Of a stretch of 64,000 nt of DNA, positions 1 through 64,000 are shown piece by piece. The DNA is taken from NCBI GenBank assembly GCA_034669905.1, contig JAXMOL010000034.1, positions 21,716 to 85,715 of the forward strand, in the 5' to 3' direction. Each line of letters opens with the position of its first letter. Within the stretch, counting starts at the first letter, position 1. The notes beneath the pieces were generated by a model, which was not told the origin of the DNA, did no database searches, and saw only the letters and a list, made by a program, of their open reading frames with translations. Origin of the DNA: Candidatus Hydrogenedentota bacterium (GTDB taxonomy: Bacteria; Hydrogenedentota; Hydrogenedentia; Hydrogenedentales; JAEUWI01). The position numbers and the translations under genes are program-made.

Positions 1-90
1 CTGCCAGCATACCGCGTGCCAATTCCACCTGAAGGGCTTGGTCTTCCCCCCACCGCTGCAACGTTCCGATGACAATAAAGGAGTTCATTC

Positions 91-936
91 ATGAGATTGC
101 TGGCTATACTGACGCTGCTGGCCGTGGCCTTACTCAATTCTGCCGCCTATGCCCTTGATGTGACGGTGATGTCGTTCAATATTCGTTATGGCACCGCAGA
201 TGACGGGGCTGATTCCTGGCCCCATCGCCGCGAGATGGTCGTGGAAACCATACGGGAGGCCGCCCCCGACGTGGTAGGCCTTCAGGAGTGCCTTGATTTT
301 CAGGCGGACTATATCGTGGAAAACCTGGCGGGCTACGCCTGGTTTGGATTGGGGCGTGAAGCCGATGGAACGGGTGAGATGACGGCCATCGTCTATCGCA
401 CGGACCGATTGCTCCCGATTGCGACCAATCACTACTGGCTTTCCGAAAGCCCGGAAATCCCAGGGTCCAAGTCCTGGGACTCGAGCCTGACCCGAATTGT
501 ATCGCGGGTTGCCTTTTTTCATGTGACAGAGAAGAAGCGTTTTGTTTTCTACAATACTCATTTCGACCACCGTGGCAAAGTAGCGCGCCAGGAAAGTGCC
601 CGACTCCTGGTGACGTACATGAAAAACGAGTCCCTCCCGGTGGTGCTTACGGGGGATTTCAACGCCCAGGGGGGCACCAGTGCGCCGTGGCAAATCTTGA
701 TGGACGGCGGTTTTCTGGATGCCTGGGAGGCCGCCGATGTGCAGAAGGGGCCGTCCAACACGTGGAACGGATTCAAGATGCCGGCCCGGGGCGCGGAGAG
801 ACGCATTGACTGGATCGTGGTTTCTCCGGGGGTGACGGTGTCCTCCTGCACGACCCTTGATCACCACCAAGAGGGCCGTTACCCCTCCGACCACTTTCCG
901 GTCGTCGCGCACCTGCGCCTGCCGCCCAGCCCCTGA
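91..936 (+). CDS. Secreted endonuclease/exonuclease/phosphatase (EEP) family protein
   Basis: Signal peptide; SFNIRY, GLQE, NTHFDH, GDFN, IDWI, SDHFP motifs; AAGGAG RBS. Confidence 0.9.
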   Translation: MRLLAILTLLAVALLNSAAYALDVTVMSFNIRYGTADDGADSWPHRREMVVETIREAAPDVVGLQECLDFQADYIVENLAGYAWFGLGREADGTGEMTAIVYRTDRLLPIATNHYWLSESPEIPGSKSWDSSLTRIVSRVAFFHVTEKKRFVFYNTHFDHRGKVARQESARLLVTYMKNESLPVVLTGDFNAQGGTSAPWQILMDGGFLDAWEAADVQKGPSNTWNGFKMPARGAERRIDWIVVSPGVTVSSCTTLDHHQEGRYPSDHFPVVAHLRLPPSP

Positions 937-1328
937 GTCGTTCGGGGCGTGCCCCTACCCCTCGAATGGAAATGGGAAAATGCCTTCCTCCCTCTCGCCG
1001 TGGATCGTAGCCACTACGATTCACGGCTTTTTTTTGGAAAATTGGGGCGCAAGGTGGCTTGATCCCTCGGGATTTTCGGGACTTTAGGTCTTCGGTAACG
1101 TCGGCAAGACGTGAGAGATTGTGTGTCAAAATACGGGGTATTCCGGTTGAATTTGCTCGCAGATTTGCAGATTCTATCCCCAGATTTTCCACAGTCGGCC
1201 GATTTTTTCGCTTCGTTTAGGCATGTTGTAAGTGGTTGTAATTCGGTGGCTTGGGGAAGATATGACACAAATGTAAATTTTTTGTCATGCCTAAAAGTAG
1301 AAAAAATTGCACTTTTTTATTTTTTTTC

Positions 1329-1357
1329 TTGACGGGAGGATAGATTCATGGTATAAG
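1329..1357 (+). promoter_or_regulatory. Sigma70-type promoter for the small ORF at 1420
   Basis: TTGACG-17 bp-TATAAG with extended -10 TG and an AT-rich upstream tract. Confidence 0.75.
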
Positions 1358-1419
1358 CCGGGCAAGATTGAACGCGAAAACGAGTCATTAAACTCTCTCG
1401 AAAGGAGGTGATTGCTACT

Positions 1420-1557
1420 ATGAAACAATGCACGTTATGTAATGAGCACATTGAAGATGTCGACTTCGAATTTGGAGAAGCCGTTGACCTTGAAGGTGAG
1501 TGCTGGCATGCCGAGTGTTACTACGAATATTTCGGCGAGGTACTGGAAACGGTATAA
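1420..1557 (+). CDS. 45-aa acidic zinc-finger microprotein (CxxC-x22-HxxC), not in the ORF track
   Basis: MKQCTLCNEHIEDVDFEFGEAVDLEGECWHAECYYEYFGEVLETV; RBS AAAGGAGGTGA at 1401-1411; flanked by promoter and terminator. Confidence 0.8.
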   Translation: MKQCTLCNEHIEDVDFEFGEAVDLEGECWHAECYYEYFGEVLETV

Positions 1558-1585
1558 GTCGGCACATAGTATGGTCGTTTAGGTG

Positions 1586-1623
1586 CCTCGGAGGGGTATT
1601 GAATTCCCGTCCGAGGTTTTTTT
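1586..1623 (+). terminator. Rho-independent terminator
   Basis: CCTCGGAGGGG/CCCGTCCGAGG stem followed by a T7 run. Confidence 0.8.
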
Positions 1624-1875
1624 ATATTCCGGGGGAAACGCAGCGGGTGCTCCCCGTCGGCGCGGTGGCCCTTCGCCCTGCCCATTGGTTTTGGTGAACA
1701 GGCTTGTTCAGAGCATGCCGTGATTGTTAGACTCATAACAGGATGTGGTAGTGCATCCCCACCGCGTGCTGGATATGTTGAGCCTATCCATTTCGTAAGC
1801 GAAGTTAATCAATGAATCGACAGAAGGTGGCCTCTGGGTCGCCTCCCTGTTTACCCTCGTCGGGATTTAGATATC

Positions 1876-2931
1876 GTGCAACTTAAACGTTCCAAAAAAA
1901 CTGCTGACGTCGTTCTCCCCTTTGAACGCCCTCTTGTTGATATAGAAGAACAAATCGCCGCGGCCGAAACGGACGAAGCCCGTTCCGAGTTGATGGCCCA
2001 ACGGGATGCCCAACGGGAGGCGATCTTCGCGAATATCTCCCCGTGGGAACGTGTTCTCCTTGCCCGCCACCCCCAGCGTCCCCGAATGCGTGCCTTCGTT
2101 GAACACGTATTCGACGATTTCGTGGAGCTCCACGGTGACCGCGCCCTGGGTGACGATCCCGCGATGGTGACCGGTATTGCCCGTTTTCGTGGCCAGACGG
2201 TCTTCGTTGTAGGGCAGCAAAAGGGTGTCGACACCGATGAGAAGGTCCGGTGTAATTTCGGCATGGCCCATCCGGAAGGCTATCGAAAAGCACTGCGCAT
2301 CTATCGCATGGCCGAGCGTCTTGGCCATCCCATTATCACCATCGTGGATACGCCTGCGGCCCACCCCGGCATTGATGCCGAGGCGCACGGTCAGGGCTAC
2401 GCCATCGCCTACAACCTGCTGGAAGCGTTCAAAATCAATACGCCCATTCTCTCCATCATCCTCAGCGAAGGGGGAAGTGGCGGCGCGTTGGCGATTGCTG
2501 TCGGAGACCGCATCGCCATGTTTGAGAATGCCGTGTATGTGATTTGCCCACCCGAACGGTGCGCTGAAATCCTGTGGCGTGATGTGGAAAAGAAAGAAAT
2601 GGCCGCCTCTGCCCTGCGGGTCTCTGCGGCTGACCTCAAGGAATTGGGGGTCATTGACAGCATCCTCAAGGAACCCAATGGCGGCGCCCACCGCGATTTG
2701 GATGGTGCCGCAGCCTCTATGGCGTCGGAGATTGCCGACTTTCTGGATCAGGCAGCCCAGGGCGCTTGGAAGTTGTCCGACCGTCAGGCCCGGTTTCAAC
2801 GGATGGGTCAATGGCTCGAGTCCGCGCCGGAATTGCCTGCGGAAGAATCGGATGGACCCGCCGATACGGATGCCGACGGGGCCGAACCGGCCACCGAGGG
2901 GGATGCCGAAACCGCGAACGTCGCGGAGTAG
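1876..2931 (+). CDS. accA: Acetyl-CoA carboxylase carboxyltransferase subunit alpha
   Basis: ARHPQRP, ELHGDR, NFGMAHPEGYRKA, EGGSGGALA motifs; acidic C-terminal tail; GTG start. Confidence 0.93.
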   Translation: MQLKRSKKTADVVLPFERPLVDIEEQIAAAETDEARSELMAQRDAQREAIFANISPWERVLLARHPQRPRMRAFVEHVFDDFVELHGDRALGDDPAMVTGIARFRGQTVFVVGQQKGVDTDEKVRCNFGMAHPEGYRKALRIYRMAERLGHPIITIVDTPAAHPGIDAEAHGQGYAIAYNLLEAFKINTPILSIILSEGGSGGALAIAVGDRIAMFENAVYVICPPERCAEILWRDVEKKEMAASALRVSAADLKELGVIDSILKEPNGGAHRDLDGAAASMASEIADFLDQAAQGAWKLSDRQARFQRMGQWLESAPELPAEESDGPADTDADGAEPATEGDAETANVAE

Positions 2932-2933
2932 GG

Positions 2934-3242
2934 GTGAGTTCCCCCCCACTCGAATCCGTTCCCGACGGGGTGCTCCTGCGGGTGCGGGTCCAGCCCAAGG
3001 CCTCGCGCGACAGTGTCGTGGTCGAAGAGGGGGGACGTGTGAGGGTAGCGTTGACGGCGCCGCCGGTAGACGGCGCGGCCAACACGGCACTGATACGTTT
3101 CATGGCCCGCCATCTGGGCATAAAGCGTCGCCAGGTGAGTTTGAAATCCGGCGAGCGTAGCCGCGACAAATCGCTCCTTCTGAGCGAGTGTTCGGTAGTG
3201 CAGGTCGCCACGCGCCTCAAGATAGACCTGGCGCAGAAGTGA
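2934..3242 (+). CDS. DUF167/YggU family protein
   Basis: VRVQPKAS, APPVDGAAN, GERSRDK motifs; GTG start just after accA stop. Confidence 0.85.
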   Translation: MSSPPLESVPDGVLLRVRVQPKASRDSVVVEEGGRVRVALTAPPVDGAANTALIRFMARHLGIKRRQVSLKSGERSRDKSLLLSECSVVQVATRLKIDLAQK

Positions 3243-3324
3243 AGATGCTTTACAATCCCGACCAATGGGGTTGCGCCGTTTGAAACGAGGCATAAATCTG
3301 TAAAACTGTGAGAGGGTTCACGCA

Positions 3325-4164
3325 TTGTTACATGATCAGGTTTCTGAAGCCGCCGCCTATATCCGCGCTCAGGCATCCCTGGAGCCCCGGGTGGCCGTCG
3401 TATTGGGGACCGGACTCGGCGCCTTCGTTGAGCGGCTCACCGAGAGCACACGGTTGTCCTACGAGGGTATCCCCCACTTTCCGGCGGCCACCGTCGACTC
3501 CCATGCAGGGGAATTGGTCCTGGGCATGCTCGGCGACGTGCCCATCGTAGCCCTTTCCGGACGATTTCACTACTACGAGGGCTATAGTCTGCAGGAAGTC
3601 ACCTTTCCGGTTCGGGTGGCCAAGGCGCTGGGCGTCGATACCCTGGTGGTCTCGAATGCCGCGGGTGGACTGAATCCCCAATTCAAGGCCGGTGACCTGA
3701 TGTTGATTGCCGACCACATCAACTTTATCGGCGACAATCCCCTGATTGGGCCCAACGACGATGCCCTTGGTCCCCGTTTTCCCGACATGTGTGAGCCCTA
3801 TTCGGAAGCGCTATTGCGTCTGACCGAAGAAAAAGCCCTCGCCATGGGTATTAAGACACAGCGTGGCGTTTATCTCGCGTGCAGTGGTCCCTGTCTGGAG
3901 ACCCGGGCGGAATACCGGATGATGCGTCACATCGGCGCCGACGCGGTGGGTATGAGTACGGTGCCCGAAGTCATTGTGGCCGTCCATGCGGGCTTACGGG
4001 TGCTCGGCTTTTCCATTATCACGGATGAGTGTTTTCCCGATGCATTGGAACCCGTCAATATTGAAAAGATTGTCGCGACGGCCAATGGTGCCGAGCCGGT
4101 GCTGAGTGCCTTGGTGGACGGGGTGTTGCAGGCCCTGCCGCCGGTACCGGGAACGTCCGCATAG
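3325..4164 (+). CDS. punA: Purine-nucleoside phosphorylase (trimeric type)
   Basis: VLGTGLG, GRFHYYEG, SNAAGG, VGMSTVPE motifs. Confidence 0.92.
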   Translation: MLHDQVSEAAAYIRAQASLEPRVAVVLGTGLGAFVERLTESTRLSYEGIPHFPAATVDSHAGELVLGMLGDVPIVALSGRFHYYEGYSLQEVTFPVRVAKALGVDTLVVSNAAGGLNPQFKAGDLMLIADHINFIGDNPLIGPNDDALGPRFPDMCEPYSEALLRLTEEKALAMGIKTQRGVYLACSGPCLETRAEYRMMRHIGADAVGMSTVPEVIVAVHAGLRVLGFSIITDECFPDALEPVNIEKIVATANGAEPVLSALVDGVLQALPPVPGTSA

Positions 4165-4272
4165 CGAAATTGCCCCCGTTGTGTTAGACTTTTTCTCAGC
4201 GGCATTTGGGTACGTGGCAAGTTACGGGCTCCCGGGGGGCCGTGTGTGCGCATGATTAGGAGTTAGAGAGCA

Positions 4273-5313
4273 TTGATGTCGGAAAAACTTATTCGATCCA
4301 TATTCGTCTTTTCATGCCTGATAATGGGCGTGATCTGGGGCGGCTTTGCCCATGAAGTAGCCAATCCGGAGGGGACGGCGAGCAGTCCTCTGCCGTGGTA
4401 CGTCATTGGGGGATTCATCGGGGGAGCTTCTGGCTTTTCGGTGGCCCTCCTGTTGCGTTTTATCACCCAGGAAGTCTACGAAAAACTGGCGCCTGCGCTG
4501 GTGGCCATCGTCATCGGTATTCTTTTCGGCTATGCGATTGCCAACTGGCTGCTGCTCTGGGTTCCCGGTGCCAGTTACAATTTCAAACTCTATGTCATCG
4601 TTACCTTTGTGCTGGTGTTCGGCTTCATGGGTATCTTTCTCGGGCTTAAGTTTGGCTCGGCATGGCAGGCCCTCCTCTCTGCGGTGGAGCGAAACAAGGC
4701 CGGGGTAAACACCCTGAAGCTGGTGGACACGAGCGTAATTATCGATGGCCGGATTTCCGATATCTGTGAAAGCGGTTTTATCGAGGGTACGCTCCTGGTG
4801 CCCCGCTTTGTCTTGCTGGAACTCCAACACATCGCCGATTCCTCCGACGTGCTTCGCCGTGCGAAGGGCCGCCGTGGACTTGATATTCTCAAGGAACTGC
4901 AGCGGGAATCGTCCAAGGTGCTGGTCGAGGTTATCGAAGACGACCCCCAGGAAGTCCGCGAAGTTGACAGCAAATTGGTTCGTCTGGCCCAGAAATTTGG
5001 TGCCAAGATCCTCACCAATGATTTCAATCTCAACAAGGTTGCGCAGATCGAAGGCATTGTCGTGCTTAACATCAATGACCTCGCCAATGCCCTGAAGCCG
5101 GCAGTCCTTCCCGATGAACAGATGGAAGTGAAGATCATCAAGGAAGGCAAAGAGGCCAGTCAGGGCGTCGGCTATCTTGATGACGGCACCATGGTGGTCG
5201 TTGATGGCGGCCGGGTGCATATGGGCAAGATGGTGCAAGTGGTGGTGACCAGTGTGTTGCAAACCGCCGCCGGGCGCATGATCTTTACCCGATTTGACAA
5301 CGTCTTGTCGTGA
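4273..5313 (+). CDS. Membrane-anchored PIN/TRAM domain protein (YacL-like)
   Basis: Four TM segments, DTSVIIDGRI, LTNDFNLNKVA, GVGYLDDGTMVVV; conserved position upstream of ispD. Confidence 0.9.
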   Translation: MMSEKLIRSIFVFSCLIMGVIWGGFAHEVANPEGTASSPLPWYVIGGFIGGASGFSVALLLRFITQEVYEKLAPALVAIVIGILFGYAIANWLLLWVPGASYNFKLYVIVTFVLVFGFMGIFLGLKFGSAWQALLSAVERNKAGVNTLKLVDTSVIIDGRISDICESGFIEGTLLVPRFVLLELQHIADSSDVLRRAKGRRGLDILKELQRESSKVLVEVIEDDPQEVREVDSKLVRLAQKFGAKILTNDFNLNKVAQIEGIVVLNINDLANALKPAVLPDEQMEVKIIKEGKEASQGVGYLDDGTMVVVDGGRVHMGKMVQVVVTSVLQTAAGRMIFTRFDNVLS

Positions 5314-6005
5314 CACGTCAGGTCATCATACCGGCCGGTGGTATGGGGCAACGGTTGGGCGAATCACTTCCCAAGGCGTTGGTGCCGCTCTGTGGCGTTC
5401 CCCTGCTGCTTCGAACCTTGTCCGCCTTTCACCCCCTTGGTCTCGCTAAAACGGCGGTGGTGACCGTGCCTGCAGGGCACGAGTCCCCCATTGTTACCCT
5501 GCTCGAAGCCGCCTTTCCCGGCAACCAGATCACGCTGGTGCCTGGCGGCGTGGAGCGCCAGGACTCCGTGCGGAATGCGCTGGCGGCGTTGCGATCGGAT
5601 ACGGCGCTGGTGGCCATCCACGATGCCGCGCGGCCATTTGTGAGCGCTGCGGTGGTGGAGGCATCCTTCGAGGCCGCGGCTACCCATGGAGCCGCAACGG
5701 TAGCCGTTCCTGCCATCGACACGATCTTGGTGGGCGACGGCGAAGGCTTTCTGTCCGATACCCCGGACCGGAGCACGGTCTGGTGTTGCCAGACGCCCCA
5801 GACCTTTCAGGTGGCGGTTATCCGAGCAGCCCACGATACGGCCCGGAAAAAATCGTTCCAGGGGACCGATGATGCCACACTGGTACGGCGTTGTGGGCAC
5901 CCCGTGAAACTGGTTCCCGGCGATTTCACCAACCTGAAGGTAACTACCCCCACCGACATGACCATTGCAGAAACCTTTATAGAAAAGAAGCTGGTATGCG
6001 TATAG
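5310..6005 (+). CDS. ispD: 2-C-methyl-D-erythritol 4-phosphate cytidylyltransferase
   Basis: IPAGGMGQR, RQDSV, IHDAARP, QTPQ, TDDA, NLKVTTP. Confidence 0.93.
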   Translation: MTRQVIIPAGGMGQRLGESLPKALVPLCGVPLLLRTLSAFHPLGLAKTAVVTVPAGHESPIVTLLEAAFPGNQITLVPGGVERQDSVRNALAALRSDTALVAIHDAARPFVSAAVVEASFEAAATHGAATVAVPAIDTILVGDGEGFLSDTPDRSTVWCCQTPQTFQVAVIRAAHDTARKKSFQGTDDATLVRRCGHPVKLVPGDFTNLKVTTPTDMTIAETFIEKKLVCV

Positions 6006-6478
6006 GCCAAGGCTATGACTTGCATCGGTTGGAAGCCGGTTATCCCCTGATATTGGGCGGCATCACGGTGCCCCACGACAAGGGGATGGTGGGGCATTCC
6101 GATGCCGATGTGTTGTCCCATGCGATTACCGATGCCCTTCTGGGGGCGGTGGCCCTGGGGAATATTGGACAGCTCTTCCCGGATACGGATCCGGCCTACA
6201 AGGGGGCTGACAGTCTCGTGCTCCTGAAAGAGGCCTGGCGGCGTGTCCAATCCACGGGGTACGCCATCGTCAATATCGACAGTACCATCGTGGCCCAGCA
6301 GCCCAAGCTGAATCCCTATATCGATACGATTCGCCTGCGATTGGCTGAGACCCTGGAGATCGCGGTGGAACAGATTTCGGTCAAGGCCAAGACCAATGAA
6401 AAGGTCGGGCCCGAAGGCCGGGAAGAAGCCATCAGTGTGCAGGCCGTGGTGCTCCTGCAGGAATCACCGTTGCCCTGA
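5996..6478 (+). CDS. ispF: 2-C-methyl-D-erythritol 2,4-cyclodiphosphate synthase
   Basis: MRIGQGYDLH, GHSDADV, KAKTNE; start reassigned to ATG 5996, overlapping ispD. Confidence 0.95.
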   Translation: MRIGQGYDLHRLEAGYPLILGGITVPHDKGMVGHSDADVLSHAITDALLGAVALGNIGQLFPDTDPAYKGADSLVLLKEAWRRVQSTGYAIVNIDSTIVAQQPKLNPYIDTIRLRLAETLEIAVEQISVKAKTNEKVGPEGREEAISVQAVVLLQESPLP

Positions 6479-7774
6479 TGCCGGGGCAGGGTTGCCTTGG
6501 CGTTGCCACGTTAGCGCCATCCGACAGGCCGCATCGCCGTCGATGAGGCCGGCCCCGGTCTGTGGGGAAACGGGGCCCCGTACCGTCGCTCGGAGTATGT
6601 CCCCCACTTCACCTGGCTTCAGGTGGGGATTCACCTCGAGCATGAGCGCGATTAGACCGGCTACCTGGGGCGCCGCGGAGGACGTGCCGGACGTGATGGC
6701 CCACCCCGACGTGGTTTTTCCCAGGGGCAGATTCTCCCCCTCCAAGACCGACGCCCGCGATGTGGGAAGCATGATGTGCCCTTTTCGCGGATAGGCGCCC
6801 CCCTCGCCCACGATACCGCAGAGATCGGGCACCTGTCGGCCGGGATAGAGCTGGCTTTCGTAGGAGCCCGCGAGCGTCGAAGGGATCAGGTCCCCCGATG
6901 CTGTCCAGGTCATTCCGCCCACTGCGATGACCTCCGGCATGGAAGCCGGAAAGGGGCGCTCTCCATTCCCGGCGGAGAACACGACGGTCACCCCGGCATC
7001 GATGGCCCCCCGGATGATACGCTCCATATCGTCGAATTGAAGCGCGGTATGGGGCTCTTCGGCCCGGAGCTGTTCCCACGAACGGTGGTCTTTGTCCCAT
7101 CCCCAGGAGCAACTCAAGACCCGGGGCGACTGGGCCAGGGCGATCTCCAGGGCCGTCGCGGAAAAATCGCTCTGCCGGATGCCGATGAGGGTCGCCCCCG
7201 GGGCCACCGCGAGGGCATTGGCACAGGCCGCCGTACCGTGGCCTTGTTCATCCCCGGTGGGGTCCATGCCTTCGACGGTACTGATGCGTTCGATATGATA
7301 CCCCTGGCGCTCAAACCAGGGATGGCGGGCGATTCCGGTGTCGGGCATGGCAATGGAGATGCCCGTGCCGCGGATTTCCCGTTGGTGACAGGGGGTGACC
7401 CGCAAGACATCACAGAGGGTGCTCAAACTGAGATGAAAGAGGGATGTCTCCGGCGGGGCGCTTGTCTCACCATGCGCGCCAGCCGCGCTTGGGCGGTAGA
7501 CATAGGCAATGAGGGGCTGAAGGGGCGCTGGCACCGAAGGTAACCCGTCTCCGCGATCCGCATCGGGGGTGAGCAAGGCGTATTGTTCGGCAGTGACGGA
7601 AGATTCCAGGGTGCCGGGGCCGGGAGACCAGGTGTGGAGCTTCAGGCGCTGGAGGATTCGCTTCGCCGTCCGGGCGCGGTAGGGATCGGGCCAGGGGGTC
7701 GCACCGAATCGGGGGTCATCTCCCTGGCGGGTTCGGGCGACCCAACGCAGCGGAATCATGGGGCCTTCACTCAT
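6464..7774 (-). CDS. S8 subtilisin-like serine peptidase
   Basis: Catalytic triad motifs DTG, GHGT, SGTS plus SAGN oxyanion motif. Confidence 0.88.
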   Translation of the reverse strand: MSEGPMIPLRWVARTRQGDDPRFGATPWPDPYRARTAKRILQRLKLHTWSPGPGTLESSVTAEQYALLTPDADRGDGLPSVPAPLQPLIAYVYRPSAAGAHGETSAPPETSLFHLSLSTLCDVLRVTPCHQREIRGTGISIAMPDTGIARHPWFERQGYHIERISTVEGMDPTGDEQGHGTAACANALAVAPGATLIGIRQSDFSATALEIALAQSPRVLSCSWGWDKDHRSWEQLRAEEPHTALQFDDMERIIRGAIDAGVTVVFSAGNGERPFPASMPEVIAVGGMTWTASGDLIPSTLAGSYESQLYPGRQVPDLCGIVGEGGAYPRKGHIMLPTSRASVLEGENLPLGKTTSGWAITSGTSSAAPQVAGLIALMLEVNPHLKPGEVGDILRATVRGPVSPQTGAGLIDGDAACRMALTWQRQGNPAPASGQR

Positions 7775-8576
7775 CCCGAAGGGCCGCCTTCATGGTGTTG
7801 GAACCGGGTGCAAATCCGTCTTCGGATGCCGTCTGGATGTGGTATCGATGCCCTTCCGCATTGTAGAACTGAATGATGCGTAGCAGTTCACTGAGATCGA
7901 TTTGCCAATCCTGCGGGGCATAGTCACTGTCATGGGGGGCGCAAGTCTGCGGTCCGGGGCCTGCGTGATAACCATCCTCCCCGTCTACGTCACAAGAATA
8001 CGTGGTGCTGTTGTAGAGTTGAACGACCCGAAGGACCTCCCCGACCGCTATCTGGCTGTCCCCGTTGGTGTCGGCCCGGTGGGCGGCAAAGGGCAGGGAC
8101 ACGGTGATGGTTGCCGTTTCCAGGGTCACGGTCAATGCGTCCGCGTCTCCGTTGGCTCCGCTCGAGTTGCCATTGGCAATCGACAGGATTTTCCCGGCCT
8201 CGGCGGTCGGCGTCACCGTGAATTCCAGGTCCGCCAGGGTCGTGGCGGTGAAGGCGCTGCTGCCTCCGAAAAAGACCAGGGTCGCACCCGATGGGGTCGC
8301 CTGAAAATCAGCGCTCCCATCCGTTGCCCCGGAATTCGCGACGACATTCGTCAGTGAAAGCTGCGTGGTGTCAAAAAGGAGGTCAATCACCAGGGTTGTG
8401 GGACCGTCGTCTCCATTGCTCAGCGTAAGGGACAGGAAGGAAGCGCTTCCGGCTGGTATGGTGACGGAGGGAAGTTGCAGTTCTACGGCGCTTCCCGAAG
8501 ACGCCCCCACCCCCGCGAGGAAGAAGGCGAAGAAAAGCACCCACCGTCGGCGGAAACTATCCACCAGAACCATCAT
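7767..8576 (-). CDS. Secreted protein with cohesin-like beta domain and C-terminal EF-hand/dockerin-like repeat domain
   Basis: Signal peptide; 'IDLLFDTTQLSL...LADLEFTV' cohesin-like strands; two repeats ADTNGDSQIAVGEVLRVVQLYN and DYAPQDWQIDLSELLRIIQFYN. Confidence 0.7.
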   Translation of the reverse strand: MMVLVDSFRRRWVLFFAFFLAGVGASSGSAVELQLPSVTIPAGSASFLSLTLSNGDDGPTTLVIDLLFDTTQLSLTNVVANSGATDGSADFQATPSGATLVFFGGSSAFTATTLADLEFTVTPTAEAGKILSIANGNSSGANGDADALTVTLETATITVSLPFAAHRADTNGDSQIAVGEVLRVVQLYNSTTYSCDVDGEDGYHAGPGPQTCAPHDSDYAPQDWQIDLSELLRIIQFYNAEGHRYHIQTASEDGFAPGSNTMKAALRDE

Positions 8577-8743
8577 TTAATCCCTTTCACCCTGGACTGC
8601 ATTGCGTGCTTCAAGTATACCGTATTGATTCAGGAGGTGGTATTTTCACCGGTGCGGGCGGGAAGGTGTATCCGACGCGTAAATCACGTATAATCAAGGT
8701 AACGAAACAACCCAATCACCCGGTAGTTTAGCTAACGTACTTC

Positions 8744-9499
8744 ATGGCAAAAGAACGTCTCGACATCTTAGTGCAGCACCAGGCGGGTGTTTCCCGTTCC
8801 AAGGCGCAGGGTCTCATACAAACGGGCCAGGTATTTGACGCCGCAGGGAAACGGCTCGATAAGCCGGGGTTGCGTATGGACGCGGAGACGGCGCTCGAAG
8901 TGCGAGAGCAGCCGCGCTTTGTCAGCCGCGGCGGGCAAAAGATTGCCGCCGCGTTCGAAGCCTTTCCCTTCACCGTGCGCGATCAGGTATGTATTGACGT
9001 GGGCGCGTCTACCGGCGGCTTCACCGATTGCTGTCTCCAGGAAGGGGCCGCACGGGTATACGCCGTGGACGTGGGTTACGGCCAACTGGCCTGGTCCCTC
9101 CGGCAGGATGAGCGCGTGGTCGTGATGGAGCGCGTCAATGCGCGCAGCCTCCAGCCCGACATGTTCGACCCGCTCCCCACCCGATTCGTGGCCGACTGCT
9201 CTTTCATTTCGCTGCGGCTTATCCTTCCCCCGCTGATTCCCGTCCTTGGCGCGGCACCAGAGGGCGTGGTGCTTATCAAGCCCCAGTTTGAAGCGGGCAA
9301 AGATCAGGTGGGCAAAGGCGGCGTTGTGCGGGACGAAGCCGTGCGCGAACAAGTCGTGAATGCCACCTGCGCGCACGCCCGGTCCCTCGGTTTTCAGTCC
9401 ATCGAGGTGGTGCCCTCTCCCCTGACCGGCCCCGCGGGGAACAAGGAGTTTCTTGCCTACCTTCACGACTTCAGCGCGCCCGAGTTGCCGCCATGTTAG
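8744..9499 (+). CDS. tlyA: TlyA family rRNA 2'-O-methyltransferase
   Basis: S4 domain, FVSRGGQK, DVGASTGGFTD, LIKPQFE, GNKEFL. Confidence 0.93.
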   Translation: MAKERLDILVQHQAGVSRSKAQGLIQTGQVFDAAGKRLDKPGLRMDAETALEVREQPRFVSRGGQKIAAAFEAFPFTVRDQVCIDVGASTGGFTDCCLQEGAARVYAVDVGYGQLAWSLRQDERVVVMERVNARSLQPDMFDPLPTRFVADCSFISLRLILPPLIPVLGAAPEGVVLIKPQFEAGKDQVGKGGVVRDEAVREQVVNATCAHARSLGFQSIEVVPSPLTGPAGNKEFLAYLHDFSAPELPPC

Positions 9500-11157
9500 T
9501 GACGCTCCGGATTCAGAATTTCGCCCTCATCGAAACAGTAGAGATCGATTTTCAGGAGGGCTTCAACGCCCTGACCGGGGAAACGGGCGCGGGTAAATCC
9601 ATTCTCATTGGTGCGCTGAACCTGGCCCTCGGTGCCCGGGCCTCAGGCGATGTTTTGCGGGCCGGGGCCGACAAGGTCCAGATTGACGCCATCTTTCAAC
9701 TTGCCGCGCCGGGCACGCGTCTTCAGGCCTTGCTCGAGCAACACGAACTGGCCGGGGATTCCGACGAATTGCACCTCTCTCGTACCATCGCGAAAGATGG
9801 CCGAAGCCGGGGGTACATCAACGGTGCGCTGGTGCCCATCGCCGTTCTGTCCGCCATTGGTGATGAACTGGTGGATATCCACGGTCAGCATGATCATCAG
9901 TCCCTGCTCAAGTCAGAACGGCAGATGGAGTTGCTCGATGCGTTCGGTGGTACCGAGGCGGACACGGCCTCCATGCGGGAGGCGGTGGCGACCTACCGTG
10001 CCCTGGAGCAGGAAATCGCCACCCTCGAGTCGGACGATCGCGATCGCAGTCGCCAAATGGACTTCTTGCGCTTTGAAGTGGACGAAATTGACGGGGCGGG
10101 ACTCACGCCTGGTGAAGATGTGGAGCTGAAGGCCCGCATTAACCTGATTACGAACGCTGAAACCATTATTGAAGCGGCCCAGACCATCTATGGATTGCTC
10201 TTTGAGGGGGAAGACGGCGCCGCGATTGATCAACTTACCCGTGCCGCCCGCCATCTGGATGAACTGGTGGCCCTGGATGAGCGCTTTACCCCCCTGGCTA
10301 CCCAGTTGGCCGAGGCCCAGGCAACGATAGATGCCGTGGCCGGGGAGATCCGGGACTACACGGAGTCCATGGAATTCGATCCGCAGGAACTGGAAGAGCT
10401 TAATCAGCGAAACAGCCTATTGGGTGATCTGCGACGAAAATACGGCCAGACTATCGAAGAGATCCTGGCCTACCGGGAGCGAATCGCTTCAGAACTCGAA
10501 AGTTATGAGAATCGGGATGAGCACCTGGCCGCCATGCGGGCAGAGGCGAAGAAGCAGTTGGTCGCCATCACGGAAGCGGGTAAGAAGCTCAGCGAGAAAC
10601 GCCGTAAGGCCGGCCGTGCTTTGGAAAAGAAGGTGACGGCCGCGTTGCAGGATCTGGGGATGAAGGGCGCGCGCTTCGCCGCCAGCCTGGAGGCCGTTGA
10701 GCTGACGAGTACCGGCTTTGATCGGGCGACCTTTCAACTGGCCGCCAACCAGGGCGAGGCCCTCAAACCGATTAAGAGTGTGGCATCGGGCGGTGAGATT
10801 TCCCGTATCATGTTGGCGATCAAGACCGCGCTGGCCAGTGCCGACACCATTCCCACCCTTATTTTTGATGAGATTGACGCGGGTATCGGCGGGGATGTCG
10901 CCCGTATGGTGGCCCAGAAGATGAAGGCAGTGGCCGATTCTCATCAGGTTATGAGTGTGACCCACCTTGCCCAGATTGCCGCCGTGGCCGATGCCCACTT
11001 TACGGTGGCGAAGGCGACGAGCAAAGGGCGCACGAAGACGGCCGTTCACATGCTGACGGGCGCCGCGCGGGAAAAGGAAATTGCCCGCCTTTTGGATGGT
11101 TCCGTTTCTGGAGTCAGCCTGGAACATGCCCAGGTGTTGCTCGCTGGAGGTACGTAG
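9493..11157 (+). CDS. recN: DNA repair protein RecN
   Basis: GETGAGKS, IHGQHDHQ, SGGE, FDEID, VTHLAQIA. Confidence 0.95.
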   Translation: MLVTLRIQNFALIETVEIDFQEGFNALTGETGAGKSILIGALNLALGARASGDVLRAGADKVQIDAIFQLAAPGTRLQALLEQHELAGDSDELHLSRTIAKDGRSRGYINGALVPIAVLSAIGDELVDIHGQHDHQSLLKSERQMELLDAFGGTEADTASMREAVATYRALEQEIATLESDDRDRSRQMDFLRFEVDEIDGAGLTPGEDVELKARINLITNAETIIEAAQTIYGLLFEGEDGAAIDQLTRAARHLDELVALDERFTPLATQLAEAQATIDAVAGEIRDYTESMEFDPQELEELNQRNSLLGDLRRKYGQTIEEILAYRERIASELESYENRDEHLAAMRAEAKKQLVAITEAGKKLSEKRRKAGRALEKKVTAALQDLGMKGARFAASLEAVELTSTGFDRATFQLAANQGEALKPIKSVASGGEISRIMLAIKTALASADTIPTLIFDEIDAGIGGDVARMVAQKMKAVADSHQVMSVTHLAQIAAVADAHFTVAKATSKGRTKTAVHMLTGAAREKEIARLLDGSVSGVSLEHAQVLLAGGT

Positions 11158-11218
11158 GAGACGAGATTTGACATCATGAACCGAGACAGGACGTCGCATT
11201 GTATTTAAGGAGGTTGAT

Positions 11219-11323
11219 ATGGCCCGTATGCGAGTTAGCAGTAAACGTGTGTGCCCTTCCCTTGCGGTGAAAGGGCGAATCGTTCGTGTGAAGGTTACGT
11301 CCGGAAGGGGGATGGTGTCATGA
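11219..11323 (+). CDS. Putative 34-aa basic upstream ORF coupled to the MBL hydrolase gene
   Basis: TAAGGAGGT RBS; MARMRVSSKRVCPSLAVKGRIVRVKVTSGRGMVS; stop overlaps next start as ATGA. Confidence 0.4.
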   Translation: MARMRVSSKRVCPSLAVKGRIVRVKVTSGRGMVS

Positions 11324-12699
11324 AGTTCACGTCTTATGGTGCGGCCGAAGAAGTCACGGGGAGCAAGCACTTTCTCGAATTGAATGGGGCCCGGCTCCTT
11401 CTGGACTGTGGCATGTTTCAGGGGCGGCGCAAAGAATCTTCCGAGAAAAACCGACACTTCGGTTTTGACGTGGAGAGTATCAATGCCGTAATTCTGAGTC
11501 ACGCCCATATTGACCACAGCGGCCTCCTCCCCATGTTGTCGAAATTCGGCTATCGGGGCTGTGTCTATTGCACCCCTGCCACCCGCGACCTGTGCTCCAT
11601 CATGCTCCAGGACAGTGCCCGGATTCAGAAGCGGGACGCGGAGTGGCTGTCCAAGAAACACATGACCTTCTATCCGCCCCTCTACCACGATCAGGATGTG
11701 CGGGAAATCATGAAGCGCTTTGTCTCCGTGCCCTACGACGTTCGCTTTCCGGTGTTGCCCAACGTCTTTATGACCTTTCACGATGCGGGACACGTCCTGG
11801 GTTCGGCGATGGTCGAACTGGAATACGAGGAGAAAGGCGAGCGACGTCGTTTCCTCTTCAGCGGCGATATCGGACGTAAGAATATGGCCATTCTCGATGA
11901 CCCGTGGGAGCCCGGACCCGCTGATGTGGTGGTGATGGAGAGTACCTACGGCGATCGGGACCATGACCCCATGGAGCTCATGGAAGACAAGCTGGCCGGC
12001 TACATCAACGAAACCGTGGAGCGGGGTGGCAAGATGATTATCCCGTCCTTCGCACTGGAGCGTGCCCAGGAGCTGGTCTATGCCCTGAAACGCCTCGAGC
12101 TGAAAAATGCAATTCACGACATCCCGGTTATCGTCGACAGCCCCTTGACGGTAAATATCACGGAGGTGTTCCGGCTGCACACCGAGTCCTTCGATGCGGA
12201 GTTTCGCCGTCTTATGACGGAAAACGGAGATCCTTTCCAGTTGAAGAATATTCGCTACATCCGTTCACTCGAGGAATCGATTGCGCTGAATCGGCTCGAA
12301 GGGCCGGCCATCATTATTTCCGCTGCGGGCATGTGTGAACATGGGCGCATATTGCACCATCTGAAAAATCATTGCGGGAACCGAAAAAACCGGATACTCA
12401 TCATTGGATTCCAGGCGAAGAATACCTTGGGCCGACGCATCGTGGAGCGCAGTCGAACGATTCGGATTTTTGGTATGGATCATGATCTCTACGCCGATGT
12501 CCGCGTCATGAACGAGTTCAGCGCCCATGCCGGCCAGACCGAGCTCCTCGAGTTTGGCGAACGCTTCAAAGACTGTGCCGAAAAAGTGCTCCTCGTGCAC
12601 GGGGAACCGGATGCGATGAAGTCGCTTCAGGACGGCTTGAAAAAGCGGGGTGTGGAGAATGTTATGATTCCCAAAGAGGGAATGACCCTTGATGTCTGA
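11320..12699 (+). CDS. Metallo-beta-lactamase fold/beta-CASP ribonuclease
   Basis: GAAEEVTGS, SHAHIDHSG, AGHVLGS, ESTYG, FSAHA, LVHGE; start reassigned to ATG 11320. Confidence 0.9.
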   Translation: MKFTSYGAAEEVTGSKHFLELNGARLLLDCGMFQGRRKESSEKNRHFGFDVESINAVILSHAHIDHSGLLPMLSKFGYRGCVYCTPATRDLCSIMLQDSARIQKRDAEWLSKKHMTFYPPLYHDQDVREIMKRFVSVPYDVRFPVLPNVFMTFHDAGHVLGSAMVELEYEEKGERRRFLFSGDIGRKNMAILDDPWEPGPADVVVMESTYGDRDHDPMELMEDKLAGYINETVERGGKMIIPSFALERAQELVYALKRLELKNAIHDIPVIVDSPLTVNITEVFRLHTESFDAEFRRLMTENGDPFQLKNIRYIRSLEESIALNRLEGPAIIISAAGMCEHGRILHHLKNHCGNRKNRILIIGFQAKNTLGRRIVERSRTIRIFGMDHDLYADVRVMNEFSAHAGQTELLEFGERFKDCAEKVLLVHGEPDAMKSLQDGLKKRGVENVMIPKEGMTLDV

Positions 12700-12720
12700 T
12701 GATGAACGGCAGGTACCGCA

Positions 12721-13524
12721 ATGGAACATGAAGCACTCAAGAATATTCTGACCGAGATTGAAGATGGTAAGGTGGCCGAGGCCCGACTGGCGCTCCGCCC
12801 CTACCTGACCGCGCCCCATGACGCACCTTCTCATGAGGTGCGCTATCTCTTAGGCCGGGCCTGGTTTGAGGAAGACAAGGCGACGGCCCGCTATCTCTTT
12901 GAGGCGGCGCTGGCGATTCAGTCGGACTTCGCCCCGGCGGGCCAATACGAGGCCCGCTGCGGATCGGCCCTGGAAGATCTGGAGGCCTTCAACGATGCGC
13001 GCCACCCTGCCTGCGACGCCTGTGGTTTGCGCTATCGCGATCACGAAGCCTTTTGCCCTTATTGCGGCAGCGCGGTTGCCCCTCCCCGGGACCAATCGGA
13101 TGGCTCCATCGAGGATCAGCTTCGCAACGCGGGGCAGGACGTGGTGGACACCTTACGAACTTTTTCCGAGCGAGAAGACGTCAAACAGGCGAAAGAGAAA
13201 GTGGTGCACGCCGGGCAGCACGCCTACGACAAGGCCAAGGAGTTGGCAGAGAGCGAAAAAGCCCGGGAGCTGCGGGGAAAAGCAGAGGTACTCGGTCAGC
13301 GCGCAGCCGCCAAAGCGAAAGAAATAAGTGAGCGCAAAGAAGTGAAGGATGCGGTACACCAGGTACAGGAGTCGTCCACCCACTTCTTGGGGAAGGTGCA
13401 GGAATATCTGGCGACCGAACAAAAACGCATCAATGAGGCACAGGGTCCCGAAAAGGCAACGCTTATCGCAAAATGGGTCGGGATTATTCTGGTTATCCTT
13501 CTTGTCTTACGGTGGATCTTCTAG
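12721..13524 (+). CDS. Hypothetical protein: TPR-like region, zinc ribbon, helical repeats, C-terminal TM
   Basis: YLLGRAW..AARYLFEAAL-like TPR segment; CDAC..CPYCG; KAKE-type repeats; hydrophobic C-terminus. Confidence 0.7.
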   Translation: MEHEALKNILTEIEDGKVAEARLALRPYLTAPHDAPSHEVRYLLGRAWFEEDKATARYLFEAALAIQSDFAPAGQYEARCGSALEDLEAFNDARHPACDACGLRYRDHEAFCPYCGSAVAPPRDQSDGSIEDQLRNAGQDVVDTLRTFSEREDVKQAKEKVVHAGQHAYDKAKELAESEKARELRGKAEVLGQRAAAKAKEISERKEVKDAVHQVQESSTHFLGKVQEYLATEQKRINEAQGPEKATLIAKWVGIILVILLVLRWIF

Positions 13525-13601
13525 GGGGGCTTTCCACGGGCCATGCCCGGCAGCGGGCGTCCCTGTTGCCGGCAGCGGCCCGCTGCTCCCCTCGGTTGGA
13601 C

Positions 13602-14483
13602 CTATCCCGCAATCGGGCAAACATCGACGGCCACCTCGAGGCGCTGTCCTCCCCCGCCCAGAATGACCCCCCGCATGGGACTCACTTCACCGTAGTTTCT
13701 CCCCCACGCTACGGTTATATGCTCCACAGTGGGCAGCACGTTGTTGGTGGGATCGAGATCAACCCATCCGAGCGTGGGCACATAGAGTGACAGCCAGGCG
13801 TGTGAGGCCTGGGCCCCAACAAAAGTCGCGCCGGTATCCGCATGTTTGGGGGCCACGTAGCCGCTGACATAGCGGGCAGCCAGGCCCAAGGCCCGAAGAC
13901 AGCCAATCTGCAGGTGAGCAAAGTCCTGGCAGACCCCCCGCTTCTTGTGGAGCGTTTCCTCCACGGGGGTTGTGACTGTCGTCGCCGACGGGTCGTAGGC
14001 GAATTCCCTATAGATGCGTTCCATCAGGTTACGCGCACCCACCAACACGGGCGCACCGGTTGGGAAAGAGGGCTTGGCGAAGCTCCGCAAGGCCCGGGAA
14101 ACGGCGATACTTTCCGAGGGATAACGAAAACGACAGGCCGCCCTGTCCAATGGATTGGCAGGGCATTGCAGGGATTCGACAACAGCCTCCCATGGAAGCG
14201 TATCCTCTGCAGGTGGCGGTGTGTGTGGGGTCAGCCATACTTCGCTACGGGCCGTGACCTCCAGGACGCGGTGCTGTTCCTGAATCGTGAAACTGACGAT
14301 TTCATTGCCGTAATAATCGTGTCCCCGATGACCGAAGACCGCGGGTACGGGGTCGATTTCCAGGTGAGAGCGCAGGCATTGTTGTTGGGCCGTGTTCCGT
14401 GGGGTGAGATAGACCCGGTTGTATCCGATAGGTACGGCACCGTCATAGGTGTAGCGCGTGGTGTGGGCAATTCGGTATTTCAT
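13602..14483 (-). CDS. Transglutaminase-like protein with bacterial N-terminal domain
   Basis: YRIAHTTRYTY N-terminus; GVCQDFAH, ARYVSGY, SHAW, DPTN catalytic motifs. Confidence 0.92.
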   Translation of the reverse strand: MKYRIAHTTRYTYDGAVPIGYNRVYLTPRNTAQQQCLRSHLEIDPVPAVFGHRGHDYYGNEIVSFTIQEQHRVLEVTARSEVWLTPHTPPPAEDTLPWEAVVESLQCPANPLDRAACRFRYPSESIAVSRALRSFAKPSFPTGAPVLVGARNLMERIYREFAYDPSATTVTTPVEETLHKKRGVCQDFAHLQIGCLRALGLAARYVSGYVAPKHADTGATFVGAQASHAWLSLYVPTLGWVDLDPTNNVLPTVEHITVAWGRNYGEVSPMRGVILGGGGQRLEVAVDVCPIAG

Positions 14484-17110
14484 GGGGTGGGCTCCCCGGA
14501 GCCGAAACCGACCAGCGGTCGGAGTGGTGCGGTGTGGATAAAGTAACGTTGTTCCAAGAGATTGGCGAAACGGGGCAGGTCATGCTGGCACGCATCCAGC
14601 AAGCGCTGGAGGGCCTCCCGTGCTCCCTGCTCATTCGGGGCGGCCAACAGGTTGGCATCGGTCGTGCGAATGCGGGTGTTGAGTCGCTCGATGATCCGTT
14701 CCTCCTCATTGAACAAGCCCGCCCCACCGACATCGGGAAGCCATCGGAGTTGTTTTACGATGCGTTGCAGCTGGTAGGCCACGCTGCGGGGGTTGGTGTC
14801 ATCGCAAATGAGCAGGTCGATCACCGGAGCGGCCTGGAAGACGTTCCCATAGCGCGCGCGATAGGTCATCGGGCTGTCACAAATCGACAGCAGGGCCTGG
14901 AGCAGGGCTTCCTCGTTATCCGTCCGTTGTTCCAGGGTGCGAAATACGAGGTGGGCCGTATGACTGCTGCGTTCCAGACGCTGGCCCATGTCGAGAAAGA
15001 GTTGGCCGGATTCCCGGGTCATGTTCTCGCGAAGCAGACCATTGAAGGCGGCAAAGCCCTTGACGAGTTGATTCAACGCATACAGGACTTCCCCCAGGGC
15101 CGGGCGGGAGCGCCGTTCCTGAAGTTGTATGAACTCCAGGGTGAAACTGTTCAGGATGCGCCAGTCGTCCTCCGAGAACCGTTCGCGTACGACCCATGCA
15201 GTCCGTCGCACTGCGAGGATATTGCTGGCGATGCTATTGGGCTGTTGCGCGTTGAATACCGCTTCAAAGACAACTTCTTGAATACGATCCAGGGACCGCA
15301 ACCAATCGTAGCCTTCGCCCGGGGACCCATTCTCGTCGGTCCAGGCGGCGGAGAGTTTGGTGTCGGCACGCTTGGAAAAGAGTCCCATGGGCGCGGCACG
15401 CAAAAGATTCTGTAGGGCTCCCATACTGCGATAACCCGCTTCATCGGAGCATTGGTTCAGCAAGTGACGGACGTAGCGTACCGTGGCCTCGGTACGCTCG
15501 CAGTACCGCCCGAGCCACAAGAGATTTTCGGCCAGTCTGCTGGAAAGGTTTCGGGGGGAACGCCGCAAGGCCAGGGGCGTGCCCTTGTCTCGGAGCAGGC
15601 TGGTGAAGGGGGCCTTCCCTTCGGAAAGCACCCAGACATCCTTGCTGCCACACCCCTGTTGCATCGATATGTCGAAGGTGTGGGTGTGGGGACTGACCCG
15701 GGCCAGGCCGCCCGGCAAAACCCGGATACTGTCTTCATCCCGTCCGCCGGTGGCGTAGACACGCAGCACCAGGCTGTTGGGCACCAATTGGCCGTTGGTG
15801 AAAACCGGAATGGTCGAAGGGGTGACCGGTTCGACGGCCACGAATTCATAGGGGCGTTCCCGCCATTCCGCATAGCGCTGGTCACGTTCTTCCCGGGACA
15901 TCTGCGCAACGGGGAGCGCCTTCTCCACGCCGTGAAAGGCCGACTGGAGATGGAGGGAGTCGAAATGGGCCTCCATCCACTCCCGGTCGGATTCGATGGC
16001 GCCCCACCGGGTCGGTGTCGAGGAGAGCAGTAATTCTTCGCCCAGGAGCCGTCGCGCGACGGCCGGAAGGACTGCACTCAGTGCCGCCACCTCCAAGAGG
16101 CCGCTGCCCACACTGTTGCACACGGTGACGTTGCCGGCCCGTACCGCGCCCAGTAGTCCGGAGATACCGAGGATCGAATCCCGCCGCAGTTCGAGGGGAT
16201 CGCTGAAGGCGTCATCGACCCGACGGAGCAACACATCAACCCGCTTCAACCCCTCGATGGTCTTGAGGTAGACGTAGTTGTCGCGTACCGTGAGGTCCGC
16301 CCCTTCGAGCAGGTTGATTCCAAGATAGCGGGCAAGATAAACATGCTCGAAATACACTTCGTTGAGCGGGCCGGGCGTGTGTAGAACCACGGTGGGTTCG
16401 GCCTTGTCGCCGGGTGCGATATCCACCAGGGCATTCCGGAAGGTATCGAAAAAGTCTGCAAGCCGTTCTATCTTTCCCTCAGAAAAAAGTTGGGGCAACA
16501 CCTGCGCGAGGATGACCCGGTTTTCCAAGGCGTAGCCCGTGCCGGATGGGGCCTGGGTACGATCACTATAGACCGTCCATTCGCCACTGGGACTGCGCAC
16601 CAGGTCGACGGCGTATCGGGCAATATGCCCGTGGGGTGTTGAGGGAATGCCATGGCAAACCCGCTGAAACTGTGGATTGGCATGGACGAAGGCGTCTGGG
16701 ACCACCTCTTCTTCGAGCAGCGTCTGCTCCCCATACAGGTCGGCCAGCATGCCGTTCAGTGCGGCCAGTCGTTGCTTTACCCCCTTCTCAATATGCTCCC
16801 ACTCGGCCCGGGGGATTACTACGGGAAACAGATCGAGTGCCCAGGGGCGATCCATACCCTTCGCGTCACTATAGACGTTGTAAACGATCCCGTGTTGGCG
16901 GACGATTTCCTCCGCCTCCCGTCCGTAGTCATTGAGGCCCTGGACGCCGGTCGTTCCGAGGGCGTCCACAAACCATTGCCAATGAGGCCGTACATCGCCC
17001 CTGCCGTTTAGTAGCTCGTCGTGTCCTTTTGCTACCGTGCGGTAGGATTCGAGGAGTTTCAGCAAGGTGTCAGACGGAGCCCCGTCCCAGCTTTTTTGTT
17101 GTTGTCGCAT
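14480..17110 (-). CDS. Circularly permuted type 2 ATP-grasp protein fused to alpha-E domain
   Basis: DRTQAPSGTGYALENR, YFEHVYLARYLG, RRVDD, GGLARV, GSKDVWV; then LWLGRYCER and GQRLER alpha-E ER motifs. Confidence 0.92.
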   Translation of the reverse strand: MRQQQKSWDGAPSDTLLKLLESYRTVAKGHDELLNGRGDVRPHWQWFVDALGTTGVQGLNDYGREAEEIVRQHGIVYNVYSDAKGMDRPWALDLFPVVIPRAEWEHIEKGVKQRLAALNGMLADLYGEQTLLEEEVVPDAFVHANPQFQRVCHGIPSTPHGHIARYAVDLVRSPSGEWTVYSDRTQAPSGTGYALENRVILAQVLPQLFSEGKIERLADFFDTFRNALVDIAPGDKAEPTVVLHTPGPLNEVYFEHVYLARYLGINLLEGADLTVRDNYVYLKTIEGLKRVDVLLRRVDDAFSDPLELRRDSILGISGLLGAVRAGNVTVCNSVGSGLLEVAALSAVLPAVARRLLGEELLLSSTPTRWGAIESDREWMEAHFDSLHLQSAFHGVEKALPVAQMSREERDQRYAEWRERPYEFVAVEPVTPSTIPVFTNGQLVPNSLVLRVYATGGRDEDSIRVLPGGLARVSPHTHTFDISMQQGCGSKDVWVLSEGKAPFTSLLRDKGTPLALRRSPRNLSSRLAENLLWLGRYCERTEATVRYVRHLLNQCSDEAGYRSMGALQNLLRAAPMGLFSKRADTKLSAAWTDENGSPGEGYDWLRSLDRIQEVVFEAVFNAQQPNSIASNILAVRRTAWVVRERFSEDDWRILNSFTLEFIQLQERRSRPALGEVLYALNQLVKGFAAFNGLLRENMTRESGQLFLDMGQRLERSSHTAHLVFRTLEQRTDNEEALLQALLSICDSPMTYRARYGNVFQAAPVIDLLICDDTNPRSVAYQLQRIVKQLRWLPDVGGAGLFNEEERIIERLNTRIRTTDANLLAAPNEQGAREALQRLLDACQHDLPRFANLLEQRYFIHTAPLRPLVGFGSGEPTP

Positions 17111-17154
17111 AGATAAAAACCCATTACCAGTTGATTAATCTCCGTAGAGCTCTA

Positions 17155-17170
17155 TGCAATTGTTATGCCA
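17155..17170 (-). promoter_or_regulatory. Sigma54 (-24/-12) promoter, leftward
   Basis: Minus strand reads TGGCAT-AACAA-TTGCA (GG-N10-GC). Confidence 0.75.
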
Positions 17171-17181
17171 TGAATCGGTGG

Positions 17182-17197
17182 TGGCACACTACTTGCT
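17182..17197 (+). promoter_or_regulatory. Sigma54 (-24/-12) promoter, rightward
   Basis: TGGCAC-ACTAC-TTGCT, a full match to TGGCAC-N5-TTGCW. Confidence 0.8.
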
Positions 17198-17365
17198 TTC
17201 TTGTCCTCACAGGCAACGTGCAGGGATACGCTTCTCAGGAAGTGCCGTTGTTCTGGCTTGGACGAAACCCCGCTCCCTCCCACTGTCAGTTCGTGGGAGA
17301 AAGGGACGGTAGCATATGAGAGCTGGGAGGCGCCAGACGCGCCCCCGAGAGAAGGGCAATTGGTT

Positions 17366-20300
17366 ATGGGTGTTCGGATAGCGTTGCATCACCGGACCTG
17401 TTATGAGTATGACCGTTTAGTAAGATTGGCTCCCCACGTTGTGCGCTTGCGGCCGGCCCCGCATTGTCGCACCGCCGTTAACAGCTATGCCCTGAAGGTG
17501 CAGCCGCGCGATCACTTTTTGAACTGGCAACAGGACCCCCACGGAAACTACCTGGCGCGCCTCGTCTTTCAAGAGCCTGCCGATTCCCTTATTGTGGATG
17601 TGGATCTGGTGGCCGAGTTGTCGGTGTTTAATCCCTTCGACTTCTTTCTGGAAGACGATGCTTGCTTCTTCCCGTTTCAGTACGACCCCGCGACCTTGAA
17701 AGATCTGGCGCCCTACCTGGTGGTGGAAGCGCCCCAGGCGCAACTGCGTCGCTACCTCGCGTCCATACCGCGCACCAAACAGCCCGTGATGGATTTCGTG
17801 GTCGCCATCATCGACAAGCTCAGTAAGGACGTCCACTATAATGTTCGGATGGAACCGGGTGTCCAGACCTGTGAGGAAACCCTCACAGCAGGCAGCGGTT
17901 CGTGTCGCGACTCTGCCTGGCTTCTTGTTCAGATATTACGCAACCTCGGAATGGCCGCCCGATTCGTCAGTGGGTATTTGATTCAACTCGTCCCGGATGA
18001 GGCACCACTGGATGGCCCGGCCGGACCGACGCAGGATTTTACCGACCTGCATGCCTGGGCGGAAGTCTACTTGCCTGGCGCCGGTTGGGTGGGCCTTGAT
18101 CCCACGTCAGGTTTGCTCGCGGGCGAAGGCCACCTTCCACTGGCGTCGACACCCGATCCGGTATCCGCAGCTCCCATTTCCGGGGCAACGGATAGGGCCG
18201 AGACCCAGTTCACTTTCGATATGTCGGTGCGCCGGGTTTTCGAGTCTCCCCGGGTTACCAAGCCCTTCTCCAACCGGCAGTGGGAAGCCATTGAGCTGCT
18301 CGGGTTCCGTGTGGATCAGAAGATGGAGGCCCAGGGAATTGGTCTCACGATGGGCGGTGAGCCGACGTTCGTTTCCGCGGTTGACCGGGAAAGCGCCGCG
18401 TGGCACACCGACGCGATGAGCGATACCAAGTACAACCTGGCCCACAAACTCTTTGAACGCCTGGTAAAAAAGTTCACCCAACAGCCCCTGCTCCATATGG
18501 GGCAGGGAAAATGGTACCCCGGAGAACCGATCCCCCGTTGGTCCATGGATGCCTTTTGGAGTGTGAATGGCGCGCCACTCTGGCGCGACGCGCGCTGGCT
18601 TGCCAATCCGCTGCGCGACTATGGGATGGAGATCGACGATGCGAAAGTCTTTGGTGCCCATCTGGCCGCGTTGCTTGGCGTAGCTGCTGACAACTTGTGC
18701 CCGGCCTATGAGGACACGTTCTATTATTTGTGGAAAGAGCGTCGCCTTCCCATTGGCACCGATCCCCTTGACAGTAAGTTGGAGGACCCACTCGAGCGCA
18801 ACCGATTGGCGCGGATATTCGAACGTGGACTGGACAGTGTCACGGGATATGTGCTGCCGTTGGAGGCTACACACCTGGGCGACGATGTCCGCTGGAAGAG
18901 TACGTCGTGGTCCGTGCGTTCGGAGCGACTCTACCTGCTTCCCGGTGACTCTGCCATGGGCTATCGCCTTCCCCTGGATTCCCTGCCGTGGGAGCCCGAG
19001 GAGCGGCGACGCACCGTATTGGAGCGTGATCCAATGGCGACTCCGCCCGGCGGCGCTGAGGTGCCCTTCGTTATTCAGGAGCACGATGGGGCCCTTCCCA
19101 CCCTGGCTCCCCATCCAGACGACGACGGCTCGGCGGGCTATGTGCGCACGGCCCTCTGTCTGGAAGCCCGTGATGGTCGTCTTCATGTGTTTATGCCGCC
19201 CGTGTCGCGCTCCGAAGATTATTTTACGCTGGTACGTGCCGTGGAGAATACCGCCAGCGCGCTGGAGTGTGCGGTGATTATTGAAGGGTATACCCCGCCC
19301 CACGATCCACGGGTACGGCGCTTCAGTGTGCAGCCCGATCCGGGAGTCATTGAGGTCAACATACATCCGGCCCACAACTGGGAAGAGCTGCGTTTTATCA
19401 CGACCACGCTCTATGAGGAAGCCCGTCAGTGTCGATTGAGTGCGGAGAAATTCGGGCTCGATGGCCGCGCTTCCGGCACGGGGGGCGGCTGTCACATGGT
19501 GCTGGGCGCGGCCACGCCGCAGGAGAGCCCCTTCTTGCGTCGCCCTGATCTGCTCCGCAGTATGCTGGCCTTCTGGAACAATCACCCGAGTCTTTCCTAC
19601 CTGTTTAGTGGCACCTTCATTGGGCCTACAAGTCAGGCCCCCCGTATCGATGAGGCCCGGAACGATGCCGTCGGGGAACTCGAAATCGCCTTTGCCAATC
19701 TGTCCAATGAGGAGAACCCGCCGCCCTGGTTGGTGGATCGCACCTTTCGAAATATTCTGGTGGATATTACGGGCAATACCCACCGGGCGGAGTTCTGCAT
19801 TGACAAGCTGTTTTCCCCCGACTCGGCGACGGGACGACTGGGATTGCTTGAACTGCGGGCCTTCGAAATGGCCCCCCATCCGCGCATGAATCTGTTGCAG
19901 CAGTTGCTGATACGCGCGTTGGTGGCGGCATTCTGGAAGAGTCCCTACGATTTTCCGCTCGTACGGTGGAATACCTCACTCCACGACCGGCACGTTCTTC
20001 CGTACTACGTCTGGCAGGATTTCCAGGACGTCCTGGAAAACTTGCGTCGACAGAATATTGCGTTTGACTCGGCCTGGTTCGGACCCCAGTTTGAATTCCG
20101 CTTTCCACACTACGGCGAAGTGACCTACGCGGGCGTCCGGATGGAGCTGCGTGGGGCGTTGGAGCCGTGGCACGTCCTCGGGGAGCAGCCCGGTCCGGGG
20201 GGAACCGCCCGGTTTGTGGATAGCTCCCTTGACCGGGTCCAACTGCTGGTTCAGGGGCTGGTAGACCGGCGTCACGTCGTCGCCTGCAATGGTATCGAGG

Positions 20301-20659
20301 TCCCCCTCCATGCTACCGGAGTCGAAGGGGAATACGTGGCCGGCATCCGATTCAAAGCCTGGCAATTACCCAATGGGCTCCATCCCACGGTTCCGACCCA
20401 TGTCCCCCTGGTTTTTGACCTGGTCGATACCTGGCAGGATATGTCCCTGGGTGGGTGTACCTATTGGCCAGCCCATCCCGGCGGCCGAAGTTATGAGACG
20501 TACCCCGTGAATGCCAATGAAGCGGAATCCCGCCGGGAATCGCGCTTCAGTCCTATCGGGCATACACCGGGTGAAATGACGGTTCGTCCCGCTGCAAAAG
20601 ACAGGGAGCATCCCTGGACCTTGGATTTGCGACGGGTGCCGATTACGGAGGGCTCGTAG
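17366..20659 (+). CDS. Transglutaminase domain fused to DUF2126 putative amidoligase
   Basis: IALHHRTCYEY, GSCRDSAW, DLHAWAEV, LTMGGEPTFV, PDPGVIEVN, GNTHRAEFCIDK; start reassigned to ATG 17366. Confidence 0.92.
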   Translation: MGVRIALHHRTCYEYDRLVRLAPHVVRLRPAPHCRTAVNSYALKVQPRDHFLNWQQDPHGNYLARLVFQEPADSLIVDVDLVAELSVFNPFDFFLEDDACFFPFQYDPATLKDLAPYLVVEAPQAQLRRYLASIPRTKQPVMDFVVAIIDKLSKDVHYNVRMEPGVQTCEETLTAGSGSCRDSAWLLVQILRNLGMAARFVSGYLIQLVPDEAPLDGPAGPTQDFTDLHAWAEVYLPGAGWVGLDPTSGLLAGEGHLPLASTPDPVSAAPISGATDRAETQFTFDMSVRRVFESPRVTKPFSNRQWEAIELLGFRVDQKMEAQGIGLTMGGEPTFVSAVDRESAAWHTDAMSDTKYNLAHKLFERLVKKFTQQPLLHMGQGKWYPGEPIPRWSMDAFWSVNGAPLWRDARWLANPLRDYGMEIDDAKVFGAHLAALLGVAADNLCPAYEDTFYYLWKERRLPIGTDPLDSKLEDPLERNRLARIFERGLDSVTGYVLPLEATHLGDDVRWKSTSWSVRSERLYLLPGDSAMGYRLPLDSLPWEPEERRRTVLERDPMATPPGGAEVPFVIQEHDGALPTLAPHPDDDGSAGYVRTALCLEARDGRLHVFMPPVSRSEDYFTLVRAVENTASALECAVIIEGYTPPHDPRVRRFSVQPDPGVIEVNIHPAHNWEELRFITTTLYEEARQCRLSAEKFGLDGRASGTGGGCHMVLGAATPQESPFLRRPDLLRSMLAFWNNHPSLSYLFSGTFIGPTSQAPRIDEARNDAVGELEIAFANLSNEENPPPWLVDRTFRNILVDITGNTHRAEFCIDKLFSPDSATGRLGLLELRAFEMAPHPRMNLLQQLLIRALVAAFWKSPYDFPLVRWNTSLHDRHVLPYYVWQDFQDVLENLRRQNIAFDSAWFGPQFEFRFPHYGEVTYAGVRMELRGALEPWHVLGEQPGPGGTARFVDSSLDRVQLLVQGLVDRRHVVACNGIEVPLHATGVEGEYVAGIRFKAWQLPNGLHPTVPTHVPLVFDLVDTWQDMSLGGCTYWPAHPGGRSYETYPVNANEAESRRESRFSPIGHTPGEMTVRPAAKDREHPWTLDLRRVPITEGS

Positions 20660-20742
20660 AAAGCACGTGGTATGTAGTCGGGGTGCAATTGTGTGCGCTG
20701 CCGGGGCTGCCCCGGTGGCAAGTCAACGAAGAGGATTGAATC

Positions 20743-22179
20743 ATGATGATTCTCGATGTGTACGAGACCGAAGGTTTTTTTGATGAAATGCTGGATGACG
20801 GCGGCGCGCCTCGCTCCGGTATGACCAACATTGTGGAGAAGCTGGTTTCTATCAGCCAGGAGGAGATGACGAAGCAACAGGCATCCGCCGAGCGTACCCT
20901 CCGCGAAATGGGGATTACCTTTACCCTGAAGACAGAAGATGGGAATACAGAACGGATATTTCCTTTTGACCTCATCCCTCGGATAATTTCCGCAAAAGAA
21001 TGGGCGTGGATTGATCGCGGCTTGAAGCAGCGTATTTTCGCCCTCAACGCCTTTCTTCAGGACATCTACAATGAGCAGCGGATCCTGAAAGACAAGGTGA
21101 TTCCCGCTGAGCTTGTCCACTCCTCCCCCGGCTTCCGCAGAGAATGTATCGGACTGAACCCGCCCCAGGGTATCTGGGCCCATGTGACCGGTACGGATCT
21201 GGTCCGTGACGCCGATGGACAAATCTATGTGCTCGAAGACAACGTTCGGTGTCCGTCGGGTGTTTCCTATGTGTTGGAAAACCGGGACATCATGAAGCGC
21301 ACCCTCCCCCACTTTTTTGATGTGGGCAAGGTGTGTCCGGTGGAAGAGTATCCCAGCAAGCTTCTGGAAATGCTGCTTCACCTGGTGCCCGAAGGTGTCG
21401 AGCGTCCCACGGTGGCCGTCTTGACCCCGGGTATTTTTAATAGCGCCTACTATGAGCATTCCTTCCTGGCCCACCAGATGGGCGTGGAACTGGTCGAAGG
21501 CCGTGACCTCGTGGTCATGGATGGCTATGTGAAGACCCGTACGACCTGTGGCTTCAAACGGGTGGACGTGATATATCGTCGTATCGATGATGATTTTATC
21601 GATCCTTTGTGCTTTCGTCCGGATTCTGTGTTGGGAGTTCCAGGGCTGATGGAAGTGTATCAGCAGGGACGTGTGGCACTGGCCAATGCGCCGGGCACCG
21701 GCGTGGCTGATGATAAAGTCATCTACGCGTACGTTCCCGACTTTATCCGCTACTACCTGGGCGAAGAGCCTATTATTCCCAACGTGCCCACCTACCTGTG
21801 TGAAAATCCCAAGGACCTGGGCTATGTCTGTGAAAACCTTGAGCACCTGGTGGTGAAACCTGCGAATGAGTCCGGGGGCGCCGGCATTCTCGTGGGGCCC
21901 CACGTTTCCCGGGGGGAGCGGGACGCGTATCGGGAACAGATCAAGCGCAATCCCCGAAATTTTATTGCCCAGCCGACCCTGAGTCTTTCGCGGGTACCCA
22001 CCCTGTGCGAGGCAGGCTTTGAGGGCCGTCATGTCGATTTGCGACCCTATGCCCTCTATGGAAAAGAGCAATACATTCTGCCCGGGGCCCTTACACGGGT
22101 AGCCCTCACCAAGGGTTCCCTGATTGTGAACTCTTCCCAAGGGGGAGGTAGCAAAGATACGTGGGTTTTGGCCGAGTAA
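20743..22179 (+). CDS. Circularly permuted type 2 ATP-grasp protein
   Basis: [56 protein letters not shown]. Confidence 0.95.
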
Positions 22180-22199
22180 CCTTACCGGGAAGAAGTCTT

Positions 22200-23192
22200 A
22201 TGTTGAGTCGTGTCGCAGAATCAATCTATTGGATGTGTCGCTATATCGAGCGTGCCGAAAACGTGGCCCGGATCTTGAAAGTGAATTGGCACCTGACCCT
22301 TGATGCCTCCTCGGAGCCTCAGTGGCACCCACTGATAAGTATCATGGCCGACGAGATCTACTTCCAGGAACACTATCCGGAAGTGACCCAGGCCAACGTC
22401 ATGCGCTTCCTCGCGTTCGACCGGGAATATCCCAACAGTATCTACAATTGCCTCCGGCAGGCCCGGGAAAACGCCCGCTCTATTCGGGAAGCCATCCCCA
22501 CCGATGTCTGGGAGCAGGTGAACGTCTTCTTTCACGAGGTGGAACGGGCCACCCAGAGTAACGCGGTCTTAGAGGCCCCCCACGAATTCCTGGGGATGGT
22601 CGTCAAAGGGAGTAGTGAATTCATCGGTCGAAGCTACACCACCATGATGCATGACGAGGGATGGCACTTTGCCCGCATTGCCCGCATGTTGGAACGGGCC
22701 GACAAGACCTCGCGCATTCTCGATGTGAAGTACTTTTATTTGCTGCCGAAGGCCGAAGACGTTGGGACTTCGTTGGACAATATCCAGTGGCAAGCCCTCT
22801 TGCGCAGCGCCAGCGCCCTTCAGGCCTATCGACAGATTCATGGCCCCATCGCACCGGCAAACGTTGTAGAATTGCTCTTACTCGGCTATGGCTTTCCCCG
22901 ATCGGTTAAGTTTTGCGTGGACCGGCTGCAACACTCGATTGCCTTTGTCTCCGGGTCGCCACCGGGACTCTATACCAACGAGGCAGAGCGTCATTGCGAT
23001 CAGCTGCGTTCGCAACTCGCATGCGCCCGGGTAGACAGTATCATCGAGGCGGGCCTTCACGAGTTCGTAGATTCTCTTCAGGTCCAGCTGAACCAGGTTG
23101 GTGTCTGCGTTCAGTCCCAGTTTTTTGATTTCAGGGATGTCTCCCTTCCAGAAAAAGGATCGCCGGCAACGCCGCAGGTGCAACTCCAATAG
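22200..23192 (+). CDS. Alpha-E domain protein (DUF403)
   Basis: MLSRVAESIYWMCRYIERAEN, ARENAR, LERADKTSRILDVKY; start reassigned to 22200. Confidence 0.93.
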   Translation: MLSRVAESIYWMCRYIERAENVARILKVNWHLTLDASSEPQWHPLISIMADEIYFQEHYPEVTQANVMRFLAFDREYPNSIYNCLRQARENARSIREAIPTDVWEQVNVFFHEVERATQSNAVLEAPHEFLGMVVKGSSEFIGRSYTTMMHDEGWHFARIARMLERADKTSRILDVKYFYLLPKAEDVGTSLDNIQWQALLRSASALQAYRQIHGPIAPANVVELLLLGYGFPRSVKFCVDRLQHSIAFVSGSPPGLYTNEAERHCDQLRSQLACARVDSIIEAGLHEFVDSLQVQLNQVGVCVQSQFFDFRDVSLPEKGSPATPQVQLQ

Positions 23193-23227
23193 AAAAGGCG
23201 GAGAGACTACCGAAGTAGCTCTCCGCC
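23193..23227 (-). terminator. Rho-independent terminator between convergent genes
   Basis: GGCGGAGAG/CTCTCCGCC stem with inner CTAC/GTAG; T4 follows on the minus strand. Confidence 0.75.
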
Positions 23228-23255
23228 GAAAACACGTTGTACTTATATCGTGCGC

Positions 23256-24155
23256 CTAGAAGTTGCCAACCAGGGCAGCCCAGGCACGGGTCGCCGGATA
23301 CACCGACGTGTATTTGTTGAATGCAACGTGTCCGTCCATGTAGAGCGCGTTCGCACCACCGGGGAGGTGATTGAAATCACCCGGGTCGGTTTCGATGCCA
23401 TCATACTGCAGCACGACCTGGCTCTGGGCCTTCGCGGAAGCGGCAGGATTGTTGATGTCGGTGATCAGAAAGCGCTCGATACCTTCGCGGTTCGCGAGGA
23501 AGGTACGGTCGCGGCCATCGGAACCGGTCCATTCAAGATTCTTCTTGGCCTCTTCGGCAGCCTCTTCAACCGTTGCGGCACCATTTACCGCACCGACAAA
23601 GGCGAGCAACGCGCCCACAAAGGCGACGTCTACATAGGCACCAAACACGTTGGCCTGCGTAATGGCCCCATCATTGGAATCAACGCCGGGCATCAGAATC
23701 TCGGACTCGTCAATTGCCCAGCCGTTGTAAATGTAGGACAGGGTGTCCACGCGGCAGGGGTTTACCGGTCCCGCTTCGTCACCCAATTCGTTCCAACGGC
23801 CATTTACGTAGCGGTCCACGCCGTCCGCATCTGAGGGGCACACGTTGACGGCAAGATCGGTGAGGTATTCGGGGTACAGGGAGCTACCCTGCCACATGAA
23901 GTCGAGACCGATGTCATCACAGGAACCCGCGACCGCCCCTTCATCCGCATATTTTGGGGGAGGAAACGCTTCGCCTTCGGATTCGTTGGCATACATCTTG
24001 AACGAAATGCCCAGCTGTTTCAGGTTGTTCTGGCAACTTGCCCGACGGGCTGCTTCACGGGCGCGCGCCAGCGCGGGAAGCAGGATAGCCGCCAGGATAC
24101 CGATGATGGCAATGACCACCAGCAGTTCTATGAGGGTGAAACCACGTTTCTTCAT
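23256..24155 (-). CDS. Prepilin-type N-terminal cleavage/methylation, DUF1559, H-X9-DG domain protein (paralog 1)
   Basis: [44 protein letters not shown]; start reassigned to ATG 24155. Confidence 0.92.
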
Positions 24156-24227
24156 GATAGATAAATCCTCTTCATTTGATGATTGCGATTCCAGAAACAC
24201 GCCTTCCATTTGTCAGCAATACTTCAC

Positions 24228-24276
24228 GCGCTCGATGGCACGTACTCAGAAAGACCTCCAGCAGTCTGAGCCTCGG
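24228..24276 (-). promoter_or_regulatory. Candidate cis-regulatory leader motif, copy 1
   Basis: CUCAGA/UCUGAG stem, loop containing CUGGAGGUC, followed by GCCAUCGAGCGC. Confidence 0.5.
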
Positions 24277-24581
24277 TGAACCATTGTTTGAGTAGAACAC
24301 TATGAATTCTGTTATGAATGGTGGCACAGTTTCCGTGGACTGTCAAGAGGATACGCGATCGTTCTAGGAAGTATATTCACGAAATATACAAGACTTTATC
24401 ATTATGCGTACTATGTGGGCGAGATTGTTTCATAATGGGAATCCAGCGGCAAGCTACGCTTGAGGTGTACCGCGTTGCTGCTGCGAAGGGGCACGGGCGG
24501 TCGGTGCGTCACTCGGGCGCACGTGTGCGGGCGGAGTCTATGGTGTTCCAATGGTATTTCTGCTCATGGCCCCCGCCCCTC

Positions 24582-24620
24582 AAAAAAAACGGAGAGACTG
24601 CCTGGGGCAGCTCTCCGTTT
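24582..24620 (-). terminator. Rho-independent terminator of paralog 2
   Basis: CGGAGAG/CTCTCCG stem with inner CTGCC/GGCAG; T8 follows on the minus strand. Confidence 0.85.
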
Positions 24621-24653
24621 GTGATCGGGAATAGAAAGTGAAAGTGTCGGGGA

Positions 24654-25556
24654 CTAGAAGTTACTGACCAATGCCGCCCAGGCCCGGCTGGCGGGGAAAT
24701 CGGTACCTAACTTCAAGAAGGAGACGTGTCCATCCATGTAGAGCGCATTGGCACCACCGGGAATGTGGTTGAAGTCGCTGGGATCGGTTTCTACCCCGTC
24801 GTACTGCAGGACGATATTGCTCTGGGCCTTGGCGGAAGCGCCGGGGTTGTTGATATCGGTGATGAGGAAACGTTCCACCCCTTCGCGAACGGCCGAGAAG
24901 GTATGGTCAACGCCATCGGAACCCGTCCAGGAGAGGTCCTCGGAAGCGAGCCGGCGGGCTTCATCCACCGTGGCCGCACTGCTGACATCGGTCACGAAGT
25001 CGGTCAGGGCGACGACGAAAGCGACATCGATATAGGCGCCGATGACGGTGGCTTGGGTGATGCCGCCATCATTGGCATCCACGCCAGGCATCATGATTTG
25101 ATCCTGATCCATGGCCCAGCCATTGTAAATGTAGGAGAGCGTGCTGATACGGCAGGGGTTGATGGGGAGGTCGATATCGCCCGCCTGATTCCAGACCCCG
25201 TCATCCAGTCGCGCAGCGCCGTCGGCATCGGAAGGACACACATTGACGGAGACATCGTTCAGATATTCCGGGTAGAGCAAGTGGCCCTGCCACATGAAGT
25301 CGACTCCAATGTCATCACAGGATCCGGGAATGGCGCTGTCTTCGCCGGCATAGTGGGGCGGCGGAAAGGCTTCGCCCTCGGATTCATTGGCGTACATTTT
25401 GAAGGCGAGGCCCATCTGCTTCAGGTTGTTCTGGCAGCTTGCGCGGCGGGCGGCTTCCCGGGCCCGGGCGAGGGCCGGAAGCAGGATGGCGGCGAGAATA
25501 CCGATGATGGCAATGACGACGAGGAGTTCGATAAGCGTAAAACCACGTTTTTTCAC
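24654..25556 (-). CDS. Prepilin-type/DUF1559/H-X9-DG protein (paralog 2)
   Basis: Same motifs as paralog 1 and collinear with it; GTG start with AAGGA RBS. Confidence 0.92.
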
Positions 25557-25610
25557 GAGAAAATTCCTTGTACTGCAAAATAAGGTCAGGGGAATGATTG
25601 GATAATTTAA

Positions 25611-25663
25611 GCGCTCGATGGCGTAACGTCCTCGGACCTCCAGTTACGAGGACAGTGCTTCGG
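25611..25663 (-). promoter_or_regulatory. Candidate cis-regulatory leader motif, copy 2
   Basis: GUCCUCG/CGAGGAC stem, loop UAACUGGAGGUC, followed by GCCAUCGAGCGC. Confidence 0.5.
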
Positions 25664-26123
25664 TTGATAGATTGTATTTGGGACGTTGTGAGAAGAATGT
25701 TCTCATAAAATAGGAACTTAGTCAAGGCCCAATTTTGAGAGAATATCTTGCTATACGGCGTAGTATACCGGGAAACAATGGGGGGAATTCAATAAATAAT
25801 ATGTAATATGAGTTATTTGAGTAATCGCTGAGCATGTCCATTTTGGGAGGTGTTTTAGGTGTGCTGTTGCGTAAGTACGTAAAGGTAGCGTGGCGTAAAA
25901 GGGGATATCTGTGTGGGTAAGCGTGTGGAATGTGGATGCTACGCCATTGATGGCGAAATGGCCAATCCCTACTCTCCGTCGGCACCGGGGCAGCTCCCGG
26001 TGTCTATTGTGGAACCAAGTTGCCGCTGTCGGCCAGCGACCCGGTACGAGGGTGAGGAGATGAACCGGAACAGGCAGCGTCAGCCGCAGGACGTCGCAGG
26101 GATTCTTTCGGCCTCCCCCAACG

Positions 26124-26132
26124 TGTTATAAT
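26124..26132 (+). promoter_or_regulatory. Extended -10 promoter element for lipA
   Basis: TGTTATAAT about 50 bp upstream of the lipA ATG. Confidence 0.5.
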
Positions 26133-26179
26133 CCCCGAAGTTTTGACGGGTAATCCCATTTTCAAACTGAAGATTTCTT

Positions 26180-27094
26180 ATGACCACTACCAAAGACTCC
26201 CCAAAAACGTTTCCCGATTGGATTCGACAGCCGTGGCCTTCAGGCGAGGTGTTTCAGGAGGTCAAATCCCTTCTGGGAGATCTAAAACTCCACTCGGTCT
26301 GCCAGAGTGCCCACTGCCCCAACCAGTCGGAGTGCTGGGGCCGCAAGACGGCAACCTTTATGGTCATGGGTAACACCTGTACCCGCCATTGTACCTATTG
26401 CGCCGTCAACAGCGGGAAACCCGGCGAACTTGATCGGGATGAGCCGGAGCACATTGCCGAAGCCGTTCGGCGCCTGGGCTTGAAGCACACGGTGATAACC
26501 TCCGTGACCCGCGATGATTTGCCTGACGGCGGCGCACAGCACATTGCCGACACGATCTATGCCATCAAACGGGTCATGCGGGAGACGACGGTCGAGGTAC
26601 TGGTTCAGGACTTCGACGGCAAGCGGGAAGATATCGCGATGGTGCAGGCGGCACAGCCGGAAATCTTCAGTCACAATATTGAGACCGTGGCCAGTGTCTT
26701 TTCCCGTATCCGTGATCGCCGTTTTACCTACGACCAGTCGCTGGAAGTGCTTCGAACGGCCCGGGAACTGAGTGAGGGGCATTTCATCAAGTCCGCCTTC
26801 ATGCTGGGATGCGGTGAAACGGAAGCGGAAATCCGGGAGACCCTGGTCGACCTGAAGGAAGCGGGCTGTGATTCCGTGAGTATCGGTCAGTACCTCCAGC
26901 CCACGCCGAAACACCACGCGGTGGCCGCCTACATTCGCCCGGAGAAATTTAAGGAGTACGAAGCGATGGCCTATGAAATCGGCTTTGGTTTTGCCGTGGC
27001 GGGCCCCTTCGTACGTAGTTCCTATCGTTCTGAAGCCCTGTTGGAATCCGAGTACGCGGTGCAGCATCGCAACGCCCGCTCGGCGAGGAGTTAA
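26180..27094 (+). CDS. lipA: Lipoyl synthase
   Basis: VCQSAHCPNQSEC, CTRHCTYC radical SAM motif, VRSSY. Confidence 0.96.
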   Translation: MTTTKDSPKTFPDWIRQPWPSGEVFQEVKSLLGDLKLHSVCQSAHCPNQSECWGRKTATFMVMGNTCTRHCTYCAVNSGKPGELDRDEPEHIAEAVRRLGLKHTVITSVTRDDLPDGGAQHIADTIYAIKRVMRETTVEVLVQDFDGKREDIAMVQAAQPEIFSHNIETVASVFSRIRDRRFTYDQSLEVLRTARELSEGHFIKSAFMLGCGETEAEIRETLVDLKEAGCDSVSIGQYLQPTPKHHAVAAYIRPEKFKEYEAMAYEIGFGFAVAGPFVRSSYRSEALLESEYAVQHRNARSARS

Positions 27095-27099
27095 GTACT

Positions 27100-27342
27100 A
27101 TGCAGGTGGAAATCAGCTTGCCCAGCCTGGGTGACGACGACGATGCCGTAACAGGCGGCACCATTTCGGAGTGGTTGGTAAAAGAAGGTCCCGTTTCGGA
27201 GGGTGATGATCTGCTGGAACTGACGACGGATAAGGCGGCATTTGTGTTGCCCGCGCCACAAAACGGCACCCTGGTCGAACGTAAGGCTCAGGAAGGTGAC
27301 ACGGTCGCTGTAGGCGACGTAATATGCATCTTTGAGGTCTGA
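27100..27342 (+). CDS. Stand-alone lipoyl domain protein
   Basis: GTISEWLVKEG, ELTTDKA lipoyl-Lys motif; 80 aa with no catalytic domain. Confidence 0.88.
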   Translation: MQVEISLPSLGDDDDAVTGGTISEWLVKEGPVSEGDDLLELTTDKAAFVLPAPQNGTLVERKAQEGDTVAVGDVICIFEV

Positions 27343-27500
27343 TAGAAGACCGAATGCAATGCTACTTCAGGGTGGCACAGGCGTCCCGCCTGTGCAGTAC
27401 GCAGCCGGGACGGCTGTGCCACGCTTTTTGATATTGAATGCCTTGGTTACAAGGAACGGGCGGAAGAGACTCCCCCAGAGGTTGGCTGAAAGGATTTAGA

Positions 27501-28778
27501 ATGGCCTGCAAGGTTGGCGTAATTGGTGCCGGTACGGTTGGTGGTGGGGTGATCGAGACCCTGTTGTCAAACACCCAGGTGATCGCAGACAAGACGGGTA
27601 TGGAGGTCGTGCTCACCCATGTGGCGGATCTGAACCCGGAGTTGTTGAGCGACTTTGATCTCACGGGCGTGACGGTCAGCAACGACGCCAACGCGCTGAT
27701 TAGCGATCCCAATGTGGATGTGGTCTGCGAGCTCATTGGCGGCTATGAACCGGCCCGCACGTTTATTCTTGCCGCGCTGAATAATGGCAAGCACGTGGTG
27801 ACGGCCAACAAGATGCTGCTGGCCATGGCGGGCCCCGAGCTCAACGAAGCGGCCGTGAAGAATGGCGTGGACTTGCGCTACGAGGCATCGGTGGCGGGTA
27901 CCATTCCCATTATCAAGGCCATCCGTGAAAGCCTGGTTGCCAACAACATCGAGGCCGTCTACGGCATCCTGAACGGCACCTGCAACTACATTCTCACCCA
28001 CATGGAGTTGGAGAACCTGGAGTTCGATGACGCCCTCCAGCGTGCCGTTGCCCTGGGTTTTGCGGAAACGCCGCCCGATTTGGATATCGAAGGCCATGAC
28101 ACGGCCCACAAATGCCAGATTCTCGCGAGTCTCTGCTACAGTACGCCGGTCTCCCTGGACGATATCTACGTTGAAGGGGTCACGAAGATCAGCCATATTG
28201 ACGTGGCTTATGCCGCAGAAGTGGGCTATCAGATTAAGCTGCTCGCCGTGGTACGCCGCGTGGATGGTGAAATCGAGGCCCGTGTCCACCCCACGCTGGT
28301 GCCCAATGACCATCTGTTGGCGGCGGTGAAGTATGAGTTCAATGCGGTTTACGTAGAGACCGATATTGCGGATGCCACCCTCTATTACGGACGGGGTGCC
28401 GGCAAGCTTCCGACTGCCAGTGCGGTCGTCGCCGATGTGGTCGATATTGCCCGTCGCGGTGATGGTCCCGTAGAAGCCCCCTTCTGCTACAGTCACCAAT
28501 TGGCCTTGCGTGATAATGGCCTCATCGAAGGGCGCTATTATCTTCGCCTGGCGACGCAGAATCATCCGGGCGTGCTGGGGGCGGTCTGCTCGATTCTGGG
28601 CAATCATGATGTCAGTATTGCTTCCTGCATTCAAAATGCCGAAGCAGAGGGCATTCCGGCTCACGTGGTACTGATGACCCATGAAACCCGGGAATCCAAC
28701 GTCAAGGCAGCCCTGGCGGAAATTGATCGCAGTGATTTTGTTGATGAGCCTACCCACATGATTCGGGTTCTCGGCTGA
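27501..28778 (+). CDS. hom: Homoserine dehydrogenase with C-terminal ACT domain
   Basis: GAGTVG, VVTANK, YEASVAG, NGTCNYIL, GRGAG, PGVLG; start reassigned to 27501. Confidence 0.95.
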   Translation: MACKVGVIGAGTVGGGVIETLLSNTQVIADKTGMEVVLTHVADLNPELLSDFDLTGVTVSNDANALISDPNVDVVCELIGGYEPARTFILAALNNGKHVVTANKMLLAMAGPELNEAAVKNGVDLRYEASVAGTIPIIKAIRESLVANNIEAVYGILNGTCNYILTHMELENLEFDDALQRAVALGFAETPPDLDIEGHDTAHKCQILASLCYSTPVSLDDIYVEGVTKISHIDVAYAAEVGYQIKLLAVVRRVDGEIEARVHPTLVPNDHLLAAVKYEFNAVYVETDIADATLYYGRGAGKLPTASAVVADVVDIARRGDGPVEAPFCYSHQLALRDNGLIEGRYYLRLATQNHPGVLGAVCSILGNHDVSIASCIQNAEAEGIPAHVVLMTHETRESNVKAALAEIDRSDFVDEPTHMIRVLG

Positions 28779-28824
28779 GTAAAAAAATGACGGGGAATCC
28801 CCCGCGTTGAACGAAGGTAAATTC

Positions 28825-29919
28825 ATGCGCAACGAAGGTTTGATAAATCGCTACCGGGACTACATGCCCGTATCGGAAGACACCCGGATCATTACCCTGA
28901 GCGAAGGTTCCACTCCCCTCATCCCGGCTTATAATCTCAGCAAGGCCATCCACCCCAAGTTGGAAATATGGCTCAAGTATGAGGGATTGAATCCCACGGG
29001 GTCCTTCAAGGATCGCGGGATGACCATGGCCATCACCAAGGCAGTGGAAGAAGGCTACAAGGCCGTCATGTGTGCTTCGACGGGGAATACCTCGGCTTCT
29101 GCCGCCGCCTACGCGGCCCGTGCCGGTATTCGCTGTGCGGTACTCATTCCCGAAGGAAAAATCGCCCTGGGGAAACTTTCCCAGGCCATGATTCACGGCG
29201 CCAAGGTGATTCAGATTCGGGGGAACTTCGATGAGGCCCTCACCCAGGTCCGCAAGATTTGTGAAGACAACCCCATCGCCCTCGTGAATTCCGTCAATCC
29301 TTTCCGTATTGAGGGTCAGAAGTCCGGTGCCTTTGAAATCGTCGATGATTTCGACGGTGTTGCACCCGATTTCCAGGCCATGCCCGTCGGAAATGCCGGC
29401 AATATCTCAGCCTACTGGAAGGGGTATACGGAATACCACGCCGCCGGTAAGAGTAAGAATCGTCCGGTCATGTTGGGATTCCAGGCCGCCGGCTCGGCAC
29501 CCATTGTGTTGGGTCATCCTGTTGCCCAGCCCCAGACCTTTGCGACGGCCATTCGCATCGGGAATCCGGCGAGCTGGAAGACGGCCGAAGCGGCGCGAGA
29601 CGAGTCGGGCGGTTTGATCGATATGGTCACCGACGATGAGATTCGGGCTGCCTACCAGAAGCTGGCCGCGACGGAAGGGGTCTTCTGTGAACCCGCCAGT
29701 GCTTCGGGAGTCGCGGGACTTATCAAGCTGTCGGCGGCGGGATACTTTGACGATAAGACGCCCGCCTATAGCGACAAGATTCGGGTGACTTGCATTCTGA
29801 CGGGTCACGGCCTGAAAGATCCCGATAGCGCCATCGCCTCGGCCGAGGAGACGGTAACAGTCGATAACGATGAAGCTAAAATACTCGAGGCAATCGGCCT
29901 GGAAACGGTTGGCGCCTGA
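28825..29919 (+). CDS. thrC: Threonine synthase
   Basis: NPTGSFKDRGM, CASTGNTS, PVGNAGN, TGHGLKDP. Confidence 0.95.
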   Translation: MRNEGLINRYRDYMPVSEDTRIITLSEGSTPLIPAYNLSKAIHPKLEIWLKYEGLNPTGSFKDRGMTMAITKAVEEGYKAVMCASTGNTSASAAAYAARAGIRCAVLIPEGKIALGKLSQAMIHGAKVIQIRGNFDEALTQVRKICEDNPIALVNSVNPFRIEGQKSGAFEIVDDFDGVAPDFQAMPVGNAGNISAYWKGYTEYHAAGKSKNRPVMLGFQAAGSAPIVLGHPVAQPQTFATAIRIGNPASWKTAEAARDESGGLIDMVTDDEIRAAYQKLAATEGVFCEPASASGVAGLIKLSAAGYFDDKTPAYSDKIRVTCILTGHGLKDPDSAIASAEETVTVDNDEAKILEAIGLETVGA

Positions 29920-30015
29920 TTTCGAATTCCCCTTCCCCCCTGTCCCGACGTTGTGGACCGGGGGGCGAGGGTCTCCCCCATTCAGCAGAAAATATCCCAG
30001 GAGTGTCCTTCTATT

Positions 30016-30678
30016 ATGTACGGTTTGGTTTTTGATGTGGATGGTGTCCTTGGCGACACCGAGGGTTTGAGCGTAAAAGCCACCAGCCGTATGTATGAAA
30101 CCCTCTACGGTCTGAAGGTCCAGCCGGAAGAGTTTACGCCGTATATCGGCACCGGTGCAGAGGTGTATTGCATTGAGCCCGCGCGCAAGCACGGCATCGA
30201 GATTGATGTGGCCGAGGCAGTCGAATTGCGGCACCAGTACTTTTTGGAACTCCTGGAATCGGATCCGGACATTTCCTTTCCGGGAATCCATCCCCTCATC
30301 GAGGCGACGGCCGCCGCACCCGATTGGAAACTGGGTATTGCCACCTCCAGCCCCGGGAAAAAGTCGGCCCAGACCCTGAAATCCTCACGGGTGAACACCG
30401 ACTTGTTTGATGCCTGGATCCATGGCGACATGATTACCCACAAGAAGCCCCACCCCGAGATTTACGAGACGGCCGCCCGTGAACTGGGCCTTTCCCCCAC
30501 CGACTGCGTGGCGGTGGAAGATGCCATTCTTGGCGTCCAGTCGGCGAAGACCGCCGGGATGAAGGTCATTGCCGTGACCAATTCCTTTACCGCCGAAGAA
30601 TTGCGTGAAGCCGATGTGGTGGTCTCGTCGCTGGAAATGGTGACGTTGCAGACCGCCTTGAAGCTGCTCACGGACTGA
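30016..30678 (+). CDS. HAD-superfamily hydrolase (beta-PGM/CbbY-like)
   Basis: FDVDGVLGDT, ATSS, KKPHPEIY, VEDA. Confidence 0.88.
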   Translation: MYGLVFDVDGVLGDTEGLSVKATSRMYETLYGLKVQPEEFTPYIGTGAEVYCIEPARKHGIEIDVAEAVELRHQYFLELLESDPDISFPGIHPLIEATAAAPDWKLGIATSSPGKKSAQTLKSSRVNTDLFDAWIHGDMITHKKPHPEIYETAARELGLSPTDCVAVEDAILGVQSAKTAGMKVIAVTNSFTAEELREADVVVSSLEMVTLQTALKLLTD

Positions 30679-30684
30679 TTCAAC

Positions 30685-31341
30685 ATGGATGCACCAAAGG
30701 CCCATGACCTGGAAGTGATTCGGGAGCCGGTCCCGGTGGCCTATGAGGCCATATGGGCGCGTCAGCAGGCCCGTCATCAGGGCGTGGCCGAAGGGCGCTT
30801 GCCAGACACGCTCTATCTGCTGGAGCATTCCGCCGTCGTAACCATGGGGAAAGAGAGCCACGATGAAAACCTGTTGCTCTCCCCCGCGGATTTTGCGGCG
30901 CACGGTGTGGAGCTCGTGAAGACCAGCCGTGGCGGCGACGTGACCTACCATGGTCCGGGGCAATTGGTCGCCTACCCTATCCTCAATCTGAACCACTGGA
31001 AACTTTCGGTGGGCTGGTATCTGCGCAGCCTGGAAAGTGTATTGATTGATGTGCTGGCCGACTATGGCCTTCAGGGTTCGCGCGTAGAAGGACGAACGGG
31101 GGTCTGGGTGGGGGATGCCAAAGTGGCGGCCATCGGGATTGCGTTGCGGAAGTGGACCACCCTGCACGGTATCGCGCTGAACGTATCCCCCAACATGGAT
31201 CACTTTGGATACATCATCCCCTGCGGCATTGCGGACAAGCCGGTGACTTCGCTGGCCCAACTGCTCGACACGCCTCCCCCCATCGACGAGGTGGCGGACC
31301 GCTTTGAGGGACACTTCCGACGGCACTTCGACTGCGTCTGA
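30685..31341 (+). CDS. lipB: Octanoyltransferase
   Basis: LLEH, RGGDVTYHGPGQLV, KVAAIG, HGIALN, IIPCG. Confidence 0.95.
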   Translation: MDAPKAHDLEVIREPVPVAYEAIWARQQARHQGVAEGRLPDTLYLLEHSAVVTMGKESHDENLLLSPADFAAHGVELVKTSRGGDVTYHGPGQLVAYPILNLNHWKLSVGWYLRSLESVLIDVLADYGLQGSRVEGRTGVWVGDAKVAAIGIALRKWTTLHGIALNVSPNMDHFGYIIPCGIADKPVTSLAQLLDTPPPIDEVADRFEGHFRRHFDCV

Positions 31342-31451
31342 TGGGGCATTGAGTTGCGGCGAGGACTGCAAGCGATTGGCTTCAATCAGACCGCTCGTGC
31401 AGGTAGCCCCTCCCCGTGGCCGGGATTAATCCGGTGCGTCCCATCAATTCA

Positions 31452-32495
31452 CTAACGCAGGGGGCCTTTCCCGGCACCGGTTGCCGGGGCTGCCTGTTGT
31501 TGTGCCGCCTGTTCCTGGGCCTGTTTCAGTTGTTCCAAAGTCTGTTGGATGTTGGGTTGATCGGGATTCGCTTTCAGCGAAGACTCATAGCTGCTCCGGG
31601 CCCCTGGATAGTCCCCCATCTGGAGTTGAATCGCGGCGAGAAAATTCCACTTCGCCGTGTCATCAGGGGCGAGGCGCGCTGCCCGTTGTGCCGCGAGAAC
31701 CGCCTGGGGCAGGCGTGCCGCTGCGTAGAGCAGACGGGCATAGGCATCGTGATTTTCGGCCGTGTCGCTGAAGCTTCTACGGTGTTCGTCAAAGTCTACC
31801 AGCGCCAGGCGCAACTGCCGACGCAGCAGAATATCATAGGGTTGGGCCTCCTTGCCGAGGGCGGAGAGTCGCGTGCCGGCTTCCGGTATGTTGCCCCGGA
31901 AAACGTCCACAACCAATTGTCCCAATTGGGCGCGCACATTGCCGCTCTCGATGGCGAGGGCCGCCTCAAAGGCCTGATGGGCGGCCCGGGGCATGCCGCT
32001 GTCGATGTAGTAGCTCCCCAATTCATTCCACGTGGTGACCGCTTCAGCCGACTGGTCATCCCGTTCCAGCGCGTTGTAGAGGGCGTTGATTCCTTCTTCC
32101 TCGTATTTCGTGCCCATGTTGAGGAGTCCGGTCCCCCGCTCCCGCCAGAGCGCGGCGTGGTCCAGTCCATCATCCAGTGCCTTTTTCGCGAAGGCTGCTG
32201 CCAGGTCGTGGTCGCCTCTCAGGCGGACGGCCGTAATGTATCCCATCGCGTTGGCCACGTCGGGCGTATCGGCGTACTGGGTTTCGAAGGCGAGGGCGGC
32301 ATCGGAGAGGGCGTCTGCCGCATTGCGCTCTTGCTGGGCATAGGTTGCGCTGTCACGATTGGCCAGGGCTTCCTGTTGCTGTGCAATTGCCGCTTCGTAA
32401 CGCTTCAAGGCTTCTCCGCCGGATACGGCAGGCTGGGCCATCGCCGGGGAAAGGGCGGCCAGCAAGAGGAGGGTCGGCAGCAGTGCGTGCCCCAT
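31452..32495 (-). CDS. Secreted TPR-repeat protein
   Basis: Signal peptide, several TPR-like helical pairs; ATG overlaps hflX stop (TGATG). Confidence 0.8.
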   Translation of the reverse strand: MGHALLPTLLLLAALSPAMAQPAVSGGEALKRYEAAIAQQQEALANRDSATYAQQERNAADALSDAALAFETQYADTPDVANAMGYITAVRLRGDHDLAAAFAKKALDDGLDHAALWRERGTGLLNMGTKYEEEGINALYNALERDDQSAEAVTTWNELGSYYIDSGMPRAAHQAFEAALAIESGNVRAQLGQLVVDVFRGNIPEAGTRLSALGKEAQPYDILLRRQLRLALVDFDEHRRSFSDTAENHDAYARLLYAAARLPQAVLAAQRAARLAPDDTAKWNFLAAIQLQMGDYPGARSSYESSLKANPDQPNIQQTLEQLKQAQEQAAQQQAAPATGAGKGPLR

Positions 32496-34123
32496 CAGGT
32501 AACGTGTGTAAGATCTTCGGACCACAGGTCGGTCTCCATTTTGGTCAGTAGGTCAGAAAAGGAACTGCGGTCCAGGGCGCTCAGCGGAAAGCCATTAAAC
32601 CGTTCGGTCAGGCCCGCGAGGGTCTCGGGATCGCACTTGTCCTGCTTGTTCAGAACACAGTAGGTGGGTTTCGTGTCCAGTTCCAATTCGCGCAGGAGTT
32701 TCACTACGGTGTCGAACTTGTCTTCAAAGTCGGGGCATGATGCGTCAATTACATGGAGGAGCATGTCGGCATCATGAAGCTCTTCAAAGGTCGTGCGGAA
32801 GGCCGCCTTGAGCTCTTTGGGGAGTTCCCGTATGAATCCCACGGTGTCGGTGATGATAACTTCCCGCTCCTGGGGAAAACGGATACGTCGCGATACGGGA
32901 TTCAGGGTCGCGAAGAGGGCATCCTCGGCGGTCACCTGGCTGTTGGTCAGGTGATTGAGGAGGGTCGATTTACCGGCGTTGGTATAGCCTACCACGGCGA
33001 CGGTGGGTACGCCCTTCCGTTTGCGAACACCACGCCGGAGTTCTCGTCGGTCACCCAATTTACTGACTTCCCGTTCGAGCCGGGCGATACGATCGCTGGC
33101 CCGGCGTCGGTCCACTTCCAGTTTGGTTTCACCCGGACCGCGCCCACCGATTCCTCCCGTCAGACGGGAGAAGGCGGAACTCTTCATGCCAAGGAAGGGC
33201 TGACGATAGCGCAACTGGGCGAGCTCTACCTGGAGCTTCCCTTCCCGGGTGACGGCGTGGAGGGCAAAGATATCGAGAATTACCTGGGTGCGGTCCACCA
33301 CCTTGAGGTCCGTGAACTCGCTGATGCTTTTCATCTGTGACGGAGACAGGGCCATATCGAAAACGATGGTTTCGGCTCCGAGTTGCATGGCCTTGATGAT
33401 GGCCGATTTGAGCTTGCCCTTACCGGTTACAAACTTGGGATCGGGATTTCGCCGCTGGATGATCTCATGGACTACCGTGATGCCGGCACTACGGGCCAGC
33501 TCTTTCAGTTCGTCGATAGAGTCCTGCGCCGCCGTATGGGGACGCCCCGAGACGTGGATAACGACGGCCCGGTCCATGTTGTCACCGCTTTCCCGTCCCC
33601 AGCTCTGGCGGGAAAACTCGTCCTCCAGTGCACCGATGAAGGCGAGAAAGTCTTCGGGTAAGTCGTGGACCCTGGTCTTTTCCAGCAGGGTCCAGGGCTC
33701 ATCCCCATCGTTGGCCGGCATGAGGTGGGCGCGGTGTACTGTGCCCGGGAGTCCCTCCGGGCCGACCTCGATGGCCGCGATACAATCGAGTCGCAGCAGG
33801 GCCAGGTCGGTGAGATCGTCGTCATTGAGCGCTTCCTGATTCAGGTGGGTGTGCACCAGACGAAGGCCGCAGAGTCGGTTACGGCCACGGCGGTTGATGT
33901 CGGGCAGAAAGAGGGAGCGCGCATCGCCGACCACGGCGGCGGATACCCGGCCACGTCGATCAATCAAGAGCCCGATTTGCCGATTGAGCTCGCGGGACAA
34001 TTCGGTGATGGCCCGGGCCAGCTCCGGGGAAATCAATTGGTCCGGGGCGACCTTGCGCTTGGAAAGTTTCTCCAACTGTTTGGTCTGATAGGCCTTGAGG
34101 CCCGATGTGTTACCGCTTAGCAG
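32495..34123 (-). CDS. hflX: GTPase HflX (long form), probable CTG start
   Basis: DRTQVILDIF, GKLQVELAQL, GRGPGETKLE, GYTNAGKS, DTVG, NKQD; N-terminal GNTSGLK segment lies upstream of the first TTG. Confidence 0.93.
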   Translation of the reverse strand: MLSGNTSGLKAYQTKQLEKLSKRKVAPDQLISPELARAITELSRELNRQIGLLIDRRGRVSAAVVGDARSLFLPDINRRGRNRLCGLRLVHTHLNQEALNDDDLTDLALLRLDCIAAIEVGPEGLPGTVHRAHLMPANDGDEPWTLLEKTRVHDLPEDFLAFIGALEDEFSRQSWGRESGDNMDRAVVIHVSGRPHTAAQDSIDELKELARSAGITVVHEIIQRRNPDPKFVTGKGKLKSAIIKAMQLGAETIVFDMALSPSQMKSISEFTDLKVVDRTQVILDIFALHAVTREGKLQVELAQLRYRQPFLGMKSSAFSRLTGGIGGRGPGETKLEVDRRRASDRIARLEREVSKLGDRRELRRGVRKRKGVPTVAVVGYTNAGKSTLLNHLTNSQVTAEDALFATLNPVSRRIRFPQEREVIITDTVGFIRELPKELKAAFRTTFEELHDADMLLHVIDASCPDFEDKFDTVVKLLRELELDTKPTYCVLNKQDKCDPETLAGLTERFNGFPLSALDRSSFSDLLTKMETDLWSEDLTHVT

Positions 34124-34265
34124 GGGATGCTACTCCTTTTGGAAACAGTTTGTCGTTAACGACCTGTCTTCGTCTATCGTACTATGGGGACCGGACGGGG
34201 TACAACAAAAACGACCCCATCCACTAAGGATAGGGTCGTTATGCATACCAAGTACACGTAATTGA

Positions 34266-35243
34266 CTACTGGAGCATGATGCGGCGAATGATCCGCTGCG
34301 ACTCCGTGGCGTCAAGGGTCTTCTGGGCTTTACGCAGTTCGGAGGTGTCCAGTTTTTCCAATTTCTTGTAGAGGATGGACAGGTTTCCGATGGCTATCTG
34401 GAGTGCGTGGGTCGGCTCGATGCGCTGGGGCAGCATGTCGACCGTAAGATAGCCTTTGTATTTGGCCGTCTTAAGATAGAAGAGGGCCTCCATGCATTCC
34501 CAGAGATTGAGGCTGCCCGGAATCATGGCGTCGTCCCACATGCGGTAGCTGTCACTGAAATACATCTGGAACAGCTTACTGGAACGGGTCAGGAAGGCAA
34601 TGGACTCGGCGGGGTTTTCGCCCGACATCATGGCGTGGGAGAAATTCAGGGCCACGCCGACGTTTTTCATGGCGATTTCCTGACACATGGACAAGGCCTT
34701 GCCCACGGTGGCCACGGTCAAGTGCTTGCGGGGTTCACGGGGCTTGTAGGCGATCGCCACGTTGACATCAGGAGACGCATATTTGGCAATGGTCTTGATG
34801 GACGAGATGACCGTATTCCAGTGGGCCGTATAGTCCACCTGGAAGGGATAGTCGAAGCCATCGGTGTTGAGACGAAGGGTGATTTCAGTGGCACCAAGCG
34901 CACGGGCCAGATCAGCGGCTTTGCGGCCTTCGTCGATGGCCGCATTACGGGTTTTCTGGTGCTGGTGGCCGAAGCCCGCCAGAGAAAAGCGTCGGGAATG
35001 GCAGAGATTGGTGTTAACGCCGGAACACGCGAGGCCATTATCTTTCAGAAGGCGTTTCATGTCCTTCACCGGAAGATCGGAAGAAATGTCCGTTTGGCTG
35101 ACTTCGACGCCCTTCAGGCCCTTAATCTTTGCCGCAAGTGAAACCGCCTCGGTGACTTTGGGCACGTCGCGATACCCCTCCACGCAATAGCGATCAGGGT
35201 TGCTCGAAAAGACCCACAGTCCCGTGGAAAATTTTGCGGTCAT
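34266..35243 (-). CDS. Xylose/rhamnose isomerase-like TIM barrel protein, apparently catalytically degenerate
   Basis: DGFDYPFQVDY, AYKPREPR, LNFSHA, GENPAES, WDDAMIPGS. Confidence 0.8.
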   Translation of the reverse strand: MTAKFSTGLWVFSSNPDRYCVEGYRDVPKVTEAVSLAAKIKGLKGVEVSQTDISSDLPVKDMKRLLKDNGLACSGVNTNLCHSRRFSLAGFGHQHQKTRNAAIDEGRKAADLARALGATEITLRLNTDGFDYPFQVDYTAHWNTVISSIKTIAKYASPDVNVAIAYKPREPRKHLTVATVGKALSMCQEIAMKNVGVALNFSHAMMSGENPAESIAFLTRSSKLFQMYFSDSYRMWDDAMIPGSLNLWECMEALFYLKTAKYKGYLTVDMLPQRIEPTHALQIAIGNLSILYKKLEKLDTSELRKAQKTLDATESQRIIRRIMLQ

Positions 35244-35430
35244 TATTGTCTCCTATTACATACTAGTGGCCTGTCAAAAAAAATAAGGCCGGGTTGGACG
35301 TGCACTACATGTGTGACGTAATCTGGTCCTGCATGGTACGCCGAAAATGCACTTCATACCTCTTGAAAAGGGGGAAGTATCAGAGAGCGTATTCCTGTCG
35401 GGTGCAGGTCGCAGGCCATCCGTACGACGC

Positions 35431-35459
35431 ATTATAGGTGATAACTACAGGAATGTCAA
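35431..35459 (-). promoter_or_regulatory. Consensus sigma70 promoter
   Basis: TTGACA-17 bp-TATAAT on the minus strand, about 190 bp upstream of ATG 35243. Confidence 0.85.
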
Positions 35460-35558
35460 CAGGTTCTATAAGCTTCCCGGCTTCCTGTTGTGTCGCCTGG
35501 GAACTGTGAAAATCACATAATACTCCTACTGTGACGCCGCCCGGCTGACGCCTCCTGT

Positions 35559-35682
35559 AAAAAATAAGAGGCGAGTGCAGGTAGCGGGGGAACTACCGTA
35601 TTGCACTCGCCGGTGGTGGGAACCAGTCATTGCTGACTGATAACGTCGGGAAATCTGGGGGAAAGATTTCATGCGACGTCAC
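35559..35682 (-). ncRNA. Candidate small RNA: three hairpins with C-rich motifs, ending in a terminator
   Basis: P1 GUGACGUCG/CGACGUUAU plus GAAAUCU/AGAUUUC; P2 CAGUCA-GCAA-UGACUG; terminator GGCGAGUGCA/UGCACUCGCC then UCUUAUUUUUU. Confidence 0.55.
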
Positions 35683-35891
35683 CATAGGAAACATCCTTTT
35701 CGTGCCCGGTATTCCCGTTATGTGCCATTGAATTGAAAAAAAGTTGCCGTTGGCGTCGGAGCCGGTAAATGGACCCCTTTCGGGCCCTGGATTTCCTGCC
35801 AGGACCGGTGCTGCGTAAAAATTCCCGGGAGCCCAGCGGGACGGAGTACAGGGGGTTGACGCATGAAGGGGCTATGTAGCATAGTGTCGGC

Positions 35892-37040
35892 ATGTCAATC
35901 TCCAACGCACAGCGCCAGTGGTTGACCCTGAAAATGATTCCTGGGGTAGGGACCACGCTATTTGTTCGCCTTCTGTCACGTTTTGGAACGCCTCAGGAGG
36001 TCTTGAGGGCACCCGAATCTGCCTTGCGTGACGTGGTCGGCCCCAAGTTGGCCCAGCGCATCGGGGCCTATCGGGACGTGGTTGATGTGGAGCGTCAGAT
36101 CGCCCTATTGGGCGAGTATGGTGCCGAAATCACCACCATGGACGACCCGACCTATCCCCTGCTACTCGCGGAAATCTATGACCCGCCCCTGGTGCTCTTC
36201 AGTCGCGGCATTCTGGCGGCGCCCGACGCACCCTGTGTGGCCTTGGTCGGTACGCGCAAACCTTCCTCGTACGGACTGCGGATGGCCCGGGGGCTGGCCT
36301 ATGATCTGGCACTTCGGGGTATTACGGTGGTCAGCGGGATGGCGGAGGGGGTGGATACTGCGGCCCATGAGGGGGCGCTGGAGGCGGGCGGTCACACCAT
36401 CGCAGTTCTTGGCTGCGGCGTGGACGTGGTATATCCTCCTCGAAACGCAGAACTCATGCATCGTATTATTCAGCAGGGCGCGGTCTATTCCTGTTTTGAA
36501 ATGGGCGTCAAGCCCTCGAAGGGTCATTTCCCCTACCGAAACCGGATCATCAGCGGCCTCTCGCTGGGTACCGTCGTTGTCGAAGCACCCGTAGGCAGTG
36601 GCTCGCTGATTACCGCACGCAATGCCGCCGAACAAGGCCGGGAAGTCTATGCGGTGCCAGGCGAGGCGGGTTCCTACAACAGCCGCGGCCCCCACGCCCT
36701 GCTGCGTGAAGGGGCGAAGCTGGTGGAAAGTGCCGAGGATATCGTGGTGGAACTCAATCTGGAGGCGGCCCAGCGCCAGGCACCCGCGCGTGAGCCCCAA
36801 GTCCCCACCGTTCCGTCTCCGGAAGGGCCCGCCACCACGGTGATCGCGGCTCCCCCACGCCCCAACCTGAGCGCCACGGAGCAGGTCGTCATGGATGTGC
36901 TGCACCGGGAAGGCTCCTTCGTGGACGAGATTGCGGCGGCGGGCCGGGTCTCCGTTTCTGAAGCCTTGAGTGCCTTGACCATGCTGGAGCTCAAGGGCCT
37001 CGTTCGGCAGTTCAGCGGGAAGCGCTTTGCCCTGCGCTGA
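35892..37040 (+). CDS. dprA: DNA-processing protein DprA
   Basis: YPLLLAEIYDPP, VGTR, VSGMAEGVD, FPYRNRIISG, GSLITA; C-terminal winged helix. Confidence 0.95.
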   Translation: MSISNAQRQWLTLKMIPGVGTTLFVRLLSRFGTPQEVLRAPESALRDVVGPKLAQRIGAYRDVVDVERQIALLGEYGAEITTMDDPTYPLLLAEIYDPPLVLFSRGILAAPDAPCVALVGTRKPSSYGLRMARGLAYDLALRGITVVSGMAEGVDTAAHEGALEAGGHTIAVLGCGVDVVYPPRNAELMHRIIQQGAVYSCFEMGVKPSKGHFPYRNRIISGLSLGTVVVEAPVGSGSLITARNAAEQGREVYAVPGEAGSYNSRGPHALLREGAKLVESAEDIVVELNLEAAQRQAPAREPQVPTVPSPEGPATTVIAAPPRPNLSATEQVVMDVLHREGSFVDEIAAAGRVSVSEALSALTMLELKGLVRQFSGKRFALR

Positions 37041-37121
37041 CGGGATGACTTGCGGAAGATGGCGGGTGTGACGTACATTCACGAGGCTGTTGACCGCATT
37101 TCCAACCGACGGTAACTCCCG

Positions 37122-38132
37122 ATGAAATCCTATTTCGACATGCTCGCCATGCGTGTGCGACTCGGCGAACCCCTGCCCGTGTTCTGGGATGTGCTCCTGC
37201 GCGCCCTGACGCCCCTGCCCCGATTCGGCATGGCCCGTCGCTTGCAGCAGACACCGGTCCGAGTGGATGCCCGGGTGGTGAGTTTTGGCAATATTAGCAC
37301 CGGCGGAACGGGCAAGACGCCGGCCGTTATCGAGCGGGTTCAGGCTGAACTGGCACAAGGGAAGCGGGTTGCCGTTGTCACCCGGGGCTATGGCAGCGAG
37401 CGGGTAAAGGAACCTTTCGTAGTCCCCCCCACACTCGATCTGGCCACCGTGGCCCGACAGGTGGGGGACGAGCCCGCGCTTATCCGCTACCATGCGCCCG
37501 CGTGTATCCTGATCAAGGCGGCGAAGCGTGTGGACGGAGCCCGATTGGCCGTTTCCGAGTTGGGCTGTGACGTTATTGTGCTGGACGACGCCTTCCAGCA
37601 TGTGGCCCTGGCCCGTGATGAGAACCACTGCCTCATTGACGCGTCCAACCCGTTTGGAAGTGGCCATCTGGTGCCCCGAGGCATTTTACGGGAGCCGCTG
37701 GAAGCCCTGCATCGGGCCACCCACATTCACCTGACGCGCTGCGATCAGGCGCAGGACCTGGAAAAACTGCGTGCCCAGATTGGAGCCGTCGTCCCCCATC
37801 TGCCCATTCGGGAGAGCTACCACGCTCCCGGTCGCTTCTGGTACGTGCGCAGTGGTGACGTGGTAGAAGACGCCGTAGTCGAGGATATTCGGTTGCGTGG
37901 TGTTACGGCCGTGTCGGCTATCGGAAATCCCGAGGCTTTCAGCCGTACCCTGGCGTGCTTGGGGATCCCGGTAAACCTGGCGTGGTGCTGTTCGGATCAT
38001 GCGCAGATTGACCGTGAAGCGTTGGACCGTCCCGGCTATATAATGACCACGGAGAAAGATGCCATGCGTATCGTCTCTCCCCCGGAAAACCTGATTGCCT
38101 TGGAAATAGTTTTAAAGGATTGGAATGATTGA
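37122..38132 (+). CDS. lpxK: Tetraacyldisaccharide 4'-kinase
   Basis: GNISTGGTGKTP, RGYG, GDEP, LDDAFQH, GILREP, TTEKDA. Confidence 0.93.
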   Translation: MKSYFDMLAMRVRLGEPLPVFWDVLLRALTPLPRFGMARRLQQTPVRVDARVVSFGNISTGGTGKTPAVIERVQAELAQGKRVAVVTRGYGSERVKEPFVVPPTLDLATVARQVGDEPALIRYHAPACILIKAAKRVDGARLAVSELGCDVIVLDDAFQHVALARDENHCLIDASNPFGSGHLVPRGILREPLEALHRATHIHLTRCDQAQDLEKLRAQIGAVVPHLPIRESYHAPGRFWYVRSGDVVEDAVVEDIRLRGVTAVSAIGNPEAFSRTLACLGIPVNLAWCCSDHAQIDREALDRPGYIMTTEKDAMRIVSPPENLIALEIVLKDWND

Positions 38133-39499
38133 TGACACAGCGACGAATTGCGACTTTCCTGGCGCTCTTGTTGGTGATGATGGGTAGTGTGTTCTCGGTT
38201 GGCGCCGCGGAATTTCCGACCGTCTTTCGGGCGGGTTTTGCCCAGGTCGAGATAACGCCCACCGTCCCGGTACCCCTGTGGGGATACGGCAAAGCACATC
38301 GTCCGGAAAATATTTCGACGGGGATACATGATCCGCTCTTCGCGAAAGTATTGGTACTCGAGGCGGATGAGTCCCGTGTGGCCCTCGTGGGCCTGGATCT
38401 TGGGCGCCCCCCTTTCGAACCCACCGTGCGTAGGATACAGACCCGGGTTCGGCAACGGGCGAACATCGACCACGTGCTCCTCGTGGCGTCCCATACGCAC
38501 CACGGACCCGCACTGGAATTGGTCCCGGTTGGGGAGGAATCAGACCCGGCACTGGACAATGCCTTTGCCTATTACAAAGAATTGGAAGGCAAGTTGGTCG
38601 ACGTCATCGGGGCGGCTGCCGAAAACCTCGCGGAGGCGCAGATCGGTTGGGTGAGCGGAAAAACGCAGGTCAACCGGAACCGTCACACCAAGGAAGCGCC
38701 CATTCCCCGGGACGACGAACTCTTTGTATTGCGGGTGGATGGGCTTTCAGGTGAGCCTATTGCCACGTTGGTGAATATGGCGGCCCACCCGACCAACCAT
38801 CCCCATGGGAACAATCAATTCAGTGCCGACTTCCCGGGTGTCATGATGGCCGCCGTCGAAAAGGAAACGGGAGCGCCGTGTCTTTTCCTGCAGGGGGCGG
38901 CCGGGGACATGCAATGCGATGTGGATGACAGCCAATGGGGCAAGGTGGACCAGATGGTGGCGCCGGGCGAAGCTTTGGCTGCCGAAGTCCTGGCCCTTCA
39001 TGCAAACCTGCGCACGGCGGTCCCCAAAATCCCGGATGTGCGGGGAATGGAGAATACCTTCTCTTTTCCCTTGCGCCTGGATTTGACGGACCCGGCGACC
39101 TCGGAGGGGATGCGCGCGGGGTTTGGCGACGCGCTCTATGAAAGCTACCGGGGAAAGTATGGCGCGGGTGTTATGCATCCAAAGCTCACGACGGTGCTGC
39201 TCAATGGGGAGCTCGCTTTCGTGGGGGCCTCGGGGGAGTTTTTCAGCGACCTTTCCGTTCAGTTGAAGACCCGCACAACGGAGGCCAAAGCGGTCTTCCT
39301 GGGCTACTGCAACGGCCACGATATGTATTTCCCGACGGAGCGGGCTATCGCCCAGGGAGGTTACGGTGCAGAGCCGTCCAGTGCCTGGGTAACGCCTGGT
39401 GGACCGGAGCAGATGATGGCCCGTGCGGTATACAACATCGCCGAGCTGCATCGGACGTTCGCGCGTGACCGGTTGCCGACGGAGCAGCCAGCGCCCTGA
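38129..39499 (+). CDS. Neutral/alkaline ceramidase-like secreted hydrolase
   Basis: Signal peptide; ITP, HDPL, ASHTHHGP, AHPT, SADFPG, QGAAGD, GEFF. Confidence 0.8.
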   Translation: MMTQRRIATFLALLLVMMGSVFSVGAAEFPTVFRAGFAQVEITPTVPVPLWGYGKAHRPENISTGIHDPLFAKVLVLEADESRVALVGLDLGRPPFEPTVRRIQTRVRQRANIDHVLLVASHTHHGPALELVPVGEESDPALDNAFAYYKELEGKLVDVIGAAAENLAEAQIGWVSGKTQVNRNRHTKEAPIPRDDELFVLRVDGLSGEPIATLVNMAAHPTNHPHGNNQFSADFPGVMMAAVEKETGAPCLFLQGAAGDMQCDVDDSQWGKVDQMVAPGEALAAEVLALHANLRTAVPKIPDVRGMENTFSFPLRLDLTDPATSEGMRAGFGDALYESYRGKYGAGVMHPKLTTVLLNGELAFVGASGEFFSDLSVQLKTRTTEAKAVFLGYCNGHDMYFPTERAIAQGGYGAEPSSAWVTPGGPEQMMARAVYNIAELHRTFARDRLPTEQPAP

Positions 39500-39541
39500 G
39501 TGGGGCGTGGCATCGTGGGTACTACCGTGATTCGGTGCGCC

Positions 39542-40219
39542 CTATCCCGCTGCTCCTACGCAAATCAGGGAGCGCAGGGTTTCCATTCGTTTGTCCCCGA
39601 TGCCTTGTATGTTTCTGAGGTCTTCCACCTGCGTAAACGGCTGTTGCTCCCGGTACCGGATGATCTTCTCGGCGGTCTTGGGTCCCACTCCCGGCAGGGC
39701 TTCCAGTTCGGCCGACGTGGCGTGGTTGAGATCCGTGCAGCCGCTGCGAGTGCCCCCGACAGCGGTACGCGATTGGGGACCAGCACCTTCCTGAAACCAA
39801 CCCGAGCGCGTATATTCGGCTGGATTCAGTTGGGCAGCCGTTGCACCGCTCGGGCTCGAATGGCTTATCTCTCCCGGAACAGTGAGTACACTTCCATCGC
39901 GCAGTGGCGCGGCAATATTGAGGTCGCGTATTTCTGCGGATGCGGTTACCCCACCGGCACGTTGCAAGGCTTCGTAGAGGCGGGTTCCCGGGGCGAAGGC
40001 ATAGGCTCCCGGGCGTTGAACTGCCCCCTGGATTTCCACCTGAATCTTCGGGGTGACAGGCTGTGGACTGGTCGGTATCGGCTCGGCCATCAGGTCACGG
40101 CCCGCGAGGGCGGCATCCGCCGACACGTCACCAGATTCCGCTGTATCGCAGCCACCGTGCAGGAGCACAGCTCCCAGAAGAAGGCCGACTATCCATGGCA
40201 TGTGCCCATGTCTGAACAT
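39542..40219 (-). CDS. comEA: ComEA family DNA-binding protein (SLBB plus helix-hairpin-helix)
   Basis: GAVQRPGAY, AGG, LNIAAPLRDG, LNHATSAELEALPGVGPKTA, GIGDK. Confidence 0.88.
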   Translation of the reverse strand: MFRHGHMPWIVGLLLGAVLLHGGCDTAESGDVSADAALAGRDLMAEPIPTSPQPVTPKIQVEIQGAVQRPGAYAFAPGTRLYEALQRAGGVTASAEIRDLNIAAPLRDGSVLTVPGEISHSSPSGATAAQLNPAEYTRSGWFQEGAGPQSRTAVGGTRSGCTDLNHATSAELEALPGVGPKTAEKIIRYREQQPFTQVEDLRNIQGIGDKRMETLRSLICVGAAG

Positions 40220-40253
40220 CTGTTAGAACTCCCCACGTTGCGCGTGCCGCGAA

Positions 40254-42653
40254 TCAGGAAGGCGGTGGTGTGCCGTCCAATACACGGCGCAAGGTTTCTG
40301 CCAGCTGCGAAATAATGACGGGTTTTGCGACCACCTCGCGAATCCCCGCCTTGCGAATATCGGCACTACTCACATCCTGACTGAAGCCGGTAAAGAGAAT
40401 CACGGGAACGTCGGGCCGTATTTTGCGGATGCGACGGGCCAGATTGAGGCCGCTCATGTCGGGAAGGAGGTGATCGGTCATAATGATGTCGAAAGCGTTT
40501 GGATCGGCCTTAATGAGCGCCAGGGCATCGGCCGGGTGGCCTGCGGAATGCACCGTGTAGCCCAGTTGGGTCAGGGCCCGTTCGCAAAAACGGCGCACCG
40601 GTTGTTCGTCGTCGACTACGAGGATGCGCTCCGTGCCGCGCCGCAGCGAGGCACCGCGTTGCTTGTCGCGATGAGCTACCGCATCAATACGGGGAAGGTA
40701 GGTAGAAAAGACGGTGCCCTGCCCGAGTACACTGTCGACGAGCACAGCGCCGCCATGGTCGGCCACGATACCATAGACCATGGCGAGTCCCATCCCGGCC
40801 CCCTCCCCCGGGCCCTTTGTCGTAAAGAAGGGATCAAAGATGCGGCGGGCCACACTGGGGGTCATGCCGTGCCCCCGGTCAGATACGGTGAGTTTTACAT
40901 AGGCGCCGGGACGGAGCTTCGGATTGGTGGCGGCGAAACGGTGGGAAACATCCACATCCTCCAGACGCACCTCCAGCACGCCATCCCGCTCGGCCATTGC
41001 CTGCAGGCCGTTGGTACAGTAATTCATGATCACCTGGTGCATTTGGGTGGGGTTGGCCATGACCATGCCACTTTGGGGCTCGATACTGTCTACAACCCGA
41101 ATGCTGGATGGCACCGATGCCCGCAGCAGACTCAGGACCTCGCGGGCAATCACGTGGAGGAAGAGGGGCTCGTGTTCCTCGCCCGACTGTCGGCTGAAGG
41201 CGAGAATTTGTTTTACCAGATCCTTGGCGCGGTGTGCCGCGCCCAGGGACTCGCGAAGATCTTCCAGGATCTCATCAATGTCGGGCGTATTATCCGAAAA
41301 GGCCTGAATGGACATGTCCGTTAAGCCGATGATGGCGGCAAGGATATTGTTGAAGTCGTGGGCAATCCCGCCTGCGAGTACGCCGAGACTTTCAAGACGC
41401 TTGGAATGTTGCAGGGCTTGTTCGGCCTGTTGTTCTTCTTCGTCGCTCTGTACCTGCTCCGTCACGTCGCGTACGGTGCCCAGCAGTCGCGCGGGGCGGC
41501 CCGACTCGTCGGGCAGCACGATGCCCTCATCTGCGATGTGCCGATACTTTCCCGATGCGTGGTGGATGCGATAGCGTCGTTGGTAGGAGGTCAGGTTTTC
41601 CATGGTACGGGCCAGACCAGACAGGACCGCCGGACGATCATCGGGGTGGATGGCATGAAGCAGAGCCCGGCGACTGAGCCCTTCGATCTGTCGTTGGGAC
41701 AGGCCCGTCAACCCGAGCATATCGCCCCAAACGTGGATTTCCCCGGTTTCCGGTGTAAGGATATAGTCGATCTGTCCACGGGCGTTGTCCCGATCATGGG
41801 CGACGTTTCCGGTGGCGTGTGCATTGGAAGGGGGGGCACCTTCGCGGACGCGAACGAGGAGTATGACGTAGGCCTGGTCACTGAAATTGTAGAGACGGGC
41901 AGATAAGGCCGCGGGAATCTGTTGACCATCGCGGGACATCAATATGGACTCGAAGAAGAGGTGGCGGTAGATCTGCAGGGCCTGTAAGCGGGACTCCACA
42001 TAATTGACCCGATGGGACTCGAATATGTCCTTGGGCTGGAGTTCCATAAACTCGCTTCGGGGGTAGGCAAGCAATTGGCAAAGCTGGTTGTTGACTTCGG
42101 TGATGGTGAAGGGCGCGTTGCCTTTTTCCACTTCAAAGACAAGGATGCCATCGGAGCACGCGTTAAAGACCTGGCGAAAGCGCTCGTCACTTTCATAGAG
42201 CCGCTTGCTACGCTGGGTGACCAGCTTCGTCAACTGGTGATTGGCCAGCTGAAGGCGGGCCGTGTCTGCAGAGGCAGCACGACATCGCTGAGCGATTTCC
42301 AGGCCATCCACCGGCGATACGACGATGTCGAAATCGAAGGCTTCCGCGTCTTTGAGCCAGTCGGGACTGGATTCCTTTGGCGGGATAATCCAGAGCACAT
42401 GGACGGTCGGGTCAGACTTTCGAATGAAGTCGGTGATGCCCCCCGGTGTCTGGCCGTCGCCACAAAAATCGGTGTGAATAATGACGCTGCGCGGCCCCTC
42501 GCTGCGGAGTAAGTAGTCGAGTGACTCCAGATTCTCCGCCTGCAGGATAGTTGTTTCCTGCAGGTATGGCCCCACCTTCCGGCCGAGTTGGGTGCGTTTG
42601 GATTGGGCCCCTGCCGCGATAACGATTTTCATAGTATCCATCCGTGGCACCAT
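40254..42653 (-). CDS. Hybrid sensor histidine kinase (receiver-like, PAS, PAS, HisKA, HATPase, REC)
   Basis: LAGGIAHDFNN, PFFTTK, GAGMGL, ILVVDDE, IHPDD. Confidence 0.92.
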   Translation of the reverse strand: MVPRMDTMKIVIAAGAQSKRTQLGRKVGPYLQETTILQAENLESLDYLLRSEGPRSVIIHTDFCGDGQTPGGITDFIRKSDPTVHVLWIIPPKESSPDWLKDAEAFDFDIVVSPVDGLEIAQRCRAASADTARLQLANHQLTKLVTQRSKRLYESDERFRQVFNACSDGILVFEVEKGNAPFTITEVNNQLCQLLAYPRSEFMELQPKDIFESHRVNYVESRLQALQIYRHLFFESILMSRDGQQIPAALSARLYNFSDQAYVILLVRVREGAPPSNAHATGNVAHDRDNARGQIDYILTPETGEIHVWGDMLGLTGLSQRQIEGLSRRALLHAIHPDDRPAVLSGLARTMENLTSYQRRYRIHHASGKYRHIADEGIVLPDESGRPARLLGTVRDVTEQVQSDEEEQQAEQALQHSKRLESLGVLAGGIAHDFNNILAAIIGLTDMSIQAFSDNTPDIDEILEDLRESLGAAHRAKDLVKQILAFSRQSGEEHEPLFLHVIAREVLSLLRASVPSSIRVVDSIEPQSGMVMANPTQMHQVIMNYCTNGLQAMAERDGVLEVRLEDVDVSHRFAATNPKLRPGAYVKLTVSDRGHGMTPSVARRIFDPFFTTKGPGEGAGMGLAMVYGIVADHGGAVLVDSVLGQGTVFSTYLPRIDAVAHRDKQRGASLRRGTERILVVDDEQPVRRFCERALTQLGYTVHSAGHPADALALIKADPNAFDIIMTDHLLPDMSGLNLARRIRKIRPDVPVILFTGFSQDVSSADIRKAGIREVVAKPVIISQLAETLRRVLDGTPPPS

Positions 42654-42867
42654 GTCCCATTCTGCTTGTGTATGGCCCCGGGGAATGTGGGCGCCCTCCC
42701 GATTGTTCCCTCACTATAGCATTCCGCGTGGCCGTAGTGGACACGCCTTCTCGGAATGTTGCTGTCGTGCGGGTGATGTATGCGAAGACGACATGCTATA
42801 CTCTCCACCAAGGCGCACCCATTTTTCAACAATAATGCTGCACTCAGGAAGCATAAGGAGTTTACCC

Positions 42868-43383
42868 ATGCCACCGATTTATGATCCAGAACAAGTTCGC
42901 CCTATGTGGGAAGAATTGGCCAATGTGGGCGTTCGCCCCTTGACCACGGTTGAAGATGTCGATGCCGTCTTAGGAAAAGACAGCGGAACGGTGTTGTGCG
43001 TCGTGAATTCCGTCTGTGGCTGTGCTGCAGGCGGTGCCCGGCCCGGGGTTTCTCTGGCCCTCCAGAGCGAAACGATTCCCGATGAGCTTGTGACAGTCTT
43101 CGCTGGTATGGACCAGGAAGCCGTTGCGAAGGCGCGGGATTACATGGTAGGCGTGGTTCCTTCCTCCCCTTGCATCGCTCTGTTTAAGGACGGTAAGCCG
43201 ATCCACGTGCTGGAGCGGCGCCACATCGAACGCATGACGGCGATTGATATTGCGAACAATCTGACGGCTGTCTTTAAAGAGACCTGCAATCGCAAGGGGC
43301 CTTCGGTCGCACCCGAAGTATTCAACAGCAACGAGCATGTGGATACCTGTGGCTCAAGCATCAGTCCCTACCAGGGTGACTGA
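42868..43383 (+). CDS. BrxA/BrxB family bacilliredoxin
   Basis: VNSVCGCAAGGARP, VFAGMD, PSSP, LFKDG; start reassigned to ATG 42868 with AAGGAG RBS. Confidence 0.9.
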   Translation: MPPIYDPEQVRPMWEELANVGVRPLTTVEDVDAVLGKDSGTVLCVVNSVCGCAAGGARPGVSLALQSETIPDELVTVFAGMDQEAVAKARDYMVGVVPSSPCIALFKDGKPIHVLERRHIERMTAIDIANNLTAVFKETCNRKGPSVAPEVFNSNEHVDTCGSSISPYQGD

Positions 43384-43469
43384 CGTTGTCGCGATGAAGC
43401 GAAATTGGTATTGTGCGCGGTCAGACGCTATCCCGACTGACCGCGCACTTTCTACAGGAGTTTGCGGTA

Positions 43470-43865
43470 GTGAACAACAGGTCGGTTGGATGGTTTCAGG
43501 TTGCGGCGGTTTTGTGCGGTCTTGCGGTCGGACTGGGGGCTTTCGGGGCCCATGGACTGAAGGAACGACTGAGCCCCGAAATGCTGGTGATCTTCGAAGT
43601 GGGTGTCCGCTATCAGTTTTACCACGGTCTCGCATTGCTCGGTTTGTGCGCAGGGGGAGAGGGGCTTTGGCAGGGGAATTGGGCCAAACGGGCGGCGATC
43701 GCATGGCTCGTAGGGGTGCTCGTGTTTTCGGGTAGTCTCTATCTCCTTGCTCTCACAGGGCTTAGGTGGTTGGGTGCCATTACACCCCTCGGCGGCGTGG
43801 CCTTTTTAGTCGGGTGGGGCTTTGCGGTTCTCAGTGCCCGTGAATGGCGTCGCACCATGGCCTAA
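43470..43865 (+). CDS. DUF423 (YgdD/TMEM256) membrane protein
   Basis: GAFGAHGL, YQFYHGL, FSGSLY, GAITPLGG; GTG start with AGGAG. Confidence 0.9.
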   Translation: MNNRSVGWFQVAAVLCGLAVGLGAFGAHGLKERLSPEMLVIFEVGVRYQFYHGLALLGLCAGGEGLWQGNWAKRAAIAWLVGVLVFSGSLYLLALTGLRWLGAITPLGGVAFLVGWGFAVLSAREWRRTMA

Positions 43866-43884
43866 GATCTTTACCACCATTAAG

Positions 43885-43913
43885 TTGCAATGCCCCTTTC
43901 CGTTTGATATACT
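43885..43913 (+). promoter_or_regulatory. Sigma70 promoter for rpsT
   Basis: TTGCAA-17 bp-TATACT with extended -10 TG. Confidence 0.7.
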
Positions 43914-43964
43914 CAGTCTTCCCTTTAGAACTATCTAATCTTTCCAACGAGAGAATTTGAGAAA

Positions 43965-44225
43965 ATGGCAAATATTAAATCCCAGAAAAAGCGTATCCTC
44001 ACCAACGAAAAAGCCCGTCAGCGTAACATGGCGATTCGTTCGCGCATGCGGACGATGATCAAGCAGGCTCTTGCAGCAATCGATGCGAAGGATGCGGAGC
44101 AGATTAAGACGGCTGTGCCTACCGCCCTTTCCGCCATCGATCGTGCGGCTTCCAAGGGTGTGATTCACGCCAACAACGCGGCCCGCAAGAAGTCCTCCAT
44201 TCAGCACCGCGCTGCTGCCGTTTAA
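43965..44225 (+). CDS. rpsT: 30S ribosomal protein S20
   Basis: MANIKSQKKR, IDRAASKGVIHANNAARKKS. Confidence 0.97.
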   Translation: MANIKSQKKRILTNEKARQRNMAIRSRMRTMIKQALAAIDAKDAEQIKTAVPTALSAIDRAASKGVIHANNAARKKSSIQHRAAAV

Positions 44226-44257
44226 TTACGGCCTGAGTCTCTCAACATTAATACAAT

Positions 44258-44289
44258 GCCGCAACCCTTTACGGGTTGCGGCCTTTTTT
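44258..44289 (+). terminator. Rho-independent terminator after rpsT
   Basis: GCCGCAACCC/GGGTTGCGGC stem plus T6. Confidence 0.9.
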
Positions 44290-44505
44290 CGTGATTGGAC
44301 GGCCGTGTTGGCGGACGTAATGAACTATCCCCTCGGAGTGGAAAACGCCGGGGTGGGCATGGGTCTGGCACCCACACTCGGGGCCCCTCGTGGACATGTC
44401 CGACGACGATCTCCTTGCTCTCAGCTCGTGCCAGCATACCGGGGCAGCCGCTCTCCGACTCTGCCGGGAGGTCGGCAGCCAGGCGAAAGCCGACGGCCCT
44501 CTCCC

Positions 44506-46350
44506 CTACTCGCGGCGTAGTCCCTTGATACAGGTGAGGAGCCGGTTGTCGAGTTGGTAATAGCGGACGTTCCCCGTCTTATCTAAGAGGGCGATCTGGG
44601 GAATAAAGACAATGCCATAGGTGGAAAAGGTGGTCTGTTCGTTCTCGTCACGGAGCACCGGGAATTGAATCCCGTAGCCGTTGATATAGTCTCGGATTTC
44701 ATCCGCACTACTGATGGCATCGTGAACCGAAACGAAGGCGACGTCGTCCATATCGCTCAGCAGTTCGTAGAGCACATTCATTTCCCGCAAGACGACCGGG
44801 CCCATGTCCTCGTCGAAGCCTGCCCAGAAGAGCAGCACCACCACCTTGTCCTTGAGATCCGACAACTTGATGGGATCGCAGTTCACCCACTCCGTGCCCC
44901 GTAGCTCCGGCGCGGGCTTACCGACGAGGCTACTGAGGTTATTACGACCGGCAATGGGTTCGCGTTGGGCCAGGTCGGGCGTAAAGGCCTCCATGCGGAC
45001 GTCGAAGGCGTCGGGTTTTTTCAGGGGGATCTCGATTTGCTGTCGTTGAAAACGGCGCTGGTGTTCGACTCCAAGTTGGAGGACTTTTGTCTCCGGCATG
45101 AAGTCAAGGGGCAGACGAATCTTGCCTTCTTCATCCGTGAGTATGTTATAGGGTACGGTAAGGTTTTGAACGGTCACGAGTACTTGCCCGGGCGCGTTGC
45201 CATCCTGGTCCCGAATAACGCCTTCAATGACCGGCAAGGCTTCCAGTCGGATGGGGTTTAATTCCATGCGGGTGACGTCACCCAGATCGACCGGGATATC
45301 ACCGAAGTGGGGATTCTGGAAACCACGGGGCGGCACGATAGTGATACCACCCGGCCCGCTGGGCACACGCAAGGTAAAGGCACCGTCGTTGTTGGTAAAG
45401 GTGTCTTGAAAGACAACATTGTTCTTACGATAGATGACCCGGGTGCCGCCGCAGGGTTTCTTATCCGGATAGCGGACCTTACCAGTGATATAACGTGGCG
45501 ATTCCAGTGCGATATTCACCGGTTCTGGCTCGGCCCGCGGCGGGACCTCGACGCCTGCGGGGGCTGGTGAAGCGTAATCCATATGCTGAACAGCAACCCC
45601 GTAACGGTCGGGGTGGACCCGGGCGAAGTAAAATCCTTCTTTGTCGGTCAACACCTCGGCGAACTCTTTTTGTCCATTCAGGCCTGACTTGAAGATGGAA
45701 ACCCGGGCCCCGGCAACGCCCTTACCTTCATAGGTAACCCGGCCCGCCAGCCGCTTACCCTCCTGAAGGAGAACATTCCGTTGCTCGCCATCGACGGGAA
45801 GATAGCTCACATCAGAGTCGGCATAGTGCGGATGGCTGAGCACGAGCTTGACGAACCCGCCTTGCGGCAGGTGGGGAACGACGAGGATACCATCGTCACC
45901 ACTTCGAATCGCAGGAAGGCCGTGGGGCACCAGATCTTCTACCGAAACCAGGAAGCGGTCTGCCACCCGCATGGAGCGCACCGTGGCCCCCGCCACGGGC
46001 TGGGACTTTGAATCGATAATCTTGAGGGTAATCAGATCGCCGGGTTCCAGCCGCAATTCTGCGGTGGCATCGCCTACGACCAGTGCGGTGGCGCCGCCAA
46101 GGGCAAAGCCCTCCTTGTAGGCCACCAGTTCCGTCATGGCCACATCAATGTTATCGAAGGAAAAGGCTCCGGAGGCGTTGGTTGTCATGGAGCGTACCTG
46201 TCGCTGCTGCGCCACCCAAACAGTGGCTCCGGCGACGGGGTCCCCATTGTGATTAACGACGGTGCCATCCAGGGTGGCCGCCTCTGTGCTGGCCCCAAAG
46301 AGGCCAGAAGAAATCAGGTAGAGCGTAAGAAACACACGAGAAAAACGCAT
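44506..46350 (-). CDS. Secreted protein: carboxypeptidase-regulatory-like repeats plus C-terminal TlpA-like domain lacking CxxC
   Basis: Repeated GxV..GxPVAGA(T/R)V units; GKPAPEL..LSDLKDKVVVLLFWAGF; start reassigned to ATG 46350. Confidence 0.78.
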   Translation of the reverse strand: MRFSRVFLTLYLISSGLFGASTEAATLDGTVVNHNGDPVAGATVWVAQQRQVRSMTTNASGAFSFDNIDVAMTELVAYKEGFALGGATALVVGDATAELRLEPGDLITLKIIDSKSQPVAGATVRSMRVADRFLVSVEDLVPHGLPAIRSGDDGILVVPHLPQGGFVKLVLSHPHYADSDVSYLPVDGEQRNVLLQEGKRLAGRVTYEGKGVAGARVSIFKSGLNGQKEFAEVLTDKEGFYFARVHPDRYGVAVQHMDYASPAPAGVEVPPRAEPEPVNIALESPRYITGKVRYPDKKPCGGTRVIYRKNNVVFQDTFTNNDGAFTLRVPSGPGGITIVPPRGFQNPHFGDIPVDLGDVTRMELNPIRLEALPVIEGVIRDQDGNAPGQVLVTVQNLTVPYNILTDEEGKIRLPLDFMPETKVLQLGVEHQRRFQRQQIEIPLKKPDAFDVRMEAFTPDLAQREPIAGRNNLSSLVGKPAPELRGTEWVNCDPIKLSDLKDKVVVLLFWAGFDEDMGPVVLREMNVLYELLSDMDDVAFVSVHDAISSADEIRDYINGYGIQFPVLRDENEQTTFSTYGIVFIPQIALLDKTGNVRYYQLDNRLLTCIKGLRRE

Positions 46351-46391
46351 GGATGGGTGGTCTCCCAAGTCGGGTTGAAACGTGAGGGGGC

Positions 46392-48401
46392 CTATTTGAG
46401 GCGTCGCAGCAGGTTGGCCGGCGGCATTCCGTTGGTCTCCAGCACTACCACGCCCCCCCGGTCTAAGACGAGTGTCGTGGCGTCTGTTTGGGCCGCTCCC
46501 CGTAAAATTGGAATGGGGCTGGTGCCGTCGCATGCCACATCCCCATCGGAGAGGAGGATGACATTCAATCCGCTATCGGCAAAACGTTGTTGTATTGCGC
46601 CGGCGGTTTCAACCAAGGCGGCCGCATTGGCACCATGGGCATAGAAAAGCAATGTTGGCTGGTCGGCCGTCCCCCCGCTGGCTGGCAGGGTGCCACAAAT
46701 TACCTCATTTTGCTGCCAGGAGACGACTGTCCCGAGCAGGCTCTCTCCTCCCGTTCCGCCGGGCACTACAATTTCACCGATGGACTTTTCCTGGTCTGGC
46801 GCGAGATTAAAGGTTTCGGATTCGCCATGTGAATCCTTGTCGCGCCGCGCGGCACAGCGCTGGGGCACGCCGGGCACAACCGCGTCCCAGCGAAACATGC
46901 CGTCGGACCCACTGGTTGTTTGCCAAAGCAAGACGGCATCACCCGCCGTTTCACCGGGAAAGAAGGCGCCGACGGTGGCACCGGATACGGGGCGGCCCCG
47001 TTTGTTCACGATTTGGCCGGATACGGAGGCGAAGGGGTAGAGCTGGACGGTGCCAGGCGCCTGTTGCTGGGCTTCCAGGGTAAAGACGGCGCCTTGGGGG
47101 GCTGTGGGGTGTTCCGCCCGGGCGAGCAAGGGCCCTCCCTGGGGCGACTGCTGGACCTGTAAGCGCACCTTGCCTTCGGCATCGGCCACGTGCCAGCCGA
47201 ACTGGGCCGGGCGCAACACGGAGACGAGGGCCCCAGGCACCGGCTCACCGGCTTCATCGACAATGACCACATCATAATCGGGCAAGGGTTTCAGCCACAT
47301 CCCGGGCAACTCCACGGAGTTTCCCTCAAGGACGCTAACTTTGACGTCCTGCAACTCGGGTGGGAAATATCCGGGTGCCCCATCGAGGCGCACGATGTTT
47401 TCGCCTTCGCCGACGGTAAAGAGGAAATCCCCATTGGGACCGGTGCGGGTCACGGCGGCCGGCGCGCCGTTGGTCGTAAGGGACACGCGGACGTCACGAA
47501 TCGGTGCGCTGCTCAGGGCATCCCGCACATTGCCCCGAATTTGCGCGGTGCCGGCGACGGCGAGCCGCACGTGTTCGACGGGCCGCTCGCCCGTAACGGT
47601 AAGGCGTTCCCAACCGGGACTGCGCATGCCGTTTCCGGTAGCCTGGTAGAGGTATACGCCTGGTTTGAGTCGTATGGAAAAGCGGCCCTGAAGATTCGAG
47701 CGGGTCAGGGCCGTATCGTGTGGCGGCTGGGCATTCTGCATCAACACGGCGGCCTGGGCGATGGCCACGTTATTGGCCCGGGAGACCACATTGCCTTCCA
47801 CGAGTACGCCGGGATAGAGGACAACCTTGAGGGCATCGGTGCCCGCGGGTACATCGGCGACGCCTTCCTGCGCGTAGCTGGCGTGGCCAATCTTCAAATC
47901 GATGGTACACCCTGCGGGCACGTTGTCCAATACAAAGTGCCCTGTCGCGTCGCTTTGGGGTTCCGGGTAGCCATATTGGCGCAACTTGGCCAGGGGAATG
48001 CCCACTTTGTGGGTGCCTTTTACCCCGATACGGGTGATGCGGGCATCCTGCACCTCCCGGCCGTCGGCGTCTTTGATAGTGCCTTTGATCTGTGTTGCCG
48101 GGTGGAGTGTCAGCTGTATCGGTGGAATGGTGTCGGCGACAGCGACGCTCAGGTGCTGCCCTTCGAAACCGAAGCCGGGGGCGATAGCAAACAGGCCGAC
48201 GGGCCCCGGCGCCACGTCTTCAAATCGGAAGGCTCCCGTATCACCGGAAATAGTATCGCGGATCATTCCGCCGAGGCCGGGCTCCAGAAAGACCTGGGCA
48301 TGGGGTATGGCCGCGCCGTTTGCGTCGACGATTTGCCCCGAAACGGCGGTGATCCCGAGGATACTGTGCAGGGCCAACAGGGTCTCTATTAGTATGGACA
48401 T
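46392..48401 (-). CDS. Carboxypeptidase-regulatory-like (beta-sandwich) repeat protein
   Basis: Several GxIVD..GxPVxGAxV..TxxxGxF repeats; possible degenerate thioredoxin-like C-terminus. Confidence 0.75.
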   Translation of the reverse strand: MSILIETLLALHSILGITAVSGQIVDANGAAIPHAQVFLEPGLGGMIRDTISGDTGAFRFEDVAPGPVGLFAIAPGFGFEGQHLSVAVADTIPPIQLTLHPATQIKGTIKDADGREVQDARITRIGVKGTHKVGIPLAKLRQYGYPEPQSDATGHFVLDNVPAGCTIDLKIGHASYAQEGVADVPAGTDALKVVLYPGVLVEGNVVSRANNVAIAQAAVLMQNAQPPHDTALTRSNLQGRFSIRLKPGVYLYQATGNGMRSPGWERLTVTGERPVEHVRLAVAGTAQIRGNVRDALSSAPIRDVRVSLTTNGAPAAVTRTGPNGDFLFTVGEGENIVRLDGAPGYFPPELQDVKVSVLEGNSVELPGMWLKPLPDYDVVIVDEAGEPVPGALVSVLRPAQFGWHVADAEGKVRLQVQQSPQGGPLLARAEHPTAPQGAVFTLEAQQQAPGTVQLYPFASVSGQIVNKRGRPVSGATVGAFFPGETAGDAVLLWQTTSGSDGMFRWDAVVPGVPQRCAARRDKDSHGESETFNLAPDQEKSIGEIVVPGGTGGESLLGTVVSWQQNEVICGTLPASGGTADQPTLLFYAHGANAAALVETAGAIQQRFADSGLNVILLSDGDVACDGTSPIPILRGAAQTDATTLVLDRGGVVVLETNGMPPANLLRRLK

Positions 48402-48549
48402 GATTACTCCTCTGACAAGTGGGGGTCATCCTATAGAATCCGGGGGTAAATATCCAAGTAAAAGGGCGGTCCACAAGGGCCCAACGCGATTGTTCATTGC
48501 ATCTATTGCGAATACTCCCTTAGAATGGGGCATTGATTGAGGAGGAATA

Positions 48550-48855
48550 TTGAGAAGCGTCAATGTCAGATTTCTGCGGTCCGGGCAAGTCCTTGCCGAT
48601 GCCGTAACCAATAGCAGCGGTGCGGTGCTTTGTCCATTGGGTTACCAATTGACGGACAAGGCCATTGAGCGTTTGAAGAACGCCAACGTGGGTTCTGTTT
48701 GGATTGAAGGTAGTGCCGAAAGCATGCCCGACGTAGCCGCTATGGAAGCTACCTTGAATCGACGCTTTGAAGGGGTCGAGGATCCCGTTCTGCTCCGCGT
48801 GAAGGCCCTGCTACAGAAACGCATCGACACGATCCGCGCGGAGTACAATTCCTAG
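48550..48855 (+). CDS. Small hypothetical protein resembling the N-terminal domain of HD-GYP proteins
   Basis: LRSGQVLADAV..GAVLCPLGYQLT..IERLK; GAGGAGG RBS, TTG start. Confidence 0.7.
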   Translation: MRSVNVRFLRSGQVLADAVTNSSGAVLCPLGYQLTDKAIERLKNANVGSVWIEGSAESMPDVAAMEATLNRRFEGVEDPVLLRVKALLQKRIDTIRAEYNS

Positions 48856-49081
48856 GGCGTCACGCTTCGGCGTAAGTGTAAGGCAGCACTTCCCCGCTCC
48901 CACTTCGGTAATAGTTTGGACTGCCAACGGGGGGGCTTTTTCTGGTACCATACCAGTCAATCTGGTGGTGACTCTGGCAGTGGGCCAAACGGGATTCCGC
49001 AACGGATCTGAGTCATGGAAAACAAGCGCGCCACACCCTGTTTTTGGGAAGACGCCGAATCATAGCGGGGAATCGCATCGC

Positions 49082-49924
49082 ATGGCCATGTCAGCAGAGT
49101 TGCTCAAGCGGAGGGTGGAAGATCTCTCTTCCCTTCCGACCTTGCCGGCATTTGTTACCGTCATAACGAATATGGTGGACGACGACTCTACGAGCGCGCA
49201 GGAAATCGGGGAAATCATCCAGCGCGATCAGGTGCTCAGTGCGAAGATCCTGAAACTTGTTAATTCGCCGGTCTATGGCTTTCCCCGTCGGATTTCATCT
49301 GTGACCCACGCGCTGGTCCTCCTTGGCTTCAATGTGGTCAAGGGGCTGGTACTCTCCACGGCCGTGTTTAACGATATGGCCAAGGACACCAGCGGGCTAT
49401 GGGATCACAGTCTGGGTACGGCCATTTTATCGCGACGCATTGGTCAGGAATTGGGCATGCCCGATCCCGAAGAATGTATGATTGGTGGCTTGCTTCATGA
49501 CCTGGGCAAGGTAATCCTGGCCCATTTGGCGCTTGACGACTATGTGTTTGCCATCCGCACGGCCCACGAGCGGGGTTGCCATATTGCAGAGGTGGAGCGG
49601 GAAGTCTTCGGTGTCGACCATACCCGCATTTCACTCTGGCTGGCCATGCGCTGGCATTTGCCCGACCGGCTAACCGACGCGCTCACACACCATCACAGTC
49701 CCTCGCGGGCGAAGTGTAGTCAGCAGATGGCTGCCATTGTACATCTCGCGGATATTCTCGCGCGGGCACAGGAATATGGCGAAGCGGGCGATGGTACCTT
49801 ACCGCCCCTCGACAATGAGGCATTTGAGTTATTGGGGTTGACTGACCTGCAACTGGAGCGCATCATGACCGACTCGGACAAGCAATTTAGAGAAGGTGCG
49901 GATGTTATGGCCATGGGGCGATAA
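49082..49924 (+). CDS. HDOD domain protein
   Basis: LPTLP, DQVLSAKILKLVNS, LWDHS, GLLHDLGK, WHLP, HHH. Confidence 0.92.
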   Translation: MAMSAELLKRRVEDLSSLPTLPAFVTVITNMVDDDSTSAQEIGEIIQRDQVLSAKILKLVNSPVYGFPRRISSVTHALVLLGFNVVKGLVLSTAVFNDMAKDTSGLWDHSLGTAILSRRIGQELGMPDPEECMIGGLLHDLGKVILAHLALDDYVFAIRTAHERGCHIAEVEREVFGVDHTRISLWLAMRWHLPDRLTDALTHHHSPSRAKCSQQMAAIVHLADILARAQEYGEAGDGTLPPLDNEAFELLGLTDLQLERIMTDSDKQFREGADVMAMGR

Positions 49925-50863
49925 ATGGTCGATTCGATGGCACCCAAGATTCTCGTTGTGGCACCCGGTGATGGCGCGCATGATCAGCTTATAGACGTTT
50001 TGAACGACGCGGGATTCGATGCCCGTCCTGTCGTGGAGCCTGATCTGATCCAGACGATCATTCAGGAAACACCACCGGCCTGTATCATCGTGCCCCATGG
50101 ATTGCCTGGCTTTGATGGCTCCCCCACCCTGGCTGCTTCTATGAAGAATGACGCCATCTATGGGCACCTGCCGATGATCGTCACCCTGTCTTCCGATGCG
50201 CTGGATGCTATCGATTGGGTCACCTTGCGGGTAGATGACTTTCTGTTGGTGCCCTTTGAGCGCGAGACGTTGCTGGCCCGTGTGAGAATCTGTCTGGCAC
50301 GAGCGCAACGGGATCTGAATGCCAATCCCCTGACCGGTTTGCCGGGCAACATCGCGATTATCCGTGAGGCCGAAGCGCGGTTACGGTCAGGAACCCCCTT
50401 CTGCGTGGGCTATCTTGATCTCGACCACTTTAAACCCTTCAACGATAAATATGGGTTTATTCGGGGGGATGAAGTGCTGCGTATGACTGCGCGGGTCGTG
50501 GTTAATGCGGTGCGGGGTGTCGGGCGTAACGACACGTACGTGGGCCATGTTGGCGGGGATGATTTCGTATTCATTCTGCCGAGCGAAGTGGCGACCGCCG
50601 TTTGCGAGGAAATTATCCGCAGTTTCGATCTCCTCATCTCCAACTTTTATGACGAAGAAGACCGGATCCGTGGGGCCATCCACTCGATTGACCGTCAGGG
50701 GAATTCAAGAACCTTTTCGATCATGACGTGCTCGGTCGCGGTGGTAGACACGGCAATCCATCCTGTAAAGCATGTGGCAGACATCAGTGCCCGGGCGGCG
50801 CAGGTAAAAAAGTTGGCCAAGTCGACGCAGGGCTCGAGTATTTGCTTCGATCGTCGGTCCTGA
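49925..50863 (+). CDS. Receiver-like domain plus GGDEF diguanylate cyclase
   Basis: NPLTGLPGN, DLDHFKPFNDKYG, HVGGDDF; receiver lacks the canonical acidic residues. Confidence 0.88.
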   Translation: MVDSMAPKILVVAPGDGAHDQLIDVLNDAGFDARPVVEPDLIQTIIQETPPACIIVPHGLPGFDGSPTLAASMKNDAIYGHLPMIVTLSSDALDAIDWVTLRVDDFLLVPFERETLLARVRICLARAQRDLNANPLTGLPGNIAIIREAEARLRSGTPFCVGYLDLDHFKPFNDKYGFIRGDEVLRMTARVVVNAVRGVGRNDTYVGHVGGDDFVFILPSEVATAVCEEIIRSFDLLISNFYDEEDRIRGAIHSIDRQGNSRTFSIMTCSVAVVDTAIHPVKHVADISARAAQVKKLAKSTQGSSICFDRRS

Positions 50864-50876
50864 GCGAAGGAAATTC

Positions 50877-52127
50877 TTACCGGTAGGCGTCTGAAACTTC
50901 CCGTTCCAGCACATCATAGGTCTTACGATAGTTCCGTCCCAGTGCCTCTTCCGGGGCGGTGCCGGCCCGCAAGTCACTCAGCATGGGAACGACGCGACGC
51001 TGGCCATACTTCGTCCAGAGGAGGTTGACCGTCGCGTGGGCCTGGGCATAGGCCAGGGTCAGGGCTTCCGGATCGAGTTTGTGCAATTGACTGCCTTCCA
51101 ATTGGCCCAGGGGATAGGTCAGTGCCCCCTGAAAGGCCCGTCGCAGTAGCTCGGTACGGGTGCCGTCAATGGGACGCGAGAGGGTTTCAGCAAGGCCTTC
51201 GTTGAGCCACCAGGGTACCTCCGGCCCAACCGCATGCCGCAAGGCGACGTGAACGTACTCGTGTATGAGACGCCGGGAGAGTTCCTTCTCCTCCAGCCAT
51301 TGGCCATCCCGGTCGGTTATGGGGGCCCGAATTTTACCGTCGAACAATGCGCCCACATGGTTATCCAATTGCGTGGCTTCGCTAAACTGTTCTGCACTGT
51401 AGAGAATCACCTTAACGGTGTCGGGTGGATAAACGCCCCCCAACTTGCGCCCCACGTCGGAATAGGCACGTTCCAGGATAGACAGGACCTTGAAGCGGGT
51501 GTTTTGTGATACCCCCTTCGGATAACTCAACTGAAAGTGGCGTGTGGACGAGTTGTTGAAGTTTCGTTCGACCGATTCTTCGCGAAAAAGCTTTTCATAC
51601 TTCTCCCGCAAACCGGGCCAATCGGGTTTTACTTCCAGAACATAATCCCACTGAACGCGGGCGGACGGCAGATCATTATCCCGATAGTAGGCTTCCCCCA
51701 GCAGGAAATGGGCATCGGCCAGTCCCGGTTTGGCCTCGATGGCCTCTTCCAATCGGAAGATCGCGTTGGATATCTGGTTTTCCTTCAGGAAGTAAGAACC
51801 CACCTGGACCAGGGGCGAAGGGTTTTCGGGATCGATGCCGATGGCCAATTCGAGATGTCGGATGGCCTCCTTCGTTTTGTTCTCCCGTTCCAGCTGGCTG
51901 GCGACTTCCTGATGGGCGTTGCAGAGGTTGTGCTTGATGACATCATTATCGGGCGCCTTCTCATAGGCTTCCTCAAAATAACTCAGTGCTTCCGTAAAAG
52001 ACTTCGCGTTGTACGACGCAATGCCCCGTTCATTGTACTCGGCGGCCGTCTGTCCGATGGCCGGGCCAACACTCAGGAGCGAGAGCAGCGCGATGGCACC
52101 GCCTATGGTGAGTCGTACGTAAGGCAT
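50877..52127 (-). CDS. Secreted TPR protein with peptidase MA-like domain
   Basis: Signal peptide, TPR repeats, HEYVH and PWWLNEGLA. Confidence 0.85.
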   Translation of the reverse strand: MPYVRLTIGGAIALLSLLSVGPAIGQTAAEYNERGIASYNAKSFTEALSYFEEAYEKAPDNDVIKHNLCNAHQEVASQLERENKTKEAIRHLELAIGIDPENPSPLVQVGSYFLKENQISNAIFRLEEAIEAKPGLADAHFLLGEAYYRDNDLPSARVQWDYVLEVKPDWPGLREKYEKLFREESVERNFNNSSTRHFQLSYPKGVSQNTRFKVLSILERAYSDVGRKLGGVYPPDTVKVILYSAEQFSEATQLDNHVGALFDGKIRAPITDRDGQWLEEKELSRRLIHEYVHVALRHAVGPEVPWWLNEGLAETLSRPIDGTRTELLRRAFQGALTYPLGQLEGSQLHKLDPEALTLAYAQAHATVNLLWTKYGQRRVVPMLSDLRAGTAPEEALGRNYRKTYDVLEREVSDAYR

Positions 52128-52136
52128 GGGCGTGGC

Positions 52137-52526
52137 CTAGGCGTTGGGAAGCAAAACGATGGCTTCCACTTCGACCTTGATGTCCAGGGGAAGTCGGGCC
52201 ACTTCGACACAGGAGCGGGCCGGACTGCTTTCTGAAAAGTAGGAGGCGTACACGGTGTTAAACGCCTTGAAATCGTTCATGTCGGCCAGAAAACAGGTGG
52301 TCTTGACCACGTCTGTCATCTGAGCACCTGCATCCTCCACTACGGCCTTCAGGTTGTCGAGGGTGCGGGTGGTTTCCTCTTCGATGGTACCGGCAATCGC
52401 ACCGCTGCCGTCTTTGGCGAAGGGGCCCTGACCGGAGATGAAGAGCAACTGTCCGGTTTGAACCGCGTGGGAGTAGGGGCCCATAGCGGGGCTGCCGTTG
52501 GGCGAGAAGACGCAGATCTTTTCCAT
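52137..52526 (-). CDS. ridA: RidA family reactive-intermediate deaminase
   Basis: GPYSHAV, ISGQ, VVKTT, FNTVY, PARS, VEVE. Confidence 0.88.
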   Translation of the reverse strand: MEKICVFSPNGSPAMGPYSHAVQTGQLLFISGQGPFAKDGSGAIAGTIEEETTRTLDNLKAVVEDAGAQMTDVVKTTCFLADMNDFKAFNTVYASYFSESSPARSCVEVARLPLDIKVEVEAIVLLPNA

Positions 52527-52809
52527 TCGAATCCTTCCGCAGGGCAAGGGATAGGCCCTGAAATGCTGGGAGGCTGTGCGTTACAGCGACTATATCTGTG
52601 AACGTTGTGGGATGGATTCCCAAGGGGGCTTTCCAGCCCCGCAACAACTCTCTAAAAGGTATCACGGGGTGTACCATATCGTCAAACCGCGGGGGTGTAC
52701 CAATTCCGGGAATGGGCCCATTATGTGGTAGCCTCGAAACAGGAAACCGCAAGTGAGCGTGGCGCGGATGGTGTACATGCGCCCAAAACGTAAGCAGGAG
52801 GAACACCCT

Positions 52810-53625
52810 ATGGCCAAGGTCGCGTTCATCACGGGAGCCTCCCGTGGAATCGGGTACGCCTGTGCGAAGCGCCTCGCACGGGAAGGCTGGGACATCGTCG
52901 TGGCAGCGAAGACGGAAGCCCCGAATCCCCGGCTTCCGGGCACCATCTATACGGCCGCAGAATCTCTACGGGCCTTCGGTACGGAGATCCTTCCCGTGGC
53001 CTGCAATGTGCGGGATGAAGCTTCGGTGCGACGGGCGGCCGAGGCAACGTTGGACCACTTTGGTCGTGTGGATGCCGTGATCAACAATGCGGGGGCCCTT
53101 TGGTGGCGGACGATGGATGAGACGCCGCTGGGGAAATTTGATCTGGTGATGGAAGTCAATGCCCGCGGAGCCTATGCAGTCACCGAAGCCTTCCTCCCCA
53201 CCTTGAAAGCCCAGGGATCGGGGCATGTGATTACCATGTCTCCGCCGATCGACATGGAAGTGCTCCCCGGGCACATCGCCTATATGATCAGTAAATTCGG
53301 GATGACTATGATGGCCTGTGGGATTGCAAAGGAATTCGCGGAGCTGGGCATCCATGGCACGGCCCTTTGGCCCCGAACCCTCATCGAGTCCGCGGCGACG
53401 AAAAACTTCAAGATGGGCGACGCCAACGTCTGGCGCAAGGCGGAGATCCTGGCAGACGCGACGTGGGAAGTGTTACAACACCCGGAATTGAGCAATGGCA
53501 AGGCCCTGATCGACGAAGAATTTCTCCGTACGGTGGGCTACACGGATTTCGATCGCTACCTGTGTGTGGCAGACGGCAAGCCTCTTGATCTGAACAGCAA
53601 GGTGATGTTGGAACTCCGAAGCTGA
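52810..53625 (+). CDS. SDR oxidoreductase (HSDL2-like)
   Basis: TGASRGIG, LPGTIY, NNAG, YMISK, LWPRT. Confidence 0.9.
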   Translation: MAKVAFITGASRGIGYACAKRLAREGWDIVVAAKTEAPNPRLPGTIYTAAESLRAFGTEILPVACNVRDEASVRRAAEATLDHFGRVDAVINNAGALWWRTMDETPLGKFDLVMEVNARGAYAVTEAFLPTLKAQGSGHVITMSPPIDMEVLPGHIAYMISKFGMTMMACGIAKEFAELGIHGTALWPRTLIESAATKNFKMGDANVWRKAEILADATWEVLQHPELSNGKALIDEEFLRTVGYTDFDRYLCVADGKPLDLNSKVMLELRS

Positions 53626-53632
53626 ATCTTAT

Positions 53633-53986
53633 CTACTTCGTCAGATGGGGCGTGAGCGATTCGGGGGGCCGGGCAATAACGACCAAATGGCCCAAATCCA
53701 CGATGGGACGCTGGAGCAGCCTGGGCGTAGCGGCAAGTGCTGCGATCAGGGTGGCCGCGTCTTGCTGCGGGGAAAGCCCCTGCGCAGCGGCTTCGGCCTC
53801 TTTGAATCGCACGAAATCCGCTGCATCGGACTCCGAGCGGGCGATGAGATCTTCGAGTAACGCCACGTCGAGGGGCGTCTTCAGATACTCGACAAGGTGG
53901 GGCGTATACCCCGCCGCCTCGAGCAGGGCTACGGCCCCCCGGCTATTGGAGCACTTGGGATTGTGGTAAACCGTGATGTCTTGCAT
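53633..53986 (-). CDS. arsC: ArsC family (glutaredoxin-type) reductase
   Basis: YHNPKCSNSR, EYL, LQRPIV, IARPPE. Confidence 0.85.
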   Translation of the reverse strand: MQDITVYHNPKCSNSRGAVALLEAAGYTPHLVEYLKTPLDVALLEDLIARSESDAADFVRFKEAEAAAQGLSPQQDAATLIAALAATPRLLQRPIVDLGHLVVIARPPESLTPHLTK

Positions 53987-53994
53987 TGATTCTC

Positions 53995-55554
53995 CTATTC
54001 CAGCCAGACGCGATAATTCTTCGCACCGTCCTGGTGCTCAAAAAGTAGTTGTGGGGCGACGCCAGAGGCGCAGGCGCGGGCCTTGATTGCTTCGATATCG
54101 ATGTTTTCCGCGTGAAGTCGGCGCAAGGTAAGCTCAGGGATAAGCTCTTCCAATACCGTAACCTGCAGGGCGGGCAGTGTTACTTCCGTGATGCATCGCT
54201 TCCCTTCACACACGGAAACCTTGAGATAGCGTGCCACTGCCTGAAAGTTCAGCATACTACGCTGAAGCCCTTCCGGGAGTGGTGGCAGGGATGTACTTCG
54301 CGCCCGTTCCCGAAGGGGCGTCTCAACAATGCGAAAAAAGATGGTTTGCCATGGCAAACCACACTGGAGACGGTCCAGTTGTATGGCGAGTCCGTGAAAC
54401 GCGCGGATCAGGAGCAGAAGGTTGGGTGGTCCGGCGGCCCGAAACCACCACTTGAGATCGCCCAGCAGGGCGTCGACACGGTCCCCCACCTGCCATTGTT
54501 GCAGCGAGAAGGGCGTCGGCGTGGTGAAGGGTTCGACAAGAATCTGGGTCAGTGCAGGCAGCAGGGCCTGAACCGGTTGGAGTTTCGCAGCGCTGAATCC
54601 CATTGCCTGAAAGCAACGAAGCGGGTCCGTCTCGTCCCCTTCGATGGCCCCTAGAATCAACTGAATCAGGGCCAGCCGGGCGGACTCGGGGATAGTCATC
54701 ACGCACCCGAAATCGAGAAGTACCACTTCAGGTTGTCCCGATGCCGTACGCCGTACCCGGTAATTGCCCGCGTGGGGATCACCGTGGAGCATCCCCTGTA
54801 CAAAGAGACTCTGGAACATCGTGCAGGCGAGAATAACGGCCACGTGCTGCCGCAGATTCTCCGGCCAGTCGGTGATAGCCTCCAGGGGCACACCCTCTTC
54901 CCAGGACTGGACGAGGAGGGCATCTGAACTGAGTTCCGTATAGACGGAGGGGACGACGAGTCCGGAAACATTCAGTTGATCGCGGAAAAGGCGTTGCCGT
55001 AGTCCTTCGCCGTTGTAGTCCAATTCCTCTTGCAAGTCCTGATGGAGCAAGCGCTTATATTCGTTCAGGTCAAAGCCCCAACGTTTCAGGGGGCCCACGC
55101 TCGGCAACAGGTTGGCGAGGCGCAACTCCGCGTGCACGGCATCCGCGATATCGGGATAGCGCACTTTTACGGCGACCCATTCCCCGGTGTGTAATCGGGC
55201 TTTGTGCACTTGCCCCAGAGAGGCGGCAATCCCGATTTCGTCGATCTCAGAGAAAACCGCTGCCAAGGGCTTATGGAGGGCGCCTTCGATGGCGGGTGCC
55301 ATCCGTGTGAAGGGTTGGGGCGGGATGCCCAGGGCCAATTCACGGAAGGCCTCCCCTTTCCCGAGGGTGCCCAGAAGCTGTCCTGCCTTTAGAGGGACAC
55401 CCCGCGCGTCGGCGAGGAGGGCGGCAAGGGCACGTTGGGCCGCTTCCCGATTGTCACCCTCACTATGCGTGAGCTTCCGTGCGGCCCGGGCTATCTTTCC
55501 CACCTGTCGCGCACGTTGGCTGGTATGTCGGAGCTTGTCGAAGACCATGGGCAA
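53995..55554 (-). CDS. ABC1/AarF/UbiB family atypical kinase
   Basis: KAGQ, AASLGQVH, VAVKVRYP, ELDY, HGDPHAGN, LDFG. Confidence 0.9.
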   Translation of the reverse strand: MPMVFDKLRHTSQRARQVGKIARAARKLTHSEGDNREAAQRALAALLADARGVPLKAGQLLGTLGKGEAFRELALGIPPQPFTRMAPAIEGALHKPLAAVFSEIDEIGIAASLGQVHKARLHTGEWVAVKVRYPDIADAVHAELRLANLLPSVGPLKRWGFDLNEYKRLLHQDLQEELDYNGEGLRQRLFRDQLNVSGLVVPSVYTELSSDALLVQSWEEGVPLEAITDWPENLRQHVAVILACTMFQSLFVQGMLHGDPHAGNYRVRRTASGQPEVVLLDFGCVMTIPESARLALIQLILGAIEGDETDPLRCFQAMGFSAAKLQPVQALLPALTQILVEPFTTPTPFSLQQWQVGDRVDALLGDLKWWFRAAGPPNLLLLIRAFHGLAIQLDRLQCGLPWQTIFFRIVETPLRERARSTSLPPLPEGLQRSMLNFQAVARYLKVSVCEGKRCITEVTLPALQVTVLEELIPELTLRRLHAENIDIEAIKARACASGVAPQLLFEHQDGAKNYRVWLE

Positions 55555-55595
55555 TCAGCAATTCGACAGCGTGGTGTGGGCTGTAGTGGTCATGC

Positions 55596-55949
55596 TCAGC
55601 AGGTCGTGCCGTGTTCGACAGGGCAGCAACCGGCTACTTGGCTGCCATCGGCCTGGCCATAGACTTCGTGATGGGGACGGCCAGCCAGAATCTGTTCCTT
55701 TCCCCAATCGACGATTTTACCGAATTTTTCCGAGGTGGTGAAGGCTTTAAACGCCGCCTCGTCTGTCCATTCCGAGACGATCAGATAGGAGTTGGATTGG
55801 TAGACATTGGAATAGAGCGCGGACTTTCCGTGACCGTCCATGGCCTCCATTATGGAGAGCACGCGCTTGAAGACGGATTCGAATTGCGCCCCTTTTCCTT
55901 CACGTACTTCGTAATTCATTCCAATAGTAACCAACTGAATTCCCTCCAT
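55596..55949 (-). CDS. Antibiotic biosynthesis monooxygenase (ABM) family protein
   Basis: VTIGMNYEV, FESVF, YLIVSEW, ILAGRPHH; true start may be TTG at 55934. Confidence 0.82.
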   Translation of the reverse strand: MEGIQLVTIGMNYEVREGKGAQFESVFKRVLSIMEAMDGHGKSALYSNVYQSNSYLIVSEWTDEAAFKAFTTSEKFGKIVDWGKEQILAGRPHHEVYGQADGSQVAGCCPVEHGTTC

Positions 55950-56405
55950 GTGAACAATTGAGAGGTTGACCTGCCCCGGGCACCTGTCGCGGGACAGAGG
56001 GAACTTCCTTCTAATAAATAGTACGGGTATACCGACAGGGGTTTATTCTAACACGTATTGACCAGAATGACTTGCATGTTTCACACGCGTGAGGCTACCT
56101 GGAAAGTTTCCGTGTATGGTTAAGCTTACCTCGTTTCGGTGGGCAAAGGTTCCTTTGAAGCGGAACAATCCAGGACCCCAGCCTGTTGATTTCGGCACCG
56201 GTAGCCGTGGTTTTTTCGCGCCGAACGCTGTGTTGGGCAAGGGGTTTCGGGAACCTCTTGATGCAGGTTGCCCGTAGTTTTCCGGAGGCGCCTTCTTGAC
56301 AGACGCAGCGGCGAGCAGGTAAAACGTGGGCTTGGCCTGCGGGCATTTTGACCCGGGTCCTGTGGAGAACACAGTTTTTTCTGTATAACCGTTGGAAGTA
56401 TCCCT

Positions 56406-56711
56406 ATGAAAAATGGCGTTGCCGTCGCCAAAGTAAGCGATGTCCCCCCTGGAAAGTCACTGGGCGTGACCTGTCACGATGAGGAGATCGCCGTGTTCAA
56501 TCTCGATGGCGTCTTTTACGCGTGTACCAACCGGTGTCCCCATGCCGGAGCCCCGCTGGAAAACAGCATGATTGCGGGTACCGTAATTTCCTGCCCGTGG
56601 CATGGTTGGCGTTTCGACCTGGCTGCGGGACCCGATGCGCCGAAGGACGGTGTCATCCGTTTTCCCGTTGCGGTGGAGGGAGACGAGATCATGGTGGGAC
56701 AACCCGAATAG
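56406..56711 (+). CDS. Rieske-type [2Fe-2S] ferredoxin
   Basis: CPH and CPWHG ligand motifs. Confidence 0.9.
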   Translation: MKNGVAVAKVSDVPPGKSLGVTCHDEEIAVFNLDGVFYACTNRCPHAGAPLENSMIAGTVISCPWHGWRFDLAAGPDAPKDGVIRFPVAVEGDEIMVGQPE

Positions 56712-56812
56712 CCCCCTATCTTCTACTTAGTTAGCCCCAATCAAGTGTTCGCACGACACGGCCCCCCCATGCTGCGTCCGGGTCACGCGTCACGTTACGT
56801 CGGAGTATTTTC

Positions 56813-57109
56813 ATGTTAGTACACACCGTTTACTTCTGGATTAAGAAAGACTTGAGCGAAGAGCGTCGTGCGGCTTTTGTCCAGGGCGTAGAGTCCCTTG
56901 CGGGTATTGGATGTGCCGAGGCCGTGTATATCGGAACTCCCGCCGCAACCTCCCGCCCGGTTATCGATCGCACCTATGACATTGGCCTGACGGTGCTCTT
57001 GAAAGACATGGAAGCCCATGACGCCTACCAGGTAGACCCGCTGCACGTGGCTTTCCTCGATTCCTTTAGAAACGATTGGGAACGGGTCGTCATTTACGAT
57101 GCGGATTAA
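56813..57109 (+). CDS. Dabb (stress-responsive alpha/beta barrel) protein
   Basis: HTVYFW, YQVDPLH, IYD. Confidence 0.85.
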   Translation: MLVHTVYFWIKKDLSEERRAAFVQGVESLAGIGCAEAVYIGTPAATSRPVIDRTYDIGLTVLLKDMEAHDAYQVDPLHVAFLDSFRNDWERVVIYDAD

Positions 57110-57124
57110 CTGCGTTTCGGTTGC

Positions 57125-58315
57125 TCAGAATTTTGAGGAGCTGCTTTCCAGGGATTCTAACTGAAAGATTCCTGTAATGGCGGCAAAGCCCTGCTGGGCG
57201 GCCAATTCCGCTGCGGTCATTCCCTTGTAGGTCAGGTTCCGGTCTGCCCCGTGCCGCAATAATAGACGTGTTATTGATACATCCCCCCGTCCTGCCGCCT
57301 GGTGGAGCGGGGTTTTTCCATTGTGGTTTGCCTCGTTGGGGTCGGCACCATAATTGAGGAGCATCTCCGTCATGGCGAAATGACCTTCCTTAATCGCCAA
57401 CAAGAGGGGGGTCCAGCCATGGGACTTGGTTTTCAGATGCACGTCATCCGGATGCTGTTGCAGGCGAAGGCGGAGCAGGCTGATCTCATTGGAGAGGACG
57501 GCATCTACCACATTGTCCGGCATCTTCAGGGGAATCTCCCCCTGGGCATATTCGTGAAGCTTCGCGGCCAGTTTCGGGTACCCCGCCCGCATCGCCGTGG
57601 TGGCGAGTGTGAGTCCTTCAGGGGTGAGTTGGTTGGCGTTGGCACCCGCGCGAAGCAACAGAAGCATGCTCTCGTAGCCACCGGCTTTCACGGCGTACTG
57701 AAGCGCAGTCCGTCCCTTTTCGTCCCGTCGGTCGACACGGGCACCGCGCTCAATCAACCAGCGTGCCAGGCTGGGATCGTGGTGTTTGACCGCGATCATC
57801 AGGGGGGTCTTATCGCCATGGGCAGCGTGATCAATTTGAGCCCCCCATTTCATCAGGGCAGCGATGGCCTTCATCTGGCCTTTCTCCACCGCCATCATGA
57901 ATGCCGTACGGCCGTGCTCCTCTTCCCATTCGAGATCGGCTCCTGCCTGGGCAAGCAAGTCGATGATCGAGTCCTGATTGGCCGCTGCTGCGACCATGAG
58001 GGGGGAAATATTGTGTTTTGCGGCCAGATTCACGTCGGCTCCCAATTCCAGAAGCACGTTGACCGCCTGTACGTGATTTGCTTTGATGGCCCGATAGAGC
58101 GGTGTGTCCCCCTTTCGGCCCGTCCGATCGATTTTTGCGCCCCGTGACTCCAGATAGCGCATGGCCTCCACCTGATTGGCCATCGTGGCCGCAATCAGCG
58201 GGGTGTGGCCATCGTCATCACGCAAGTTGACGTCATTGCCTTTGTCGAGCAATTTTCTCAACGTGGCGATGTCGCCTCGTTCGGCGGCTTGATGCAGTGT
58301 GGTAAAAAGTCCCAT
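57125..58315 (-). CDS. Ankyrin-repeat protein
   Basis: About ten GxTPLxxA...LLxxGAD repeats; start reassigned to ATG 58315. Confidence 0.9.
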   Translation of the reverse strand: MGLFTTLHQAAERGDIATLRKLLDKGNDVNLRDDDGHTPLIAATMANQVEAMRYLESRGAKIDRTGRKGDTPLYRAIKANHVQAVNVLLELGADVNLAAKHNISPLMVAAAANQDSIIDLLAQAGADLEWEEEHGRTAFMMAVEKGQMKAIAALMKWGAQIDHAAHGDKTPLMIAVKHHDPSLARWLIERGARVDRRDEKGRTALQYAVKAGGYESMLLLLRAGANANQLTPEGLTLATTAMRAGYPKLAAKLHEYAQGEIPLKMPDNVVDAVLSNEISLLRLRLQQHPDDVHLKTKSHGWTPLLLAIKEGHFAMTEMLLNYGADPNEANHNGKTPLHQAAGRGDVSITRLLLRHGADRNLTYKGMTAAELAAQQGFAAITGIFQLESLESSSSKF

Positions 58316-58564
58316 GGAAATCACCCCGTTTTTTGTAAGGTCCGTGTTCCGTACCCTCCCCATTCGTGTGGCATCCTGCCTTATGTTAATTCTGTCCGAT
58401 TTTATGAGCGCTGTCAAATGTGCTATCTGAACCGGGGGCCTGGGAATGCCGGTCCAGTTCCTTTTGGACCGTGTGCTCGCGTAGAATGAAGGCACTGTGG
58501 CGGTGCCCCCAGGACAGGTAATCCGCCTCTCCCGGAAACCGATTGCGAGCAAAAGGATAGGTCT

Positions 58565-59089
58565 GTGACCGAAAGCACACCAGAAAAACAGTATTTACCC
58601 AATTCGAAATCCTGCTTTGTCTGTGGCGAAGACAATGCCTCGGGCCTTAAGACGCGCTTCTACGTCGATGGGGACCGGGTGAAGATGCCCCTGACAGTAG
58701 TCGACCACCACTGTGGCTATGAGAATACCGTTCATGGCGGTATCGTGGCCGCCGCGTTGGATGAGTGTATGGGCTGGGCGGCCGCCCGTGCGATTGAACG
58801 CATGTGTGTGACCGCCGAGCTGACGGTCCGGTATATAGAGCGGGTGCCGGTGGATCTGGACCTGACGGTGAGTGCCTGGGTCAATCGCAGTCACCGGCGT
58901 ATGGTCACGGCGGAAGCCACCATTGAAGACGTCGCGGGCACGGTATTCGCCCGGGCGAACGGCCGCTTCCTTCCCTTGAGTGAAGAGGAGACCCTGGCGG
59001 TCGATGATGTCTTGATTTATCGCGGGGGCGAAGAGCGGGTTTTCGACGGGCTGCGAGATACCTCGCTGGCAGGAAAGCACACCGACTGA
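58565..59089 (+). CDS. PaaI family hot-dog thioesterase
   Basis: CFVCG.N, HGGIVAAALDE, TAELTVRY. Confidence 0.88.
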   Translation: MTESTPEKQYLPNSKSCFVCGEDNASGLKTRFYVDGDRVKMPLTVVDHHCGYENTVHGGIVAAALDECMGWAAARAIERMCVTAELTVRYIERVPVDLDLTVSAWVNRSHRRMVTAEATIEDVAGTVFARANGRFLPLSEEETLAVDDVLIYRGGEERVFDGLRDTSLAGKHTD

Positions 59090-59100
59090 AGGGGTACCTC

Positions 59101-60927
59101 ATGAGCTCCTTTCGGGAATGCCTGGATGCACTGTGGCCCCCCCACGTCCAGTCGGTGCTGGAAGGCGACCCGATCGCGGGTGAATTTTCTCCGGATCGCA
59201 CTTCGTCGGTTACGTATTATGCCCTGGACAGCCCCGAAGCCCCGGCACGATTTGACGCCCTGTTCCTGGATAGTCAGGCGGCTGATGGTACGGCGTTGCG
59301 GGACCGGCTTCGTCCCCTGCGCCTTAAACTAAATCGGGAAGGGGCGGTGTTTTGCCGGGATGCCTACGTAGACGGTTCCTTCGACACGACCCTCGAGACC
59401 TTCAGTGATGCAGGCCTCGGCTTCTATGAGGGCTGGCACATAGACGAGACGACGGGGGCGGTCTGTCCGCTGGAGGGCACGCCCGTATCTACGGGAGGGT
59501 GGTATGTCTATCGATTTCAGCGTTTCACCTACGACCCCATGCGCCACGCCTGTCAGTATCTTGAGCAGCAGGACGTCCGTCGCGCGCTGGATATTCTCCA
59601 CGGCGTTCCGGGCCGGTGGCTTACCAACGATGCCGTGCGGGGGCTCCACGCCCGTGAAACGCTGGTCGCATTGATGCTCCAGAATCGCAATTCCGGTGGT
59701 GCACAAGGCTTTGCCCACCTCAACGCGGCCCGCCATCACTACAACCGGGCCTGCACCTGGCTACCGAAGGACACCACCGTCTATCGCTGCATGGCGAACT
59801 TATGGCAGGATTTCGGACGTCCCGATTTGTCTCGTCGGCTGCTTGAGACCGTGGCGACCATCTTACCCACGCCCCCTATCCAGGAGGCCCTCGCGTCTCA
59901 TTCACAGGAGACGCCCATCTTCGAAACGCCCACGTGGCCCACGTATCGCCCCGACTTCCCCCTGCGGATCCTATTTGTCTGTCACCCCGAATCTGATTTC
60001 GGTAGTGATGTGCTGCACGACGGATTTCGCCGGGTATTGGGTGCCGATCGGGTGGTCGAGTATCCCTGGAAGCCGGTCTTACACGGAGAGGACGAGGCGG
60101 CGGCGACGGGCTATCCCTGTACCTTCGACTGGCCGGAGAGTCCGGTTTCCTTGTCCGATGTCGTGGCGCAGTTGGCGGCAGGTGCCTTCGAGGCCATCGT
60201 CTATTCCGATACCCTGGGATCATTGCCCCCCAGCGATGTAAAGGCGATTCGGAATGCCGCCGGGGATACGCCCCTCTTTGTACTCGACATGTGGGATGAA
60301 TGTGGCGATATGCTGGGCCTCATACAGCAACGGGACGGCCTGAAGGAGGTAGCGGGCTATTTCAAGCGGGAGATGGTGCAGGGGGGCGACTACCCTGCAA
60401 ACACCTGGCCCTTGCTGTTTTCCTTTCCAGAGAACCGCATCCCCCCTCAGTTGTCGTGGGAAGGGCGCACGGGTATTTTCTGGACCGGCAAGCTCATGGG
60501 GGGCGCGCGTCGTCTACAGATGAGTTGGTTGGAGAAGATGTTGCCCCTTCAGGCCGCCTATGGCACGCCCCTGAGCCCTGCGGAATATGCCGAGAAGCTC
60601 CAGTCTCACCTGATGGGGATTTCGCTGGCAGGAAATGGTTTTGATACGGTGCGATACTGGGAACTGCCCGCCCACGGAACCCTGTTGCTCAGCGAACGCA
60701 TTCCGCTGGCGATACCCTTCGACTATGAAGACGGAAAGCACGCGGTCTTTTTTGATACCGTGCAGGAAGCCTGTGAAAAGGGAGCCTACTATCTGGCCCA
60801 TCCCGACGAGGCATTGGAGATAGCCCAGGCTGGCCATGCCCACCTGCTGGCGCACCATACGGGCTCGGCACGGGCGCGTCAATGCCTCGCCCGGATTCAG
60901 CAACGGATTGAAGCGCTACGGAAATAG
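59101..60927 (+). CDS. Multidomain protein with C-terminal glycosyltransferase (Glyco_trans_1_2-like) domain
   Basis: YFKRE, GNGFDTVRYWE, GTLLL, HAVFF, IAQAG..HHT. Confidence 0.72.
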   Translation: MSSFRECLDALWPPHVQSVLEGDPIAGEFSPDRTSSVTYYALDSPEAPARFDALFLDSQAADGTALRDRLRPLRLKLNREGAVFCRDAYVDGSFDTTLETFSDAGLGFYEGWHIDETTGAVCPLEGTPVSTGGWYVYRFQRFTYDPMRHACQYLEQQDVRRALDILHGVPGRWLTNDAVRGLHARETLVALMLQNRNSGGAQGFAHLNAARHHYNRACTWLPKDTTVYRCMANLWQDFGRPDLSRRLLETVATILPTPPIQEALASHSQETPIFETPTWPTYRPDFPLRILFVCHPESDFGSDVLHDGFRRVLGADRVVEYPWKPVLHGEDEAAATGYPCTFDWPESPVSLSDVVAQLAAGAFEAIVYSDTLGSLPPSDVKAIRNAAGDTPLFVLDMWDECGDMLGLIQQRDGLKEVAGYFKREMVQGGDYPANTWPLLFSFPENRIPPQLSWEGRTGIFWTGKLMGGARRLQMSWLEKMLPLQAAYGTPLSPAEYAEKLQSHLMGISLAGNGFDTVRYWELPAHGTLLLSERIPLAIPFDYEDGKHAVFFDTVQEACEKGAYYLAHPDEALEIAQAGHAHLLAHHTGSARARQCLARIQQRIEALRK

Positions 60928-60974
60928 CGGTTTCTTAAACAGCCAAAGGCTTTGATGGCTCAACAAGGGAATGG

Positions 60975-63644
60975 GTGAATATGGATTGCGTCGCGAAATG
61001 TCTGTTCTCAGGAATGTGGGTCCTATGGGCTGCCGTGGCTGTGTCGCAGACGAACAGTGCAGACGACCCCCCTACCCTCTATCTCATTCCCTATGAAGAC
61101 GGCACCATCTGGGTGGACCTCGAATTGGTTTCGGCACCGGAGGACCCGGCGGAAGTGAGCCAGGCGTTGGCCGCCATGATGGGGGAACGGGATCCTGCCT
61201 ACATTGCGGATTTTTATGACGGCGTTATTGATGACGTCCATACCTGGTCGGCCTACTGGTACGACGCCCTGGAAGCCCATCCCGGAAAGTGGATTGGCGC
61301 GTTGGACCTCGCGCCCCTGAGCGCCGTCCTGAAAAAACTGGCTGTTACCCAACTCGACGTGACGCTCTACGACACGCCGCCCTACGCCAACCATTTGGAA
61401 TGGAGCCGGGTTCCTGGTGAGATGGGTCAGGATGAGCACTATCAATGGGCGGTGTTTTCACTGGAAAGCCCCCTCCCCGTGCTAACCCTGACAAGTAGAC
61501 GCATGCCCGCGACTTCCGTCAGGCACTATCTTCCCCTTCCCCTGTTGCTGCTCGTAACGTATCTGCTGGTCTACGTGCTTCGCAAACGGGCCCTTCAGTA
61601 TCCCCCGGAGGAAGCGGGCTATGCGTGTTATCGCTGTACACGGCTTCTCCTTGCGGTGGGCCTGACCTTCTGGCTTCTGGTTGGACTGAGCCTTTATCAG
61701 TGGAGCCCCCTGGAGCCCCTTGTTTATGGCGTGGAAGGTATGGCGCGCTACCATGAGCTTCTAAAACTGATGCTCTGGGTGCTGCTGGGTACTACGATGG
61801 CGATACTCTCGCGGGTCTATCTCTTACCCGTCTATCTACGCTTGCCCGGTGCCAGCTGGACGGCCCGTGATTTTGCCGCGCAGGGCTTTTACTTCAGCAT
61901 GTTGCTCAGCGTGATACTGGTGACGGTTTTCGGTATGATGATGAGTTTGCATCAATCTCCCCTACAGCTCATGTCCATGTTGCTCGTGGGGGCCCTCACA
62001 GGTGCCTATTGCTACCTGCGCACCCTCCTTTCCCTCGGTTTTGTCATTCAGGCCTTGGACGAAGGTGAACTCTATGAGCGGGTACGGGCGATGGCGGCCC
62101 AGGCAAAAATTACCTCCCTGCGAGGGGTGTACCTGATCTACCGGGACAAGTGTCCGGTCTTAAACGCGCTGGCGGCCCACAAGATGCAAGTCATGTTTAC
62201 GGAGAACCTGCTGAACGCATTGACCCGTCGGGAAGTGGATGCCATCGTGGGTCATGAGCTCAGTCACCTGGTGCGAAACCACCCGAAGATTCTCCATCGG
62301 ACCCGGGGGCTTTGTATGGTGTTGGGTTGGATTCTGGGAGTGATTTTCGTCATTGTGATGGTGATCGTGGTTACCTTGCTGGGGTTCTACTGGCATGCGA
62401 CGGCCTGGATCTGTGCCACGGTGCTTGCCATGATGCCCGGTATGGCCCTGGGGTACCTGCTCTTTTTGAGCTACAGTCGCCGCTTTGAGTTGGAAGCGGA
62501 TGCCGGGGCAGCGGCGTTGACGGAGGATCCAGAGGCCATGATTTCGGGGCTGGTGAAGTTGACCCGCCTGAATTATATGCCGATGAAATGGGGCGGTACG
62601 TGGGCGGCCCGGTTTATCACCCATCCATCTACGTGGGAGCGGGGCTACCACCTTGCCCAACGGTACGGCGTTTCGGAGGCGCGGCTCGAAGCACTGTTGG
62701 GCGGCGAGTCGGTGGGTGATGGGCATTATCCCGTTCCCGAAAATGCGCGTCCGAATCGTTTGTTCCGAACGCAGGACAAGTCACGCAATCAAATCGTATC
62801 CATGATCCAATTACTGATCCTGCCTGCTCTCCTGCCAGCGCTTTGGGTGTGGGGTTCTGGCCTTCTTGATGTGACACTCCCCTACCGCCTGGATCTTTTG
62901 GCTATGGTGCTGGGTGGACTTTTGCTTTTGGCGCTGTATCAAAACGGCACGGGGCTTCGCAGTGTGAAGGGGCTCGCGAAACGTTTTCGCGATGCGCGGG
63001 GATTGAAGGAATGTGATGGAGCGACCTTTGTTACCCTGGCGCCCAATGACCGTGTTGAGGTGTACGATGGGTCGCTTGCCTGGGATGTGGGAATGCTCGG
63101 GCTGGATGATGGGGGGCTGCACTTTCTGGGGGACGGTACTTCCTTTACGCTAACACGGGACCAGATAGTAAGCGTCGGTATGCAGCGCGTCCTCCTTGGC
63201 CTCGTACCCGTGAGGCGCTTGGTTATTACGTATCAACCCCGTGAAACGACCGATGTGCGGACGCTTGCCCTGGTGGATGGTGATGGTGGACGGCTGACGG
63301 TGGCCAATCGGAAAACGCGTGCCCTCTATGAGCGGTTGTTCTTGTGGCAGCGCGATGGCGTGGCAGAGGGCACCGGCGTGCTGCCCGACGTGCCCTACGG
63401 AGCTCCAGAGAAGCTAACCGTGTCTGGTGTGCCCATCGGTGCGGACACGGGCATTCGTCAACGGGTGGTGTTTGCGTCGCTCGTATTTGGAATTGGATGT
63501 GCGCTCGGCACGATGCTGGGCCTCCCTCCCACCCGGCCCTTTTTCGAATCCGCGGTTGGCGTCGGTGCTATCGCGGCGCTCATCGACTTTCTGGCGGCAT
63601 TGCCGGGATTGTGGGCCATATATCGAAATAAAAATGCCGGGTGA
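60975..63644 (+). CDS. Large membrane M48 family metallopeptidase
   Basis: NALA, EVDAIVGHELSH, SRRFELEADA, THP; multiple TM segments and signal peptide. Confidence 0.85.
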   Translation: MNMDCVAKCLFSGMWVLWAAVAVSQTNSADDPPTLYLIPYEDGTIWVDLELVSAPEDPAEVSQALAAMMGERDPAYIADFYDGVIDDVHTWSAYWYDALEAHPGKWIGALDLAPLSAVLKKLAVTQLDVTLYDTPPYANHLEWSRVPGEMGQDEHYQWAVFSLESPLPVLTLTSRRMPATSVRHYLPLPLLLLVTYLLVYVLRKRALQYPPEEAGYACYRCTRLLLAVGLTFWLLVGLSLYQWSPLEPLVYGVEGMARYHELLKLMLWVLLGTTMAILSRVYLLPVYLRLPGASWTARDFAAQGFYFSMLLSVILVTVFGMMMSLHQSPLQLMSMLLVGALTGAYCYLRTLLSLGFVIQALDEGELYERVRAMAAQAKITSLRGVYLIYRDKCPVLNALAAHKMQVMFTENLLNALTRREVDAIVGHELSHLVRNHPKILHRTRGLCMVLGWILGVIFVIVMVIVVTLLGFYWHATAWICATVLAMMPGMALGYLLFLSYSRRFELEADAGAAALTEDPEAMISGLVKLTRLNYMPMKWGGTWAARFITHPSTWERGYHLAQRYGVSEARLEALLGGESVGDGHYPVPENARPNRLFRTQDKSRNQIVSMIQLLILPALLPALWVWGSGLLDVTLPYRLDLLAMVLGGLLLLALYQNGTGLRSVKGLAKRFRDARGLKECDGATFVTLAPNDRVEVYDGSLAWDVGMLGLDDGGLHFLGDGTSFTLTRDQIVSVGMQRVLLGLVPVRRLVITYQPRETTDVRTLALVDGDGGRLTVANRKTRALYERLFLWQRDGVAEGTGVLPDVPYGAPEKLTVSGVPIGADTGIRQRVVFASLVFGIGCALGTMLGLPPTRPFFESAVGVGAIAALIDFLAALPGLWAIYRNKNAG

Positions 63645-64000
63645 CGAGAAGACGCTGGAAGGGCTGCCGATTCAGGGACTGCCGTGCCCCACGTTGTCAT
63701 GGAGTGGCAATTTTGCGAAAGCCTGCGTGGTGACTTAGTCTACGCGTTAGCACTCAGATGGCAATGGCTGTCCCGTCGTTGGCGAGGGTGGCCCGACGTC
63801 TGCTTCACAAACGACGGGACAGCCACGCCCGTTGACGCGCATTGCGCCAAACCGGCGACATCAGCCGTCCGTCAGCTAAATAGGCGAAGATTCATCTCGG
63901 ACATTTTCCAAGTCATTCGGTTGCCATCTTAAAGATTTGGGGCTTGGGAGCGCAGGCGGCTCGCCTGCATTACGTCGAAGACGTAAAAACTACGTGCCTT

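Follow-up and report, generated by a model that had tools for sequence, protein, structure and literature searches.

A 45-residue, strongly acidic protein, predicted to form a single zinc finger, is encoded by what appears to be its own transcription unit in a Candidatus Hydrogenedentota genome, and it represents a phylum-wide family whose promoter is near consensus and never carries a T at position −7. One-domain zinc-finger microproteins are already a known kind, as described in PMC6562870; the promoter is what is new here. We tentatively propose (probability about 0.3) that this acidic, putative treble-clef protein acts on the RNA polymerase holoenzyme, through either sigma-70 or core, with feedback through its own promoter. 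The anomaly at −7 is the most informative feature of the unit and had no place in the original prediction, which was made from the DNA letters alone. Searches of the literature on Hydrogenedentes, DUF8161, and treble-clef, LIM, and small proteins, which covered mostly open-access text, returned no description of the family, and supplements of small-protein catalogues may list it.

The features of the locus are given below in coordinates of the window (the whole stretch of 64,000 nucleotides that was analyzed).

1313..1327, + strand: A/T tract 5' of the −35 element, UP-element-like, with a putative function
1329..1334, + strand: −35 element TTGACG, kept in orthologues, in contrast to the nearly random spacer (35% identity between pairs)
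1349..1357, + strand: extended −10 (TG) followed by the −10 hexamer TATAAG, with G in place of T at −7 (1357) in the probable register
1401..1411, + strand: ribosome-binding site AAAGGAGGTGA, 8 nt before the ATG; GGAGGT/AGGTGA in 69/77 orthologues
1420..1557, + strand: ORF of 45 aa (ATG at 1420, TAA ending at 1557) for an acidic C2HC finger, predicted treble clef, with a helix at 31-38 and a tail ending in V/A
1585..1623, + strand: intrinsic terminator, hairpin 1585-1617 plus T run (−21.6 kcal/mol, z −4.8)
1876..6478, + strand: usual downstream neighbors, namely, accA, DUF167/YggU, purine nucleoside phosphorylase, PIN-TRAM, ispD, and ispF

The promoter, ribosome-binding site, ORF, and terminator that the original prediction had described were all present as claimed. 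TTGACG and TATAAG (1352-1357) are separated by a 17-nt spacer that ends in TG-G, and the region from −45 to −37 is A/T rich in 71 orthologous promoters. Each flanking element also occurs above the level of control windows. A promoter-like site lies upstream in 56/77 unique orthologous loci (11/2098 control windows), a GGAGGT/AGGTGA site in 69/77 (28/2098), and a terminator-like hairpin downstream in 68/79 orthologous loci (24/344). A stock promoter scan, which requires T at the last −10 position, listed neither the finger-gene promoter nor its hairpin. The gene sits between an endonuclease/exonuclease/phosphatase gene, which has its own terminator, and accA, and the downstream genes (1876..6478) are predicted to fall outside its transcript. 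A 14-pair terminator hairpin 3' of the upstream gene (window 997-1035) insulates the finger-gene promoter. The 5' leader folds no better than shuffled sequences, and a riboswitch or other RNA family was rejected as a reading of the locus after five loci gave no Rfam match. Leaders vary in some lineages: the g17 members (L016, L018, L019) have an AT-rich leader of ~140 nt, along with a Ser/Thr-rich, partly basic C-terminal tail of 20 to 25 aa, and another clade (L050-L058) has a leader of ~170 nt and the −10 variant TACATA. The ORF was previously described as missed, which holds at most for the ORF track used at the time; the exact protein is already present in NCBI, JGI, Logan, and ENA gene calls, and orthologues carry the label "hypothetical protein" in databases.

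Contigs assembled from RNA libraries of four studies span 1373-1596, 1396-1588, 1399-1609, and 1404-1585. All of these lie inside the predicted transcript, and their 3' ends, at 1585-1609, fall in the predicted terminator region; together they give a weak hint of a discrete finger-gene transcript. From a run with no recorded type, one contig spans 1260 to 2267, past the predicted transcript. The flanking genes are largely uncovered in the same RNA runs, which carries no weight as evidence. The runs were chosen for containing the stretch, and assembled contigs give no expression level; a ranking of finger-gene expression from them was thus rejected as invalid. The earlier description of the protein as highly expressed is not supported by these contigs, and its promoter is without the −7 T to which such promoters normally owe their strength.

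By profile search, 101/135 genomes of the phylum, identified as Ca. Hydrogenedentota from named records, were found to carry the finger gene, in a single copy each, the own genome included, and with no internal stops. Among good-quality genomes, 69/86 carry it, while it was not found in 17/86. Other searches gave a similar range: a single-protein query recovered 33/41 relatives, a protein search gave 248 matches among 326 candidates, and one pattern run against GTDB contigs returned 73 loci, most labeled Ca. Hydrogenedentota. Five GTDB loci were checked, three of them with other taxon labels, and all match genomes of the same order or closer. The deepest sampled branch (G041) encodes a 42-aa variant (P0156) in a purD-purE context.

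Homologues that retain the C/H ligands, to which the original prediction had looked for confirmation, are abundant. Across 112 aligned sequences, C4, C7, W29, H30, and C33 are invariant, and N8, E9, E27, E32, E36, and Y37 are conserved in kind at 94 to 100%; the C-terminal residue is V/A in 75/79 finger proteins. Of eight same-genus orthologues, seven show dN/dS of 0-0.035 (four of these being near-identical to each other), and the eighth is identical. Over 322 wider pairs, chosen for pS of 0.05-0.6, the median dN/dS is 0.30. Codon-position entropy is highest at the third position (1.39 versus 0.61 and 0.54). By this pattern of substitution, the ORF is a real gene under purifying selection. 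A noncoding RNA or spurious ORF is very improbable given the within-genus dN/dS, the variable third positions, the lack of stops within any match, and the absence of Rfam matches in the five loci. Within the subclade of the window, residue 28 (1501-1503) is Cys, a fifth cysteine beside W29-H30, at a position where 87% of the family has Tyr/Phe.

A broad profile at E ≤ 1 still failed to recover the gene from 34/135 genomes, 10 of which gave weak matches inside long frames. In 16 of the 34 finger-less genomes, accA was recovered, and no finger ORF was present upstream of it within up to 1.1 kb (only 274 nt in one case). Some lineages have likely lost the gene. Where at least 1.5 kb was available, accA is the first downstream gene in 46/67 loci, and 16 loci have none of this usual set. 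Farther downstream, YggU is present in 47 loci, purine nucleoside phosphorylase in 45, and PIN-TRAM in 42. The genes upstream differ among loci.

A library of 1.84 billion proteins gave 36 matches at E ≤ 0.001 (HMMER, all lengths), and a metagenome scan for divergent members gave 16 true members and one false. Divergent members without a taxon label are P0142, P0143/P0160, P0145/P0162, P0148, P0149, P0151, and P0154. The false relative (L167:931-1527), a zinc-ribbon protein of 199 aa whose end is FHA-like, has nothing but its first residues in common with the family. P0155 and P0226 (398 and 375 aa) are unrelated long proteins within the 90% clusters of the microprotein and are likely clustering artifacts. 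Unnamed look-alike clusters from the Atlas, some of them viral or from Acidobacteriota, serve as leads only. None of 31 candidates found in IMG/VR with one pattern was confirmed as a relative, and no relative was present among 50,697 phage records.

The protein has the pattern C4-x2-C7-x22-H30-x2-C33 with WHAECY, and it contains 13 Asp and Glu residues versus one Lys. The earlier description of a very acidic, stand-alone, single-finger peptide holds for the family as a whole, in which surface acidity is conserved and the median net charge is −12; the same data support the earlier view that this acidity suits protein binding better than DNA binding. An AlphaFold model from 112 sequences (pLDDT 88.6) consists of a knuckle, a short helix (13-17), a hairpin (21-30), a helix that carries the second ligand pair (31-38), and a loose tail, with modeled strands at 2-4, 21-24, and 27-30. 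The model has the features of a treble-clef zinc finger, the predicted fold, in which C4, C7, H30, and C33 probably bind one Zn(II).

A LIM domain comprises two tandem zinc fingers with eight ligands in about 55 to 60 aa, and its first finger follows CxxC-x16-23-HxxC with WH. The proposed likeness to this first finger stands as to pattern and fold: the family shares CxxC...WHxxC[YF], the C7-H30 spacer is 22 in 119/121 proteins and 23 in 2/121, and several LIM structures superimpose on the model at an rmsd of 0.8-2 Å over 31-34 residues. A second finger is missing, however: the 112-sequence consensus has no Cys beyond C33, and no member reaches the LIM cutoff (PF00412, 22.9 bits). Although 21/28 members match weakly (best E 0.00026), P0001 has no LIM match at E ≤ 1 and short members score 13.8-17.8 bits; alignments of distant members are confined to positions 1-28 of 58, and the spacer of the finger protein forms the extra helix at 13-17. 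The suggested relation to PARP-type fingers (PF00645) is limited to a common ligand order, as only 7/28 members match weakly (best E 0.021) and none reaches the zf-PARP cutoff. The PARP finger is a DNA-binding domain of about 80 aa, roughly twice the length of the finger protein, which has 45 aa and a net charge of −12. The CCHC finger of Pcf11 (PF21936) likewise shares the ligand order and heads the Foldseek matches (E 0.3); 22/28 members match it weakly, and the Pcf11_C score of 13.9 bits falls short of the cutoff of 26.7. Unlike the finger protein, both Pcf11 and PARP fingers are domains of large eukaryotic proteins, and every match to them is below cutoff.

Structural comparison with LIM and PARP fingers, a check proposed in the original prediction, returned a treble clef similar to the N-terminal half of a LIM domain but did not single out LIM. 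The matches listed by Foldseek and a broad structural search, all of treble-clef types, include LIM first fingers, Pcf11, RING, PHD, PARP, L24e, the ClpX zinc-binding domain, and CsfB. LIM ties with Pcf11, RING, PHD, PARP, ClpX, and CsfB, and neither search gave a match at E ≤ 0.001 or Z ≥ 5 (best Z, 3.5). No family was found at cutoff in Pfam, NCBIfam, or PHROGs, and no match was found among solved-structure sequences at E < 0.01. DUF8161_C (PF26495) was an Atlas lead at 0.91, with this family on 20 to 22% of cluster members. As modeled, the protein is best regarded as a half-LIM look-alike that does not belong to the LIM proteins, and its fold does not by itself reveal a function. Four longer proteins (P0130, P0150, P0152, and P0153; 151-420 aa) contain three to nine tandem single CxxC...WHxxC[YF] fingers, i.e., LIM first-finger repeats without the second; three of the four exceed the Pfam LIM cutoff, and they come from short metagenome contigs.

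The site of CsfB and the ligand set of YacG each consist of four cysteines, whereas the finger protein is C2HC. Among characterized systems, CsfB/Gin of Bacillus subtilis is similarly a small stand-alone treble-clef zinc-finger regulator, which binds sigma (PMC5890618). Its structure (5n7y) aligns with the finger model at Z 2.6, with 12% identity and an rmsd of 2.1 over 33 residues, a result that many other structures equal; CsfB differs in being a homodimer that acts on sporulation sigmas, and no such family occurs among the Pfam or NCBIfam matches of the finger protein. YacG (PF03884), described in PMC4083091 and PMC2490753, is also a small stand-alone treble clef with a C-terminal tail, and it acts on a DNA-handling enzyme, gyrase, by occluding its DNA site; the finger protein has no match to this family. 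Single-finger microproteins of fewer than 70 aa in Haloferax volcanii are likewise dispensable in good conditions (PMC6562870). They are archaeal, and the likeness is one of size, single-finger form, and dispensability. Stand-alone treble clefs with known jobs (YacG and CsfB) control core machines; thus, an unnamed phylum-wide family of this kind is a good candidate regulator.

The −7 base in 81 distinct orthologous promoters, in the register suggested by sequence, is G in 54, A in 25, C in 2, and T in 0, with the caveat that these promoters are phylogenetically related and do not represent 81 independent events. In one survey, 8/79 loci had no called promoter. The absence of −7T extends to the deepest branch (G041), in a different gene context. 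The remainder of the element comes nearer to consensus than is average for the genome: among the 71 promoters whose spacer is 17 nt, positions −10 to −8 are T (73%), A (99%), and A (80%). The spacer of the same promoters, at 35% identity between pairs, is saturated. Any base but T beside saturated neighbors argues for selection against T rather than for an operator or simple inheritance.

The rest of the own genome behaves differently. With the last −10 base left free, T occurs in 48/62 strict sites, and the only G is that of the finger gene. At intergenic sites, T was counted 243 times versus 39 expected, whereas A, C, and G (38, 26, and 32 versus 36, 43, and 40 expected) are at or below expectation; the loss of −7T thus appears to be gene specific and not a property of a regulon. 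Other promoter sites in the loci of relatives have T in 10/14 cases. A non-T regulon of another sigma factor was rejected for lack of a genome-wide non-T excess, and a sigma-54 reading (GG-N10-GC) was rejected because G occurs at −2 in only 35% of promoters.

In published work, −7T is present in 90 to 99% of promoters outside alphaproteobacteria, and its lack creates dependence on CarD (PMC7703639, PMC8407463). Both CarD and negative supercoiling are required by a −7T-less rRNA promoter, and at the promoter of its own gene CarD is a repressor or an activator depending on topology (PMC12976309). CarD/CdnL and the −7T-less alphaproteobacterial promoters thus resemble the present case in the missing −7T, a self-regulating regulator, and an ispD-ispF neighborhood (PMC7703639, PMC12976309, PMC2919716). 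In contrast to those systems, −7T loss here is confined to one gene of a −7T-keeping genome, and CarD has no sequence or fold relation to the finger protein (P0001 has no match to RID or CarD_C). CarD_C was found in 0/135 genomes of the phylum and in 5/14 controls; the sole RID of the own genome lies in a 1095-aa, Mfd-sized frame. CarD was therefore rejected as an activator of the finger-gene promoter, as the family was not found in phylum genomes. Published studies of promoters without −7T apparently do not treat a gene-specific loss where CarD was not found. Against the RNA polymerase reading, −7T is kept elsewhere in the genome, and a CarD substitute would thus meet no general need in the phylum. 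An acidic protein would also not be expected to reproduce the DNA contact of CarD.

The finger-gene promoter probably recruits polymerase well, by virtue of its A/T tract, TTGAC, TG, and TATAA, but opens poorly. Phylum-wide selection against T at one position is most easily explained if the product acts on promoter opening; likewise, if such a sensor is kept on the finger gene alone, the simplest reason would be that the product acts on the same step. Under the proposed mechanism, the finger protein would dock on a basic surface of the RNA polymerase holoenzyme (sigma-70 or core) through a face of near-invariant nonligand residues (L6, N8, E9, I11, E27, W29, E32, E36, Y37, and F38). Once docked, it may tune promoter opening in either direction. 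Its own −7T-less promoter would serve as a feedback sensor of open-complex conditions, with an output that would follow anything that changes open-complex formation. The V/A C terminus of the protein may, by analogy, act as a degradation tag. The promoter offers a rare built-in test, in which one base change (−7 G to T) and a 45-residue peptide would suffice to probe what the gene senses and whether it is self-regulated.

By analogy, the RNA polymerase reading is favored by the characterized stand-alone treble clefs CsfB and YacG, which act on such machines. The downstream block, which ends in ispD-ispF, also echoes cdnL neighborhoods, since ispD-ispF often adjoin carD/cdnL elsewhere (PMC2919716); against this link, ispD lies five genes downstream, past a terminator. 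The absence of the finger gene from 17/86 good-quality genomes indicates that it is dispensable, which CarD, in several species, is not (PMC8407463). Complex prediction of the finger protein with RpoD regions 1.2-4 scored 0.00 in both runs, in which the fold of the partner was uncertain, and weighs neither for nor against the interaction. Two DksA/TraR-type genes are also present. The same promoter logic would suit a gyrase inhibitor or merely a growth-regulated gene. A broader claim is possible but rather doubtful: RNA polymerase or gyrase would be the target of a new class of regulator, a lone LIM-type half-domain with feedback via a −7T-less promoter, in a phylum where neither CarD nor YacG was found.

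The protein could instead be an adaptor or nucleic acid mimic for another partner (HU/IHF, Clp protease, the ribosome, or an RNA-binding protein), with the promoter tying the gene to growth state. The acidic-aromatic surface, the C-terminal V/A in 75/79 proteins, and the ClpX zinc-binding domain among the tied fold matches are consistent with such a role. We consider it unlikely, as the neighborhood holds no link to such genes and this reading alone does not explain the selection against −7T.

A gyrase inhibitor resembling YacG is a somewhat less likely reading: the finger and acidic tail would block the DNA groove of gyrase, and a poorly opening promoter would yield more inhibitor when DNA is oversupercoiled. 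Precedents are YacG itself, a treble clef that blocks the DNA site of gyrase (PMC4083091), and the dependence of −7T-less promoters on supercoiling (PMC12976309), and dispensability is expected of a tuner. YacG was found in 0/135 genomes of the phylum (the own genome and 134 relatives) and in 2/14 controls, and the own genome has one GyrA/ParC-type gene and one GyrB-type gene, the latter encoding a long, 806-aa protein (L150, G000:C42). Nevertheless, the lack of a sequence match to PF03884, the absence of YacG from the fold matches listed, the different ligand set, and the lack of linkage to coenzyme A genes make this role rather improbable.

Smaller still are the odds of a zinc buffer or a metal/redox sensor without a protein target. 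The protein is small and acidic, with four predicted ligands and a strong ribosome-binding site, as a buffer might be. It has a single metal site, however, and nonligand surface residues conserved at 94 to 100% exceed the needs of a store; no metal transport genes were seen as neighbors at the loci.

An equally low probability is assigned to a CsfB-like anti-sigma factor, made in growth and lost under stress, that would target the RpoS-like group 2 sigma factor. Besides the CsfB precedent (PMC5890618), this idea draws on the distribution of that sigma factor (276 aa, below family cutoffs), which is present in 122/135 genomes, with 7-25 kb separating it from the finger gene in five genomes of four genera. 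Most finger-less genomes still keep the group 2 sigma, however, and its co-occurrence with the finger gene was set aside as uninformative; in two single-contig genomes, the two genes are 1 to 2 Mb apart. More sigma residues are relaxed in finger-less genomes (7 versus 1 of 585 in RpoD and 3 versus 0 of 274 in the second sigma), but these changes are confounded by clade, as they follow a single one. CsfB is dimeric, and a charge of −12 would disfavor a dimer. The group 2 sigma gene usually adjoins a phosphoribosyltransferase-like gene (L139:790-1620; L140, L141, L142, L144-145, and L146). Separately, tandem pairs of RpoD-like genes occur in three genomes: L188/L196 (G059), L190/L197 (G038), and L222 (G058).

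Follow-up and report, generated by a model that had tools for sequence, protein, structure and literature searches.

The staphylococcal RNAs RsaE and RNAIII, whose hosts are low-GC Firmicutes, carry unpaired UCCC motifs. The LhrC RNA of Listeria has UCCC motifs in two loops and in a linker, binds its target through them and is described as Hfq-independent (PMC4132741). LhrC exists in five copies and is controlled by the LisRK two-component system. The mycobacterial 6C RNA is reported to pair its C-rich loops with G-rich leaders (PMC6486639), while the 6C RNA of Corynebacterium glutamicum is driven by SigA and SigB and gave no signal with SigH in the experiments described in PMC5014011. SigH and SigR are both contained in the group ECF12 (PMC7826278), and the C. 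glutamicum SigH consensus is given as gGGAAta / t-cGTTgaa, in promoters which include those of sufR and trxB1 (PMC10012870).

An RNA gene with a related layout lies in a 64,000-nucleotide stretch of DNA from Candidatus Hydrogenedentota bacterium (the window, meaning the whole stretch that was analysed), where positions 35682-35559 of the minus strand form a folded non-coding RNA gene of about 125 letters. Its C-rich motifs are located in two loops and a linker as in LhrC, a likeness which had been pointed out in a preliminary description of this DNA and which stands. The RNA differs from LhrC by an extra GNRA hairpin and longer C runs, by having no match in Rfam, by its single copy in most genomes, by a predicted ECF-sigma promoter in place of LisRK control and by its phylum. 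It has unpaired UCCC motifs in common with RsaE and RNAIII, from which the missing Rfam match again sets it apart. With the actinobacterial 6C RNA (B11, RF01066) it shares two hairpins with C-rich loops and a high-GC host, and like 6C it would pair with G-rich leaders without a chaperone. It differs from 6C in having five conserved C residues rather than at least six (loop 1 is UCCCCC and loop 3 is YCCCCC, with C at the Y in 19 of 90 sequences), in its three hairpins and conserved linker, and in a SigH-type motif where the C. glutamicum RNA uses SigA and SigB. RF01066 gave no match at E <= 1, in a search whose weak control, the C. glutamicum RNA, was found but fell below the cut-off. Judged by layout, the RNA resembles LhrC and 6C and is a member of neither.

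The reading favoured here, with a probability of roughly 0.6, is that of a conserved sRNA which would be transcribed from a SigH/SigR-like promoter and would repress mRNAs under stress by base-pairing of its C-rich motifs in trans. That the locus belongs to a real sRNA family missing from Rfam 15 is well supported. No Rfam 15 family scores above its gathering threshold anywhere in the window, none of the 4227 families matches the RNA at E <= 10 in a 751-nt region, and no match to the RNA was obtained in 20 homologous loci. In the part of the literature covered, neither an account of a small RNA from this phylum nor an sRNA member of a SigH/SigR regulon was found; motif sets from structured-RNA screens outside Rfam may include this one.

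Fold, strand and genomic position of the RNA

The element is situated in a 648-nt gap between the divergent dprA gene (35892, plus strand, PF02481), which is the next gene upstream, and a xylose-isomerase-like gene (35243-34266, minus strand). No called gene ends at the terminator of the RNA, and as dprA lies on the opposite strand no called gene feeds this terminator. The minus strand of 35682-35559 folds with a minimum free energy (MFE) of -51.3 kcal/mol, compared with -22.1 +/- 3.1 kcal/mol for shuffled sequences (z -9.49; none of 200 shuffles equal).

The P1 hairpin (35640-35682) exposes the loop UUCCCCC at 35663-35657, of which UCCCC is present in 88 of 90 homologues. The P1 stem varies freely in sequence while pairing is retained, with double changes in 16 of 16 pairs, and its base contains two G-U pairs when read on the minus strand. 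The P2 hairpin (35624-35639, CAGUCA/UGACUG) is capped by a GCAA tetraloop and is 99.1% paired; three of its pairs are invariant, three show double changes, and the loop is of the GNRA type in 72 of 90 sequences. The linker GUUCCCACCACC (35612-35623) is predicted to be single-stranded and contains CCYRCCA in 90 of 90. P3 (35570-35611) is the terminator hairpin, with the loop UCCCCC at 35591-35586, CCCCC in all 90 sequences and GGCGAGYGC in 87; its lower stem is nearly invariant in sequence and its upper stem covaries. The U-tract UCUUAUUUUUU (35559-35569) completes the predicted intrinsic terminator, at least six T being found in the last 13 columns of all 90 sequences, and MFE and centroid structures concur on the terminator fold. 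The C-rich motifs are thus almost fixed in sequence, and together with the tail they are the only parts of the RNA predicted to be accessible.

The minus-strand arrangement drawn in the preliminary description, in which a long hairpin is followed by a GCAA hairpin, a linker and a terminator, is borne out and is far from chance. One detail has to be corrected: in place of the 8-nt P3 loop UUCCCCCG the prediction has the hexaloop UCCCCC above a closing U-G pair, which 3 of 90 homologues in one set and 4 of 56 in another replace by U-A. The same description took the minus strand to be the sense strand of a discrete non-coding RNA gene whose terminator is fed by no credible coding sequence, and this agrees with the conserved structure, the gene's own promoter motif and terminator and the orientation of dprA. 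In the 90-sequence alignment, the minus-strand reading has 296 G-U cells but only 98 A-C cells at paired columns, which marks the minus strand as the sense strand; the promoter motif, the U-tract and the GNRA loop point in the same direction. A small protein-coding gene was considered and rejected, as the distances from one invariant motif to the next are spread over all three reading frames; an ATG within P2 opens a frame which has no stop ahead of the U-tract.

Three RNA-seq runs with shares of 0.04-0.09 bear on expression. In a comparison at 80% identity, two of the libraries each yielded one 179-nt contig, covering 35567-35649 and 35559-35648, and the third yielded none. These contigs hold relatives' sequence and match only the RNA within 2001 nt; they carry no information on strand or ends and may be DNA, as may the 79 and 89 nt by which they run past the U-tract side. 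They are compatible with expression and prove nothing.

Distribution and conservation in the phylum

Of 41 related genomes, 28 contain the RNA according to BLAST. Twenty of these homologues served to build a covariance model, which was run over 135 genomes of the phylum (most records are titled Hydrogenedentota) and identified it in 87, among them 57 of the 86 of high quality; 48 of 66 genera are represented. Most carriers have a single copy (81 genomes), five have two and one has three, and the model found none in the families f11 (0 of 23) and f13 (0 of 10). Among 90 distinct sequences, 91.2% of cells are paired and double changes affect 29 of 36 pairs, in an alignment which was fitted to the structure; none of 500 shuffles scored as high on any measure, and slid partners paired in 29-37%. 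RNAalifold on an unfitted alignment of 20 sequences returned double changes in 11 of 27 pairs. The homologue search with covariation and the Rfam comparison, both proposed as checks in the preliminary description, hence speak for a conserved structure that is undescribed in Rfam.

A pattern for P3 only, applied to metagenomes, gave 68 loci, of which 65 are strong model matches (>90 bits). They include 53 distinct full-length copies, 35 of them absent from the first alignment, in which UCCCC of loop 1 is kept in 52 of 53 and the linker in all 53. An exact 25-letter pattern searched in one genome per prokaryotic species matched 60 loci, whose titles name Hydrogenedentota or Hydrogenedentes (39), Nitrospirales or Nitrospiraceae (14), no taxon (5) or others (2); the pattern is strict, so that distant relatives in other phyla could escape it. 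As 19 of the 21 loci titled outside Hydrogenedentota carry the isomerase-like neighbour at 64-94% identity, they are probably members of this lineage. In a viral collection the five pattern matches included none above 10 bits with the covariance model.

A wider model, searched against 40 of the 48 negative genomes, gave four with E <= 0.5, of which only the one in G048 is syntenic; the three non-syntenic matches resembled chance or repeat hairpins and were discarded. Decayed and shortened copies are found at the syntenic place in G047, G048 and G049 (L258, L262 and L261), where the promoter is intact and the lower P3 stem survives while the C-rich motifs erode. A check of 40 further loci upstream of the isomerase-like gene revealed a truncated true copy in G096. 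Together, these remnants suggest that the RNA was lost in some lineages rather than gained late, and its loss in two families, along with the decayed copies in one genus, provides a natural contrast set for target finding. In G123 (L117) and G124 (L115) two copies stand in tandem at a distance of about 230 nt; both have a promoter motif of their own, and both lie away from the isomerase-like gene.

Promoter motif and putative regulon

The preliminary description had not identified a promoter. The minus strand contains GGAATA-N17-GTT at 35715-35690, which is predicted to be a SigH/SigR-type (ECF) promoter with its -35 element GGAATA at 35710-35715 and its -10 element GTT (in TGTTT) at 35690-35692, and from which transcription is predicted to start at about 35685-35682. 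The homologues follow the pattern G(G/A)AAT(A/G/T)-N16-18-GTT. Relative to the 5' end, this motif lies between -40 and -1 in 77 of 88 homologues, compared with 14 of 12636 other 40-nt control windows, where the pattern was derived from those very sequences and the control windows include coding DNA; in 62 of the 77 the last base of the GTT is 5-6 nt upstream of model position 1. It is also present in 38 of 51 metagenome copies.

A weight matrix derived from the RNA promoters was run over the genome with de novo gene calls and recovered 25 intergenic sites that lie no more than 350 nt from a called gene. Recognised redox or Fe-S genes follow only five of these (sufB, which scores highest of the 25, tpx, sodA, msrA and brxA/B), and the other 20 are mixed. 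The motif lies upstream of 30 of 30 sufB orthologues (control 1 of 90), 20 of 29 sodA orthologues (1 of 81) and 11 of 29 tpx orthologues (2 of 85), each count referring to the best-scoring 29-30 loci of its search. It also precedes msrA and brxA/B in the genome itself; the BrxA/BrxB bacilliredoxin gene (TIGR04191; 42868-43383, plus strand) has a weak motif of 13.3 bits and is a predicted member of the same regulon. The sufB motif is kept in genomes without the RNA, which indicates that the regulon extends further than the RNA does. The genome's best promoter site (23.0 bits; G000:C11:4877, plus strand, L159) follows an integrase-like fragment and has no clear gene after it; it may drive another small RNA.

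In sequence, the RNA promoter motif equals the C. glutamicum SigH consensus. Its -35 GGAAT and -10 GTT lie at promoter distance from the RNA and are shared with thiol/oxidative-stress and Fe-S genes. Given this identity and the motif common to sufB, sodA and tpx, the RNA probably forms part of a SigH/SigR-type regulon for thiol-oxidative stress, as its non-coding arm. The ECF12 regulons of SigH (Corynebacterium, Mycobacterium) and SigR (Streptomyces) are similar in their promoter GGAAT-N18-19-GTT and in their suf targets. The best candidate for the sigma factor is SigH_actino-like: among 33 sigma-factor matches in the genome, the best to SigH_actino is G000:C8:29794-30336 with 195 bits, below the cut-off of 251.55, the next reaching 104, and 127 of 135 genomes contain a single orthologue of this factor. 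The differences from the known regulons are a host outside Actinobacteria, a sigma factor below the cut-off, the lack of an autoregulatory motif (the motif precedes the sigma gene in 1 of 30 cases, control 5 of 90) and the lack of an adjacent zf-HC2 anti-sigma gene, none of the seven zf-HC2 genes adjoining it. We infer that the RNA is likely to be transcribed under thiol-oxidative stress, with the G000:C8 factor as its probable cognate sigma. The sigma gene itself (G000:C8:29791-30400, minus strand) has a sigma-70-type promoter. Its frame is conserved upstream of the first ATG, with no obvious ATG start shared among the sequences listed, and a non-ATG start, as in SigR isoforms, is possible.

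The promoter and regulon go beyond the preliminary description and, by sequence analysis alone, reveal what is likely to be the regulon (suf, sodA, tpx, msrA, brx) with which the phylum responds to thiol-oxidative stress. Envelope-stress sigma factors have repressing RNA arms, and if the sigma link is true a SigH/SigR-type response would have one as well. It would also follow that the three-motif design of LhrC emerged a second time, in a distant lineage of high GC content that lacks Hfq.

Candidate targets, the isomerase-like neighbour and alternative readings

By analogy, the best mechanism would be pairing of the three exposed C-rich motifs in trans with G-rich translation-start regions of mRNAs, which would lead to repression, probably independent of Hfq, of targets that are probably many and lineage-specific; the pairing, the repression and the targets are all predicted. 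The LhrC-like layout favours base-pairing. Action in trans is favoured by the LhrC and 6C precedents, by the restriction of accessible sequence to the C-rich motifs and tail and by the absence of any match to Hfq, LSM or ProQ in the genome carrying the window (one genome, 95.7% complete). The hflX-type GTPase gene of the window (32495-34075, minus strand) has no hfq in front of it.

Anti-Shine-Dalgarno action, in the form claimed in the preliminary description, is not supported, and the loops do not fit the dominant ribosome-binding site (RBS). A search of the assembly for the 16S 3' end, which holds the true anti-Shine-Dalgarno sequence, gave nothing. AGGAG is the enriched motif (647 in the RBS window against 22 in the control window), followed by GGGAG (289 against 31) and the rare GGGGG (49 against 25), so that only those RBSs which are rich in G could pair with the UCCCCC loops. 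A scan of 4656 start regions of the genome gave no outstanding match (best -10.7 kcal/mol). The predicted pairings are short and unremarkable, and start regions pair worse with the RNA than coding controls do. The best other match in a search for a long antisense partner in the genome had an E value of 0.16.

The target suggested earlier, AAGGGGGA at 11305-11312, is present 7 nt before the ATG at 11320 of a beta-CASP metallo-hydrolase gene (11320-12699, plus strand; 44 of 61 genomes; best NCBIfam hits below cut-off). It did not hold up, since genomes with and without the RNA do not differ: a five-G run is found in 2 of the 18 that carry it and in 0 of the 12 that lack it, and GGGA or GGGG in 11 of 18 and 8 of 12. 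The gyrB leader was rejected as a conserved target, its five-G run being found in all five genomes of the genus, in none of 15 other genomes that carry the RNA and in one of 10 that lack it; within the genus this run, about 25-30 nt before the start, is only a lead. Also rejected were lpdA, where a G-run is seen in 7 of 17 genomes with the RNA (five from the genus itself, in which the run faces a CCCC run in a hairpin of its own) compared with 0 of 13 without it, and the sigma-factor leader, where no conserved G-rich site was seen among the sequences listed. None of these four candidates is therefore a conserved target. Target prediction further named hypD, ctaD, pilT and thiD.

The syntenic neighbour (34266-35243, minus strand) encodes a xylose-isomerase-like TIM-barrel protein and has a perfect sigma-70 consensus promoter, TTGACA-17-TATAAT, at 35431-35459 on the minus strand (12 of 12 positions; kept in aligned relatives), which makes it a unit separate from the RNA. 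The gene is single copy in 127 of 135 genomes, mostly at 58-100% identity. The closest solved relative of its product, which has a pI of 9.3, is 3KTC (E 4e-53). In alignment to the xylose-isomerase motifs, whose ligand numbering we take as given, most of 54 orthologues have other residues at four of the seven metal-ligand positions, so that the protein is probably a strongly conserved, catalytically dead pseudo-enzyme.

The RNA and this gene are linked on the same strand within 1.5 kb (219-1295 nt, the RNA upstream) in 75 of 87 RNA-bearing genomes, and two of the alternative readings start from this synteny. It is rather unlikely that the stress-induced RNA acts through a protein, its C-rich loops and invariant stems titrating or scaffolding the isomerase-like protein or a poly-C-binding factor. 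The near-invariance of the P2 base and lower P3 stem exceeds what pairing needs and suggests a protein contact, and survival of lower P3 in the G047-G049 copies with eroded loops, the basic neighbour with its replaced ligands and the absence of a conserved mRNA target among the candidates checked all agree with such a role. Against it, the neighbour is retained at 58-81% identity where no intact RNA is found (21 of 23 genomes in f11 and 10 of 10 in f13), it has its own sigma-70 promoter, and 12 of the 87 carriers lack the linkage, some perhaps through contig breaks. The more specific proposal of a phylum-wide stress RNA under SigH/SigR-type control, complexed with the dead isomerase-like protein as chaperone or target in the absence of Hfq and ProQ, has a low probability. 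A cis-acting leader or attenuator of the isomerase-like gene, with read-through set by a ligand or protein, is just as improbable: strand, spacing and the extension of the two library contigs beyond the U-tract side (which may be DNA) would suit it, yet a consensus sigma-70 promoter intervenes, the spacer is unconserved beyond the genus, both structure predictions agree on a terminator, and extra and tandem copies lie away from the gene.

Least credible is a plus-strand RNA sequestering CsrA through GGA loops. The genome encodes CsrA, and the plus strand of 35559-35682 does fold (-48.8, z -5.47) with GGGGGAA loops. The G-U excess, the frequent GNRA loop and the common direction of promoter motif and U-tract all oppose this reading, and GGA loops of the CsrB/RsmZ type are not on the predicted transcribed strand, the C-rich strand being favoured. 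Repression of mRNAs through base-pairing in trans is the reading favoured here. As regards the spacer downstream, a second RNA was considered and rejected, its UUCCCCC region being kept only within the genus; in the window, the leader of the isomerase-like gene (35260-35425, minus strand) contains this further UUCCCCC at about 35375 together with a short hairpin and U-run.
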